Made by a program: the position numbers and the translations under genes. The notes beneath the pieces were generated by a model. The model ran no database searches, had not been told where the DNA came from, and saw nothing but the letters and a program-made list of their open reading frames with translations. A DNA stretch of 64,000 nt from Pseudomonadota bacterium (GTDB lineage Bacteria; Pseudomonadota; Gammaproteobacteria; Burkholderiales; SG8-39): contig JANMDK010000353.1 of NCBI GenBank assembly GCA_031376265.1, positions 16,193-80,192 on the forward strand, written 5' to 3'. Shown piece after piece: positions 1-64,000 of the stretch (its first letter is position 1; each line of letters starts with the position of its first letter).

Positions 1-2
1 TG

Positions 3-269
3 CCGACCTTTGCCGAGGAAGGCCTGGTCGGCTTCGAGATCCTCAACTGGTACGGCGTGATGGCGCCAGGGGGCACGCCCAAGGACATCGTCGGCAAGCT
101 TTCGGCCGACATCAACAAGGCCATGCGCGAGCCTGACGTCAAGGCGCGCCTCGAGGCAGTGGGCACCCAGCTGCGCGAGCTCTCGCCGGACGAATTCGGC
201 GCCTTCATGCGCGCCGAGTTGGTGAAATACGCCAAGCTCGTCAAGGACGCGCACATCCGCCTCGAATGA
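3..269 (+). CDS. Bug/TctC-family periplasmic solute-binding protein, C-terminal fragment (5' end outside window)
   Basis: The frame is open to the window edge. The sequence PTFAEEGLVGFEILNWYGVMAPGGTPKDIV...DEFGAFMRAELVKYAKLVKDA parallels the C-terminus of the complete paralogue at 1147-2139. Confidence 0.8.
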   Translation, partial: PTFAEEGLVGFEILNWYGVMAPGGTPKDIVGKLSADINKAMREPDVKARLEAVGTQLRELSPDEFGAFMRAELVKYAKLVKDAHIRLE

Positions 270-1057
270 GCGACCCGATACCGCAGCACATCCTCCTTCA
301 GCGCGACGGCGGCCTGGCCACCGTCGTCCTGAACCGCCCGGAGAAGCTCAACGCGCTGACCAAGCCCATGTGGCAGCGCCTGGGCGAAGTCTTCCGCGAG
401 CTTTCGGCGGATGACACGGTTCGCTGCATCATTCTGCGGGGCGCCGGGACGAAATCGTTCGCGCCCGGCAACGACATCTCCGAATTCGAAAACGAGCGCA
501 GCAACGTCGAGCAGGCGCGCGCCTACGGCCGCATCATGCATTCGACCATCGACGCGATCGCCAACTGCCGCCACCCGGTCGTCGCGATGATCCATGGCAT
601 CTGCGTCGGCGGCGGGATGGAGATCGCGGGCCTTGCGGACATCCGCATCTGCGGCGAGTCGTCGCGCTTCGGCGTGCCGATCAAGAACCTCGGGTTGGTG
701 ATGGCCTACGGCGAGATCGGTGCGCTGATCCAGCTTGCAGGGCGCGCCACCGCAATGGAAATCCTGCTCGAAGGCCGGGTCTTCGGCGCAGCGGAGGCCA
801 AGGAAAAAGGCCTGGTGACGCGCGTGGTGCCGGACGACCAGGTCGTAGCCGAATCGCTTGCCACGGCGGCCCGGATCGCCGAAGGCGCGCCGCTGGTCGC
901 CCGCTGGCACAAGAAATTCGCGCGGCGGCTTGCCGACCCGAAGCCTTTGACCGACGAGGAATACGACGAGGGGTTCGCGTGCTTCGGCACGCAGGATTTC
1001 CAGCTCGGCTACCAGGCCTTCCTCGCCAAGAAAAAGCCCGATTTCACAGGGCGATGA
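266..1057 (+). CDS. enoyl-CoA hydratase/isomerase (crotonase) family protein
   Basis: 263 aa. Crotonase-type segments are present: VVLNRPEKLNALT and MIHGICVGGGMEIA. The start forms an ATGA overlap with the upstream stop. Confidence 0.85.
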   Translation: MSDPIPQHILLQRDGGLATVVLNRPEKLNALTKPMWQRLGEVFRELSADDTVRCIILRGAGTKSFAPGNDISEFENERSNVEQARAYGRIMHSTIDAIANCRHPVVAMIHGICVGGGMEIAGLADIRICGESSRFGVPIKNLGLVMAYGEIGALIQLAGRATAMEILLEGRVFGAAEAKEKGLVTRVVPDDQVVAESLATAARIAEGAPLVARWHKKFARRLADPKPLTDEEYDEGFACFGTQDFQLGYQAFLAKKKPDFTGR

Positions 1058-1146
1058 GCGCAGGGGGCTCTGCTAATATTGCGCGCCCTCAGACCTGCAA
1101 TCGCCAGGCGGCCGAGCGAGCTGCCGACATCCAAGGAGACAGCCGA

Positions 1147-2139
1147 ATGAAGAAATTCCCATCGAAGCCGCTGCGCGCTTTCCTCGGCACCGCGGCCGCC
1201 TTTTCTCTCGCCGCCGCGGCGACGCTAGCGCACGCGCAGGCGTGGCCGTCGAAGCCGGTCACGATCGTGAATCCGTACGCGCCCGGCGGCGGCGTGGATG
1301 CGTTTGCGCGGCCGTTGTCGGCCAAGTACTCGACTGCGCTCGGCCAGCAGTTCCTCGTGGAGAACATCGCCGGCGCCGGCGGCACGCTCGGCGCGGCCAA
1401 TGCGGCCAAGCGCGCGGGCGACGGCTACACGTTCTTCATGGGCGCGGTCCATCACGCAATTGCCGAGAGCCTCTACACCAAGCTGCCGTACAACATCGAA
1501 AGGGATTTCGTGCCGGTGACGGTGGTGGCTTACGTGCCGAACGTGGTGGTGTTCCATCCCAAACACCCCTTCAAGACGATGAAGGAGTTCATGGACTTCG
1601 CGCGGGCTAACCCCGGCAAACTGAACTACGGGTCCGCCGGCAACGGCACGTCGCACCATCTCGCGGTGGAGTTGTTCAAGACCATGACCGGCCTGCAGGT
1701 CACGCACGTGCCGTACAAGGGGGCCGGCCCGATGATGACCGACCTGCTCGCGGGCCAGGTCGACTTCGCGTTCGACGGCATGGGCACCTCGGCCCAGCAG
1801 ATCAAGGGCGGCAAGCTGCGCCCGCTTGCGGTCACCACGGCCAAGCGCGCACCGTTGATCCCGGACGTGCCCACCATGCGTGAAGCCGGCCTCCCCGGTT
1901 ACGAGGTGACGACGTGGTACGCGCTCTGGGCAGTGAAGGGCACGCCGAAGGACGTCGTCGACCGCATGCATGCCGAAACCGTGAAAGCGTTCGGGATGCC
2001 CGACATCAAGGATTACTGGCATGCGCAGGGCGCGGATCCCGGCGGCCAGTCGCCGGCCGAGTTCGGCACTTTCCTGCGCTCCGAAATTACCAAGTGGGCC
2101 AAGGTCGTCAAGGACTCGGGCGCCAAAATAGATAACTAG
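1147..2139 (+). CDS. Bug/TctC-family periplasmic solute-binding protein
   Basis: ATG at 1147 preceded by GGAGA. Signal peptide ending AHAQA, then WPSKPVTIVNPYAPGGGVDAFARP, typical of Bug receptors. The longer ORF from 979 is a spurious N-terminal extension. Confidence 0.85.
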   Translation: MKKFPSKPLRAFLGTAAAFSLAAAATLAHAQAWPSKPVTIVNPYAPGGGVDAFARPLSAKYSTALGQQFLVENIAGAGGTLGAANAAKRAGDGYTFFMGAVHHAIAESLYTKLPYNIERDFVPVTVVAYVPNVVVFHPKHPFKTMKEFMDFARANPGKLNYGSAGNGTSHHLAVELFKTMTGLQVTHVPYKGAGPMMTDLLAGQVDFAFDGMGTSAQQIKGGKLRPLAVTTAKRAPLIPDVPTMREAGLPGYEVTTWYALWAVKGTPKDVVDRMHAETVKAFGMPDIKDYWHAQGADPGGQSPAEFGTFLRSEITKWAKVVKDSGAKIDN

Positions 2140-2180
2140 GCGAAGAGGGGGCTTGGGCCCCCTCCTCGGACCTCCCCCGA

Positions 2181-2900
2181 ATGGTTTCCCCGGCGCGAAG
2201 CGCATTCCATGAAGGTGCGCTGCACGCAGCCGGGATTCCGGCGCTGGTGTTGGCCGCCGGCTACATGGGCTTTGGCGCGCTGGCCGCCGGCAACGGGCTC
2301 ACGTTTGCCGGGACTGTCCTTTCGACGCTCTTCATCTGGGCGCTGCCGGGCCAGCTGATCCTCGTCGAAATGCACACGCTTGGCGCGCCGTTTTTCGCGG
2401 TGCTGCTCAGCGTGATGCTCTCGGCGGTGCGCTTCCTGCCGATGACGGTCGTGATGATGCCTTTGCTGCGCGAGGCGCCGCGCCCCAAGCCTCACTACTA
2501 CGCCGCTGCGCACCTCGTCTCGATGACCGGCTGGGCTTGGGCCATGGCGCGCTTTCCGGCGATCCCGCCGGAACGGCGCCTCGGCTATTTTTTCGGCTTT
2601 GCGCTGACGCTCATGGCGTCCGCGACCTCGGCCACGGCGCTGGGATTCCTCGCCGGCGACCTGCTGCCGCCGCTCGCGAAACTCGCCTTTGTCTTCATGA
2701 GCCCGATCTATTTCCTTTTAATGCTCGCCGGCAGCACCCGCGACGCGCTTGGCCGTGCCGCGATCCTTTTCGGCGCGGTCGTCGGGCCGGTCGCCCACTT
2801 TGTCACGCCGCAATGGAGCGTGATGGTCGCGGGTGTGCTGGGTGGGACGCTTGGCTATGCCACGCACCGGGCTTGGCGCAGGCGGACGCGATCCAGATGA
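2181..2900 (+). CDS. azlC: AzlC-family branched-chain amino acid exporter subunit
   Basis: 239-aa polytopic membrane protein with AzlC-like sequence, followed by an ATGA-coupled small AzlD-like partner. Confidence 0.75.
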   Translation: MVSPARSAFHEGALHAAGIPALVLAAGYMGFGALAAGNGLTFAGTVLSTLFIWALPGQLILVEMHTLGAPFFAVLLSVMLSAVRFLPMTVVMMPLLREAPRPKPHYYAAAHLVSMTGWAWAMARFPAIPPERRLGYFFGFALTLMASATSATALGFLAGDLLPPLAKLAFVFMSPIYFLLMLAGSTRDALGRAAILFGAVVGPVAHFVTPQWSVMVAGVLGGTLGYATHRAWRRRTRSR

Positions 2901-3223
2901 GTGAGTACGTGCTCCTGGTGGTTGCCTGCGGGGCGGCGACTTATCTTTGGCGCGGGCTTGGCATTGCCGTGTCGTCCAGGCTTGCGGCCGACAGCGAGCT
3001 CTTCGCGTGGGTGGGCTGCGTTGCGTTCGCGATGCTGGCCGGCTTGGTAAGCCGCATCGTGCTGATCCCCTCGGGCGCGCTCGAGCACACGGCGCTCTGG
3101 CAGCGCCTGGCCGCGACCGCCGTCTCGCTCATCGTCTATTTCGCAGTCACGAAAAAGAACCTGCTCGCCGGTGTCCTTTCCAGCGCAGCGGTGATGTACC
3201 TGCTGCTGCTGGCCGCGGGCTAG
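2897..3223 (+). CDS. azlD: AzlD-family small membrane protein
   Basis: 108 aa and hydrophobic. The ATG at 2897 overlaps the azlC stop (ATGA). The longer ORF from 2537 is the same frame read through azlC. Confidence 0.7.
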   Translation: MSEYVLLVVACGAATYLWRGLGIAVSSRLAADSELFAWVGCVAFAMLAGLVSRIVLIPSGALEHTALWQRLAATAVSLIVYFAVTKKNLLAGVLSSAAVMYLLLLAAG

Positions 3224-4443
3224 AGCGCGCCGGCCGAGCGCAGCGCCGCGATCTCGGCGTCGCTTTTCTTTAGGACGGTTCGCAGGATCTCGTCGGTATG
3301 CTGGCCGACGGTCGGCGGCGCGATTTTGTACTCGACGGGCGTGGCCGAAAAGCGCATCGGGCTGGCGACGGTCGAGAGCCTGCCCGCGACGGGATGGTCC
3401 ATCTCCACGCGGATGCCGCGCGCCTTGACCTGCGGCTCCTCGTAAACCTGCGCGAGGGTGTTGATCGGCCCGTTGGGCACGCCGGCCGCCTCGAGCACTT
3501 CCACCCACTCCCGCGTGCTGCGCTTGGAAAACACCTCCTGCAGCAGCCGCGTGAGCTCGGTCCGGTTCTCCACCCGCTTGCCGTTCGAGGCGAAGCGCGG
3601 ATCCTCGATGTACTGCGTGCAGCCCGCCGCTTCGCAGAACTTTCGGTAGAGGTTGTCATTGCCGCAGGCGAGGATCACGTCGCCGTCTGACGTCTTGAAA
3701 GGCTGGTACGGAACGATGTTCGGATGCAGGTTGCCGATGCGCTTTGGCGGCACGCCGGTCGAGAAGTAGTTGGTGTTCTGGTAGGCGAGCAACGCGATCT
3801 GCGAATCCAGCAGCGCGAGGTCGAGGTGCTGGCCGATGCCGGTTTCGGCGCGATGGGCAAGGGCCGCGCAGATCGCGATCGACGCGTACATGCCGGTGAT
3901 GATGTCGGCCACCGGCACGCCGGCGCGCTGCGGCCCGCCGCCGGGCGCGCCATCGGGCTCGCCGGTGACGCTCATCATGCCGCCCATGCCCTGCACCATG
4001 AAGTCGTAGCCGGGATGCTCCTTGTACGGCCCGGTCTGGCCGAAGCCGGTGACCGAGCAATAGATGAGCTTGGGGTTGAGCTTCTTCAGGTCGTCGTAGC
4101 CCAGGCCGTACCTCGCCAGGTCGCCGAACTTGTAGTTCTCGATCAGCACATCCGACACCTTCGCCAGTTCCTTCACGATCGCCTGGCCTTCGGGCTTGGA
4201 GAGGTTGAGCGACACCGATTTCTTGCCGCGGTTGGCGGAGGTGAAATAGGCGGAATCCTTCGAGTCCTTGCCGTCCTTGTCCTTGACCCAGGGGGGGCCG
4301 AAGGCGCGCGAGTCGTCACCGATCTTGGGACGCTCGACCTTGATGACTTCGGCGCCGAGGTCGGCGAGGTTCTGCCCGGCCCAGGGGCCCGCGAGCACGC
4401 GGGAAAGGTCGAGTACGCGGAGATGCGAGAGCGGTCCGGCCAT
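3220..4443 (-). CDS. family III CoA-transferase (CaiB/BaiF type)
   Basis: N-terminal PLSHLRVLDLSRVLAGPWAGQNLADLGAEVIKVERP signature. ATG at 4443 with AAGGAAG upstream. Confidence 0.85.
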   Translation of the reverse strand: MAGPLSHLRVLDLSRVLAGPWAGQNLADLGAEVIKVERPKIGDDSRAFGPPWVKDKDGKDSKDSAYFTSANRGKKSVSLNLSKPEGQAIVKELAKVSDVLIENYKFGDLARYGLGYDDLKKLNPKLIYCSVTGFGQTGPYKEHPGYDFMVQGMGGMMSVTGEPDGAPGGGPQRAGVPVADIITGMYASIAICAALAHRAETGIGQHLDLALLDSQIALLAYQNTNYFSTGVPPKRIGNLHPNIVPYQPFKTSDGDVILACGNDNLYRKFCEAAGCTQYIEDPRFASNGKRVENRTELTRLLQEVFSKRSTREWVEVLEAAGVPNGPINTLAQVYEEPQVKARGIRVEMDHPVAGRLSTVASPMRFSATPVEYKIAPPTVGQHTDEILRTVLKKSDAEIAALRSAGAL

Positions 4444-4503
4444 GGCGCTTCCTTGGAATTTCACAGTCCCGGATTATCCCCGGAAACCGGGTCCCGGCAG
4501 GGC

Positions 4504-5790
4504 TCAGGAAGCCCTTGCGATCTGCGGTTTCGCGCGCAGCAGGTTGCGCACGTGGCGCGAGGACGCTATCGCCTGGTTATGGGCGAACGCCTCGTGGTTG
4601 GTCTCGATCTCGTCCAGGTCATAGACGTAATTGACCATGAACCCGGCGGCCTCCCGCAGGCCCTTGGGCGAAACGTCGCCGAGCCAGTTGACGCGTTCGA
4701 GCCGGGCGCCGTTGTTGAGGTGAAAGCGCGCCACCGGATCGCGCGGCTTGCCGGAGGAGTGCTTGGCCACCAGCAGGTAAGTGGCGACGGCCTTGGAAAG
4801 CAGCGGGCGCAGCACCGTCTCGGTGTCGGCCGACCGGTACCACTCGGGCGTGCCGATCGCCTTTAGGATTCCGAGCTCGGCTTCGGGCAACTGAGCCTTC
4901 GCATCGCGTGCCAGCCACTGCGTGAAGCCGGGCACCGGCGAGAGCGTCACGAAAGTCCGCAGATGCGGCATCTCGCGGCGCAATTCCTCGACCACCTGCT
5001 TGATGAGGAAATTGCCGAACGACACGCCCTGCAGGCCGTCCTGGCAGTTGGAGATCGAATAGAACACTGCAGTGGTCGCGCGGCCGGGATCGATCGGCAA
5101 CCGCGATCCGTCGAGCAGCGGCGCGATCGAATCGGGAATCGAGCGCGTGAGCGCCACCTCGACGAAGATCAGCGGCTCATCGACCAGTGTCGGGTGGAAG
5201 AACGCGAAGCACTTGCGGTCCGGCGGGTCGAGCCGGGCGCGCAGCTCCGCCCAGCCGTTGATCTCGTGCACCGCCTCGTACTGGATGATCTTCTCGAGGA
5301 TCGAGGCCGGCGTAGACCATTCGATCCGCCGCAAATTGAGGAAGCCGCGGTTGAACCACGAAACGAAGAGGTGGCGGAAATCCGCGTCGATGCGCTTGAG
5401 CTCGGGATGGCCGCGGATTTCGCGCAGCACGTCCTCGCGCATCCGCACGAGGACTTCAGTGCCGCCGGGCGCGAGGTTCAGCCGGCGCAGCAACTCCTGC
5501 AGGCGCGCCTCCGCAGCTTCGTGCAGGCCTCGCGCCAGCTCGGGACCGGGATCGGCCTGGTATTTTGCGATTGCTTGCTCGATGCGCCTGGGCTCCGCGC
5601 CAAAGCGCTCGGCCAGAAGCTTGAGGAATTCCAGCTTCACTTCGGGCGAGGCGCTCGTATAGGCATCGAGCAGCTCCCGGGCACGCGCCACGCCGGAAGC
5701 TTCGCCGCGCTCCGAGATCAGCGCATCTGCGAGCACGCCGAGCTCTTCCCAGCGGGAGGAGAAGAGCCTGCTGAGGAATCGCGGCGCCAT
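4504..5790 (-). CDS. malonyl-CoA decarboxylase (MCD family)
   Basis: 428 aa. C-terminal FHLNNGARLERVNWLGDVSPKGLREAAGFMVNYVYD is characteristic of the MCD family. Confidence 0.8.
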   Translation of the reverse strand: MAPRFLSRLFSSRWEELGVLADALISERGEASGVARARELLDAYTSASPEVKLEFLKLLAERFGAEPRRIEQAIAKYQADPGPELARGLHEAAEARLQELLRRLNLAPGGTEVLVRMREDVLREIRGHPELKRIDADFRHLFVSWFNRGFLNLRRIEWSTPASILEKIIQYEAVHEINGWAELRARLDPPDRKCFAFFHPTLVDEPLIFVEVALTRSIPDSIAPLLDGSRLPIDPGRATTAVFYSISNCQDGLQGVSFGNFLIKQVVEELRREMPHLRTFVTLSPVPGFTQWLARDAKAQLPEAELGILKAIGTPEWYRSADTETVLRPLLSKAVATYLLVAKHSSGKPRDPVARFHLNNGARLERVNWLGDVSPKGLREAAGFMVNYVYDLDEIETNHEAFAHNQAIASSRHVRNLLRAKPQIARAS

Positions 5791-5907
5791 CCGCGTGAAG
5801 ATAGCACAACGACAAGCGCCATCGGAAAGTGCCGGGCGCTACTGACATTTATATGCCTAACCTCTAGTCCTGGCGCGCCTCTCCGGGTAACTTGCTGACA
5901 TTTTAGG

Positions 5908-6714
5908 CTACCACAGCGCGATCACCATGCGGATCGCGATGAAGTAAAGCATCAGCACGAACACGATGCGCAGCTGCTTCACCGGCATCTTCTGCGAGAC
6001 GCGCGCCCCCATCGGCGCAGTCAGCACGCTTGGCACGACGATCATCGCCAGCGCCGGCAGGTAGATGAAGCCGAGGCTCCAGGCCGGCAGCGGCCCGGCC
6101 TGCCGGCCCGCAAGGATGTAGCCGAGGCTCGCCGCCACGCCGAGCGGAAAGCCGATGGCCGCCGCGGTGCCGACCGCGCGCTTGAGCGGCACATTGCACC
6201 AGGTCATGAACGGGATGGTCATGAACGCCGCGCCTGCGGCGAGGAAGGCGGCCAGGAAGGAGACGGTCGCGCCGACGGCGGCGAGGCCCGCCCGGCCCGG
6301 AAGCTTGCGCGTGCCGGCCGGTTTCAGGTCGAAGAACATCGAGGTCGCCGCATAAAAAATGAATGCCGCGAAGAAAATCGCGAGCGGCCGCCCGGGCACT
6401 TTTCCGGCGACGAGGCCGGCGGCAATCGCGCCGATGGCGAGGCCCGGCAGCATGCCTTTCACAATCGTCCAGTCGACGCCGCCGCGCGAGGCGTGTGCAC
6501 TGACGCTTGCAAACGAAGTGAACGGGATCGTCGCCATGGAGGTCGCCAGCGCCATGTGCATGAGGTGGTCCGGCGGAAAACCGGTCTCGGCGCCCTGCGC
6601 GCCGAACACGAAGAGCAGGATCGGCACCATCACCATGCCGCCGCCGATGCCGAGGAGGCCGGCCATGAAGCCGACGATCGCGCCGATCGCCGGGTAGAGC
6701 CACCAGTACTCCAT
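5908..6714 (-). CDS. TauE/SafE (TSUP) family anion exporter
   Basis: 268-aa polytopic membrane protein with GLLGIGGGMVMVPILL, typical of the family. Confidence 0.8.
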   Translation of the reverse strand: MEYWWLYPAIGAIVGFMAGLLGIGGGMVMVPILLFVFGAQGAETGFPPDHLMHMALATSMATIPFTSFASVSAHASRGGVDWTIVKGMLPGLAIGAIAAGLVAGKVPGRPLAIFFAAFIFYAATSMFFDLKPAGTRKLPGRAGLAAVGATVSFLAAFLAAGAAFMTIPFMTWCNVPLKRAVGTAAAIGFPLGVAASLGYILAGRQAGPLPAWSLGFIYLPALAMIVVPSVLTAPMGARVSQKMPVKQLRIVFVLMLYFIAIRMVIALW

Positions 6715-6716
6715 CG

Positions 6717-7499
6717 CTAGTCCGCCAGCAGGCGGTCGACGAGTTCGGCGAACCCTGCGCCGGCCTCGGCAAGGGTGACGTACGCCGGCGGCGGGTTCAG
6801 GCGGCCGGCGAAGCGCTGCACGTTGGCGACGCCGACCGACGCCGGGAAGTACGCAAACATCGGCGAGTCGTTCGGTGAATCGCCGGCATACGCGAATTCT
6901 CCCCGCCTGGCATCGAGATCCAGGCCAAGCACTTCAGCAGCCACGGTCTTTGCCATGCCGAGCTTGTCGTAGTTGCCGAACCAGCCGTTGACATGGATCG
7001 AGCTGATCTTCGCGGTCATGCCTTCGGCGCGCATCAGGTCGGCGATGCGCTCGGCGTCCGAGATCCGCAGCGGCGGAACGTCCTCGCAGAAGTCGATCGC
7101 GAGGTCGGTTTCGCGATAAAGCTGGTCCGAAGCAAGGGCGCTCCCGGGCACGGCCGAGAGGATGCGCGCTCCGATGGCGCCGAGGCGCGCGCGGTTAGCT
7201 GCGCGCGTGGTGTCGTCATGCAGGAAGCGCTTCACCAGCAGGCGACGGGCGGCGTCGTAGCGAAAATAGAAGGCGCCGTTTTCTCCGACCACGGCATCGA
7301 CCGGCCACATGCGAGCAATGTGGTCGCACCATCCCGCAGGGCGCCCGGTCACCGGCACCGCGATTTTTCCCGCAGCCTTCCAGCGCTCGAGTGCAGCATA
7401 GGCCTGCGACGTCAGCCGGCCTTCGCTGGTGAGCGTGTCGTCGATGTCGAAGAAAAGGCCGCCGATGCCGGCAGCAGAAAGCTGCGATAGGGGGCGCAT
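6717..7499 (-). CDS. HAD-superfamily (IIB-like) phosphatase
   Basis: HAD motif I FFDIDDTLT and motif IV GDSPNDSPMF. 260 aa. Confidence 0.7.
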   Translation of the reverse strand: MRPLSQLSAAGIGGLFFDIDDTLTSEGRLTSQAYAALERWKAAGKIAVPVTGRPAGWCDHIARMWPVDAVVGENGAFYFRYDAARRLLVKRFLHDDTTRAANRARLGAIGARILSAVPGSALASDQLYRETDLAIDFCEDVPPLRISDAERIADLMRAEGMTAKISSIHVNGWFGNYDKLGMAKTVAAEVLGLDLDARRGEFAYAGDSPNDSPMFAYFPASVGVANVQRFAGRLNPPPAYVTLAEAGAGFAELVDRLLAD

Positions 7500-7505
7500 C
7501 AGAAT

Positions 7506-9002
7506 CTAGGCCGAGCGGCCCACCAGCCACTGCGCCAGGCGCTCGGCTTGGGCGGCGCTGAGGTGCAGGCCGGTCTTGGTACGGCGCCAGAGCACGTCTT
7601 CGGCGGAGAGCGCCCATTCGTTGTCGACCAGGTATTGCACCTCTCGCGCATAAAGGCCCGCGCCGAAGTGCTCGCCGAGATCGGCCTCGCTGCGCGCATC
7701 GCCAAGCACGGTCGAAGTCAGCGCACCGTGCCGGCGGAACATCCCTTCCAAGGCCTCGCCGGGGAGCTGGGGATAGTGCGCGCGAAGCTTGGCCAACGCT
7801 ACTTCGCGCGTGCCGGCGAACTCGCTGCCCGGCAGCCTGGTCTTGTCTGTCCACGCCGGCTTGAGCCCCGGAAAATACGGCGCGAGCTTCTCCATTGCAT
7901 GCTCGGCGAGGCGACGGTAGGTCGTGATCTTGCCGCCGAAGACCGAAAGCACGGCCATCGCCCCCTGGTCGTCGTCGATTCGCAATGTGTAGTCGCGCGT
8001 GACGGCGGAAGGGTCGCTCGTGCCGTCGTCGTAGAGCGGGCGTATGCCGGCATAGCCCCATACGACCTCCGCGGGCGTGACGGGCTTGGCGAGGTAGCGA
8101 TTCACCGCGCGGCACAAGTAGGCGACTTCCTCGTCGCTCGCCCGTGGATGGCCGGGATCGCCTTTCACCTGCACGTCGGTCGTGCCGATCAGCGTGAACC
8201 GGCCTTCGTACGGGATCATGAACACGACGCGCTTGTCGTCGTTCTGCAGGATGAAGGCGTGCTCGCCCTCGTACACCCTGGGCACCACGATGTGGCTGCC
8301 CTTGACGAGGCGCACGTTGTCGCGGCTGGGCTGGTCGAGGTGGGCGTTGAGGACTTCCTTCACCCACGGGCCTGCGGCATTAATCACGGCCTTGGCGCTG
8401 ACCTCGCGCATCGATCCATCTGCCGCCTGGATCTGCGCATGCCAGAGCCGGTCGACGCCATTCCTGCGCGCGCTCACGCACGTGGTGCGCGTGAGGATCG
8501 TTGCGCCGAGCCGCTTCGCGTCGAGCGCATTTGCAACGACGAGTCTGGCGTCATCGACGCGGCAATCGGAATAGATGAATCCCTTGCGCAGCGACGCCTT
8601 GAGGCCCGCGTTGTACGGCGCCTCAGCCAGACTCACGCCTTCGGAGCCCGGCAGCGAGGTGCGGCTGCCGAGATGGTCGTAGAGGAAAAGCCCGATGCGG
8701 ATCATCCAGCGCGGTCGCAGCTCCGGCACATGCGGCATGATGAAGCGCGCCGGCCAGACCAGATGCCCGGCGATGTCGAGCAGCACTTCGCGCTCGGCCA
8801 GCGCCTCGCCGACAAGGCGGAATTCGTATTGCTCGAGATAGCGCAGGCCACCGTGGATCAGCTTGGAAGACCACGACGAGGTATGCGAGGCGAGGTCGTC
8901 TTTCTCGACCACGAGGACCGAAAGCCCCCGGCCGGCCGCATCGCGCGCGATGCCGATGCCGTTGATGCCGCCGCCGACGACGAGGAGATCGTAGCTATCC
9001 AT
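7506..9002 (-). CDS. glpD: aerobic glycerol-3-phosphate dehydrogenase
   Basis: FAD fold YDLLVVGGGINGIGIARDAAGRG with GlpD-like sequence throughout. I take the start at ATG 9002 because the longer ORF (to 9056) runs into the atp terminator hairpin. Confidence 0.9.
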   Translation of the reverse strand: MDSYDLLVVGGGINGIGIARDAAGRGLSVLVVEKDDLASHTSSWSSKLIHGGLRYLEQYEFRLVGEALAEREVLLDIAGHLVWPARFIMPHVPELRPRWMIRIGLFLYDHLGSRTSLPGSEGVSLAEAPYNAGLKASLRKGFIYSDCRVDDARLVVANALDAKRLGATILTRTTCVSARRNGVDRLWHAQIQAADGSMREVSAKAVINAAGPWVKEVLNAHLDQPSRDNVRLVKGSHIVVPRVYEGEHAFILQNDDKRVVFMIPYEGRFTLIGTTDVQVKGDPGHPRASDEEVAYLCRAVNRYLAKPVTPAEVVWGYAGIRPLYDDGTSDPSAVTRDYTLRIDDDQGAMAVLSVFGGKITTYRRLAEHAMEKLAPYFPGLKPAWTDKTRLPGSEFAGTREVALAKLRAHYPQLPGEALEGMFRRHGALTSTVLGDARSEADLGEHFGAGLYAREVQYLVDNEWALSAEDVLWRRTKTGLHLSAAQAERLAQWLVGRSA

Positions 9003-9030
9003 CGGTTCCCGGCCCGGTTCTGATGCCGCC

Positions 9031-9066
9031 TCCAAATGAAAAGGGGCAGCTCGCACTGCCCCTTTG
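9031..9066 (-). terminator. intrinsic terminator downstream of atpC
   Basis: On the minus strand: AAAGGGGCAG-TGCGAG-CTGCCCCTTT (10-bp stem) followed by TTCATTT. It lies 23 nt after the atpC stop. Confidence 0.7.
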
Positions 9067-9088
9067 CACCGCTACCACGGGCAAATCC

Positions 9089-9510
9089 CTAGCGTTTCTG
9101 CCGCAGCTTGCGGATCGCCGCAATCTGCGCCGCGGCTTCGGCGAGCTCGGCCGCGGCCTTGGCGTATTCCATCTTGCCGCTGCGATCGTGCATCGCTTCC
9201 TGCGCGCGCTTCTGCGCTTCGAGCGCCTTGGCTTCGTCGAGGTCCTGGCCGCGGATGGCGGTGTCGGCGAGGACCGTCACCACCTTGGGCTGCACTTCTA
9301 GGATGCCGCCGGCGACGAAAATCAATTCCTCGGGACCGTCGCCCGCGGGCTTGATGCGCACCGTGCCCGGCTTGATGCGCGTGATCAGCGGCGTATGGCG
9401 CGGGTAGATGCCGAGCTCGCCCGCCTCGCCCGGCAGGACGACGAACTCCGCCTCGCCCGAGTAGATCTGCTCTTCGGCGCTGACGACGTCGACGTGGATG
9501 GTGTTGGCCA

Positions 9511-9511
<1 letters not shown>
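9089..9511 (-). CDS. atpC: F1 ATP synthase epsilon subunit
   Basis: 140 aa, last gene of the atp operon, with epsilon-like sequence ([22 protein letters not shown]). Confidence 0.95.
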
Positions 9512-10899
<1,388 letters not shown>

Positions 10900-10919
10900 C
10901 TAGTAATTCAGATTCGTTG

Positions 10920-10968
10920 GATCCCTCTTTTGAGCGGATGAAAATGCCATCCGCTCAAAAGAGGGATC
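10920..10968. repeat. perfect 21-bp inverted repeat (hairpin) in the atpG-atpD spacer
   Basis: GATCCCTCTTTTGAGCGGATG (10920-10940), 7-nt loop AAAATGC, then CATCCGCTCAAAAGAGGGATC (10948-10968). The arms are exact reverse complements. Confidence 0.9.
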
Positions 10969-10979
10969 TTGTGTAAAAG

Positions 10980-11843
10980 CTAAACTGCCGCTGCGCCGCC
11001 GACGATCTCCGAAAGCTCTTTGGTGATCGCCGCCTGGCGCGACTTGTTGTAGATGAGCTGCAATTCGCCGATCACGTTGCCGGCGTTGTCGCTGGCCGCT
11101 TTCATCGCGACCATGCGCGCGCTCTGCTCGGAGGCGATGTTCTCGGACACCGCCTGGTAGATCAGCGCCTCGATGTAGCGCGTGAGCACCTGGTCGATGA
11201 CGACCTTGGCATCGGGCTCGTAGAGGTAATCCCACAAGCCTTCGGGCGCCCCCATCTTCTCGCCCGAGAGGGGCAGGAGCTGCTCCATCACCGGCTCCTG
11301 CTTCATCGTGTTGAGGAACTTGGTGTAGAAGATCACGAGGCGATCGAAGCGGTCTTCCGTGTAGCCGTTGAGCATCACCTTGACCGCGCCGATGAGCTTG
11401 TCCATGTGCGGCGTGTCACCCAGGCCGATCACGTGCGACACCAGGTTGGCCTTGAGGCGCTGCATGAAGCCGAAACCCTTGTTGCCTATGGCGCAGACCT
11501 CGAACTGCTCGCCTTCGCCTTCCCACTCGCGCATCCTGGCCAGCGCCATGCGCAGCACGTTGGTGTTGAGGCCGCCGCACAGGCCCTTGTCCGACGTGAC
11601 CACGATGATGCCGACCTTCTTGACCGAATCGCGCTCGGTGAGGAACGGGTGCCGGTATTCCGGGTTGGCGTGGCTCATGTGGGCCGCGACGTTGCGGATT
11701 TTTTCCGCGTAGGGGCGCGCCGAGCGCATGCGCTGCTGTGCCTTCCTCATCTTGGAGGCGGCGACCATCTCCATGGCCTTGGTGATCTTGCGCGTGTTTT
11801 GCACGCTCTTGATCTTGGTGCGGATTTCCTTGCTGCCGGGCAT
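10980..11843 (-). CDS. atpG: F1 ATP synthase gamma subunit
   Basis: 287 aa. Gamma-type ends: N-terminal [25 protein letters not shown] and C-terminal [15 protein letters not shown]. Confidence 0.97.
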
Positions 11844-11873
11844 CGCGTGATCGCCTCTTAGTACGAGCCGAGG

Positions 11874-13418
<1,545 letters not shown>

Positions 13419-13479
13419 GGGGTTTCCGATCTGAAAGTGGTGTGTAGGGTGCTGGCGCTGAGCGACGAAAAATGCGGGC

Positions 13480-14013
13480 TCAGCTGCCCATCAATCCTGC
13501 GTTCATTGCGTCGAGCTTGCCGCGCACGGTGCCGTCGATGACCTGGTCGCCGACGCTCACCCGGGCGCCGCCGATGAGTTCCTTGTTGACGCTCACCTGC
13601 GGACGCACCTTGCGCTTGAAGCGGCGCTCGAGGTCGGCCACGAGCGATTCGAGCTCGCCGGACTGGAACGGGAAAGCTGTTTCGACGATTGCATCGACGG
13701 CGCCTTCGCGCTCGGCCTTGAGGTGCTCGAACTGGTCGCGCACCGCCGGCAGGGCTTCGAGGCGGCGATTCTCGGTCAGCATCTGGAGCAGGGCCTTGGT
13801 CTCCGCAGGCACATCGCCGGAGGTCGAAAACAAATCGACGAACTGCGCCGCGGTGACCTTGGGATTGCCGAGGATCTGGGCCATTTCGGGCGCCTGCGCG
13901 ATGGCCGCAAGCTGGCCGAGCGTGTCGGACCATTGCGAAAGCGACCCCGACTTGTCGGCGAGCGCAAAGAGCGCTTCGGCGTAGGGTCGGGCGATCGTTG
14001 CAGTCTCGGCCAT
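13480..14013 (-). CDS. atpH: F1 ATP synthase delta (OSCP) subunit
   Basis: 177 aa. N-terminal [11 protein letters not shown] and operon position. Confidence 0.95.
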
Positions 14014-14017
14014 CCGC

Positions 14018-14488
14018 TCAGAGCTCTTTCTTGAGCTGCGTGAGCAGGTCGGAGTGCGACTGGGCGTTGACCTCGCGGCGCAGGATCTTTTCTGCCCCGG
14101 CGACGGCGAGCGAAGCGACCTGCTCGCGCAGCGTTTCGCGCGCGCGGGACACGTCCTGCTCGATTTCGGCCTTGGCGACGGCTTTCTCGCGGCCGCTTTC
14201 TTCCTTGGCCGCGGACTTGGCCGCTTCGATCATCTGCGAGGCGCGCTTTTCTGCCTGCGCGAGGATCTCGGCGGCGCGGGTGTGCGCAGCCTGGATCTCC
14301 TCGTCGGCCTGCTTGGCCGAAGTCTCGAGCGACTTCTTGCCGAGCTCGGCGGCGGCAAGGCCGTCGGCGATCGTTTTCTGCCGCGCCTCGATCTTAGTAA
14401 GCATCCACGGCCACAGGAATTTAATCGAGATACCTATAAACACTAGGAATACGATGGCCTGAGCAAATAGAGTGAGGTTGATGTTCAT
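14018..14488 (-). CDS. atpF: Fo ATP synthase subunit b
   Basis: 156 aa. N-terminal TM helix followed by a long charged helix, in the expected operon position. Confidence 0.95.
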
Positions 14489-14524
14489 AAATACCTTCTC
14501 TCGGGAATTGCCGACGCGCGCTAT

Positions 14525-16005
<1,481 letters not shown>

Positions 16006-16039
16006 CGGATTCGTTCTGTCGCATCGAGCAAACCCGTTG

Positions 16040-16069
16040 ATTGTAATTGTCCTTGGGGTTTACAGTCAA
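16040..16069 (-). promoter_or_regulatory. putative sigma70 promoter of the atp operon
   Basis: On the minus strand: TTGACT (16069-16064), 18-nt spacer, TACAAT (16045-16040). It sits about 35 nt upstream of atpI. Motif-based only. Confidence 0.45.
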
Positions 16070-16103
16070 TCCGCGCCGCGGTGCAGCAACGGGTGCGGCG
16101 CGC

Positions 16104-16961
16104 TCAGCGACGGCCTAGTTTTGCGATCAGTTCGTCGAGGTGCTCGAAGCTCGAGTAATGCAGGATCAACTTGCCGGTGCCTTTGCGGCCCGCCTTGATT
16201 TCCACTGTGGTGCCGATCTTCCCCGCGGTCTCCTCCTCGAGCCGCGCGATGTCGCGGTCGACCTTCTTTCGACGTTGCGGCGCGTTGTCCCCCTTGATCC
16301 ACTGCTGCGTGAGCGCTTCGGTTTCACGCACGGAGAGGCCGCGCGCCGCCGTGCGATTCGCCGCCTCGACCTGGCGTGCGCCGTCGAGCGCGAGCAGCGC
16401 GCGCGCATGGCCCATTTCGAGCACGCCTTCCATCACCATCGCCTGGACCGGGCGTGCGAGGTTAAGGAGGCGCAACAAGTTGCTCGCCGCACTGCGCGAG
16501 CGGCCCACCGCATCGGCGGCCTGCTGGTGAGTCATCTTGAACTCCTGCACCAGGCGCTGCAGGCCGGCAGCTTCTTCCATCGCGTTGAGGTTCTCGCGCT
16601 GGATGTTCTCGATCAGCGCCATCGCCAGGGCGGCTTCGTCGGGCACCTCGCGCACCAGCGCAGGAATCTCGTCGAGCCCGGCCATCTGCGCCGCGCGCCA
16701 TCGCCGCTCGCCGGCGATGAGTTCGTACCGGTCGCGCTCGACCGGGCGCACCAGCACCGGCTGCATGAGACCCTGCGTTTTGATCGACGCGGCGAGTTCC
16801 GCGAGCGCCTCCTGGTCCATCTTCGTGCGCGGCTGGTATTTGCCGGGACGGATCCGGTTGACCGGCAGCGTCATCAGCGAATCCTTGCCGGGAGCGTCGT
16901 CGCTGCCGCCGAGGAGCGCCTCCAGCCCGCGCCCCAATCCCTTTTGCTTGTTCATGGCCAT
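16104..16961 (-). CDS. parB: chromosome partitioning protein ParB
   Basis: Start MAMNKQKGLGRGLEALL at 16961. ParB box LIENIQRENLN. The longer ORF to 17177 overlaps parA and is rejected. Confidence 0.95.
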   Translation of the reverse strand: MAMNKQKGLGRGLEALLGGSDDAPGKDSLMTLPVNRIRPGKYQPRTKMDQEALAELAASIKTQGLMQPVLVRPVERDRYELIAGERRWRAAQMAGLDEIPALVREVPDEAALAMALIENIQRENLNAMEEAAGLQRLVQEFKMTHQQAADAVGRSRSAASNLLRLLNLARPVQAMVMEGVLEMGHARALLALDGARQVEAANRTAARGLSVRETEALTQQWIKGDNAPQRRKKVDRDIARLEEETAGKIGTTVEIKAGRKGTGKLILHYSSFEHLDELIAKLGRR

Positions 16962-16965
16962 GTCC

Positions 16966-17733
16966 CTATGCCGCCGAGGGTGCAAGGATTTCGTCGGCGA
17001 GCGCGAGGTAGGCCTGCGCCCCCTTGGAAGCGCGGTCCCACACCACTGCGGCCATGCCGTAGCTCGGCGCTTCGGCCAGGCGCACGTTGCGGGGCACCAG
17101 CGTCCTGAAGACCTTGTCGCCGAAATGCTGCTCGAGCTGCGCGGAGACCTGCTGCGAAAGCGTATTGCGTGGGTCATACATCGTGCGCAGCAAGCCGCCG
17201 ATTTCGAGCTGCGGGTTGAGGTTGGCGCGCACCCGCTTGATGGTGCCGACGAGATCCGACAGTCCCTCGAGGGCGTAGTACTCGCATTGCATCGGGATCA
17301 GCACCTCGCGCGCCGCAACGAGCCCGTTGATCGTGAGCAGCGAGAGCGAGGGCGGGCAATCGATGAAGATGAAGTCGTAGTCGGCCTCGACATTCGCAAG
17401 CGCCGCTTTGAGGCGGCCTTCGCGGTTCGGCAAGTCGACCAGCTCGACTTCGGCGCCGGCGAGTTCGCGGTTCGCCGGCAGCAAATCGTATTTGCCGGAT
17501 TCGGAAAAAGTGCGGATCCCGGCCACCTCGCCCAGTCCGAGCAGGACCTGGTAGACGGTGCGCGAAATGGACTTCTTGTCCACGCCGCTTCCGGTCGTCG
17601 CGTTGCCCTGCGGATCGAGGTCGACGAGCAATACGCGCTTGCCGCTTGCCGCGAGGCTCGCCGCGAGATTGACGCTCGTCGTGGTCTTGCCGACGCCGCC
17701 CTTTTGGTTGACGACTGCGATCAGGCGCGCCAT
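16966..17733 (-). CDS. parA: chromosome partitioning ATPase ParA (Soj)
   Basis: Deviant Walker A VVNQKGGVGKTTT. 255 aa. Confidence 0.95.
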   Translation of the reverse strand: MARLIAVVNQKGGVGKTTTSVNLAASLAASGKRVLLVDLDPQGNATTGSGVDKKSISRTVYQVLLGLGEVAGIRTFSESGKYDLLPANRELAGAEVELVDLPNREGRLKAALANVEADYDFIFIDCPPSLSLLTINGLVAAREVLIPMQCEYYALEGLSDLVGTIKRVRANLNPQLEIGGLLRTMYDPRNTLSQQVSAQLEQHFGDKVFRTLVPRNVRLAEAPSYGMAAVVWDRASKGAQAYLALADEILAPSAA

Positions 17734-18360
17734 CTAGGCACCCCCATTGCAGAGGACGAGATGACGCTCGCCGTCGACATGCGGCACGATGAGCTTGTGC
17801 ACCGTGTCGCATTGAAAACCGCTGGGCACGCGCGCGATTTCGTCATGCGGATAGAGGCCCTTCATCGCCGCAAAATAGCCGCCGGGCTTGACCAGGTGGC
17901 GGCATGCGGCGATGAAATCTGCGAGTTCTGCAAAGGCGCGCGAGATGGCCCCGTCGAAGCGGGCCACCGGCTGCCACTCTTCGGCGCGGCCGACATGGAC
18001 AGCGACATTCTTCAACCCGAGCTCGATGATGGCCTGCTGCATGAACGCGCCTTTTTTGTGATTGCTGTCGTTTAGCGTGACCTGCAATTCCGGCCGGGCG
18101 ATCGCGAGCGGGATCCCGGGCAGGCCGCCGCCGGCGCCGACATCTACGAGCGAGCCTGCGCGAATGTGCGGCAGGACGGCGAGCGAATCGATGAGGTGGT
18201 GACTCACCATGCGTTCCGGCTCGCGGATTGCGGTGAGGTTGTACGTGCGGTTCCACTTCGCAAGCAGTTCGACATACGCGAGAAGCTTGCGTGAGGCATC
18301 TTCCGGCAGGACAAGGCCGAGTCCGTTGAGTCCTTCGGCCAGGGTTGCCGCGGGTGTCAT
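17734..18360 (-). CDS. rsmG: 16S rRNA (guanine527-N7)-methyltransferase
   Basis: SAM motif [19 protein letters not shown] overlap with the mnmG stop. Confidence 0.93.
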
Positions 18361-20249
18361 GCGGACTTCTTCTGGTCGGCGAATCCGCGCTTGAGATGGA
18401 CCAGCAAGAGCGAGATCGCCGCCGGCGTCACCCCCTGCATGCGGGCTGCCTGGCCGATCGTTTCCGGCTTGTAGCGGTTGAGCTTCTGTTGTACTTCGCG
18501 CGAAAGTCCGCGGACGTTCTGGTAGTCCAGATCGCCCGGCAGCCTGAGCGAGCCTTGCGCTTCGCGCCGCTCGACCTCCGACTGTTGGCGAGTGATGTAG
18601 CCCGAGTACTTGGCCTGGACCTCGACTTGCTCGGCGATCTCCTGATTACCCACCGAAGGCCCGGCCTCCGGAAGCGTCATCAGAGAGTCGTAGCTCACGC
18701 CGGGGCGCCGCAAGAGATCGGCGAGCGTGTATTCGCGCTCGATGTCCTTGCCCAGGACACGCTCGGCGTCCGCGGCGGGCAATGTCCTCGGATTCACCCA
18801 GGTCGACTTGAGGCGCTCCTGCTCTGTGGCAATGGCGTCCCGCTTGCGGCTGAAAGCGTCCCAGCGCACGTCGTCGACGATGCCGAGCGCTCGGCCGATT
18901 TCTGTCAGCCTCAAGTCAGCATTGTCTTCCCTCAGCATCAGCCGGAACTCGGCGCGGCTGGTGAACATGCGATAGGGCTCGGAGACGCCGCGGGTGATCA
19001 GGTCATCGACCAAAACGCCCAGATAGGCCTCATCGCGACGCGGGCACCAGGCCTCCTTGCCTTGCGCCTGCAGCGCCGCGTTGAGGCCGGCCAGCAGGCC
19101 TTGCGCGGCCGCTTCCTCATAACCCGTGGTGCCGTTGATTTGGCCGGCAAAGAAGAGCCCGGGGATCGACTTGGTTTCCAGTGAAGCCTTGAGGTTACGC
19201 GGATCGAAATAGTCGTACTCGATCGCATAGCCCGGACGCAGGATGTGAGCGTTCTCCAGGCCTTCGATGCTGTGGACTAACGCCAGCTGGACATCGAAAG
19301 GCAGGCTGGTCGAAATTCCATTGGGGTAATACTCGTGCGTCGTCAACCCCTCGGGCTCGAGGAAAATCTGGTGGCTTGCCTTGCCGGCGAACCGGTGGAT
19401 CTTGTCCTCGATGGAAGGGCAATAGCGTGGCCCCACGCCCTGGATGACGCCGGTAAACATCGGCGAGCGGTCGAGGCCGCCGCGGATGACCTCGTGCGTG
19501 CGCTCGTTGGTATGGGTAATCCAGCACGGCAGCTGTGCCGGGTGCATCTCGCGCTTTCCGAGGAAAGAGAAAACGGGCTCGGGCGTATCCCCGGGCTGCT
19601 CCTGCATGCGCGAAAAGTCGATCGTGCGACCGTCGATTCTCGGCGGCGTGCCCGTCTTGAGCCGGCCCACTGGAAGATCCATCTCCCGGAGTCGAGCCGC
19701 CAGGGTGATAGCCGCCGCATCCCCAGCGCGGCCACCCTCCTGGGTTTGCAGGCCAATGTGAATCAGGCCTGCCAGGAACGTCCCGGTCGTGAGCACTACG
19801 GTATTGGCGCGGAATTCGATGCCGCCTTGGGTCTTCACCCCGGCAACGACCCCGGCTTCGAGGACGATATCGTCCACCGCCTGCTGGAACAGCGAGAGGT
19901 TCGGCTGGTTCTCGAGCCGCCGCCGGATCGCCGCGCGGTAGAGCACCCTGTCTGCCTGGGCCCGGGTCGCGCGCACAGCCGCTCCCTTCGACGAATTCAG
20001 GGTGCGAAACTGGATCCCCGCCTCGTCGGTGGCCAGGGCCATGGCGCCGCCCAAGGCATCGATCTCGCGGACAAGGTGACCCTTCCCGATCCCCCCAATC
20101 GAGGGATTACAGGACATTTGGCCCAGCGTTTCGATGCTATGGGTGAGGAGTAGCGTGCGCGCGCCGGTGCGCGCGGCCGCCAACGCGGCTTCGCTGCCGG
20201 CGTGACCGCCGCCAACCACAATCACGTCGAAATCAGTGTGATACCGCAT
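18357..20249 (-). CDS. mnmG: tRNA uridine 5-carboxymethylaminomethyl modification enzyme MnmG (GidA)
   Basis: 630 aa. FAD fold [15 protein letters not shown] with GidA-like sequence throughout. Confidence 0.97.
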
Positions 20250-20305
20250 GCGCCGGAAACGGGAGACGAACCAGGAACCTTCGGGGAGGCGTCATGATAC
20301 GTGAA

Positions 20306-20321
20306 TGTTTCACGTGAAACT
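20306..20321. promoter_or_regulatory. parS site (ParB centromere-like site)
   Basis: TGTTTCACGTGAAACT matches the parS consensus TGTTNCACGTGAAACA at 15/16 positions. The inner 14 bp GTTTCACGTGAAAC is a perfect palindrome. Confidence 0.8.
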
Positions 20322-20350
20322 AGGCAACCTCGGTCTCCTCCTTGCTTGGC

Positions 20351-20366
20351 GGTTCCACGTGGAACA
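20351..20366. promoter_or_regulatory. parS site (ParB centromere-like site)
   Basis: GGTTCCACGTGGAACA matches the palindromic parS form TGTTCCACGTGGAACA at 15/16 positions. The inner 14 bp is a perfect palindrome. Confidence 0.8.
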
Positions 20367-20517
20367 CGGACATCGAATTTCGAAATCTGGCCATATTTTA
20401 GCGTCGTTACCGTAAGTAACTACTGGCTCTCGTTTAAGAATCAAAACCACGATGGCTTCGCGAGGCGATCTCTACCATCATGCGCATCCCTACCCCGGTC
20501 CAAGGTACCGAGCCCGC

Positions 20518-21657
20518 ATGAAGATCACTGACGTCATTACGCATCAGCTGTCCTGCAACGTTGAAACGCCGTTCACCTCCTCCCGGGGCTGGTGGTACAA
20601 AACCAAGGGCGCTCTTGTCGTTGAGATCGTCACCGACGAAGGACTCATCGGCTGGGGCGACTGCTATGGGCCTTCCGCAGTGGCCAAGAGCGTGGTGGAC
20701 ACGTTGCTCAAGCCCTCGGTGATCGGCCGCGATCCGTTCGATGTCGAAGTGATCTGGGAAACGCTCTACAACAAGGTCAAGGATTACGGTCTGACCGGCA
20801 TGACGATCTCGGGCATCAGCGGGATCGACATCGCGCTCTGGGACCTCATCGGCAAGGCGACCGGCAAGCCGATCCACAAGCTGATCGGCGGAGCATTCCG
20901 CACCGATCTCACGGCGTACGCGACCGGCATCTACTTCACCGACATGAACCGGCTCACCGAGACGGCCGTCGAAGAGGCGCTCGGCTACAAGGAGCAAGGC
21001 TTTCCCGCAGTGAAAATGAAGATCGGCCTGGGCTCGATGAAGAAGGACCTGGCGCGGATCCAGGCCGTGCGCGAGGCGCTGGGCCCGGACATCCTCCTGA
21101 TGGTCGACGCGAACCACTGCTACAACGTGCCCCAGGCAATCCAGATCGGGCGCGAGATGGAGAAGCTCGGCATCCACTGGTTCGAGGAGCCGGTCTCGCC
21201 CGAAGACCTCGACGGCTACGCCGAGGTCTCACAGGCGCTCGACATGCAGGTCGCTGGAGGCGAGAACGAATTCACCAAGTTCAGCTTTCGCGAAATCATC
21301 AACCGCCGGGCGATGGACATCGTGCAACCCGATGTGTGCGCGGCGGGCGGCATCACCGAATGCAAGAAGATCGCCGCCCTGGCGCAGGCGCATTGGGTCC
21401 AGTGCGTACCACACGCGTGGGGCACCGCGATCGGGCTCACCGCGACGATGCATTTCCTCGCTTCGCTGCCGGAGTGCCCTCCCTGCCTGGTGCCGCAGCC
21501 GCCGATGCTCGAGTATGAGCAAACCTATAACCCGTTTCGCGAAGAACTCGGCGGCAACGTGTTCAGCCACAGCAAGGGAATCGTCAAAGTGCCGCAGGGG
21601 CCGGGGCTCGGGATCGAGATCAACCGCGAGATCCTGCAGCGCTACAGGGTGGCCTAA
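20518..21657 (+). CDS. mandelate racemase/muconate lactonizing enzyme family (enolase superfamily) protein
   Basis: Start MKITDV at 20518. Metal-ligand context MVDAN, FEEP and AGGENE. 379 aa. The substrate cannot be inferred. Confidence 0.85.
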   Translation: MKITDVITHQLSCNVETPFTSSRGWWYKTKGALVVEIVTDEGLIGWGDCYGPSAVAKSVVDTLLKPSVIGRDPFDVEVIWETLYNKVKDYGLTGMTISGISGIDIALWDLIGKATGKPIHKLIGGAFRTDLTAYATGIYFTDMNRLTETAVEEALGYKEQGFPAVKMKIGLGSMKKDLARIQAVREALGPDILLMVDANHCYNVPQAIQIGREMEKLGIHWFEEPVSPEDLDGYAEVSQALDMQVAGGENEFTKFSFREIINRRAMDIVQPDVCAAGGITECKKIAALAQAHWVQCVPHAWGTAIGLTATMHFLASLPECPPCLVPQPPMLEYEQTYNPFREELGGNVFSHSKGIVKVPQGPGLGIEINREILQRYRVA

Positions 21658-21770
21658 ATACGGGTGAAGCAGCGCCAGATTGCCAAAAGAGACAAAGCCG
21701 CCGCACTAGCTGCCGGGATACTTTCTAGAGATTTGCCACGCCGAGCAACGACGCGGCAGAGGAGTAAAAG

Positions 21771-24332
21771 CTACTTGCCGCGACCGGCGGTGCGATCGGT
21801 CTTGATGCCGTTCTTCTCGGCCATCGAGTAGTACTTGAGCGATTCGCCGTAGTCCTTGGCGACATCGCCCTTGCCTTCGGCGAAAATGTCGCCCAGCGCC
21901 TTGGCCGCCTCGAATTCGCCCGCCCGGATCGCGCGGACATAAAGCCGAACGGCCTGCTTGATATTGCCGGACGACTCGGCGGCCTTGCCCTGCTGGAATA
22001 GCGGGATGGCAGGCGCAACCGGCGTTGCGGAGGCGCCGGGATCGGTGAGATTCGGGGAAACGCTGGCCAACTGCTCGCCGCCGCCACCGGATTTCGCCTC
22101 AACCGCGGGCACGCCACGAGCCTCGTTGGCCTTCCTTGCGGCTTCTTCCTCCTTCATTGCCAGACGCTCAGCCGCGCCCATCGCCATGCTCTTGGGCTTG
22201 GGGGCTTCGGTAGGCGGCTTGGCCACGGCTGTTGGCGTGACCGGAGTCACTGCCGCCTGCTTCGCCGCGGCTGCTTTGTCCGCCGCCGCTCTGTCGGCTG
22301 CAGCGGCGGCCACTTTGTCGGCTTCGGCCTTATCTGTCGCCGCGCGCGCTTTGTCGGCCGCGGCACGCTGGTCGGCGGCCACCTTGTCGACTGCAGCCTT
22401 CTCGGCGGCGAGCTTGTCTGCCTTGGCCTTGTTCTCGAGGTCGGCTTTCTTCTGCGCCTCGCTGTCCTTGGCTTTCTTCGCCGCTTCTTCGGCTTTCGCC
22501 ACCGCGGCCTTGGCCTCGGCTTCCTTCTGCTTCACGAGCTCGGCCTGCTTGGTGAGCTCGGCCTCGCGGCGCTTGGTTTCCTCGGCCAGCTGCGCCATCT
22601 TGACCTGGTCACCCGAGGCCTTGGCTTCCGCCTCGCGCTGACGCGCGAGCTCGAGTTCCTTGGCCGCGGCCTGTTCGCCTTGCCGGGCCGAAATCAATTG
22701 TTCGTTAGACTTCTTTGCGACCTCGAGGGCCGCCATCAACGCTTCTGTATCGGGCTTGCGCGTCGCGAAATAGATCCCGCCGCCGCCGATGGCCGCCACG
22801 ATGAGGCCGATTGCGATCGGCACCAGCGGCGAGCCCTTTTTCTTCCTGAGGTCGCTCGAGAGCTTGACCGTCTCGGCCTCTTTTTTCTTCAGCTCTTCCT
22901 GGATGCGCGCCTGCTCTTCTTCCTGTTTCTTCAGCTGGATCTGAAGGTCGGCTTCGCGCTTGGCGAGCTTGGCCTCGAAAGCCGCTTTCTCCGCGGTCTC
23001 CTTTTCGATACGGATCTTGGCTTCGGCCGCCTGCTTGGCCTCGAGGTCGGCCGAGCGCTTCAGGTATTCGGCTTCGCGCTTGGCGAGCTCCTCTTCGAGC
23101 TTGGCTTTTTCCTCGGCAAGCTTGGCCTTGACCTCTGCCTCACGGCGGGCGGCTTCTTCGAGCTCGCGCTTTTCAAGCTCCGCAGCGGCAAGGCCCTTGG
23201 TTGCGGTGTCGTCGGCCACCCCGCGCAGCTTGGCGCTCTTCCTCTTGGCCAGCGCCGCGTAGATGCCGTCGGGGAACTGCTTGACGTAGAGGTCGAAGTC
23301 GTCGGCGTCGTTGCCGTCCTTGATCGAGCGCCAGAACTCGAGCTCGACTTCCTGGGTGCCGGTCTGGCCGGTGCCGGTGCCGGAGGCGCCCGCGGCGGCG
23401 CCCGCGAGGGCGGCCGGGGGCAAGGGGGCATCAAACGCGAGCGAGCCGACGATCGTCTTGTCGCTTTCGTCGGTGGTGGCCTTGCCTTCGAGCGCATTCT
23501 TGAGGTCGCCGCCCAGGTCCCGCGCATTCTGGTAGCGCTGGGTCATGTTCTTCGCCAGCGCCTTGGCGATGATTGCGTCGAACAGCGGCGAGATATTGGT
23601 ATTCAGCCGCGACGGCATGACCGGTTCGTCCTGGAGGATCTTCTTCGCGATCGTCCAGGTGCTGGTGCCGGTGAACGGCTTCTCGCCAGTGAGGAACTGG
23701 TAAAGGATGATGCCGGCCGAGAAAATGTCCGTGCGCCGGTCGATCTCGCCGCCTTCGATCTGCTCCGGCGACATGTAGGCCGGCGTGCCGACGATCGCAC
23801 CGGCCTGCGTCTTCTCGGACGCGGACCGGTCCGCGTCCGTGATCCGCGCGACGCCGAAGTCCGCGAGCTTCACGCGACCCTTGTTGTCGATCATCACGTT
23901 CGCGGGCTTGATGTCGCGGTGGATGATGCCGGCCTCGTGCGCGAAGTGCAGCGCCTCGCAGAGCTCGCCCATGATGTGGACGGCTTCCTTGATGTCGAAG
24001 CGCTCGTTCGCGTCGAAGAAGTCCTTGAGCTCCTTGCCCTGGATGAACTCCATCACGATGTAGGCAACGTCGCCCTCGGCGCCGAAGTCGTACACCTGCA
24101 CGATGTTCGGGTGGTTCAGCCGCGCGACCGCCTGGGCCTCACGATCGAAACGCATCGTGTATTCGCGCGCCGTGTCTTCGTCGAGCGCGCTCTTGAGAAT
24201 CGTCTTGATTGCGACCTTGCGATGCAACCGCGGATCCATGCCCGCATACACGACGCCCATCGCACCCTTGCCTAGAACGGCCTGGATGTCGTAGCGCCCG
24301 AGTGTCTTTATGTCAGCGGGGGGTGCAGCCAT
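21771..24332 (-). CDS. membrane-anchored Hanks-type Ser/Thr protein kinase with long coiled-coil/low-complexity regions and a C-terminal Sel1-like repeat
   Basis: Kinase motifs GKGAMGVVY, VAIK, HRDIKPAN, DFG and TPAYMSPE. One TM helix PLVPIAIGLIVAAIGGGGIYFA. Flanking E/K/A-rich heptad-like sequence. C-terminal AAKALGDIFAEGKGDVAKDYGESLKYYSMAEKNG. Start taken at ATG 24332, with AGGGAA upstream. Confidence 0.85.
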   Translation of the reverse strand: MAAPPADIKTLGRYDIQAVLGKGAMGVVYAGMDPRLHRKVAIKTILKSALDEDTAREYTMRFDREAQAVARLNHPNIVQVYDFGAEGDVAYIVMEFIQGKELKDFFDANERFDIKEAVHIMGELCEALHFAHEAGIIHRDIKPANVMIDNKGRVKLADFGVARITDADRSASEKTQAGAIVGTPAYMSPEQIEGGEIDRRTDIFSAGIILYQFLTGEKPFTGTSTWTIAKKILQDEPVMPSRLNTNISPLFDAIIAKALAKNMTQRYQNARDLGGDLKNALEGKATTDESDKTIVGSLAFDAPLPPAALAGAAAGASGTGTGQTGTQEVELEFWRSIKDGNDADDFDLYVKQFPDGIYAALAKRKSAKLRGVADDTATKGLAAAELEKRELEEAARREAEVKAKLAEEKAKLEEELAKREAEYLKRSADLEAKQAAEAKIRIEKETAEKAAFEAKLAKREADLQIQLKKQEEEQARIQEELKKKEAETVKLSSDLRKKKGSPLVPIAIGLIVAAIGGGGIYFATRKPDTEALMAALEVAKKSNEQLISARQGEQAAAKELELARQREAEAKASGDQVKMAQLAEETKRREAELTKQAELVKQKEAEAKAAVAKAEEAAKKAKDSEAQKKADLENKAKADKLAAEKAAVDKVAADQRAAADKARAATDKAEADKVAAAAADRAAADKAAAAKQAAVTPVTPTAVAKPPTEAPKPKSMAMGAAERLAMKEEEAARKANEARGVPAVEAKSGGGGEQLASVSPNLTDPGASATPVAPAIPLFQQGKAAESSGNIKQAVRLYVRAIRAGEFEAAKALGDIFAEGKGDVAKDYGESLKYYSMAEKNGIKTDRTAGRGK

Positions 24333-24495
24333 TAATGGTTTCCCTGAAACCTCGTGTGGCCAAGGCGGGCGCGCGCCGCAACCGCGGGCCAGCGCCTCCA
24401 CTTCGAACCGCAATGATTCACCACTTTAGCGGATTTCGCCACCCCCGAAAAGGTCGCCGGCGCGGCGCGAGCACCCGCAGCGTGACGGATTGCGT

Positions 24496-25404
24496 TCAGC
24501 CCGGCGCGTTTCGCTTGGCCGCCTCGCGCGCCTCGATGGCGGCATGGCGCTCCAGCAGCCGGCGGGCGCGATTGACAACCGGCACGTCGATCATCTTGCC
24601 TTCCAGCGCGAACGAGGCCCGGCCCGCGGCCTCGGCTGTGACATTTTCCTCAATTACGCGCTTTGCAAAGGCGATTTCGCCGGCCGACGGCGTGTATTCG
24701 GTGTTTACGATCGGCACCTGGCCCGGATGAATGCAGCCTGCGCCCAAGAAGCCGAACTGGCGCGACCGCCGGACCATGGCCCCGAAAGCCGCCCAGTCGC
24801 CGAAGCCGGCCACGCTGGCGATGAACCCGAGCGGCATCAGGCCGGCCGAACGCGCCGCGAAGACCATCTGCTGCTTGGGCATGAGAAGCGTCTCCTCCAC
24901 CGGTGCCATGCCGTTTTCCAGCGCGAAATCCTCCCCGCCGATATTCATGGCCGCGAGGCGAGGCACCGCCTGCGCGATTTCGCTCATGCGAAAAAATGCC
25001 TGGGGGGTTTCGACCATCGCGATGAAGCGCGTGTGCCCCGCCTTGAGGCCGCGCCGCACTTCGAGCTCGCCGACCAGCTCGTCCAGCAGGCGCAGGTGAT
25101 CCGCGCCCTGCGCCTTGGTGACCGCAATGCCGTCGACTTCCGGCCCGATCGAGGCTTCGAGGTCGCGCACCGCCATGTCCAGCGGGCGGTTGATGCGCAC
25201 CACCACATCCGCACCGCCGCGCCGCACGCGCGAAGCGGCCTTGGCAACGAGGGTGCGCGCGCTGTCCTTCTCCGCGGCCGGCACGCTGTCCTCGAGATCC
25301 AGCTGGATGCAGTCGGCGCCGCGCGCATGCGCTTTGTCGACGTACTTCTCGACGTTCACCGGGACGTACATCAGCGAACGCCAGACTGGCAGGCCGGGTT
25401 TCAT
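24496..25404 (-). CDS. HpcH/HpaI aldolase - citrate lyase beta (CitE)-like acyl-CoA lyase
   Basis: 302 aa. SLMYVPVN...CIQLDLEDSV...VRIN...IAMVETP pattern of CitE/malyl-CoA lyase-type enzymes. 4-nt overlap with the upstream CoA-transferase. Confidence 0.8.
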   Translation of the reverse strand: MKPGLPVWRSLMYVPVNVEKYVDKAHARGADCIQLDLEDSVPAAEKDSARTLVAKAASRVRRGGADVVVRINRPLDMAVRDLEASIGPEVDGIAVTKAQGADHLRLLDELVGELEVRRGLKAGHTRFIAMVETPQAFFRMSEIAQAVPRLAAMNIGGEDFALENGMAPVEETLLMPKQQMVFAARSAGLMPLGFIASVAGFGDWAAFGAMVRRSRQFGFLGAGCIHPGQVPIVNTEYTPSAGEIAFAKRVIEENVTAEAAGRASFALEGKMIDVPVVNRARRLLERHAAIEAREAAKRNAPG

Positions 25405-26660
25405 TCGTCTTCTCCTTTGATTGCATCCCGCGCGCCTTCGCAGACAGCCCCGGAAGCGAGCAGCGCGTCGTACCGCGCACCATCCACGCCGACGGCGGCC
25501 AGCAACTCGCGGTTGTGTTCGCCGAGCGCCGGCGCCGGCGTGCGGATGGTGCCCGGCGTGCGCGAGAGCCTCGGGACCACGTGGTGCATCGGCATCGCGC
25601 CCATCTCTGCGTCCGGGTAGTCGGCAACGACTTCCCTTTCGAGCACATGCGGATCGTCGAGGATCTGCGCAATGTCGTAGATCGGCCCGATCGTGACCTC
25701 GGCCGCCTCGAAAAAGCCCACGTTTTCCGCCTGCGTGCGCTCGGCGATAAAAGCGCCGAGGATCGCATCCAGCGCCGCGCGATTTTGAACGCGCGCATCA
25801 TTGGTGCTGTAGCTGGGATCGTCGACGAGATCGTCGCGGCCGATCGAGCGGAACAGGCGCTCCGCCATTTTCTGCGTCGAGGCCGAGAGGCAAACCCACA
25901 ACCCGTCGCTCGTGCGATAGGCATTGCGCGGGCCTGAATTGGTCGACCCGCTGCCGACGCGCGGCTTGACCTTCCCGGTCAGGCGGAAATTGGCCGCCTG
26001 CGGACCGAGCACCGCGAACAGGGGATCGAACAGCGGCAGGTCGATCACCTGCCCGGCTCCCTTGTTGGTTTCGACTTCGCGCAACGCCATCATCACGGCC
26101 GACGCGCCATACAGGCCCGCGACGCTGTCGGCGAGATACATCGGCGGCAGCACCGGCTCGCGGTCGGCGAAGCCGTTCATCGACGCGAACCCCGACATGC
26201 CTTCGACGAGCGTGCCGAACCCCGGCCGGCTTTTATACGGCCCGCTCTGGCCCCATCCGGAGATGCGAACGATCACGAGTTTCGGATTGGCTTCGAGCAG
26301 CCGCTCGGGCGCGAGGCCCATCTTTTCGAGCGTGCCCGGGCGAAAGCTCTCGACCAGCACCGCGGCGCCCGCCACGAGTTGCAGCAGCAGCTCACGCGCC
26401 TTCGGGTTGCGCAGCTCGAGCCCGAGGCTCTTCTTGTTGCGCGCGTAGATTTTCCAGTTGGTGGCGACGTTGCGGGTTTTCCACGCACGCAGCGTGTCGC
26501 CCGCCGGAGGTTCGATCTTGATCACTTCAGCGCCAAAGTCGCCAAGCAGTTGCGTCAACGTATTCCCGGCCACGAGGCGCGACAGGTCCAGCACCCGCAC
26601 GCCATCGAGCGGGCCGCTCGCATCGCGAACGTAATCGCGTTTTTTCGGGGAGGCTCGCAA
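25401..26660 (-). CDS. family III CoA-transferase (CaiB/BaiF type)
   Basis: PLDGVRVLDLSRLVAGNTLTQLLGDFGAEVIKIEPP signature. There is no in-frame ATG before the conserved N-terminus, so TTG at 26660 is the likely start. Confidence 0.8.
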   Translation of the reverse strand: MRASPKKRDYVRDASGPLDGVRVLDLSRLVAGNTLTQLLGDFGAEVIKIEPPAGDTLRAWKTRNVATNWKIYARNKKSLGLELRNPKARELLLQLVAGAAVLVESFRPGTLEKMGLAPERLLEANPKLVIVRISGWGQSGPYKSRPGFGTLVEGMSGFASMNGFADREPVLPPMYLADSVAGLYGASAVMMALREVETNKGAGQVIDLPLFDPLFAVLGPQAANFRLTGKVKPRVGSGSTNSGPRNAYRTSDGLWVCLSASTQKMAERLFRSIGRDDLVDDPSYSTNDARVQNRAALDAILGAFIAERTQAENVGFFEAAEVTIGPIYDIAQILDDPHVLEREVVADYPDAEMGAMPMHHVVPRLSRTPGTIRTPAPALGEHNRELLAAVGVDGARYDALLASGAVCEGARDAIKGEDE

Positions 26661-26671
26661 GGACTTGCCGG

Positions 26672-26890
26672 CTAGTCGGATTGGATGCCCGCGACCGGTT
26701 GGCCGAGGCCATCCGCAAGTTTCCTGCCGATGGCGCGAGCGAAGAGGTCGTTAGAGCCGCCCGGGGGATACGGCACGACAAACTGGATCGGGCGGGCGGG
26801 GAATTTCGGTTGCGCCTGCGCGATCGGCGCGATCAGGATCAGCGTCATCGCCAAGGAAAGACCCATCGGCGTTAGAAACAGTCTCGTCAT
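26672..26890 (-). pseudogene. truncated Bug/TctC-family binding-protein gene (N-terminal 72 codons only)
   Basis: Signal peptide plus FPARPIQFVVPYPPGGSNDLFARAIGRKLADGLGQPV, the conserved Bug N-terminus. The sequence then diverges and stops (AGIQSD*) 11 nt before the CoA-transferase start. Full-length paralogues in this window are about 330 aa. Confidence 0.65.
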
Positions 26891-26967
26891 CGCGTTGCCA
26901 ATTCGGAAAAACTAATTGCCATGTGAGCCGCTATCTGCTTGATTCTATCCAAAAATAAGTTGGACAT

Positions 26968-29553
26968 TTAAGCGCCCTTCCCGACTAACCGCCTCTCGCG
27001 TGCGCGCTGCAGCAGCCAGATCATCACGACGAGAAGCGTTGCCGGAAGGAAAACCCAGTAGGGCGAAGGCCGGGCCGGATTCGGCAGCTTGATCTCCACG
27101 ATCTTGTATCCCTGCTCGACACCGAGCTTCTTCGCTCGGCTGCCGAACTTCACGCTGGCCACTTCGATGTCCTCGCCCAGCGCAGCCAGGGTCACGCCGC
27201 CGGCGCGAAGGCGCTCGCGGCCATTGGCGCCTTCGCCAAGCGGCAGCGCCACGGTCTTGCGGATCGCCTTGCCTTCGATCGATTCCCCCGCGATGGTCAC
27301 CGCGAGCCACTCGTCGGCCTGGAGCCTGTCCGCCTGCTTGTAAAGCTGGCTGGCGGGCAGGGTCTCGTATTTGGGATGGAACCGGTCGATCACCCAGTCC
27401 GGCCGGAAGAAGAGGAAGGTCGCAACGAGCAGCAGGCCGATCTCGAGCCACGTGCAGCGTGTGCGGAACCAGCCCATCGTGGCGGCCGCGAAAAGAAGCG
27501 ATGCGATCGTCGCGCTGATGGCCACCACCACGATCTCAAGCCACGAGCCGACGCCGATCAGCAGGATCTGCGGGTTGAAGATGAAGACGAAAGGCAGGAT
27601 CGCGGTGCGAAAGCTGTACCACGTGGCCTGCAGGCCGGTCGCGTTCGGGTCGTCGCCTGAAATCGCCGCCGCCGCATAGGACGCCAGCCCGACCGGTGGC
27701 GTCACGTCGGCCATGATGCCGAAATAGAACACGAAGAGGTGCACCGCGATCAGAGGGATCACGAGATCGCTGCGCGCACCTAGCTCGACGATTACCGGCG
27801 CCATGAGCGTGGCGACCAGGATGTAGTTCGCCGTGGTGGGCACGCCCGCGCCGATCAGCAGGCAGATCACCGCCGTCAGCACAAGCATCACGAGGACGTT
27901 GCCGGCCGAAATCTGCTCGACGAAGTCGGTCATCATGAGTCCCATGCCGGTCAGCGTGATCACGCCGACGATAAGTCCGGCGCTCGCGCAGGCCACGCCG
28001 ATGCCGATCATGCTGCGCGCGCCGAGCACCAGCCCCTTCCAAAGATCTCCAAGGCCCTTCTTCCACCCGGCCGCGACCTGCCCAGTGCGGCGGAAAAACG
28101 CCAGCAACGCCGGCTGGATGACGACCAACACGATGGCCGTCGCCGTCGCCCAGAAAGCCGAGGTGCCAGGCGAAAGCTCCTCGACCATGAGGCACCAGAG
28201 CAGCACGACGATCGGGATGAAGAAGTGCGCGCCCGCGCGCACCGTCGGCCAGGGCTCGGGAAGGTGCAGGACCGGCGCAAGCGGATCGTCCTGGGGGATG
28301 TCCGGGAAACGCGCCGAGTACGCGAGCAGGCCGACATAGGTAACCAGCGTGAGGGCGGCGAGCGCCCAGGCGGCATCTTCCGCGAAGACCCAGCGCACCG
28401 CGGTGATGCCGTAGTAGACGAGCGCCAGGGCCGCGAAGGTGCCGCTGACGCCCAGGGCCCAGCCGAGGATCCGCTGTTTCGGGGTTCGCACGTAGCCGCG
28501 CGGAATGGTCTTGAGGTCGTACTTGAGCGCCTCGAGGTGCACGATATAGAAAAGCGCGATATACGAAATGATCGCCGGCAGCGCCGCGTGCTTGCAGATC
28601 TCCGGATAAGGGATGCCTACGTACTCGACCATGAGGAACGCCGCGGCGCCCATCACGGGCGGCATCAACTGCCCATTGATCGACGAGGCCGCCTCGATCG
28701 CGCCGGCCTTGACGCCCGAATAGCCGGTGCGCTTCATGAGCGGGATCGTGAAGATGCCGCCCGAAACCACGTTCGAAACCGAGGAGCCCGAGACCACGCC
28801 GTTCAGCGCCGAGGACACCACCGCCACCTTGGCGGGCCCGCCGCGCAGGTGGCCGAGCAGCGCGATCGACACCTGCATCATGTAGTTGCCCGCGCCCGCA
28901 ATGTCGAGCAGCGTGCCGAAAAGCACGAAGAGGAAGATGAACTGCACCGAAACGCCGAGCGCGACGCCGTACACGCCTTCGGTCGTCAGCCACATGTGCG
29001 ACACGAAGCGCTGCACCGTCGCGCCCTTGTGCTGGATCACCTCCGGCATCAGCGGGCCAGCGAAGATGTAGATGAGGAAGAGTCCGGTCGTGACCAGCAT
29101 CCCCATGCCCATTGCACGGCGCGTCGCCTCGAGCATGATGCCGATGCCGATCAGGCCGACCGTCATGTCCATGGTCGTGGGCTTGCCGGGACGCGTCGCG
29201 AGCTCGTTGTAGTAAAGGTAGAGGTAGGCCGCGCAGAAGGCGCCGATGACGGCCAGCACCCAGTCGGCCGCAGGCACCACCTTGCGGGACGAAGACTTGA
29301 ACGCGGGAAAAGCGGCGAAGGCGAGAAACACCGAGAACGCGAGGTGCACGGCGCGCGCCTCCGTGTCGTTGAAGATGCCGACCCCGAATACGAAAGGCAG
29401 GGGCGAGGCGTACCAGATCTGGAAAATCGACCAGGCCGCGGCGACCAGCGCAAGGAAAGTGCCGACCGCGCCGATCGGCTCCCGTCCGCCGACGTCGGCT
29501 TCCTTGACGAGCTGTTCGAGATCGGTTGCCGCCACTGCAGCTGGCTGGCTCAT
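26968..29553 (-). CDS. TAXI-type TRAP transporter, fused small/large permease with C-terminal extra domain
   Basis: 861-aa polytopic protein with DctQ/DctM-like fused architecture, located immediately downstream of a TAXI binding protein. Confidence 0.85.
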   Translation of the reverse strand: MSQPAAVAATDLEQLVKEADVGGREPIGAVGTFLALVAAAWSIFQIWYASPLPFVFGVGIFNDTEARAVHLAFSVFLAFAAFPAFKSSSRKVVPAADWVLAVIGAFCAAYLYLYYNELATRPGKPTTMDMTVGLIGIGIMLEATRRAMGMGMLVTTGLFLIYIFAGPLMPEVIQHKGATVQRFVSHMWLTTEGVYGVALGVSVQFIFLFVLFGTLLDIAGAGNYMMQVSIALLGHLRGGPAKVAVVSSALNGVVSGSSVSNVVSGGIFTIPLMKRTGYSGVKAGAIEAASSINGQLMPPVMGAAAFLMVEYVGIPYPEICKHAALPAIISYIALFYIVHLEALKYDLKTIPRGYVRTPKQRILGWALGVSGTFAALALVYYGITAVRWVFAEDAAWALAALTLVTYVGLLAYSARFPDIPQDDPLAPVLHLPEPWPTVRAGAHFFIPIVVLLWCLMVEELSPGTSAFWATATAIVLVVIQPALLAFFRRTGQVAAGWKKGLGDLWKGLVLGARSMIGIGVACASAGLIVGVITLTGMGLMMTDFVEQISAGNVLVMLVLTAVICLLIGAGVPTTANYILVATLMAPVIVELGARSDLVIPLIAVHLFVFYFGIMADVTPPVGLASYAAAAISGDDPNATGLQATWYSFRTAILPFVFIFNPQILLIGVGSWLEIVVVAISATIASLLFAAATMGWFRTRCTWLEIGLLLVATFLFFRPDWVIDRFHPKYETLPASQLYKQADRLQADEWLAVTIAGESIEGKAIRKTVALPLGEGANGRERLRAGGVTLAALGEDIEVASVKFGSRAKKLGVEQGYKIVEIKLPNPARPSPYWVFLPATLLVVMIWLLQRARERRLVGKGA

Positions 29554-29566
29554 GCCAGGCTCCCTG

Positions 29567-29600
29567 AAAACAAAAAGGGCGGAACTCTCATTCCGCCCTT
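29567..29600 (-). terminator. intercistronic intrinsic terminator/attenuator between the TAXI binding-protein and permease genes
   Basis: On the minus strand: AAGGGCGGAA-TGAGAG-TTCCGCCCTT followed by TTTGTTTTC, then GGGAG and the permease ATG. Confidence 0.6.
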
Positions 29601-29620
29601 GTTACCACCTGATGCCCGGC

Positions 29621-30589
29621 TTACTTGAGCCAGCCTTTTTCCTTGTAATACCGAACGGCGCCTTCATGCAGCGGTGCCGAGAGGCCGTCCTTGATCATGC
29701 TTTGCGGCGAGAGGATCGCCAAGGCCGGGTGCAGTTTCTTGAATTCGTCGAAGTTGTCGAAGACGCCTTTGACGACTGCGTAGACCGTATCGGCCGGGAC
29801 CTTGCTCGAGGACACCATCGTGGCGAGGACGCCATAGGTTTTCGTATCGGCAGTGTTTGCAGGATAGAGGCCGCCCGGAATCGTCGCGTAGGCGTAGTAG
29901 GGCTTTTCCTTCACCAACTTGTCGACCGCGGGCCCGGTGACCGACACCAGCTTCGCGCCGCAGGACGTGGTCGGGTCCTGGATGTTGGCCGACGGGTGGC
30001 CCACGCCGTAGAAGAATCCGTCGATCTTGCCGTCGCAGAGCGCGGCGCCATGCTCATCGGCCTTGAGCTCCGAGGCGAGCGAGAAATCGCCGAGCTTCCA
30101 GCCCATCGCGCCCAGCAGCTCCTCCATCGAGGCGCGCGTGCCCGAGCCCGGGTTGCCGACGTTGAACTTCCTGCCCTTGAAGTCGGCAAACGTCTTGATG
30201 TTGGCCTCCTTGCGCGCCAGCACCGTGAAGGGCTCCGGGTGCAGCGAGAACACCGAGCGAAGGTCGGAATGCGCGCCGTCCTTGAATTGCGCGAGCCCCT
30301 TGACCGCGTTGTACTGCACGTCCGACTGGGTCGCGCCGAGATCGAGCTCGCCGGCCTTGATGGTGTTGACGTTGAACACCGAGCCGCCGGTCGATTCGAC
30401 CGAGCAGCGGATGTTGTGCACCTTGCGGTCCTTGTTGACCAGGCGGCAGATCGCGCCGCCGGCCGCGTAGTACACGCCGGTGACGCCGCCGGTGCCGATC
30501 GTGACGTACTTCTGCTGCGCATGCGCTGCCGGAACGGCAAAAGCGACGGCGGCGGCAAGCGCGGCCGCGCAATGGATGGCTCTGACCAT
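29621..30589 (-). CDS. TAXI-family TRAP transporter solute-binding protein
   Basis: 322 aa. Signal peptide, then [25 protein letters not shown], typical of TAXI receptors. Confidence 0.85.
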
Positions 30590-30636
30590 GGACGACTCCC
30601 CTGAGAATTCGAGCGGAAAGCTTATAGAACCGTGTC

Positions 30637-31980
30637 CTAGGCGGCAAGCGCGGCCGGCAGGCCGAGCGTCGTCGCGAGGGCTTTCGAAAATTTCTCGACC
30701 AGCTCGTCGAGCTGCTTTTCCTCAACGATGAAAGGCGGCGCAAAAAGCACATGATCGCCTTGCACGCCATCCAGGGTGCCGCCCATGGGGTAGCACAAGA
30801 GGCCGGCTTCCAAGGAGGCTTTCTTGAGGCGCACATTGACCTTACGCGCCGCGTCGAACGGCCTTTTGCTCGCGCGATCCTCGACCAGCTCGATCGCGCG
30901 GAAAAGGCCGCGCCCGCGGATTTCGCCCACGTGCGGGTGCTTGCCGAACGCGGAGCGCAGCTTCTTTTCCAGCAGCTCACCCATCGGCTTCACCCTGGCG
31001 AGGAGGCCGTCCTCGTGCAGGCGCTTTTGCACCGCGAGCGCGCCGGCGCAGGCGGCGGCGTGGCCGAGATAAGTGTGGCCGTGCTGGAAGAATCCGCTGC
31101 CGCCGACGATCGCCTCGTAGACCTTGCGCGTGGCGATCACCGCGCCGATCGGCTGGTAGCCTGCGCCAAGCCCTTTAGCGATGCAAACGAGGTCCGGCAC
31201 GACGCCCTCGGCTTCGAAAGTGAAGAGCTCGCCGCACCGGCCCATGCCGCACATCACCTCATCGAGGATCAGCAGCACGCCGTACTTGTCGCAGACCTCG
31301 CGCACCCGCCGGAGGTAGCCCGCCACCGGCGCGACTGCGCCGAGCGTGGCGCCGACGACGGTCTCGGCAACGAAGGCGATCACCTTGTCGGCGCCGAGGC
31401 GCAGGATTTCGGTTTCGAGCTCCGCAGCCAGCCGGGCACCGTAAGCCTCGTCCGATTCAGCGGCCAGCTTGCCGCGATAGGCGTAGCACGGCGACACATG
31501 CGAGACGTCGATCAGCAGGGGCTCGAACTGCTTACGGCGCCACGCGTTGCCGCCGACTGCAAGCGCGCCGAGCGTGTTGCCGTGATAGCTGCCGCGCCGG
31601 GCGATGATGTGCTCGCGCTGCGGCTCGCCCTTCTCGACGAAATACTGGCGTGCAAGTTTGAGCGCGGCCTCGACCGCCTCGGACCCGCCGGACACGAAAT
31701 ACACGCGGTCGAAAGCGGCGGGCGAGCGGCGGATGAGCTCGTCGGCGAGCGCTTCCATCGGCTCGTTGGTGAAGAACGACGTGTGCGCGAAGGGCAGCCG
31801 CTCGAGCTGCGCCTCGATGGCTTCGACCACGGCCCGGTCCGTATGGCCGAGGCAGGAAACGGCCGCCCCGCCCGAGGCATCGAGGTAGCGCTTGCCTTCG
31901 CGGTCGACGATATAGGCGCCGTCGCCGCGAACCGCGACCGGATACTCGTTTTTCGGGTTGCGATGGAAGACGTGGCTCAT
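30637..31980 (-). CDS. class III (omega-type) pyridoxal-phosphate aminotransferase
   Basis: 447 aa. [28 protein letters not shown], and the catalytic Lys context [14 protein letters not shown]. Confidence 0.85.
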
Positions 31981-31995
31981 GCGACCCCTTTCTTT

Positions 31996-33825
31996 CTAGG
32001 CGGCGAGTTTCTCGTGCAAGAGCGTGCGGCGCGTTTCCAGCTCGCGCGGCAGGTGGCTGCCGAGCTTGCCGAGCAATTCGTCGTGCGAGTGCAACTCCTC
32101 GGCCCAGGCGTCATGCTCGACTTCGCTCAGTTCGGCGTACTGGTCGCGGGTGAATTTCTCCAGGCCCTTCCACGACAGGTCCTCGTAGCGCGGCATGATC
32201 CCGAGCGGCGTCGGGATGCCCTTGGCGGTCCCCTCGCATCGCTCGACGATCCATTGCAGCACGCGCATGTTCTCGCCGAAGCCGGGCCAGATGAATTTGC
32301 CGTTTGCGTCGCGGCGGAACCAGTTGACGCGGAAAATCTTGGGCGGCTTCGAGACGGCTTTGCCCACCTTGAGCCAGTGGGCGAAATAGTCGCCGATGTT
32401 GTAACCGCAGAACGCGAGCATCGCCATCGGGTCGCGGCGCACGACGCCGACCTTGCCGGTGATTGCCGCGGTGGTTTCGGAGCCCAGCGTTGCAGCCATG
32501 TAGACGCCGTCTTCCCAACTGGGCGCTTCGACGACCAGCGGCACGGTGGACGAGCGGCGTCCGCCGAACAGGAAAGCCGAGATCGGCACGCCGGCCGGGT
32601 CTTCCCACTCGGCGTCCATCGAGGGGCACTGCGATGCCGGCACGGTGAACCGGGCATTGGCATGCGCGGCGAGTTGTCCGCTCGCGGGGGTCCACTCTTT
32701 GCCCTGCCAGTCGATCAGCTTCGGCGGCGGGACCTCGGTCATGCCTTCCCACCACACGTCCCCGTCCGGCGTCAGCGCAACGTTGGTGAAGATCACGTTC
32801 GAGCGCAACGTCCGCATCGCGTTCGGGTTGGTGGCCTCCGAGGTGCCCGGGGCGACGCCGAAGAAACCGGCTTCCGGGTTGATTGCGTAGAACCGCCCAT
32901 CCTTGCCGGGCTTGAGCCAGGCGATGTCCTCGCCCACGGTGGTGATCTTCCAGCCGGCGTGGCTCGGCGGCGGGATCAGCATCGCAAAGTTGGTCTTGCC
33001 GCAGGCCGAGGGGAACGCGGCCGAGACGTAATGCTTCTCGCCCTTGGGCGACTCGACGCCAAGGATCAGCATGTGCTCGGCAAGCCAGCCTTCGTCGTGC
33101 GCCATGATCGAGGCGATGCGCAAAGCGAGGCATTTCTTGCCGAGCAGCGCGTTGCCGCCATAGCCCGAGCCAAAAGACCAGATCTCGCGCGTCTCGGGAA
33201 AGTGCACGATCCACTTTTCCTGGTCGTTGCAGGGCCAGGGGACGTCCTTCTCGCCGGCGGCCAGCGGCGCGCCGACCGAATGAACGCAAGGCACGTAAGC
33301 CCCGTCCTCGCCCAGGTGGTCGACGACGGCCCGGCCCATTCGCGTCATCATGCGCATGTTGACTACGACGTAGGCCGAATCCGAGATCTCGACGCCGACC
33401 TGCGCAATGTGCGAGCCGATCGGGCCCATCGAGAAAGGAATCACGTACATCGTGCGGCCCCGCATGCACCCGTCGAAGAGGCCGTTCAGCGTGCCGCGCA
33501 TCTCGGCCGGATCCATCCAGTTGTTCGTCGGGCCGGCGTCATCCTTGCGCGCGCTGCAGATGAAGGTGCGGTCTTCCATGCGCGCAACGTCGGTCGGGTG
33601 CGAGCGCGCGAGATAACTGCCGGGGCGCAGCTTCTCGTTCAGCCTGAGGAAAGTCCCGGCATCGACCAGTTCGCCGCAGAGGCGGTCGTTTTCTTCGGCC
33701 GAGCCGTCGCACCACACTACGCGCTCGGGCTTGGTCAGCCGCGCGACCTCCGCCACCCATTCGCGCAAGCGTCGGTGGCGTACATAGGCGGGGGCGTTGG
33801 CGAGATCCGTACTCGGGTGGTCCAT
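31996..33825 (-). CDS. pckG: phosphoenolpyruvate carboxykinase (GTP)
   Basis: GTP-PEPCK sequence throughout ([19 protein letters not shown]). Start at ATG 33825 (MDHPSTD); the ORF-track start at 33909 adds an unlikely extension. Confidence 0.93.
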
Positions 33826-33998
33826 CAAGTGCGCTCCAAAATGAAAACGGCCCTGGGCTGGCCGGGCCGATGATTTTGATTTCTGATGCGCTCGATTGTA
33901 GCAGCGCACCGTAAGGTGGCGTTAATCGCGGGCCACGCGCGAGGCTCGACGATGTTGCGCAGCAATCGCGTCGACAGAACTTGCAAAGCCTTGTTTGA

Positions 33999-35057
33999 TC
34001 AGGCCTTTCGATAACGCTCCGCAAGGCGGCGCGCAAGGCGGAACAAGCCGCCGGTACAAGTCACGAGGACGATGACCCGAGTCACATGCGCAGCCGTGAC
34101 CAGGGGCACGCCCAGCTGCAGGACCTTGGCCGTGATGCACATCTCCGCGATGCCGCCCGGTGCAGTGGCCAGCACGACGCTGGGCACCGGCAAGCCATAG
34201 AGCCACGCAAGCGCTGCGCCGAGTGCGCCTGCGAGCCCAAGCGCGAGCAGGATACTGGCGAGCGTTGCGGCGACGAAGCGCGGGACGCGGTCTAGAAAAC
34301 TGCGCTCGAAGCGGCTGCCAAGTGCGCATCCGATCAACAGCTGCCCGACGTTGGAGACCACCGCGGGCATCGCGGAAAAATTGATTTCGCAAACGGTGAG
34401 CGCGATCACGCTGAACAGCGCCCCCAGCATGAACGCATTCGGCGCTCGCAGCAGCGCCAGTGCGCCGGCGCCGGCGGTCGCGATCGCCAGTAATACGGCC
34501 AATCGCCACCAATCGAGGGTGGCGGTGGCCGGCACATAACTGTCTGCGCCGTGCACGCCGGAATACGTCAGCCCGAAGGGCACCACGATCACTACGGCCA
34601 GAATGCGCATCGATTGCGCGATCGCCACGCGGTCCACGCGCGCGCCGTAGCGCTCGGCAAGCAACGCCATCTCCGCGGCCCCGCCCGGCACGCTCGCAAA
34701 GAACGCGGTGGTGCGGTCGGTATCGGTCGCGCTTGAGAGGAACCACGCGCAGGCGCACGCGATGAGAATCGCGAGGACCGCGGCGAGCAGCAAGAGGTGC
34801 CAATAGGACAACACCTGTTGCGCGACGACGGGCGTGAAGTAGAGGCCGAGCGCGGTACCGATGATGACCTGGCCGATCGGGCGTGCGGCTTTTGGCGCGC
34901 GCAGCCGCGCGCCGCTGAAATTGAGCGCGGCCATCACGATCAGCGGGCCGATCATCCACGGCAGCGGGGTCCGCAGCCAGGCAAACAGCGCACCGGCCAT
35001 CGCGCACAGCGCGAGGCTGAGCAGGGGATTCAGCAGCGTGTCGCGCGCAGCCTTCAC
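33999..35057 (-). CDS. AbrB-family (putative ammonia monooxygenase-like) membrane protein
   Basis: 352-aa polytopic protein. N-terminal [19 protein letters not shown]...[14 protein letters not shown] pattern. GTGA overlap with the mnmE stop. Confidence 0.7.
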
Positions 35058-36415
35058 TTGCCGATGCAGAAGCGCGAGAAGATCTCCCCGAGCAGGTCGT
35101 CGGCGCTGAATTCGCCTGTAATCGTCGAAAGGGCCTGCTGCGCGAGCCGCAACTCCTCGGCGAAGAATTCCCAGCGGTCCTGCTGTCCGGCCGCAGCGCG
35201 CAGGCGCTCGCTCGCCTCGGCAAGCGCACGCAAGTGCCGCTCGCGCGCCACGAAAAGCGACTCGCCGGAACGATCCCAGCCCGCGGCCTGAAGAATGGCT
35301 TCGCGCAGCGCCTGGATGCCCGCGCCGGTCTTGGCCGAAATGGGGACGTCCTGTGGGCCGGCCTGCGCGGCCCCGGCGGCCTCGCTTACGAGGTCGATCT
35401 TGTTCCAGACGACGATGCGCCTTGCGTCGGCGGGAAACTTCGCGAGGATGGCCTCGTCATCGGGCGTCCTGCCGCTGACCGCGTCGAGCATCATGAGGAC
35501 GAGGTCGGCGCGCCCGAGCTCGTGCCAGGTGCGCTCGATGCCGAGGCGCTCGACTTCGTCGGTCGCGCTTCTAAGCCCCGCCGTGTCGACGAGGTTGAGC
35601 GGCACGCCCTCGATGGAGATCGTTTCGCGCACTGCATCCCGCGTCGTGCCCGGTATCGGCGTGACGATCGCGCGCTCTTCGCCTGCGAGCCGGTTCAGCA
35701 GGCTCGACTTGCCGACGTTCGGCCGGCCGGCAAGAACGACGTTGATTCCGGAACGCAGCAAGCTGCCATGCCGGCTGCTCTTGAAGACGAGTTCGAGTGA
35801 TTCGCGCGTCGCGTCAAGGCGACGGCCCATGTCTTCGCGATGCAACGGATCGACCTCTTCCTCGGGGAAGTCGAGCGTCGCCTCGGTCAGCGCGCGCAAC
35901 TCGGTCAGCTGCGCCACGAGCGCATCAATCGCCGTCGAGAATTCCCCGCTTAGCGAGCGCAATGCGCCGCGCGCCGCCGCCGCCGTGGAAGCTTCGATGA
36001 GATCGGCCACCGCCTCGGCCTGCGCGAGGTCGAGCTTGCCGTTGAGGAAGGCCCGGCGCGTGAATTCGCCGGGCTCGGCTAGTCGCGCGCCGGCGTCAAT
36101 GCAGGCGGCAAGGACGGAAGCGAGCGCTACGGGGCTGCCGTGACCTTGCAGCTCGAGGACAGGCTCGCCGGTATAAGAAGCGGGGGCCGCGAAGTAAACG
36201 GCAATGCCCTCCTCGATTTGCTGGCCGCCCGCATCGCGCATTACGGCGTGCGTTGCCTTGCGCGGAGCCGGCAGCCGGCCGATGAGCGCCCGGGCGATTG
36301 CCGGCGCACCCTGGCCGGAAACGCGGACTACGCCGATGCCCCCCCGGCCGGCCGGCGTGGCGATCGCGGCGATCGTATCGCCGGCGGGTGGTGTGCTTAC
36401 CTCAGCGCTTCCCAT
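35054..36415 (-). CDS. mnmE: tRNA modification GTPase MnmE (TrmE)
   Basis: G-domain [12 protein letters not shown] and DTAG. C-terminal FCIGK. Confidence 0.96.
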
Positions 36416-38084
36416 GGGCAGGTTTGTCGCGCTCGAACATGCGCTGGATCTGCCATTGCTGTGCTATCGAAAGGATGTTGTTGACGAGCCAATAGAGCAC
36501 CAGCCCGGCCGGGAAGAAGAAAAAGAAGATGCTGAACACGAACGGCATGAAGGTCATGACCTTGGCCTGCACCGGGTCAGGCGGCACCGGGTTCAGCTTG
36601 GTCTGGATGACCATCGTGATCGTCATGAGGATCGGCAGCACGTAGTACGGGTCGAGCGCCGAGAGGTCGTGGATCCAGAGCATGAACGGCGCATGGCGCA
36701 GCTCGATCGCCGCCAACAGCACCCAGTAGAGCGCAATGAACACCGGGATCTGCACGAGGATCGGGAAGCAGCCGCCGAGCGGGTTGATCTTCTCGGTCTT
36801 GTACAGCTCCATCATCGCCTGGTTCTGGCGCGCGCGATCGTTGGCGTACATTTCGCGGATCTTGGTGAGGCGAGGCGTGACGAGCTTCATTTTCGCCATC
36901 GATTTGTAGCTGGCCGCGGAAAGCGGGAAGAACACGATCTTGATCGTGACCGTCAGCAGGATGATCGCCACGCCCCAGTTGGCGGTGAAGCCGTGGTATT
37001 TCTCGAGCAGCCAGAACAGCGGCCACGCGATGATCGTCAGCCAGCCGTAGTCGACCACGAGGTCGAAGCCCGGCGCGACCTCCTTCAGCCGGTTCTGCTC
37101 CTGGGGCCCGGCGTAAAGCGGCGCAACGACCTTGCCCGTCGCGCCCGGGGCGATCGACGGTACAGGCAGCACAACGCGCCCGCTATAGACGCCGTCAGGC
37201 CGCTTCTCGATCACGTAGTCGCGCGAGCCCGCAACGGTCGGAACCCAGGCGGCGACGAAGTAGTGCTGCACGAAAGCGATCCAGCCGTCGGTCGCCTGCT
37301 TGGCGTGGTCGACCTTGCCCTTGTCGATGTCTGAATACTGCACTTTCTCGAACTTGCGCTCGGTCGTGTACTCGGCGAAGCCGTTGAAGCTCTGCGCGCC
37401 GAAAGATTGCGCGAGCGAGCTGCCCCCGGCCGGCTGCTTGCCGTCGTGCGTGAGCTGGAAGTACGCATGGGGCGCCACTGCGGTGGCGCCGCCGTTTTTG
37501 ATCTCGAGCGTCACGTCGACGATGTAGCTGTCGCGCTTGAAGGTGTAGACCTTCTCCACCGCCAGGCCGTCCCGGCCTTCTGCCGCGAGCCTCACCTCGA
37601 ACGCGTTCTTGCCGTCGGCAAGCGCGCGCTCGCCGGGCAACACGCGCCAAAGCGTGCGGTGGTTCGGGCCGCCGTCCCCGGTCAGTCCGCTCTGCGCAAC
37701 GTATTGGTGCTCGGGCCCGAGCAGGACGAGGTTCTTCGACTGGTCGTTGGTTTCCTTGTGCTTGAGGAGCTCGAGCCGCGCGATGCTGCCGCCGAGCGTA
37801 TCGATGTCGGCGACGATCAGGTCGGTGCGCGCCTGCACGATCTCGCCCTTGCCCGTCGCTGCGGGCGCGGGCACGCCGGTCGAGGCCACCGGCGCAGGGG
37901 TCGCGGCCGGCGCAGGCGCAGCGCTCGTCGGGGTGGGTACCGCGCCCGGGATGGCTTTGATTTCGCCTGCGGGCTGCACAACGCCGGGTTTGGGTTTCGG
38001 CCGCTGCTCCTTCTCCCATTCGGTCCAGATCAGGAGCAGGGAGAAGCTGAAAACGAAGAAAAGGATGAGTCTTTGGGTATCCAT
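36402..38084 (-). CDS. yidC: membrane protein insertase YidC
   Basis: 560 aa with YidC/Oxa1-like sequence, in the conserved position after yidD. Confidence 0.96.
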
Positions 38085-38090
38085 GGGGCT

Positions 38091-38315
38091 TTAGGATTCG
38101 TTGCGTGCGGGGACTGGGTCGAAGCCCCCGGCATGCCAGGGATGGCAGCACGCGATGCGTTTTGCTGCGAACAGCGAGCCCTTGAATGCGCCGTGGCGGA
38201 GAATCGCCTCGTCGGCATATTCCGAGCAGCTGGGAAAGAATCGGCAGTTCTGCCCGAGCATCGGGCTGATGAAGTATTGGTAACCGCGGATCAGCAAGCG
38301 CAAGGGCGTTTTCAA
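38091..38315 (-). CDS. yidD: membrane protein insertion efficiency factor YidD
   Basis: 74 aa with YQYFISP...[11 protein letters not shown]...CHPW motif. Apparent TTG start. Confidence 0.9.
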
Positions 38316-38325
38316 GTGCGAGCTT

Positions 38326-38682
38326 TCACTTAGCCAGTTTTTCCAGGCACGCGCGCAGCGTGCCCACGGTTTGGGTTGAGGTCTTCGCGCCGTACGGCGG
38401 GCGCACCAGCACGTCGAGCGAGCCCAGCGACGCCTGTGACAGCCGGAACGCCTCGCGGATGCAGCGCTTGATGCGGTTGCGGTCGGTGGCCAGCGGGGCG
38501 TGCTTGCGCGAGATCACGATGCCGAGCCGCGCCGGACCTTCGGCGCGCGATGCAAAAAAGAAGGTGAATCCATTCATGCTCCGGCGTGTGCCGCCGCGCA
38601 TCAGCGCTTCGAATTCGGCGCTGGTGAGGATCCGCTTGTCCCTGCCGAACCTGCCTTGGCGCGCGGCGCCGGCCCCGGGCAC
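38326..38682 (-). CDS. rnpA: RNase P protein component
   Basis: 118-aa basic protein directly downstream of rpmH. GTG start; the exact start is uncertain. Confidence 0.9.
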
Positions 38683-38704
38683 TCGAAAAGGGCGATCCCC
38701 GCCG

Positions 38705-38839
38705 TCAGACGGCCAGGCGCACGCGTCCGCGCGCGCGGCGGGCGTTGATCACCGCACGTCCGCCCGGGGTCTTCATGCGGGCTCGAAATCCGTGGGTGCG
38801 CGTGCGGCGCGTTTTGGAGGGTTGGTAGGTTCGCTTCAT
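38705..38839 (-). CDS. rpmH: 50S ribosomal protein L34
   Basis: Hand-translated 44 aa: [44 protein letters not shown]. Missing from the ORF track because it is shorter than 60 aa. Confidence 0.97.
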
Positions 38840-38866
38840 GACTGCCTCTGGCGCAAAAAGGCGCGT

Positions 38867-38895
38867 ATTACACGCTGTAGCTAAACCCTTGTCAA
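38867..38895 (-). promoter_or_regulatory. putative sigma70 promoter of rpmH-rnpA-yidD-yidC-mnmE
   Basis: On the minus strand: TTGACA (38895-38890), 17-nt spacer, TGTAAT (38872-38867). Motif-based only. Confidence 0.5.
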
Positions 38896-38921
38896 ATTTC
38901 CCGGATTATTGTGTCCAAGCC

Positions 38922-38930
38922 TGTGGATAA
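38922..38930. promoter_or_regulatory. consensus DnaA box upstream of dnaA
   Basis: TGTGGATAA is the exact reverse complement of TTATCCACA. It overlaps the -35 of a candidate dnaA promoter: TGGATA (38924-38929), 17-nt spacer, TAGAAT (38947-38952). Confidence 0.7.
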
Positions 38931-39031
38931 CTCGTCCCGGAAAGGGTAGAATCCGGGCTACTAGAAAGGCGCGTTTCCGGGCCTCGAAAGACCCCTCCAA
39001 AGCGCGCCGCGGACAGACCGAAAAGCTATCG

Positions 39032-40384
39032 ATGCAGAACCTCTGGGATGCCTGTTTACGCCGCCTCGAACGCGAGCTCCCGGCCCAGCAATTCAATACC
39101 TGGATCCGCCCCCTGTCTGTTGACGGGAGCGCCTCGGATCCCGGCAGCCTGACCCTAGCCGCCCCCAACCGCTTTGTCCTAGAACTGGTGCGTGAACGCT
39201 TTTCCGGCCGCATCGAGAAGCTGTTTTCGGAAGAAGGGCTCGGCGCCCTTTCGCTCAGGCTGGTGCTCGCGAGGGGGGCCGACGGCGTCGCCCGCGCAAC
39301 CCCCGTGGCCCTGCCCCAGGCCGCTCCCGTCGTGCCCGTGGCCAAGGTGCCCCAGACGCTCGAGCGCGCACGGCTGAACCCGGGCTTCACCTTCGACAGT
39401 TTCGTGACCGGCAAGGCGAACCAGCTGGCCCGGGCCGCAGCCATCCAGGTCTCCGAAAACCCCGGCATCTCTTACAACCCGCTCTTTGTATATGGGGGCG
39501 TCGGCCTCGGCAAAACTCACCTGGTGCAGGCGATCGGCAACTTCGTGGCCGCGCAGCGCCCGGACGCGAAGATCCGCTACATCCATGCCGAGCAGTACGT
39601 GACCGACGTGGTCCGCGCCTACCAGCAGAAGTCGTTCGACGAGTTCAAGCGCTATTACCATTCGCTCGACCTGCTGCTGATCGACGACATCCAGTTCTTC
39701 TCCAACAAGGGCCGCACGCAGGAGGAGTTCTTCTACGCGTTCAACGCGCTGGTCGAGGCGCACAAGCAGATCGTCATCACCTGCGACACCTACCCGAAGG
39801 AAATCTCGGGCATGGAGGAGCGCCTGATCTCGCGTTTCGGCTGGGGGCTCACCGTGGCGATCGAGCCGCCGGAGCTCGAGATGCGCGTCGCGATCGTGCT
39901 CAAGAAAGCCGAGGCCGAGTCGATCGTCCTGTCCGAGGACATCGCCTTCTTCATTGCCAAGCACATCCGCTCGAACGTGCGGGAGCTCGAAGGCGCGCTC
40001 AAGAAAGTCCTCGCCTTCTCCCGCTTCAACGCGCGCGAGCTAACGCTTGACCTCGCCAAGGACGCGTTGCGCGACATCCTCAATGTGGCCAACCGCCAGA
40101 TCACGGTAGAGAACATTCAGAAAACCGTCGCCGAATTCTTCAAGCTGAAGATCTCCGACATGCACTCCAAGAAGCGCAGCCGCAACGTGGCGCGACCGCG
40201 GCAGGTGGCAATGGCACTGGCCAAGGACCTCACGCAGATGAGCCTGCCGGAAATCGGCGAAGCCTTTGGCAACCGAGACCACACCACGGTCCTCCATGCC
40301 TGCCGCACGATCGCCAGCCTTCGCAAGCAGGATGCAGTCATTAACCGCGACTACCTGGTCCTTGAGCAGGTACTGAAGGGATGA
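39032..40384 (+). CDS. dnaA: chromosomal replication initiator protein DnaA
   Basis: Start MQNLWDACL at 39032. Walker [11 protein letters not shown], Walker [10 protein letters not shown], and the C-terminal DNA-binding segment [23 protein letters not shown]. Confidence 0.97.
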
Positions 40385-40425
40385 ATGCGGGGATGAATGC
40401 GGGGATGAATGCGAGGATGACCGCG
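40378..40425. repeat. 12-bp tandem repeat straddling the dnaA stop codon
   Basis: GGGATGAATGCG occurs 3 times perfectly (40378-40413), followed by a degenerate 4th unit AGGATGACCGCG. Confidence 0.9.
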
Positions 40426-40483
40426 GGGACTGGAACGGAGGTTGGGCTCGCGCTTGAAAGCTGTGCAGCGCTTGCGTACAGAT

Positions 40484-40655
40484 TGTGGGTAACTCGGCTC
40501 GCGGGCGAAACCCGAAAAGTTATGCAAAACGATGCACAGGCAATGCACAGGCCGTTTTCGGCACTGCGGACCGCGCAAGGTGCTGCATCGAGAGGGCTTT
40601 TCGTCTTATCCCCACGAGTTATGCCCTCTATCTATTATTACCAAGGATAAATAAG
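40484..40655. other. candidate oriC element: DnaA-box-like cluster plus AT-rich tract in the dnaA-dnaN spacer
   Basis: TGTGGGTAA (40484-40492, 8/9). TTATGCAAA (40520-40528, 7/9). ATGCACAGGC twice at 11-bp period (40532-40552). TTATCCCCA (40606-40614, 8/9). AT-rich CTCTATCTATTATTACCAAGGATAAATAAG (40626-40655). Assignment is by motif and context only. Confidence 0.4.
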
Positions 40656-46909
<6,254 letters not shown>

Positions 46910-46996
46910 TTGCCTGCCTTGGAAGGGGGCAGATGATAAGCGCAACCGCGGGCGAATGACAACCGACCGCTTCACACTAAGCTCGCGTGCGCGCGA

Positions 46997-47455
46997 TCAG
47001 TTCGGCAGGCGATTCTCCGCGGGCTCGAGCAATTCCCCGGCCATGAGCCGGCTCGCGGGCGTTTCGAGATTCCACAGCACCATCAATACAATAAGCTTGA
47101 GTTGCTCGAGCGACAGCGTGCGTCCCGAGGCCGCCATCGCCCGGTCGATCACGAGCTCGCGCAGCACCGGGTCGAGCACGCCGATATCCTCCAGGCGGAT
47201 GACGAGACCGCGGCAAGCCGCGTCGAGTTTGGCGCACTCCTTCGGCGCATAGGCGCGGATTGCCCGCGTCGACGCGGGCAGCGCAGCGAGCTTTCGATGC
47301 GGCGCGTGCAGTACGCCCGCGAGCCACGACAGGGCCTCGCTGATCTCCGACTCCTCGAACCCGGCGGCCGAAAGCTTCTTCGCGATCAGTTCGTTATCTT
47401 CCGAGAGGTCGGCGCGGTGGCAGTTCTCGAACAGGTAGACAAAGATGTCGTACAT
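46997..47455 (-). CDS. smg: Smg (DUF494) protein
   Basis: 152 aa. MYDIFVYLFEN N-terminus and the conserved dprA-smg-topoisomerase position. Confidence 0.9.
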   Translation of the reverse strand: MYDIFVYLFENCHRADLSEDNELIAKKLSAAGFEESEISEALSWLAGVLHAPHRKLAALPASTRAIRAYAPKECAKLDAACRGLVIRLEDIGVLDPVLRELVIDRAMAASGRTLSLEQLKLIVLMVLWNLETPASRLMAGELLEPAENRLPN

Positions 47456-47473
47456 GGCGTTTTTTCTTCTTTT

Positions 47474-48547
47474 TCAGGTGAGGCGTTGATAACGCCCGCC
47501 GGGCAGTGTCGCCACCAGCCCGTCGAGCTCCAGTCTAAGCAGTTCTGCGGCAATCCTTTCCGCGGGAAGCCCGGCCCGCGCGCACAGCGCGTCGATGTCC
47601 ACCGGGTCGAATCCCATGTGCTCGAGCAGCCCGCCGGCTGCTCCGAGCTGCGCCGGCAGCGTGGAGGCGTAGCGCCAGTTGCCGAGTTCGGCAAGCACGT
47701 CCTGGGCCGAATCGACGAGCTTGGCGCCGTCCTTAATGAGGGCGTGGCAGCCCTTGGAAAGGGGCGAGTGAATCGAGCCGGGAATCGCGAACACTTCGCG
47801 GCCCTGTTCGGTCGCCAGCCGCGCCGTGATCAGCGAGCCGCTGTCCAGCGCGGCCTCGACGACCAGGCACCCGCGCGCGAGGCCGCTGATCAGCCGGTTG
47901 CGGCGCGGGAAATTGTGGCCGATCGAAGGCGTGCCGACCGGGTATTCGCTCAGCAGCAAGCCGCTTTCGGCGACCTGCCTGAAAAGAGGCGCGTTCGATT
48001 GCGGGTAGACGATGTCAATCCCGGTGCCGAGCACCGCGATCGTCGAGCCTTCGCCCGCGAGTCCGCCGCGATGCGCGGCGGCGTCGATGCCCAGCGCGAG
48101 ACCGCTAACGATGGTGAGGCCGCCCTGGCTGAAGGCCTTCGCGAAGGCTTCGGCGTTCCGCTGGCCCTGCGCGGTGCCATTGCGGCTGCCGACGATGGCG
48201 AGGGCGCTTCTTTCGAGGAGGCTGACTTCGCCGTCTGCGTAAAGCAGCGGCGGCGGGTCGGCGATTTCCAGCAGCAGTCGCGGATAAGTGGCGTCAGCGA
48301 GGGTGATGATCTGGTGGCGGGGTTTAGAAGCCCACTCCAGCGCGCGCTCGACGGCCGCTGAGGCAACGCCTTTGACTAGTGCGGTCGCAGCCTCGGTACC
48401 CGCCTGGCGGGCCAGCGCGGCGCGGTCGGCTGCAAGGACATTCTCGGGAAGGCCGAACTCTTTGAGGAGCCGGCGGATTGTCGCGGCGCCGAGGCCCGGC
48501 GTGAGGCAGAGAGTCAACCACGCTTCGAGCCCCTGGCCGCGCGTCAT
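47474..48547 (-). CDS. dprA: DNA-protecting protein DprA (Smf)
   Basis: 357 aa. AIVGSRNGTAQG and VSGLALGIDAAAHRGGL motifs. Confidence 0.93.
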   Translation of the reverse strand: MTRGQGLEAWLTLCLTPGLGAATIRRLLKEFGLPENVLAADRAALARQAGTEAATALVKGVASAAVERALEWASKPRHQIITLADATYPRLLLEIADPPPLLYADGEVSLLERSALAIVGSRNGTAQGQRNAEAFAKAFSQGGLTIVSGLALGIDAAAHRGGLAGEGSTIAVLGTGIDIVYPQSNAPLFRQVAESGLLLSEYPVGTPSIGHNFPRRNRLISGLARGCLVVEAALDSGSLITARLATEQGREVFAIPGSIHSPLSKGCHALIKDGAKLVDSAQDVLAELGNWRYASTLPAQLGAAGGLLEHMGFDPVDIDALCARAGLPAERIAAELLRLELDGLVATLPGGRYQRLT

Positions 48548-48574
48548 CCGGGCGGGCGCAGGCGCGAGGGCCGG

Positions 48575-49648
48575 TCAGGGCGTCTGGACGACATCCAGCG
48601 GGTTGACCGGTCGGGACACATCCATGACCAGGGCATAGGACACCCGATCGAAGACGCGAAAAACGAACACGAGGCCGTAGCGCTCGTCCGGCACGCGCAT
48701 CCCGGTCATCGAGGTCTTTTCGATGCTGCCGGACATATCGCGCTTCTGGCCAACGACCGCCCCCAAACGCAGCAGCGCGAGGACGTGGCCGACCTCGATC
48801 CCGTCGGCGCGTCCCCGGTTGAGCGTGACGACCGAATTGCGGCTGCCTTCGCCCACGGTGCCGACGCCGCCATAGATCGACATCACGCGGCCGGAGATTT
48901 TCGCGGTTGGCGAATGCGGCGCGTAGTTCGGGATCAGCGGCGAGCCGGCGGCCACCAGGCGGTCGCCCTTGGTGATTTCCTGGTTGGCGGCAATGATCTC
49001 GATCGTCGAAGGCTCGCCGGCCTTGCGCACGCGAGCCGAGCCGAGGAACGTGGCTTCGTAACCGACGGTCAGGTTGGTGTCCGGATCAACGAGCGCCTTG
49101 CCGCGCCGGTAGATATGCCAGGTTTCTTCCTTGGCATTCGAAAGCCCGCGCGCATACGCGACGTTGCCCGCGCCGAGGATTACGCGGTTTTCCTCGGTGG
49201 CGATGATTTCTGGCGCGTTATCCAGGCCATTGGGCTCCACCACCAGCGGCCGGGTCAGGTACGGCTCGATCAGGCTGGGAGGAATGCTGGGAATTTCCCG
49301 CGTGGCCGAAGACTCCGCGCGCACTTGCGGCGAAAGCTTGATCGTCTCGGTCGGCATGATCGCGAGCTGGCCGCGGTTGCGGTCGAGCACGAGCACGTCG
49401 CCCGGGTAAATGCGATGCGGGCTCCGCAGCGTTTCGCGGTTCATTTCCCAGAGCTCGGGCCAGCGTTGCGGCGCATCCAGGTAGCGCTGGGCGATCGACC
49501 AGAGGGTGTCGCCCTGGACCACCACGTACCGGTCCGGTGCACTGGCCTTCAAATCGGCCGCAGGAACCTGCGCCAAGGCCTCGCCGAGCAGCCCGGAACA
49601 GGCAACAAAAGCGAGCGTTGTGATAGACTTACGCAACTGAAACAGCAT
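48575..49648 (-). CDS. LysM domain-containing periplasmic protein
   Basis: Start ATG 49648. Signal peptide, then LysM YVVVQGDTLWSIAQRYL. Conserved position divergent from def. Confidence 0.85.
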   Translation of the reverse strand: MLFQLRKSITTLAFVACSGLLGEALAQVPAADLKASAPDRYVVVQGDTLWSIAQRYLDAPQRWPELWEMNRETLRSPHRIYPGDVLVLDRNRGQLAIMPTETIKLSPQVRAESSATREIPSIPPSLIEPYLTRPLVVEPNGLDNAPEIIATEENRVILGAGNVAYARGLSNAKEETWHIYRRGKALVDPDTNLTVGYEATFLGSARVRKAGEPSTIEIIAANQEITKGDRLVAAGSPLIPNYAPHSPTAKISGRVMSIYGGVGTVGEGSRNSVVTLNRGRADGIEVGHVLALLRLGAVVGQKRDMSGSIEKTSMTGMRVPDERYGLVFVFRVFDRVSYALVMDVSRPVNPLDVVQTP

Positions 49649-49794
49649 GGAGCCCCCGTCGTCCGGTCGGCTGGTAAAACCTGCTTGATAAACCCGATTA
49701 CGACCCAAATTTAGCATAACGCCGCAGCAAGTTACACGCTGCATTAGATTGTGTATGTAAATTGCTCTGTCAGCAAGCTTATTTCCACTTACCC

Positions 49795-50298
49795 ATGTCG
49801 ATCCTCCATATCCTGCGCTACCCGGACGCCCGCCTCCACAAGGTGGCCGCGCCGGTCACCGTTTTCGACGCTTCCCTTAAAAAGCTGGTCGCCGACCTGA
49901 CCGAGACCATGTACGCAGCCCCCGGCGTCGGGCTTGCTGCGACCCAGGTCGACGTCCACAAGCAGGTCATCGTGGTCGACGTGTCCGAGCGGAGGGATTC
50001 GCTGATCACCCTGGTAAACCCGGAAATCATCGAAAGCTTCGGCGAATCCGACATCGAGGAAGGCTGCCTGTCGGTGCCCGCAATCTACGACACGGTGCCG
50101 CGCGCCGAGCGGGTCAAGGTGCGCGCCTGGGATGCCAACGGCAACGCGTTTACGCTCGAGGCGCAGGGGCTGCTGGCGGTCTGCATCCAGCACGAAATGG
50201 ATCACCTGCAGGGCAAGGTGTTCGTCGAATACCTCTCCCAGCTCAAGCAAACCCGCGTGCGCGCGAGGCTCGCCAAGCAACTCAGGAAGAGCGCCTAA
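49795..50298 (+). CDS. def: peptide deformylase
   Basis: Motifs [16 protein letters not shown] and QHEMDHL. Start MSILHIL at 49795. Confidence 0.96.
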
Positions 50299-50390
50299 GT
50301 CTTCGTCAGGCGGCACCTTCGTCTCGCCCCGGCCCGGCCGGGCGTGCTCACCGGTCGCGGGCCGTAGCGATCAACTCTTAGGGCTTTCCG

Positions 50391-51317
50391 ATGCGCCTCG
50401 TTTTTGCCGGCACGCCTGTCTTTGCGGACCGTGCCCTGGCCGCGCTGCTCGCTGAGGGGCACGAAATTATGTCAGTGCTCACTCAGCCGGACCGCAAGTC
50501 TGGACGTGGACTTCAGTTGTTGCCCAGTCCCGTCAAGGCGCTAGCGCTAAAGCACGGTCTCGAGGTCCTGCAGCCCGCCAAGTTCAGTGATGGCGACACC
50601 GTCGGGCACCTCCGGGCACTGCAACCTGAAATGCTCGTGGTGGCGGCTTATGGCCTGATCCTGCCCCAGTCCGGGCTGGACGTCGCGCGGCATGGCGCGA
50701 TCAACATTCACGCCTCGATGTTGCCGCGCTGGCGGGGCGCTGCCCCGATCCATCGCGCCATCCTCGCCGGGGACGAGGAGACAGGCATCACGCTAATGCG
50801 CATGGACGCCGGCCTCGATACCGGCGCGATGCTTGTGCAAAAGAGCATCGGCATCGCCGCGGACGAGACGACCGGTTCCCTTCACGATCGCCTCGCCGCG
50901 CTCGGAGCGCAAATGATCGCGGACCTGGTGCGTCGTCCGGAAGACGCACAGGCGATTGCGCAGCCGGCCGAGGGCGTCACCTATGCGCGCAAGATCGAGA
51001 AAAGCGAGAGCGTGCTCGACTGGCGTAAGCCCGCCCGCGTTCTCGAGCGCGAGGTGCGCGCATTCAATCCCGCGCCGGGCGCACGCGCGACGATCGATGC
51101 AACGGACCTCAGGATCTGGCGCTCGCATTGCATCGATCACATTGGCGACCCCGGCCGGGTGCAGCGCGCAGACGACGATGGCATCGTCGTTGCCTGTGGC
51201 GAAGGCGCGCTAGTACTCACCGAATTGCAGCGTGCCGGCGGCAAGCGTCTCGGCGCGCGCGACTTCCTGCGCGGGCACCCGATCGCAACGGGCGATCGTT
51301 TTGCACTGCCCGCCTGA
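50391..51317 (+). CDS. fmt: methionyl-tRNA formyltransferase
   Basis: 308 aa. INIHASMLPRWRGAAPI motif. Confidence 0.96.
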   Translation: MRLVFAGTPVFADRALAALLAEGHEIMSVLTQPDRKSGRGLQLLPSPVKALALKHGLEVLQPAKFSDGDTVGHLRALQPEMLVVAAYGLILPQSGLDVARHGAINIHASMLPRWRGAAPIHRAILAGDEETGITLMRMDAGLDTGAMLVQKSIGIAADETTGSLHDRLAALGAQMIADLVRRPEDAQAIAQPAEGVTYARKIEKSESVLDWRKPARVLEREVRAFNPAPGARATIDATDLRIWRSHCIDHIGDPGRVQRADDDGIVVACGEGALVLTELQRAGGKRLGARDFLRGHPIATGDRFALPA

Positions 51318-52583
51318 ATGAGCACGTCACCGGAATTGTCGGCGGTCTATGCCTCTGCCAGCCGCCTTGTCGCCGCGGTGGCGAAAGGAGGCAGCCTAGC
51401 AGCGCGTCCGGATGCATTTGGCGCGAGCGGGCCGCTTCGGGGCGCCACCATGGCCATGGTCTATGGCACTTTGCGCGACTTCGGCCGCGGGGACGCGATC
51501 CTCTCGCACCTGGCCCAGCGAGGCGTGGCCGATAACCAGTTGCGCGCGCTTCTCTTGTGCGCTTTCCGCTCGATCGAATCGGGAACCTACGCAGGCCACG
51601 TGGCGGTCGACCAGGCGGTCGAAGCCTGCACCCGCATCCGCAAGCCCAGCGCAAAGCGATTCGTGAACGGCGTGCTGCGCACGTATTTGCGCGAACGCCC
51701 GGGCATCGAGGAAAAAATTTCCGCCAATCCGGTTGCGCGATGGCGGCATCCGGCTTGGTGGATCGAAGCCGTGCGCAACGCCTACCCGGACCGCTGGGAA
51801 GCCGTGCTCGGCGCAGGGAACCAGCACCCGCCGCTCGGGCTGCGCGTGAACCAGCGCCGCGTGCGCGAGGAAGATTACCTCGCGCGGCTTAAAGCGGAGG
51901 GCCTGGAAGCGAGGCAGCTGGAAGATGGCGCGCTCGTCCTCGACAAACCCGTCGGGGTGGATCGATTGCCCGGTTTCGCGGACGGCGACGTGTCGGTGCA
52001 GGATGCCGGCGCGCAGCGCGCCGCGCGCTATCTCGACCTCGTCGACGGCCAGCGCGTGCTGGACGCGTGCGCCGCGCCTGGCGGAAAAGCGGGGCAGATG
52101 CTGGAACTCGCCGCGATCGACTTGCTGGCCCTCGACTCGGACGCGGCGCGTTGCGCGCGAATTGCGCAAAATTTCGAGCGACTGGGGTTGCAGGGCCGCA
52201 TCAAGGCGGCCGATTGCTCGCGTGTCGAGGACTGGTGGGATGGCCGGGAGTTCGATCGCGTCCTCGCCGACGTGCCCTGCAGCGCCTCGGGGATTGCGAG
52301 GCGCCACCCGGACATCAAGTGGCTGCGGCGCCCGGGTGACCCCGCGCGCTTTGCGGCCGTCCAGCGCCGCATCCTAGATGCCCTGTGGCGGGTGCTGGCC
52401 CCGGGTGGTAAATTGCTCTACGTAACGTGCACGGTATTCCCAGAGGAGAATGCCGCGGTCGTGGATGCGTTCTGCGCACAGCAGCCGGCGGCCCGCAGAC
52501 TCGAGCTTCCAGGCAAGGCGCCGGCGCAGCTGCTGCCGGGCGCCGATAACGACGGCTTCTATTTCGCTCTCCTGCAAAAATAA
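51318..52583 (+). CDS. rsmB: 16S rRNA (cytosine967-C5)-methyltransferase
   Basis: 421 aa. DACAAPGGK and DVPCSASG motifs. The start abuts the fmt stop. Confidence 0.93.
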   Translation: MSTSPELSAVYASASRLVAAVAKGGSLAARPDAFGASGPLRGATMAMVYGTLRDFGRGDAILSHLAQRGVADNQLRALLLCAFRSIESGTYAGHVAVDQAVEACTRIRKPSAKRFVNGVLRTYLRERPGIEEKISANPVARWRHPAWWIEAVRNAYPDRWEAVLGAGNQHPPLGLRVNQRRVREEDYLARLKAEGLEARQLEDGALVLDKPVGVDRLPGFADGDVSVQDAGAQRAARYLDLVDGQRVLDACAAPGGKAGQMLELAAIDLLALDSDAARCARIAQNFERLGLQGRIKAADCSRVEDWWDGREFDRVLADVPCSASGIARRHPDIKWLRRPGDPARFAAVQRRILDALWRVLAPGGKLLYVTCTVFPEENAAVVDAFCAQQPAARRLELPGKAPAQLLPGADNDGFYFALLQK

Positions 52584-52587
52584 TTCG

Positions 52588-53226
52588 ATGCGCGCGTTGC
52601 TCGGCTCCTGCCTCAAGCTGGTGTTGGTGCTCGCGCTGCTCGCAAGCGCGCCGTCCGCGCGTGCCGACGACATCGAGCTGCTGGAAGCGCGGCTCGAGCA
52701 CGGCGAGGAAGGCGTCGTCCTCAACGCCGATTTCGCGTTCGACTTCAATGCCCGGCTGGAGCAGGCGGTCACCAACGGCGTGCCGCTCTACTTCGTGGTC
52801 GAGTTCGAGCTGACGCAGCCGCGCTGGTACTGGTTCGACGAAAAGACCGCGACGCGCAGGCGGCAGACGCGCCTTTCGTATCACGCGCTTTCGCGGCACT
52901 ACCGGCTCTCGTCGGGCCTGCTGCAGCAAAATTACGCCTCGCTCGGCGAGGCGCTCGCGGTCCTGCGCCGCGTGCGCAACTGGGTCGTGCTGGAGCGGAA
53001 CGTGCCGCTGTCCGACGCGAACTACCAGGCCGCGGTGCGTATGCGGCTCGACCTGAGCCTGCTGCCGAAGCCGTTTCAGGTCAGCGCGCTGACGAGCCGC
53101 GAATGGCATCTCGAATCCGACTGGCGGAAGTTTGCATGGCGGCCCGGTCCGGTGCCGGCGCCTGGCACGCCGTTGCCGCCGCAGGGCGCCCCGCCCGCTG
53201 ACCGCCGCGAGGAGGCGCCCAAGTGA
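52588..53226 (+). CDS. DUF4390-type periplasmic protein
   Basis: Start MRALLGS at 52588. Signal peptide. Conserved position between rsmB and ntrY. Confidence 0.75.
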   Translation: MRALLGSCLKLVLVLALLASAPSARADDIELLEARLEHGEEGVVLNADFAFDFNARLEQAVTNGVPLYFVVEFELTQPRWYWFDEKTATRRRQTRLSYHALSRHYRLSSGLLQQNYASLGEALAVLRRVRNWVVLERNVPLSDANYQAAVRMRLDLSLLPKPFQVSALTSREWHLESDWRKFAWRPGPVPAPGTPLPPQGAPPADRREEAPK

Positions 53227-55346
53227 AAACGCTGCTGATCCTCGGCATCGCGCTCGCGGGCGTGCTCCTTTTCCTGCTTGCAACCGCCAGCGCGAACACT
53301 TCGCTTTTCGCCGCGCACTATTCGCTGCTGCTCGGGCTCAATGCGGTGCTCGCCGTCGCTCTGCTCGCGCTCGTGGGCTTCCAGCTCGCGTCGTTGCGGC
53401 GCCGCTTGCGCAGCCGGGTCTTCGGCTCGCGTCTGACGCTGCGGTTCCTCGTGCTCTTCGCGATGATGGCCGTGGTGCCCGGCGTGCTCGTCTACACCGT
53501 GTCGCTGCAGTTCCTCTCCAAGAGCATCGAATCCTGGTTCGACGTCAGCGTCGACAGCGCGCTCGAAGGCGGGATCAAGCTCGGCCAGGCCGCGGTGGAC
53601 CAGATGCTCGCCGAGCTCAACGTCAAGGCGCGCGCCATGGCCTCCGAATTGGCCGACCGCTCGGACAGCCAGCAGGTGGTCGCGTTAAATCGGCTCCGCC
53701 AGCAAGCGGGCGTGGATGACGCCGTGGTGGTCGCGGCCAACGGCCGGCTGGTGGCAAGCGCCAGCGACAACCTCGCGCAGCTCGTCCCGGAGCTGCCCAG
53801 TTCCCTGCAGTTGCGCCAGGCGCGCAGCAACCGGGGCGTTACGGCGATCGATGCGTTGCCCAACAAGCCGCTCGGCCTGCGCGCGATCGTGCCGATCGCG
53901 GCCTCGACGATTTCGGACGAGACGCGCTACCTGCAGCTGCGCCAGCCGGTGCCCGATTCGCTTGCCAGGAGCGCCGAGGCGGTCGAAGCCGTCTACAGCG
54001 ACTACCGCAAGCTCTCGCTTTCCCGGCAGGGGCTGAAGCGCAGCTATATCGTCACGCTGACCCTTGCATTGCTCATGGCCCTGTTTTCCGCTGTCGCGCT
54101 CGCTTTCATCCTTTCTGACAGGCTCTCCGCGCCGCTGTCCGAACTCGCGCAGGCCACGCAGGATGTCGCGCGGGGCGACTTTTCGAGGCACATGCCGGTC
54201 ACCAGCCGCGACGAGCTCGGCGTGCTGCTCGAATCGTTCAACAGCATGACGCGGCAGCTCGGCGAGGCGCGCGAAGTGGTCGAGTCCAATCGCCTGCAGC
54301 TCGAAACGGCCAAGGCACGCTTGGAGAACATCCTCGCCAACCTCTCGGCGGGCGTACTGGTGTTCGACCCCGAACTGCGCTTGTCGATCTTCAACCATGG
54401 CGCGGTCGCGATCCTCGGGCGGGAGCTTGGGGACCTCACCGGCAAGGGGCTCGGCGACTGGGAAGGCTTCGAGGCTTTTGCGATCCCCGTTCGCGAGGCG
54501 TTTGCCGCCCCCGGCGAGCGGAGCTGGCAGCTCGAGCTGGTGCTGCCCGGCAGCGGCAAGACGCTGCTCGCGCGCGGCACGCCGCTGCCGTCGGGCTACG
54601 TGCTCGTGTTCGATGACGTCACCCAGCTGATCCAGGCGCAGCGCGCAACAGCGTGGGCGGAAGTGGCGAGGCGCCTCGCGCACGAAATCAAGAACCCGCT
54701 TACGCCGATCCAGCTTTCGGCCGAGCGCCTCGAAATGAAGCTCATCGGCAAGCTCAACGCGGAAGATGGCGAAACGCTCAAGCGCGGCGCGCAGACGATC
54801 GTCAACCAGGTCGCCGCACTGAAAGCGATGGTCGACGATTTCCGCGACTACGCCCGCCTGCCGGCGCCGGTGCTCGCGGGGCTCGACCTCAACGCGCTGG
54901 TGACCGAAGTGCTGACTATGTATGAAACCTCGGGCGTGTCGATCCGCCGCAAGCTCGCACCCGGCCTGCCGCAGGTGCTCGCCGACTCGGCGCAGATCCG
55001 CCAGGTGCTGCACAACCTGGTGCAGAACGCGCAGGACGCGCTCGGCGCGGCCAAGACCCCGGGCTCGGCCATCGAAGTCCGCACCGAGCAGGCGGGCAAT
55101 GCGGGCGTGCGGCTGGTGGTCAGCGACAACGGCAGCGGCTTTCCCGAAGAGCTCATGGCGAGGATCTTCGAGCCGTATGTGACCACCAAGTCGAAAGGCA
55201 CCGGCCTGGGCCTGGCGATCGTCAAGAAGATCATCGACGAGCACCACGGCGAGATCTCCATCGACAACCGTCCGCGCCAGGGGGCCGCCGTGAGCATCGT
55301 GCTGCCGGTGGCCGGCGAAAACAACTCCACGGCCAAGGCCGCCTGA
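53223..55346 (+). CDS. ntrY: NtrY-like two-component sensor histidine kinase
   Basis: N-terminal TM helices and HAMP/PAS-like middle region. H-box LAHEIKNPLTPIQLSAERL. ATPase boxes HNLVQNAQDA, DNGSGFPEE and GTGLGLAIVKKI. GTGA overlap with the upstream stop. Confidence 0.88.
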   Translation: MKTLLILGIALAGVLLFLLATASANTSLFAAHYSLLLGLNAVLAVALLALVGFQLASLRRRLRSRVFGSRLTLRFLVLFAMMAVVPGVLVYTVSLQFLSKSIESWFDVSVDSALEGGIKLGQAAVDQMLAELNVKARAMASELADRSDSQQVVALNRLRQQAGVDDAVVVAANGRLVASASDNLAQLVPELPSSLQLRQARSNRGVTAIDALPNKPLGLRAIVPIAASTISDETRYLQLRQPVPDSLARSAEAVEAVYSDYRKLSLSRQGLKRSYIVTLTLALLMALFSAVALAFILSDRLSAPLSELAQATQDVARGDFSRHMPVTSRDELGVLLESFNSMTRQLGEAREVVESNRLQLETAKARLENILANLSAGVLVFDPELRLSIFNHGAVAILGRELGDLTGKGLGDWEGFEAFAIPVREAFAAPGERSWQLELVLPGSGKTLLARGTPLPSGYVLVFDDVTQLIQAQRATAWAEVARRLAHEIKNPLTPIQLSAERLEMKLIGKLNAEDGETLKRGAQTIVNQVAALKAMVDDFRDYARLPAPVLAGLDLNALVTEVLTMYETSGVSIRRKLAPGLPQVLADSAQIRQVLHNLVQNAQDALGAAKTPGSAIEVRTEQAGNAGVRLVVSDNGSGFPEELMARIFEPYVTTKSKGTGLGLAIVKKIIDEHHGEISIDNRPRQGAAVSIVLPVAGENNSTAKAA

Positions 55347-55349
55347 CCC

Positions 55350-56597
55350 ATGGCCCAGATCCTTGTCGTCGACGACGAAATCGGCATCCGCGAGTTGCTC
55401 TCGGAAATCCTTGCCGACGAGGGCCACCAGGTCGTGCTGGCGGAGAACGCCGGGGCCGCGCGGCGATTGCGCAGCGCGCAGCGGCCAGATCTCGTCCTCC
55501 TGGACATCTGGATGCCGGACACCGACGGGATCACGCTGCTCAAGGAATGGTCGGCCAACGGCCTGCTCACGATGCCCGTGGTGATGATGTCCGGCCATGG
55601 CACGATCGAGACCGCGGTCGAGGCCACGCGCATCGGCGCGCTCGACTACCTCGAAAAGCCGATCGCGCTGCAGCGCCTGCTCACCACGGTGAAACGGGCC
55701 TTGCGCAACCAGGACGTGCCGGTTTCGCACCGGCTTTCGCTTTCGGCGCTTGGACGCTCGGGCGTGCTCGGCGACCACAAGAAGCGCCTCGCACAGATCG
55801 CGCAGATCGGCACGCCGCTCATGCTGCGGGGCGAGCGGGGCATGCAGGCCGAAATGTTCGTGCGCCACCTGCTGTCGGCCGGCGCGCCGTTCGTGAGCGG
55901 CGAAGAAGCCCTCAACGATTCGCCTTCCGAAGTCCTTGCGCGCGCAGCCGGGGGCATCCTGTTCGTGCCCGACCTCATGCGCCTGTCGCGCAGCGAACAG
56001 AAGAACCTCGATTTCCTGCTGGCCCGGGCCGAGAAGCACAAGGCCCGCATCGTTTCGTTCTCGACCGTCGAGCCGCAGCGATTGGTGTCGGAGCACGACT
56101 TCGACGCCGACCTCGCGATCCGCCTTTCCGAGCTCGTGATCGCATTGCCGCCGGTGCGCGAGTTTGCGGAGGAAATCCCCGATATTGCCGCGCTGGTGCT
56201 GGCGCAGCTTGTCGAAGCGCGTGCCTGCCCGCCGCGCCGCCTGTCCACCGCTGCGCTGAACGCGCTTCGTCACCATGCGTGGTCCGGGAACCTCGCGCAG
56301 CTCGATGCGGTGGTCAGGAATCTCGCGCTGACCGGGCTGGAAGAGGAAGTCCAGCTGGCCGATGTCGAGCGCGTGCTGAGCGCGCTTTCCGGGCCGGTGG
56401 CCGCCGGCGAGCTGCCGCTGGATCAGCCCTACCGCGAGGCGCGCGACGCCTTCGAGCGGCTTTACTTCGAATACCAGCTCGCGCGCGAGAACGGCAGCAT
56501 GTCGCGCGTCGCCGACCGCACCGGCCTCGAGCGCACCCACCTGTATCGCAAGCTCAAGGCGCTCGGCTTGCCGGTCGGGCGGCGTGAAGAAAGCTGA
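55350..56597 (+). CDS. ntrX: NtrX-like response regulator (REC - degenerate AAA+ - Fis-type HTH)
   Basis: REC domain ILVVDDE...DLVLLDIWMPDTDG. C-terminal HTH SMSRVADRTGLERTHLYRKLKALG. The central domain is alignable to NtrC AAA+ but lacks the catalytic motifs. Confidence 0.85.
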   Translation: MAQILVVDDEIGIRELLSEILADEGHQVVLAENAGAARRLRSAQRPDLVLLDIWMPDTDGITLLKEWSANGLLTMPVVMMSGHGTIETAVEATRIGALDYLEKPIALQRLLTTVKRALRNQDVPVSHRLSLSALGRSGVLGDHKKRLAQIAQIGTPLMLRGERGMQAEMFVRHLLSAGAPFVSGEEALNDSPSEVLARAAGGILFVPDLMRLSRSEQKNLDFLLARAEKHKARIVSFSTVEPQRLVSEHDFDADLAIRLSELVIALPPVREFAEEIPDIAALVLAQLVEARACPPRRLSTAALNALRHHAWSGNLAQLDAVVRNLALTGLEEEVQLADVERVLSALSGPVAAGELPLDQPYREARDAFERLYFEYQLARENGSMSRVADRTGLERTHLYRKLKALGLPVGRREES

Positions 56598-56991
56598 ATC
56601 GAGCGGACGCCGGCAGGTCCCGGTGCACGTGGTCACCGGGCCGATGGCCGCGGAAGTGAGGGACCTGATCCTCAAGCTCTGCGAGCACCGGGCGGACTGG
56701 ATCGCGTTCGCCAACGCGAAGGCCGCCCCTGCCGTGCCGAACCTGCGCCCGTTGCCGCTCGGCTGTCCCTGCTGCACCGGCAAGCTCGCACTTCAGGTGG
56801 CGCTCGTGCGCGAATTGCGCGATCCGGCGGTGACCCGCGCATTCGTCGAGGTCGATCCTTCGCACGCTGCATCGCTCGAGCGGGCGCTCGCCCAACCGCC
56901 CTTCGATCTTTCGCTGAGCGCCGCAAGGCGCATCGAGCTGCCTCGCGACGAGGGCCTGCTGCCCGAGGGCATCGAGGAAGCGGCGCCGTAA
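56584..56991 (+). CDS. small hypothetical protein resembling a P-loop-less CobW/G3E N-terminal domain (CxCC motif)
   Basis: 135 aa, GTG start overlapping the ntrX end by 14 nt. VPVHVVTGP...WIAFANA...LGCPCCTG...AFVEVDP parallels CobW/YjiA (VTLLTGFLGAGKTT...IAVIENE...NGCICC...LVIECTG), but GAGKTT is absent. Confidence 0.55.
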   Translation: MKKAESSGRRQVPVHVVTGPMAAEVRDLILKLCEHRADWIAFANAKAAPAVPNLRPLPLGCPCCTGKLALQVALVRELRDPAVTRAFVEVDPSHAASLERALAQPPFDLSLSAARRIELPRDEGLLPEGIEEAAP

Positions 56992-57078
56992 CCACCGCCG
57001 GCCGTTGGCAGGAAAAGCGGGCCTCGTTATGATTGCCCGGTCACGGACCAGGCGCCCGCGCCGGCATAGAGAAAAATC

Positions 57079-58533
57079 ATGTTGCTCCAGTTCGTCATCC
57101 TCTACCTGATCGTTTCGATCGCCATCGGGCTTTATGCGGCGACCAAAGTAAAGAATTCCGCGGATTTCGTGGTCGCCGGCCGCCACCTGCCGCTGCCCTT
57201 CATCGTCGCCACCGTGTTCGCGACCTGGTTCGGGTCGGAAACGGTGCTGGGTATCCCCTCGAAATTCCTCAACGAAGGCCTCAAGGGCGTCGTGGCCGAC
57301 CCGTTCGGCTCTTCGATGTGCCTGATTTTCGTCGGCCTGTTTTTCGCGCGACCGCTGTATCGCATGGGCCTCTTGACGATCGGCGACTACTATCGCGCAC
57401 GTTACAACCGCTCGGTGGAGCTGGTGGCCGCGCTCTGCATCGTGATCTCGTATCTCGGCTGGGTCTCCGCGCAGGTTACTGCGCTCGGCCTTGTCTTCAA
57501 TGTGCTCACCGAGGGCGCGCTCGCGCCCTGGCAGGGCATGGTCATCGGCGTGGCGATCGTGCTGGTTTACACGCTTGCGGGTGGCATGTTCTCGGTCGCC
57601 TTCACCGACCTCTTCCAGATGCTCATCATCGGCGTCGGCATGGTGTACATCGCCGTCGTCGTGTCCGGCATGGCGGGCGGCGCCGGCGTCGTCGTCGAGC
57701 ATGCGCGAGCCGCCGGCAAGCTCGAGTTCTGGCCGGGCCTCGCGCCGCGCGACGTGATCGCCTTTGCCGCCGCCTGGATGACGATGGCGCTCGGCTCGAT
57801 CCCGCAGCAGGACGTCTTCCAGCGCGTCAGCGCCGCAAAAAACGAGAACACGGCAGCCCTGGGCTCGGTGCTCGGCGGCTCGATCTATTTCTTCTTCGCT
57901 TTCGTGCCGATGTTCCTTGCCTACTCGGCCACGATCATCGACCCGAAGATGGTCGCGGACCTCCTGGCCAAGGATTCGCAGCACATCCTGCCGCGCCTGA
58001 TCCTCGACCATGCGCCGTTCGCCGTGCAGGTGATGTTCTTCGGCGCGCTGCTGGCCGCGATCCTGTCCTGCTCGTCCGCCACGCTGCTAGCGCCTTCGGT
58101 GACTTTCGCCGAGAACGTGCTGCGCAATTTCTTCCCCAACATCACCGATCACCAGTTCCTGCGCATGCTGCGCATTGTCGTGCTTTGTTTTGCGATCGGC
58201 GTGCTGGTCTTCGCCATGACTTCGAATTCGACGATCTATGGCATGGTCGAGAACGCCTACAAGATCACGCTGGTGGCGGCTTTTACGCCGCTTGCCTTCG
58301 GGTTGTACTGGAAGCGCGCCACCACGCAGGGCGCGGCGGCGGCGATGGCGCTGGGGCTGGGGACGTGGCTGACGCTGGAGGTCCTTGCGCCGGACGGGTT
58401 CTTCCCGCCCCAGTTCGCGGGCTTGTTTGCAGCGATCTTCGGGATGGTCGCAGGCTCGTTGCTGCCGCAGTGGTACGCCGGCGCCTCAACGCACGGTGCC
58501 CGGCACGGGTTCGCGCCGGAACCTAAATCCTAG
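57079..58533 (+). CDS. sodium:solute symporter (SSF) family transporter
   Basis: 484-aa polytopic protein. N-terminal FVVAGRHLPLPFIVATVFATWFGSETVLG, typical of the SSF family. Confidence 0.85.
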   Translation: MLLQFVILYLIVSIAIGLYAATKVKNSADFVVAGRHLPLPFIVATVFATWFGSETVLGIPSKFLNEGLKGVVADPFGSSMCLIFVGLFFARPLYRMGLLTIGDYYRARYNRSVELVAALCIVISYLGWVSAQVTALGLVFNVLTEGALAPWQGMVIGVAIVLVYTLAGGMFSVAFTDLFQMLIIGVGMVYIAVVVSGMAGGAGVVVEHARAAGKLEFWPGLAPRDVIAFAAAWMTMALGSIPQQDVFQRVSAAKNENTAALGSVLGGSIYFFFAFVPMFLAYSATIIDPKMVADLLAKDSQHILPRLILDHAPFAVQVMFFGALLAAILSCSSATLLAPSVTFAENVLRNFFPNITDHQFLRMLRIVVLCFAIGVLVFAMTSNSTIYGMVENAYKITLVAAFTPLAFGLYWKRATTQGAAAAMALGLGTWLTLEVLAPDGFFPPQFAGLFAAIFGMVAGSLLPQWYAGASTHGARHGFAPEPKS

Positions 58534-58601
58534 ACATTCGCTTTCGAAGACTGGCTCCCTGATTGCCTCTCCTGGCAGTTAGTGTATCGGTACCAGTACA
58601 T

Positions 58602-58985
58602 TCATGGCGCACGGAATACCGCCCACGCGAACGCGCCCCACGCCAGCAGGAAAGCCGTCCCCCCCACGGGCGCCACCGCGCCCAGCCACTTTTCGCCCGT
58701 GATTGCGAGCACGTAGAGACTGCCTGAAAAGAGCGCGATGCCGACCACCATGAGCCAACCCGAAGCCCGCAAGAGAGCGCCGTCCGGCAAGTGGAAGAAC
58801 GCGAAGCCGACCAGCAGCAGCCCGAGCGAGTGATAGAAGTGGTACTGCGCTGCGGTCTGCCAGATCGCAAGCAGGTCTGGCGTCAATCGCGCCTTGAGTC
58901 CATGAGCGCCAAACGCCCCGAGCGCTACAGCCGCGAGCGCGAGCAAGCTGCCGAGCGAAAGAAAGAGCTTTGCACCGGCGGGCAT
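58602..58985 (-). CDS. DUF423 (YgdD/TMEM256) family membrane protein
   Basis: 127 aa. LGAFGAHGL...AAQYHFYHSLGLL motif. The start lies 7 nt after the metH stop. Confidence 0.85.
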   Translation of the reverse strand: MPAGAKLFLSLGSLLALAAVALGAFGAHGLKARLTPDLLAIWQTAAQYHFYHSLGLLLVGFAFFHLPDGALLRASGWLMVVGIALFSGSLYVLAITGEKWLGAVAPVGGTAFLLAWGAFAWAVFRAP

Positions 58986-58992
58986 TTACAAC

Positions 58993-62721
<3,729 letters not shown>

Positions 62722-62730
62722 TTCGGAACT

Positions 62731-62774
62731 CCGGAAAACAAAAAACCCGTTCAGCTTGCGCAAGAAACGGGTTT
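62731..62774 (-). terminator. intrinsic terminator inside the metH 5' leader
   Basis: On the minus strand: AAACCCGTT (62774-62766), 14-nt loop, AACGGGTTT (62751-62743), then TTTGTTTTCC. It ends on the metH Shine-Dalgarno. Confidence 0.75.
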
Positions 62775-62911
62775 CTCGTCTCTTTAGCGGCATTTGTTTG
62801 ACCGGCCCTGAACCTGGCCGGGCGCCCGCAAGCTGAACCTCAAATCGGCGCTGGCGCGCAATATGAGCGCGCACTAACCATATTGTCCCCGGCGCGCGCT
62901 GGCGGTGTCAA
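62775..62911 (-). promoter_or_regulatory. metH promoter and structured leader (candidate riboswitch/attenuator aptamer region)
   Basis: On the minus strand: TTGACA (62911-62906), 18-nt spacer, GACAAT (62887-62882), then three GC-rich hairpins. GTTCAGCTTGCG (62838-62827) is exactly complementary to CGCAAGCTGAAC (62760-62749) in the terminator. Confidence 0.5.
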
Positions 62912-62967
62912 CCTCGCACGTATAATCGCGGTCCGCTGCAAGGCTGGCTTCCGGCCCCATTCGCCCG

Positions 62968-64000
62968 ATGGAAAACCCCACTGCCTACCCGACCATCCGG
63001 GTCGCGCTGACCGTCTGGGGTCTGGGCGCGATGCTCTACCTCATCGGTTTCTTCCAGCGAGTCGCACCGGCTGTGTTGACGCAGGAGCTGATGGCGGAAT
63101 TCGCGCTGACCGCAGTTGCGCTCGGCAACTTGTCCGCCTTGTACTTTTACGCCTATGTCGCGATCCAGATCCCCACGGGGGTGCTCGTCGATCACTGGGG
63201 GCCGCGCCGGGTGCTGACCGCAGGTGCACTGCTTGCCGGCGCCGGCACGTTGCTCTTCGCACTCGCGTCCGCCTACGCGGTGGTCGGCGCAGGGCGCTTA
63301 CTGATCGGCGCCGGCGTCGGTGTCGCTTTCGTCTCGATGCTCAAGCTTGCGACGCACTGGGTGAAGCCCTCGCGCTTTGCGCTGATTTCGGGACTTGCGC
63401 TTGCCTGCGGCAGCATCGGCGGCGTTTCCGCCGGCGTGCCCCTGCGGCTGGCCGTGGACGCGTTCGGCTGGCGACCGGTCATGCTCGCGGCGGGACTGTT
63501 CACCGCGCTCCTCGCAATCGCGACCTGGATCGTTGTGCGCGACGATCCGCGCGAGCGCGGGCTTCGCAGCTTCTCCACCATCGCGCCTTCGGCTGTCCCG
63601 CATCATTCGATGCTGGGCGGCATCCGCGAAGTCTTTCGCTACCGAAACGTCTGGCTCAACTTCATCGGCTGCGGCGCGATTACCGGGCCGATGCTGGCGT
63701 TCGGCGGGCTGTGGGGCGTGCCTTTCCTTGTGGCGCACTACGGCCTTTCTACAGCGCAGGCGGCCTTCGTCACCTCGATCATGCTCGTGGCCTGGGCGTT
63801 CGGCAGCCCGATGGCCGGCGCGCTTTCGGACCGGATGCACAGGCGGAAGCTGCCGATCCTCGTTGGCGGTGGCGTTGCCGCAGTCCTCTGGGGCGTGCTG
63901 ATCTACGTCCCCGGCCTGCCCTATGCGGTGCTGATCGCGCTCATGGTCGGGCTCGGCCTTTCTTCGGGCGTCGTGGTGATCGGATTCGCCTTTTGCAAGG
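62968..64000 (+). CDS. MFS transporter, N-terminal part (3' end outside window)
   Basis: Hand translation from ATG 62968 gives MENPTAYPTIRVALTVWGLGAMLYLIGFFQRVAPAVLTQELM...DHWGPRRVLTAGALLAGAG, with MFS-like TM helices and the GPRR loop. The frame is open to the window end. Confidence 0.8.
   Translation, partial: MENPTAYPTIRVALTVWGLGAMLYLIGFFQRVAPAVLTQELMAEFALTAVALGNLSALYFYAYVAIQIPTGVLVDHWGPRRVLTAGALLAGAGTLLFALASAYAVVGAGRLLIGAGVGVAFVSMLKLATHWVKPSRFALISGLALACGSIGGVSAGVPLRLAVDAFGWRPVMLAAGLFTALLAIATWIVVRDDPRERGLRSFSTIAPSAVPHHSMLGGIREVFRYRNVWLNFIGCGAITGPMLAFGGLWGVPFLVAHYGLSTAQAAFVTSIMLVAWAFGSPMAGALSDRMHRRKLPILVGGGVAAVLWGVLIYVPGLPYAVLIALMVGLGLSSGVVVIGFAFCK

Follow-up and report, generated by a model that had tools for sequence, protein, structure and literature searches.

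The leader of metH in the 64,000-nucleotide stretch of DNA analysed here (the window) is very probably a SAM-II class SAM riboswitch, predicted from its sequence to be an OFF switch acting by transcription termination. It adds a member to a known class and does not found a new one: it belongs to a beta-proteobacterial branch of SAM-II, carries a hairpin in loop L3 and has metH as its target. An earlier note on this DNA had described the leader as an unassigned switch of open class, possibly a divergent SAH or SAM-family element or something undescribed. The SAM-family guess proved correct, the class being SAM-II; the class is not open, because orthologous leaders without the L3 hairpin pass Rfam's SAM-II threshold, and the core of the element follows the SAM-II consensus (RF00521) position for position, with the hairpin as an L3 insertion.

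The element is read on the minus strand of a 246 nt intergenic gap between metH and a divergent gene for an MFS transporter (Table 1). The ORF downstream, taken by the earlier note for metH, does encode MetH, with an NCBIfam PRK09490 score of 2148 bits (cutoff 1497) and a TIGR02082 score of 1737 bits, also over its cutoff; the start codon was set by comparison with relatives. The sigma-70-like promoter that had been proposed on the minus strand is likewise present. It is a 10/12 match and the sole sigma-70-like site in 62400-63300, a region in which shuffled sequences would be expected to hold 0.1, and the nearest relative (L145) has identical promoter hexamers at identical spacing. A TTGAC -35 element lies at equal distance in most orthologous leaders. 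Transcription would start near 62875. The promoter is situated about 25 nt upstream of stem P1, and the leader context is that of SAM-II, with a methionine gene and an intrinsic terminator.

Table 1. Features of the metH leader and its surroundings, in window coordinates
Feature	Coordinates	Strand	Details
MFS transporter gene	start 62968	+	PF07690 match; divergent from metH
Sigma-70-like promoter	62882..62911	-	TTGACA 62911-62906, 18-nt spacer, GACAAT 62887-62882
Hairpin 1 (P0)	62854..62872	-	GCGCGC-UCAUAUU-GCGCGC; in the MFE fold; between the putative transcription start and the aptamer
Putative SAM-II stem P1 (hairpin 2)	62822..62851	-	GCGCC 62851-62847 / GGCGC 62826-62822, 20-nt loop
P1 loop contents	62828..62846	-	L1 GAUUUG 62846-62841; variable AGGUUCA 62840-62834; putative P2b 5′ strand GCUUGC 62833-62828
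Hairpin 3	62802..62821	-	CCGGCC-AGGUUCAG-GGCCGG, 20 nt, inserted in aptamer loop L3
Remainder of L3	62801-62789	-	UCAAACAAAUGCC; A-rich AAACAAAU at 62798-62791
Putative pseudoknot 3′ strand	62788-62782	-	GCUAAAG, plus short P2a extension AGAC 62781-62778
Intrinsic terminator	62735..62774	-	5′ arm AAACCCGUU 62774-62766; loop UCUUGCGCAAGCUG 62765-62752
Terminator 3′ arm	62751-62743	-	AACGGGUUU, then U tract to 62735
Candidate antiterminator 3′ strand	62749..62760	-	CGCAAGCUGAAC; terminator loop and first 3 nt of the 3′ arm
Ribosome-binding site	62732-62729	-	GGAG, adjoining the end of the terminator
metH	58993..62732 including the ribosome-binding site	-	GTG 62721 to stop 58993; cobalamin-dependent methionine synthase, 1242 aa

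Rfam was scanned over 62700-62920 and 62000-64000 up to E <= 10, and a scan of the whole window at gathering thresholds was empty. The scan of 62700-62920 suggested in the earlier note did bring up the right class, as a partial match to SAM_alpha (RF00521) at 62851-62822 (model positions 11-41, posterior 1.00), but its 14.7 bits lie under the gathering score of 36. In this match, GCGCCGAUUUGAG-GUUCAGCUUGCGGGCGC of the window is set against the consensus GUGGuGAUUUGacCGGCCGGCUUGCAgCCAC. Directly after hairpin 3 the window reads AAACAAAUGCCGCUAAAGAG, and the stretch 62778..62801 agrees with SAM_alpha consensus positions 43-62, AAAcAAgUCGCUAAAgAG. Because hairpin 3 is followed by the rest of the SAM-II consensus, we read the element as a SAM-II aptamer interrupted by a 20-nt L3 hairpin, and it is this insertion that holds the SAM_alpha score below threshold. 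The SAH, cobalamin, ZTP, SAM-I, SAM-V and SAM-II-long-loop (RF01726) riboswitches gave no Rfam match at E <= 10, which removes the divergent SAH element from consideration and agrees with the earlier note's failure to recognize a cobalamin or ZTP core. The remaining candidates (ohsC, mir-255, L-myc IRES, Thr leader and others) scored far below their thresholds and were rejected as terminator look-alikes or GC-rich noise.

Relatives were sought by comparing MetH residues 1-400 with 185,579 species genomes; there was no close MetH relative, the best being 77% identical, and the top matches were uncultured Betaproteobacteria, Burkholderiales and Usitatibacter MAGs. The motif is present in 17 of 80 MetH loci, with MetH identities of 63-77%, lying directly upstream of metH in 16 and before a metF-metH pair in L046; the element was not found in the other 63 loci, which include Vibrio, Haemophilus and Serratia. 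The L3 site is free of any insert in ten of the 17 loci; in the other seven it is occupied by a hairpin, unrelated in sequence. All ten insert-less leaders are full-length SAM_alpha matches (26.8-40.1 bits), and four of them (L026, L004, L010 and L034) pass the gathering score of 36. A covariance model, R1, built from the 17 orthologous loci only, with the window left out, scores 73 bits (E 8e-22) at 62858-62771 of the window, and no other place in the 64 kb scores above 12 bits. R1 aligns the P1 stretch 62851-62822 gap-free and treats hairpin 3 as a 21-nt insertion.

The aptamer, at about 62851-62778 on the minus strand, would fold as a classic H-type pseudoknot, in which GCUAAAG, further downstream, would join the U-rich L1 GAUUUG and GCUUGC in a triplex and pseudoknot (P2). 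By the numbering of the crystal structure (PMC3303485), GC pairs with GC and UU with AA in P2, leaving one U unpaired; the P2a pairs in the window are C-G, U-A and G-C, an extension of only about 3 bp. In the SAM-II crystal structure (Gilbert et al. 2008, as given in PMC3303485), SAM is stacked between U21 and G22 and paired to U44, and beneath the L1 uridines lie the pairs U20-A46 and U21-A45. The SAM site is made up of U20/U21/G22 and U44/A45/A46. By alignment, these residues appear to correspond to the conserved CUUG of GCUUGC and CUAAA of GCUAAAG in the metH leader.

The same architecture is found well beyond metH. A pattern scan of metagenome contigs, in which GCUUGC and GCUAAAG had to lie 24 nt or more apart, gave at least 120 matches; in about 95 of those listed, P1 is perfect, a hairpin that varies in sequence comes next, and AAACAAAU after it. 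The genes downstream of 76 hairpin-containing copies among the matches listed are metX (39), metZ (18) and metH (10), the three reference identities (MetX, MetZ and MetH) having been confirmed by NCBIfam. SAM-II copies with an L3 hairpin are common in soil and freshwater metagenomes, before metX, metZ and metH. P1 is perfect in 101 related elements among the matches listed. In the 93 distinct elements among them, with kinship ignored, the P2a pair v-3:t3 forms in 83% as against 61% after shuffling, a level that 0 of 10000 shuffles reach, and its pair types are U-A (47), C-G (15), A-U (8) and U-G (7). For a second P2a pair, v-5:t4, the corresponding figures among the matches listed are 54% and 37%, again with kinship ignored. 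In these alignments P2a covaries across the family.

Downstream of the aptamer, the terminator that the earlier note had described, with a 9-bp stem and a U tract ending at the GGAG ribosome-binding site, is indeed present. It forms part of the MFE fold, its isolated hairpin has a folding energy of -20.9 kcal/mol, and a hairpin followed by a U tract occurs in all 18 metH leaders (18/18) and in 88 of 101 related elements among the matches listed. The perfect 12-nt complement seen earlier between the loop of hairpin 2 and the terminator also stands: GUUCAGCUUGCG in the aptamer loop (62838-62827) is 100% complementary over 12 nt to CGCAAGCUGAAC (62760-62749). By our own arithmetic, about 0.001 such complements are expected by chance in 231 nt, so the complement is not a chance feature. 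The duplex between loop and terminator is predicted at -21.7 kcal/mol, compared with -10.3 +/- 2.7 kcal/mol for shuffled terminators (p = 0.001).

These features suggest a model in which SAM, by locking the pseudoknot, would tie up the core of the 12-nt antiterminator strand. With SAM bound, the loop would be locked in P2, the terminator (62774-62735) would form and transcription would stop short of metH. At low SAM, the loop segment GUUCAGCUUGCG would be free to pair with CGCAAGCUGAAC as the latter emerges, and this pairing would delay or weaken the terminator hairpin and allow RNA polymerase to read through. The interpretation of the long-range pairing as a likely antiterminator, and of the leader as a ligand-type terminator/antiterminator switch, had been offered in the earlier note and is upheld here. 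What the comparisons show is homology to SAM-II together with a conserved architecture and complementarity; that SAM binds, which way the switch works and how the strands compete in time are inferred. Known SAM-II RNAs bind SAM but not SAH, terminators often come after them, and they have been interpreted as OFF switches (PMC1273637); most of those in alpha- and beta-Proteobacteria are coupled to terminators (PMC2258182).

Predicted folds of truncated and full transcripts fit a kinetic switch. When the transcript is cut off at 62749 or 62743, its MFE structure is the antiterminator, whereas that of the full leader is the terminator (-59.9 vs -55.9 kcal/mol). The fold of the whole leader, at -64.6 kcal/mol, is moderately better than that of shuffled sequences (z = -2.3). 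The antiterminator spans only 3 nt of the terminator 3′ arm, and AAACCC/GGGUUU could in principle still pair. Because the terminator state is favoured at equilibrium by 4 kcal/mol and the overlap is limited to 3 nt, read-through would have to rest on the kinetics of strand competition.

One alternative accepts the SAM-II aptamer but holds the 12-nt complement to be incidental, with control exerted through Rho, at the level of translation, or simply by the tail folding in response to ligand, no strands competing. The small overlap with the terminator arm speaks for it, as does the finding that five of the 18 metH leaders (L002, L004, L011, L012 and L049) have no ungapped helix between aptamer loop and terminator, although in L004 only one A-C mismatch interrupts the 12-bp pairing. 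Exact 12-nt pairing is not universal among metH leaders, and other members pair the loop with the terminator 5′ arm instead. Formal covariation analysis of the 12-nt helix found one pair with compensatory changes, column shuffles equalling the real alignment; covariation here is weak or uninformative because the aptamer strand is nearly invariant.

Several observations nevertheless argue against an incidental complement, beyond the rarity of a perfect 12-mer. An equivalent helix of 8-13 bp is present in 12 of the 18 metH leaders, with one of 7 bp in L034, and the 12 nt are identical in L145 and L009, of which L145 has the aptamer in common with the window as well. The terminator-loop motif GCAAGCUGA(A/G)C is kept across linkers that cannot be aligned, in loci whose MetH proteins are 63-77% identical. 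Matching changes occur in four leaders, as U-A to C-G exchanges in L003 and L046 and also in L026 and L034. The helix is register-specific, with 70.9% of cells paired vs 29-44% when the partner is slid, and in the 101 elements among the matches listed the longest helix between loop and downstream sequence averages 8.1 bp, whereas shuffled and upstream controls average 6.9 bp. Among the elements listed, pairing is better for cognate than for non-cognate loops (p = 0.001), and the ribosome-binding site lies outside any conserved pairing. We therefore regard an incidental complement as unlikely and prefer strand competition between aptamer loop and terminator.

A second alternative concerns the ligand: the leader could belong to a distinct beta-proteobacterial class, the ‘metXZ element’, merely resembling SAM-II and sensing SAH, homocysteine or methionine. 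Leyn et al. 2014 (PMC4239095) called that motif a novel RNA and placed SAM_alpha only in alpha-Proteobacteria, and SAH riboswitches control metH in other Betaproteobacteria (PMC4239095). The Rfam SAM-II model, moreover, misses every hairpin-containing member tested, 0/23 reaching E <= 1. Set against this are the full-length SAM_alpha matches of the insert-less orthologues, four of them over the gathering score, and the presence of all the SAM-II core segments, GAUUUG, GCUUGC and AAAcAAnnnGCUAAAG. The logic of an OFF-switch terminator upstream of metH also suits SAM and not SAH. SAH riboswitches are generally described as ON switches, and the architecture of the metH leader would be that of an OFF switch. 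Bordetella bronchiseptica, finally, appears both in the SAM-II alignment (PMC1273637) and, with the BB4554 leader, in the metXZ alignment, a match at species level only. A separate class is, in our judgement, very unlikely, and on aligned sequence the metXZ element is itself assigned to SAM-II.

The three GC hairpins reported in the earlier note are all present as described, but they are not equivalent: hairpin 2 is P1 of the aptamer, and hairpins 1 and 3 are optional. A hairpin occupies the site of hairpin 1 (P0) in L002, L008, L194 and L156, with a different sequence in each; it is missing in L145 and most other relatives and lies outside the SAM-II consensus. P0 may have a role in transcript stability or folding. 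The L3 site in relatives is either insert-free or holds a hairpin of unrelated sequence; 97% of 90 distinct L3 inserts among the matches listed fold into a stem of 4 bp or more, and the median z vs shuffles is -2.64. Because hairpins 1 and 3 come and go among close relatives, we consider them decorations and not switch elements of the whole family. The earlier note had proposed to look for covariation in the three hairpins and the 12-nt pairing in the metH 5′ regions of relatives; that of the 12-nt helix is weak, and hairpins 1 and 3 are absent from many relatives.

The second copy of AGGUUCAG (GGUUCAG) that had been pointed out in the loop of hairpin 3 is real. However, it is not conserved, being missing in the nearest relative, L145, whose L3 hairpin loop reads CAGAGGUAGGA, and a stretch of 231 nt should contain about 0.4 exact 8-nt direct repeats by chance alone; the copy was rejected as a functional element. 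A more far-reaching idea is that the beta-proteobacterial hairpin branch (metXZ element, Bp2_287 and the metH leader) is a functionally diverged SAM-II subclass, in which the L3 hairpin alters ligand affinity or specificity or provides a second switch arm. If this were true, the hairpin 3 loop AGGUUCAG, which duplicates the antiterminator segment, could compete for CUGAAC of the terminator and make a three-state device. We hold such divergence to be highly improbable.

A further alternative places the conserved block on the other strand, as a trans-acting small RNA like Rfam Bp2_287 (RF02424; Burkholderia SIPHT candidate 287). Bp2_287 does have the best Rfam E-value in the region (plus strand 62740-62897, E 0.007), and the Burkholderia candidate gave an RT-PCR product (PMC3521395). 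Its 20.7 bits, however, are far under the gathering score of 70, and the promoter, the SAM-II consensus and the U tract all lie on the minus strand, no plus-strand promoter having been found in 62400-63300. Where Bp2_287 passes its threshold (L151, L191 and L198, 119-205 bits), it lies antisense to a metZ leader in 3/3 cases, with the SAM-II motif, the terminator and metZ on the opposite strand, and the candidate's own authors proposed a cis-acting element of methionine genes (PMC3521395). A plus-strand small RNA is hardly credible, and RF02424 is apparently modelled on the wrong strand. Leader-peptide attenuation was rejected on sequence alone, since the sole small ORF (ATG 62880, 13 codons) begins 5′ of the putative transcription start and has no run of Met codons.

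As a minus-strand SAM-II riboswitch, the leader would give metH in this genome a concrete regulator, SAM feedback via transcription termination, and would add metH to the SAM-II target genes. It also exposes an annotation blind spot, in that the Rfam SAM_alpha model overlooks variants with an L3 hairpin. One RNA apparently goes by two unrelated names, the ‘metXZ element’, for which no ligand is given, and Bp2_287, an sRNA on the wrong strand. Merging both into SAM-II would correct the distribution maps of riboswitches in Betaproteobacteria; the value of doing so is at the level of curation and not of new biology.

Amongst known systems, the SAH riboswitch (RF01057) likewise precedes metH in one group of Betaproteobacteria, the Comamonadaceae (PMC4239095), but has no sequence or structure match in the window. 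The SAM-II long-loop family (RF01726; PMC2864571) comes from Bacteroidetes and marine AT-rich sequences and has no match in the window at E <= 10. Bp2_287 (RF02424; Khoo et al. 2012, PMC3521395) resembles the metH leader in combining a SAM-II-like aptamer, an L3 hairpin and a terminator upstream of methionine genes, and is the sole Rfam family to detect the element weakly over its full length; it differs in that its model reads the opposite strand and is classed as an sRNA gene.

SAM-II itself (RF00521; Corbino et al. 2005, PMC1273637) shares P1 closing a GAUUUG/GCUUGC loop, the A-rich L3 AAACAAAU and the 3′ strand GCUAAAG, as well as the location upstream of a methionine-pathway gene and the intrinsic terminator platform typical in alpha- and beta-Proteobacteria (PMC2258182). 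The window element differs in its 20-nt L3 hairpin and the optional hairpin before P1. In SAM-II a short A-rich L3, UUAAAcAAg, joins P1 directly to the P2 3′ strand, whereas in the window the hairpin precedes AAACAAAU; SAM-II RNAs with insertions of this kind have been described (Weinberg et al. 2010, PMC2864571). P1 is GCGCC/GGCGC in the window, compared with the alpha-proteobacterial GUGGu/gCCAC in SAM-II. The published SAM-II targets that we found are metA, metX, metY, metC, hom and metW, and metH is not among them.

The closest counterpart is the ‘metXZ’ element, on which the original paper was the only literature found (Leyn et al. 2014, PMC4239095, Figure S2). It lies upstream of metXW or metZ, whereas the window element precedes metH. 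The two share, in order, GCGCC, GAUUUG, G(C/A)UUGCG, GGCGC, AAAUnCn and GCUAAAG, with an optional hairpin between blocks 4 and 5 that is there in Burkholderia, Ralstonia and Cupriavidus. In both, a terminator comes next, and a terminator/antiterminator logic was proposed for the metXZ element (PMC4239095) as it is here for the metH leader.

SAM-II copies whose L3 carries an inserted hairpin proved abundant in metagenomes, with at least 120 matches (L081-L200). At E <= 1, the Rfam SAM-II model SAM_alpha detected none of the 23 hairpin-containing copies examined; the loci concerned are those from metagenomes, among them L145, the nearest relative, together with L001 and L005. Even beta-proteobacterial copies that lack the insert were borderline on the same model: they scored 26.8-40.1 bits, where the gathering score is 36.

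The window leader itself contains an 8-nt direct repeat, AGGUUCAG, with one copy in the aptamer loop (62833-62840) and the other in the L3 hairpin loop (62808-62815). The repeat may be a sign that the insert arose by local duplication, but it is not kept in L145, and chance alone would give approximately 0.4 repeats of this kind. AAACAAA in L3 (62793-62799) and UUUGUUU in the U tract of the terminator (62736-62742) are complementary, a correspondence that may reflect chance between A-rich and U-rich tracts.

An optional GC-rich hairpin ahead of P1, which may stabilise the 5' end, is present in a subset of leaders only, namely L002, L008, L194 and L156 as well as the window; its sequence differs in every leader (GCGCGC, GUGCGC, ACGCGC and others), and L145 has none. 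Linker architecture is highly plastic among these SAM-II leaders: three orthologous leaders (L009, L010 and L013) carry an additional hairpin between GCUAAAG and the terminator, formed by CGGGAGAC...GUCUCCCG or CGGGGC...GCCCCCG and followed by UACCCU, and shorter extra stems occur in L003, L006 and L008.

Locus L046, from a single MAG labelled Gammaproteobacteria, places the element (374-440) ahead of metF (506-1486; PF02219, 303 bits), with metH next in line, an arrangement that suggests a metF-metH operon under SAM-II control. R1, the covariance model of orthologous leaders, has a second, weak match there at 479-558 (13 bits). Upstream of metH, the Burkholderiales MAG locus L025 has no SAM-II motif; at approximately 1400-1480 it carries GGAGCGCUGC, reminiscent of the SAH-riboswitch core, but no Rfam family matched there at its gathering score. 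In the window, the divergent neighbour of the metH leader is a transporter gene that extends past the window end and has no evident link to methionine metabolism.

Features of the window leader region and matches to RF02424 (Bp2_287)
Feature	Location	Strand	Detail
Optional GC-rich hairpin	window 62854-62872	-	between inferred transcription start and P1
MFS_1 transporter, divergently transcribed	window 62968-64000	+	PF07690, 126 bits
Bp2_287 region	window 62740-62897	+	Rfam
Bp2_287 match above threshold	L151:2875-3048	opposite SAM-II-like aptamer	Rfam
Bp2_287 match above threshold	L191:5684-5857	opposite SAM-II-like aptamer	Rfam
Bp2_287 match above threshold	L198:1532-1728	opposite SAM-II-like aptamer	Rfam

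RF02424 is typed in Rfam as a Burkholderia sRNA gene. At the three loci scoring above threshold (119-205 bits), the U-tract terminator and the downstream metZ, like the aptamer, are antisense to the match; with its matches opposite all three, the family appears to represent the strand antisense to a SAM-II metZ leader.

A 2014 paper (PMC4239095) presented the metXZ RNA element as a new regulator of metX and metZ in Betaproteobacteria and assigned it no ligand; our literature search found no later paper tying it to SAM-II. Its conserved blocks (PMC4239095 Figure S2) are shared with SAM-II and with the window metH leader at 62851-62782.
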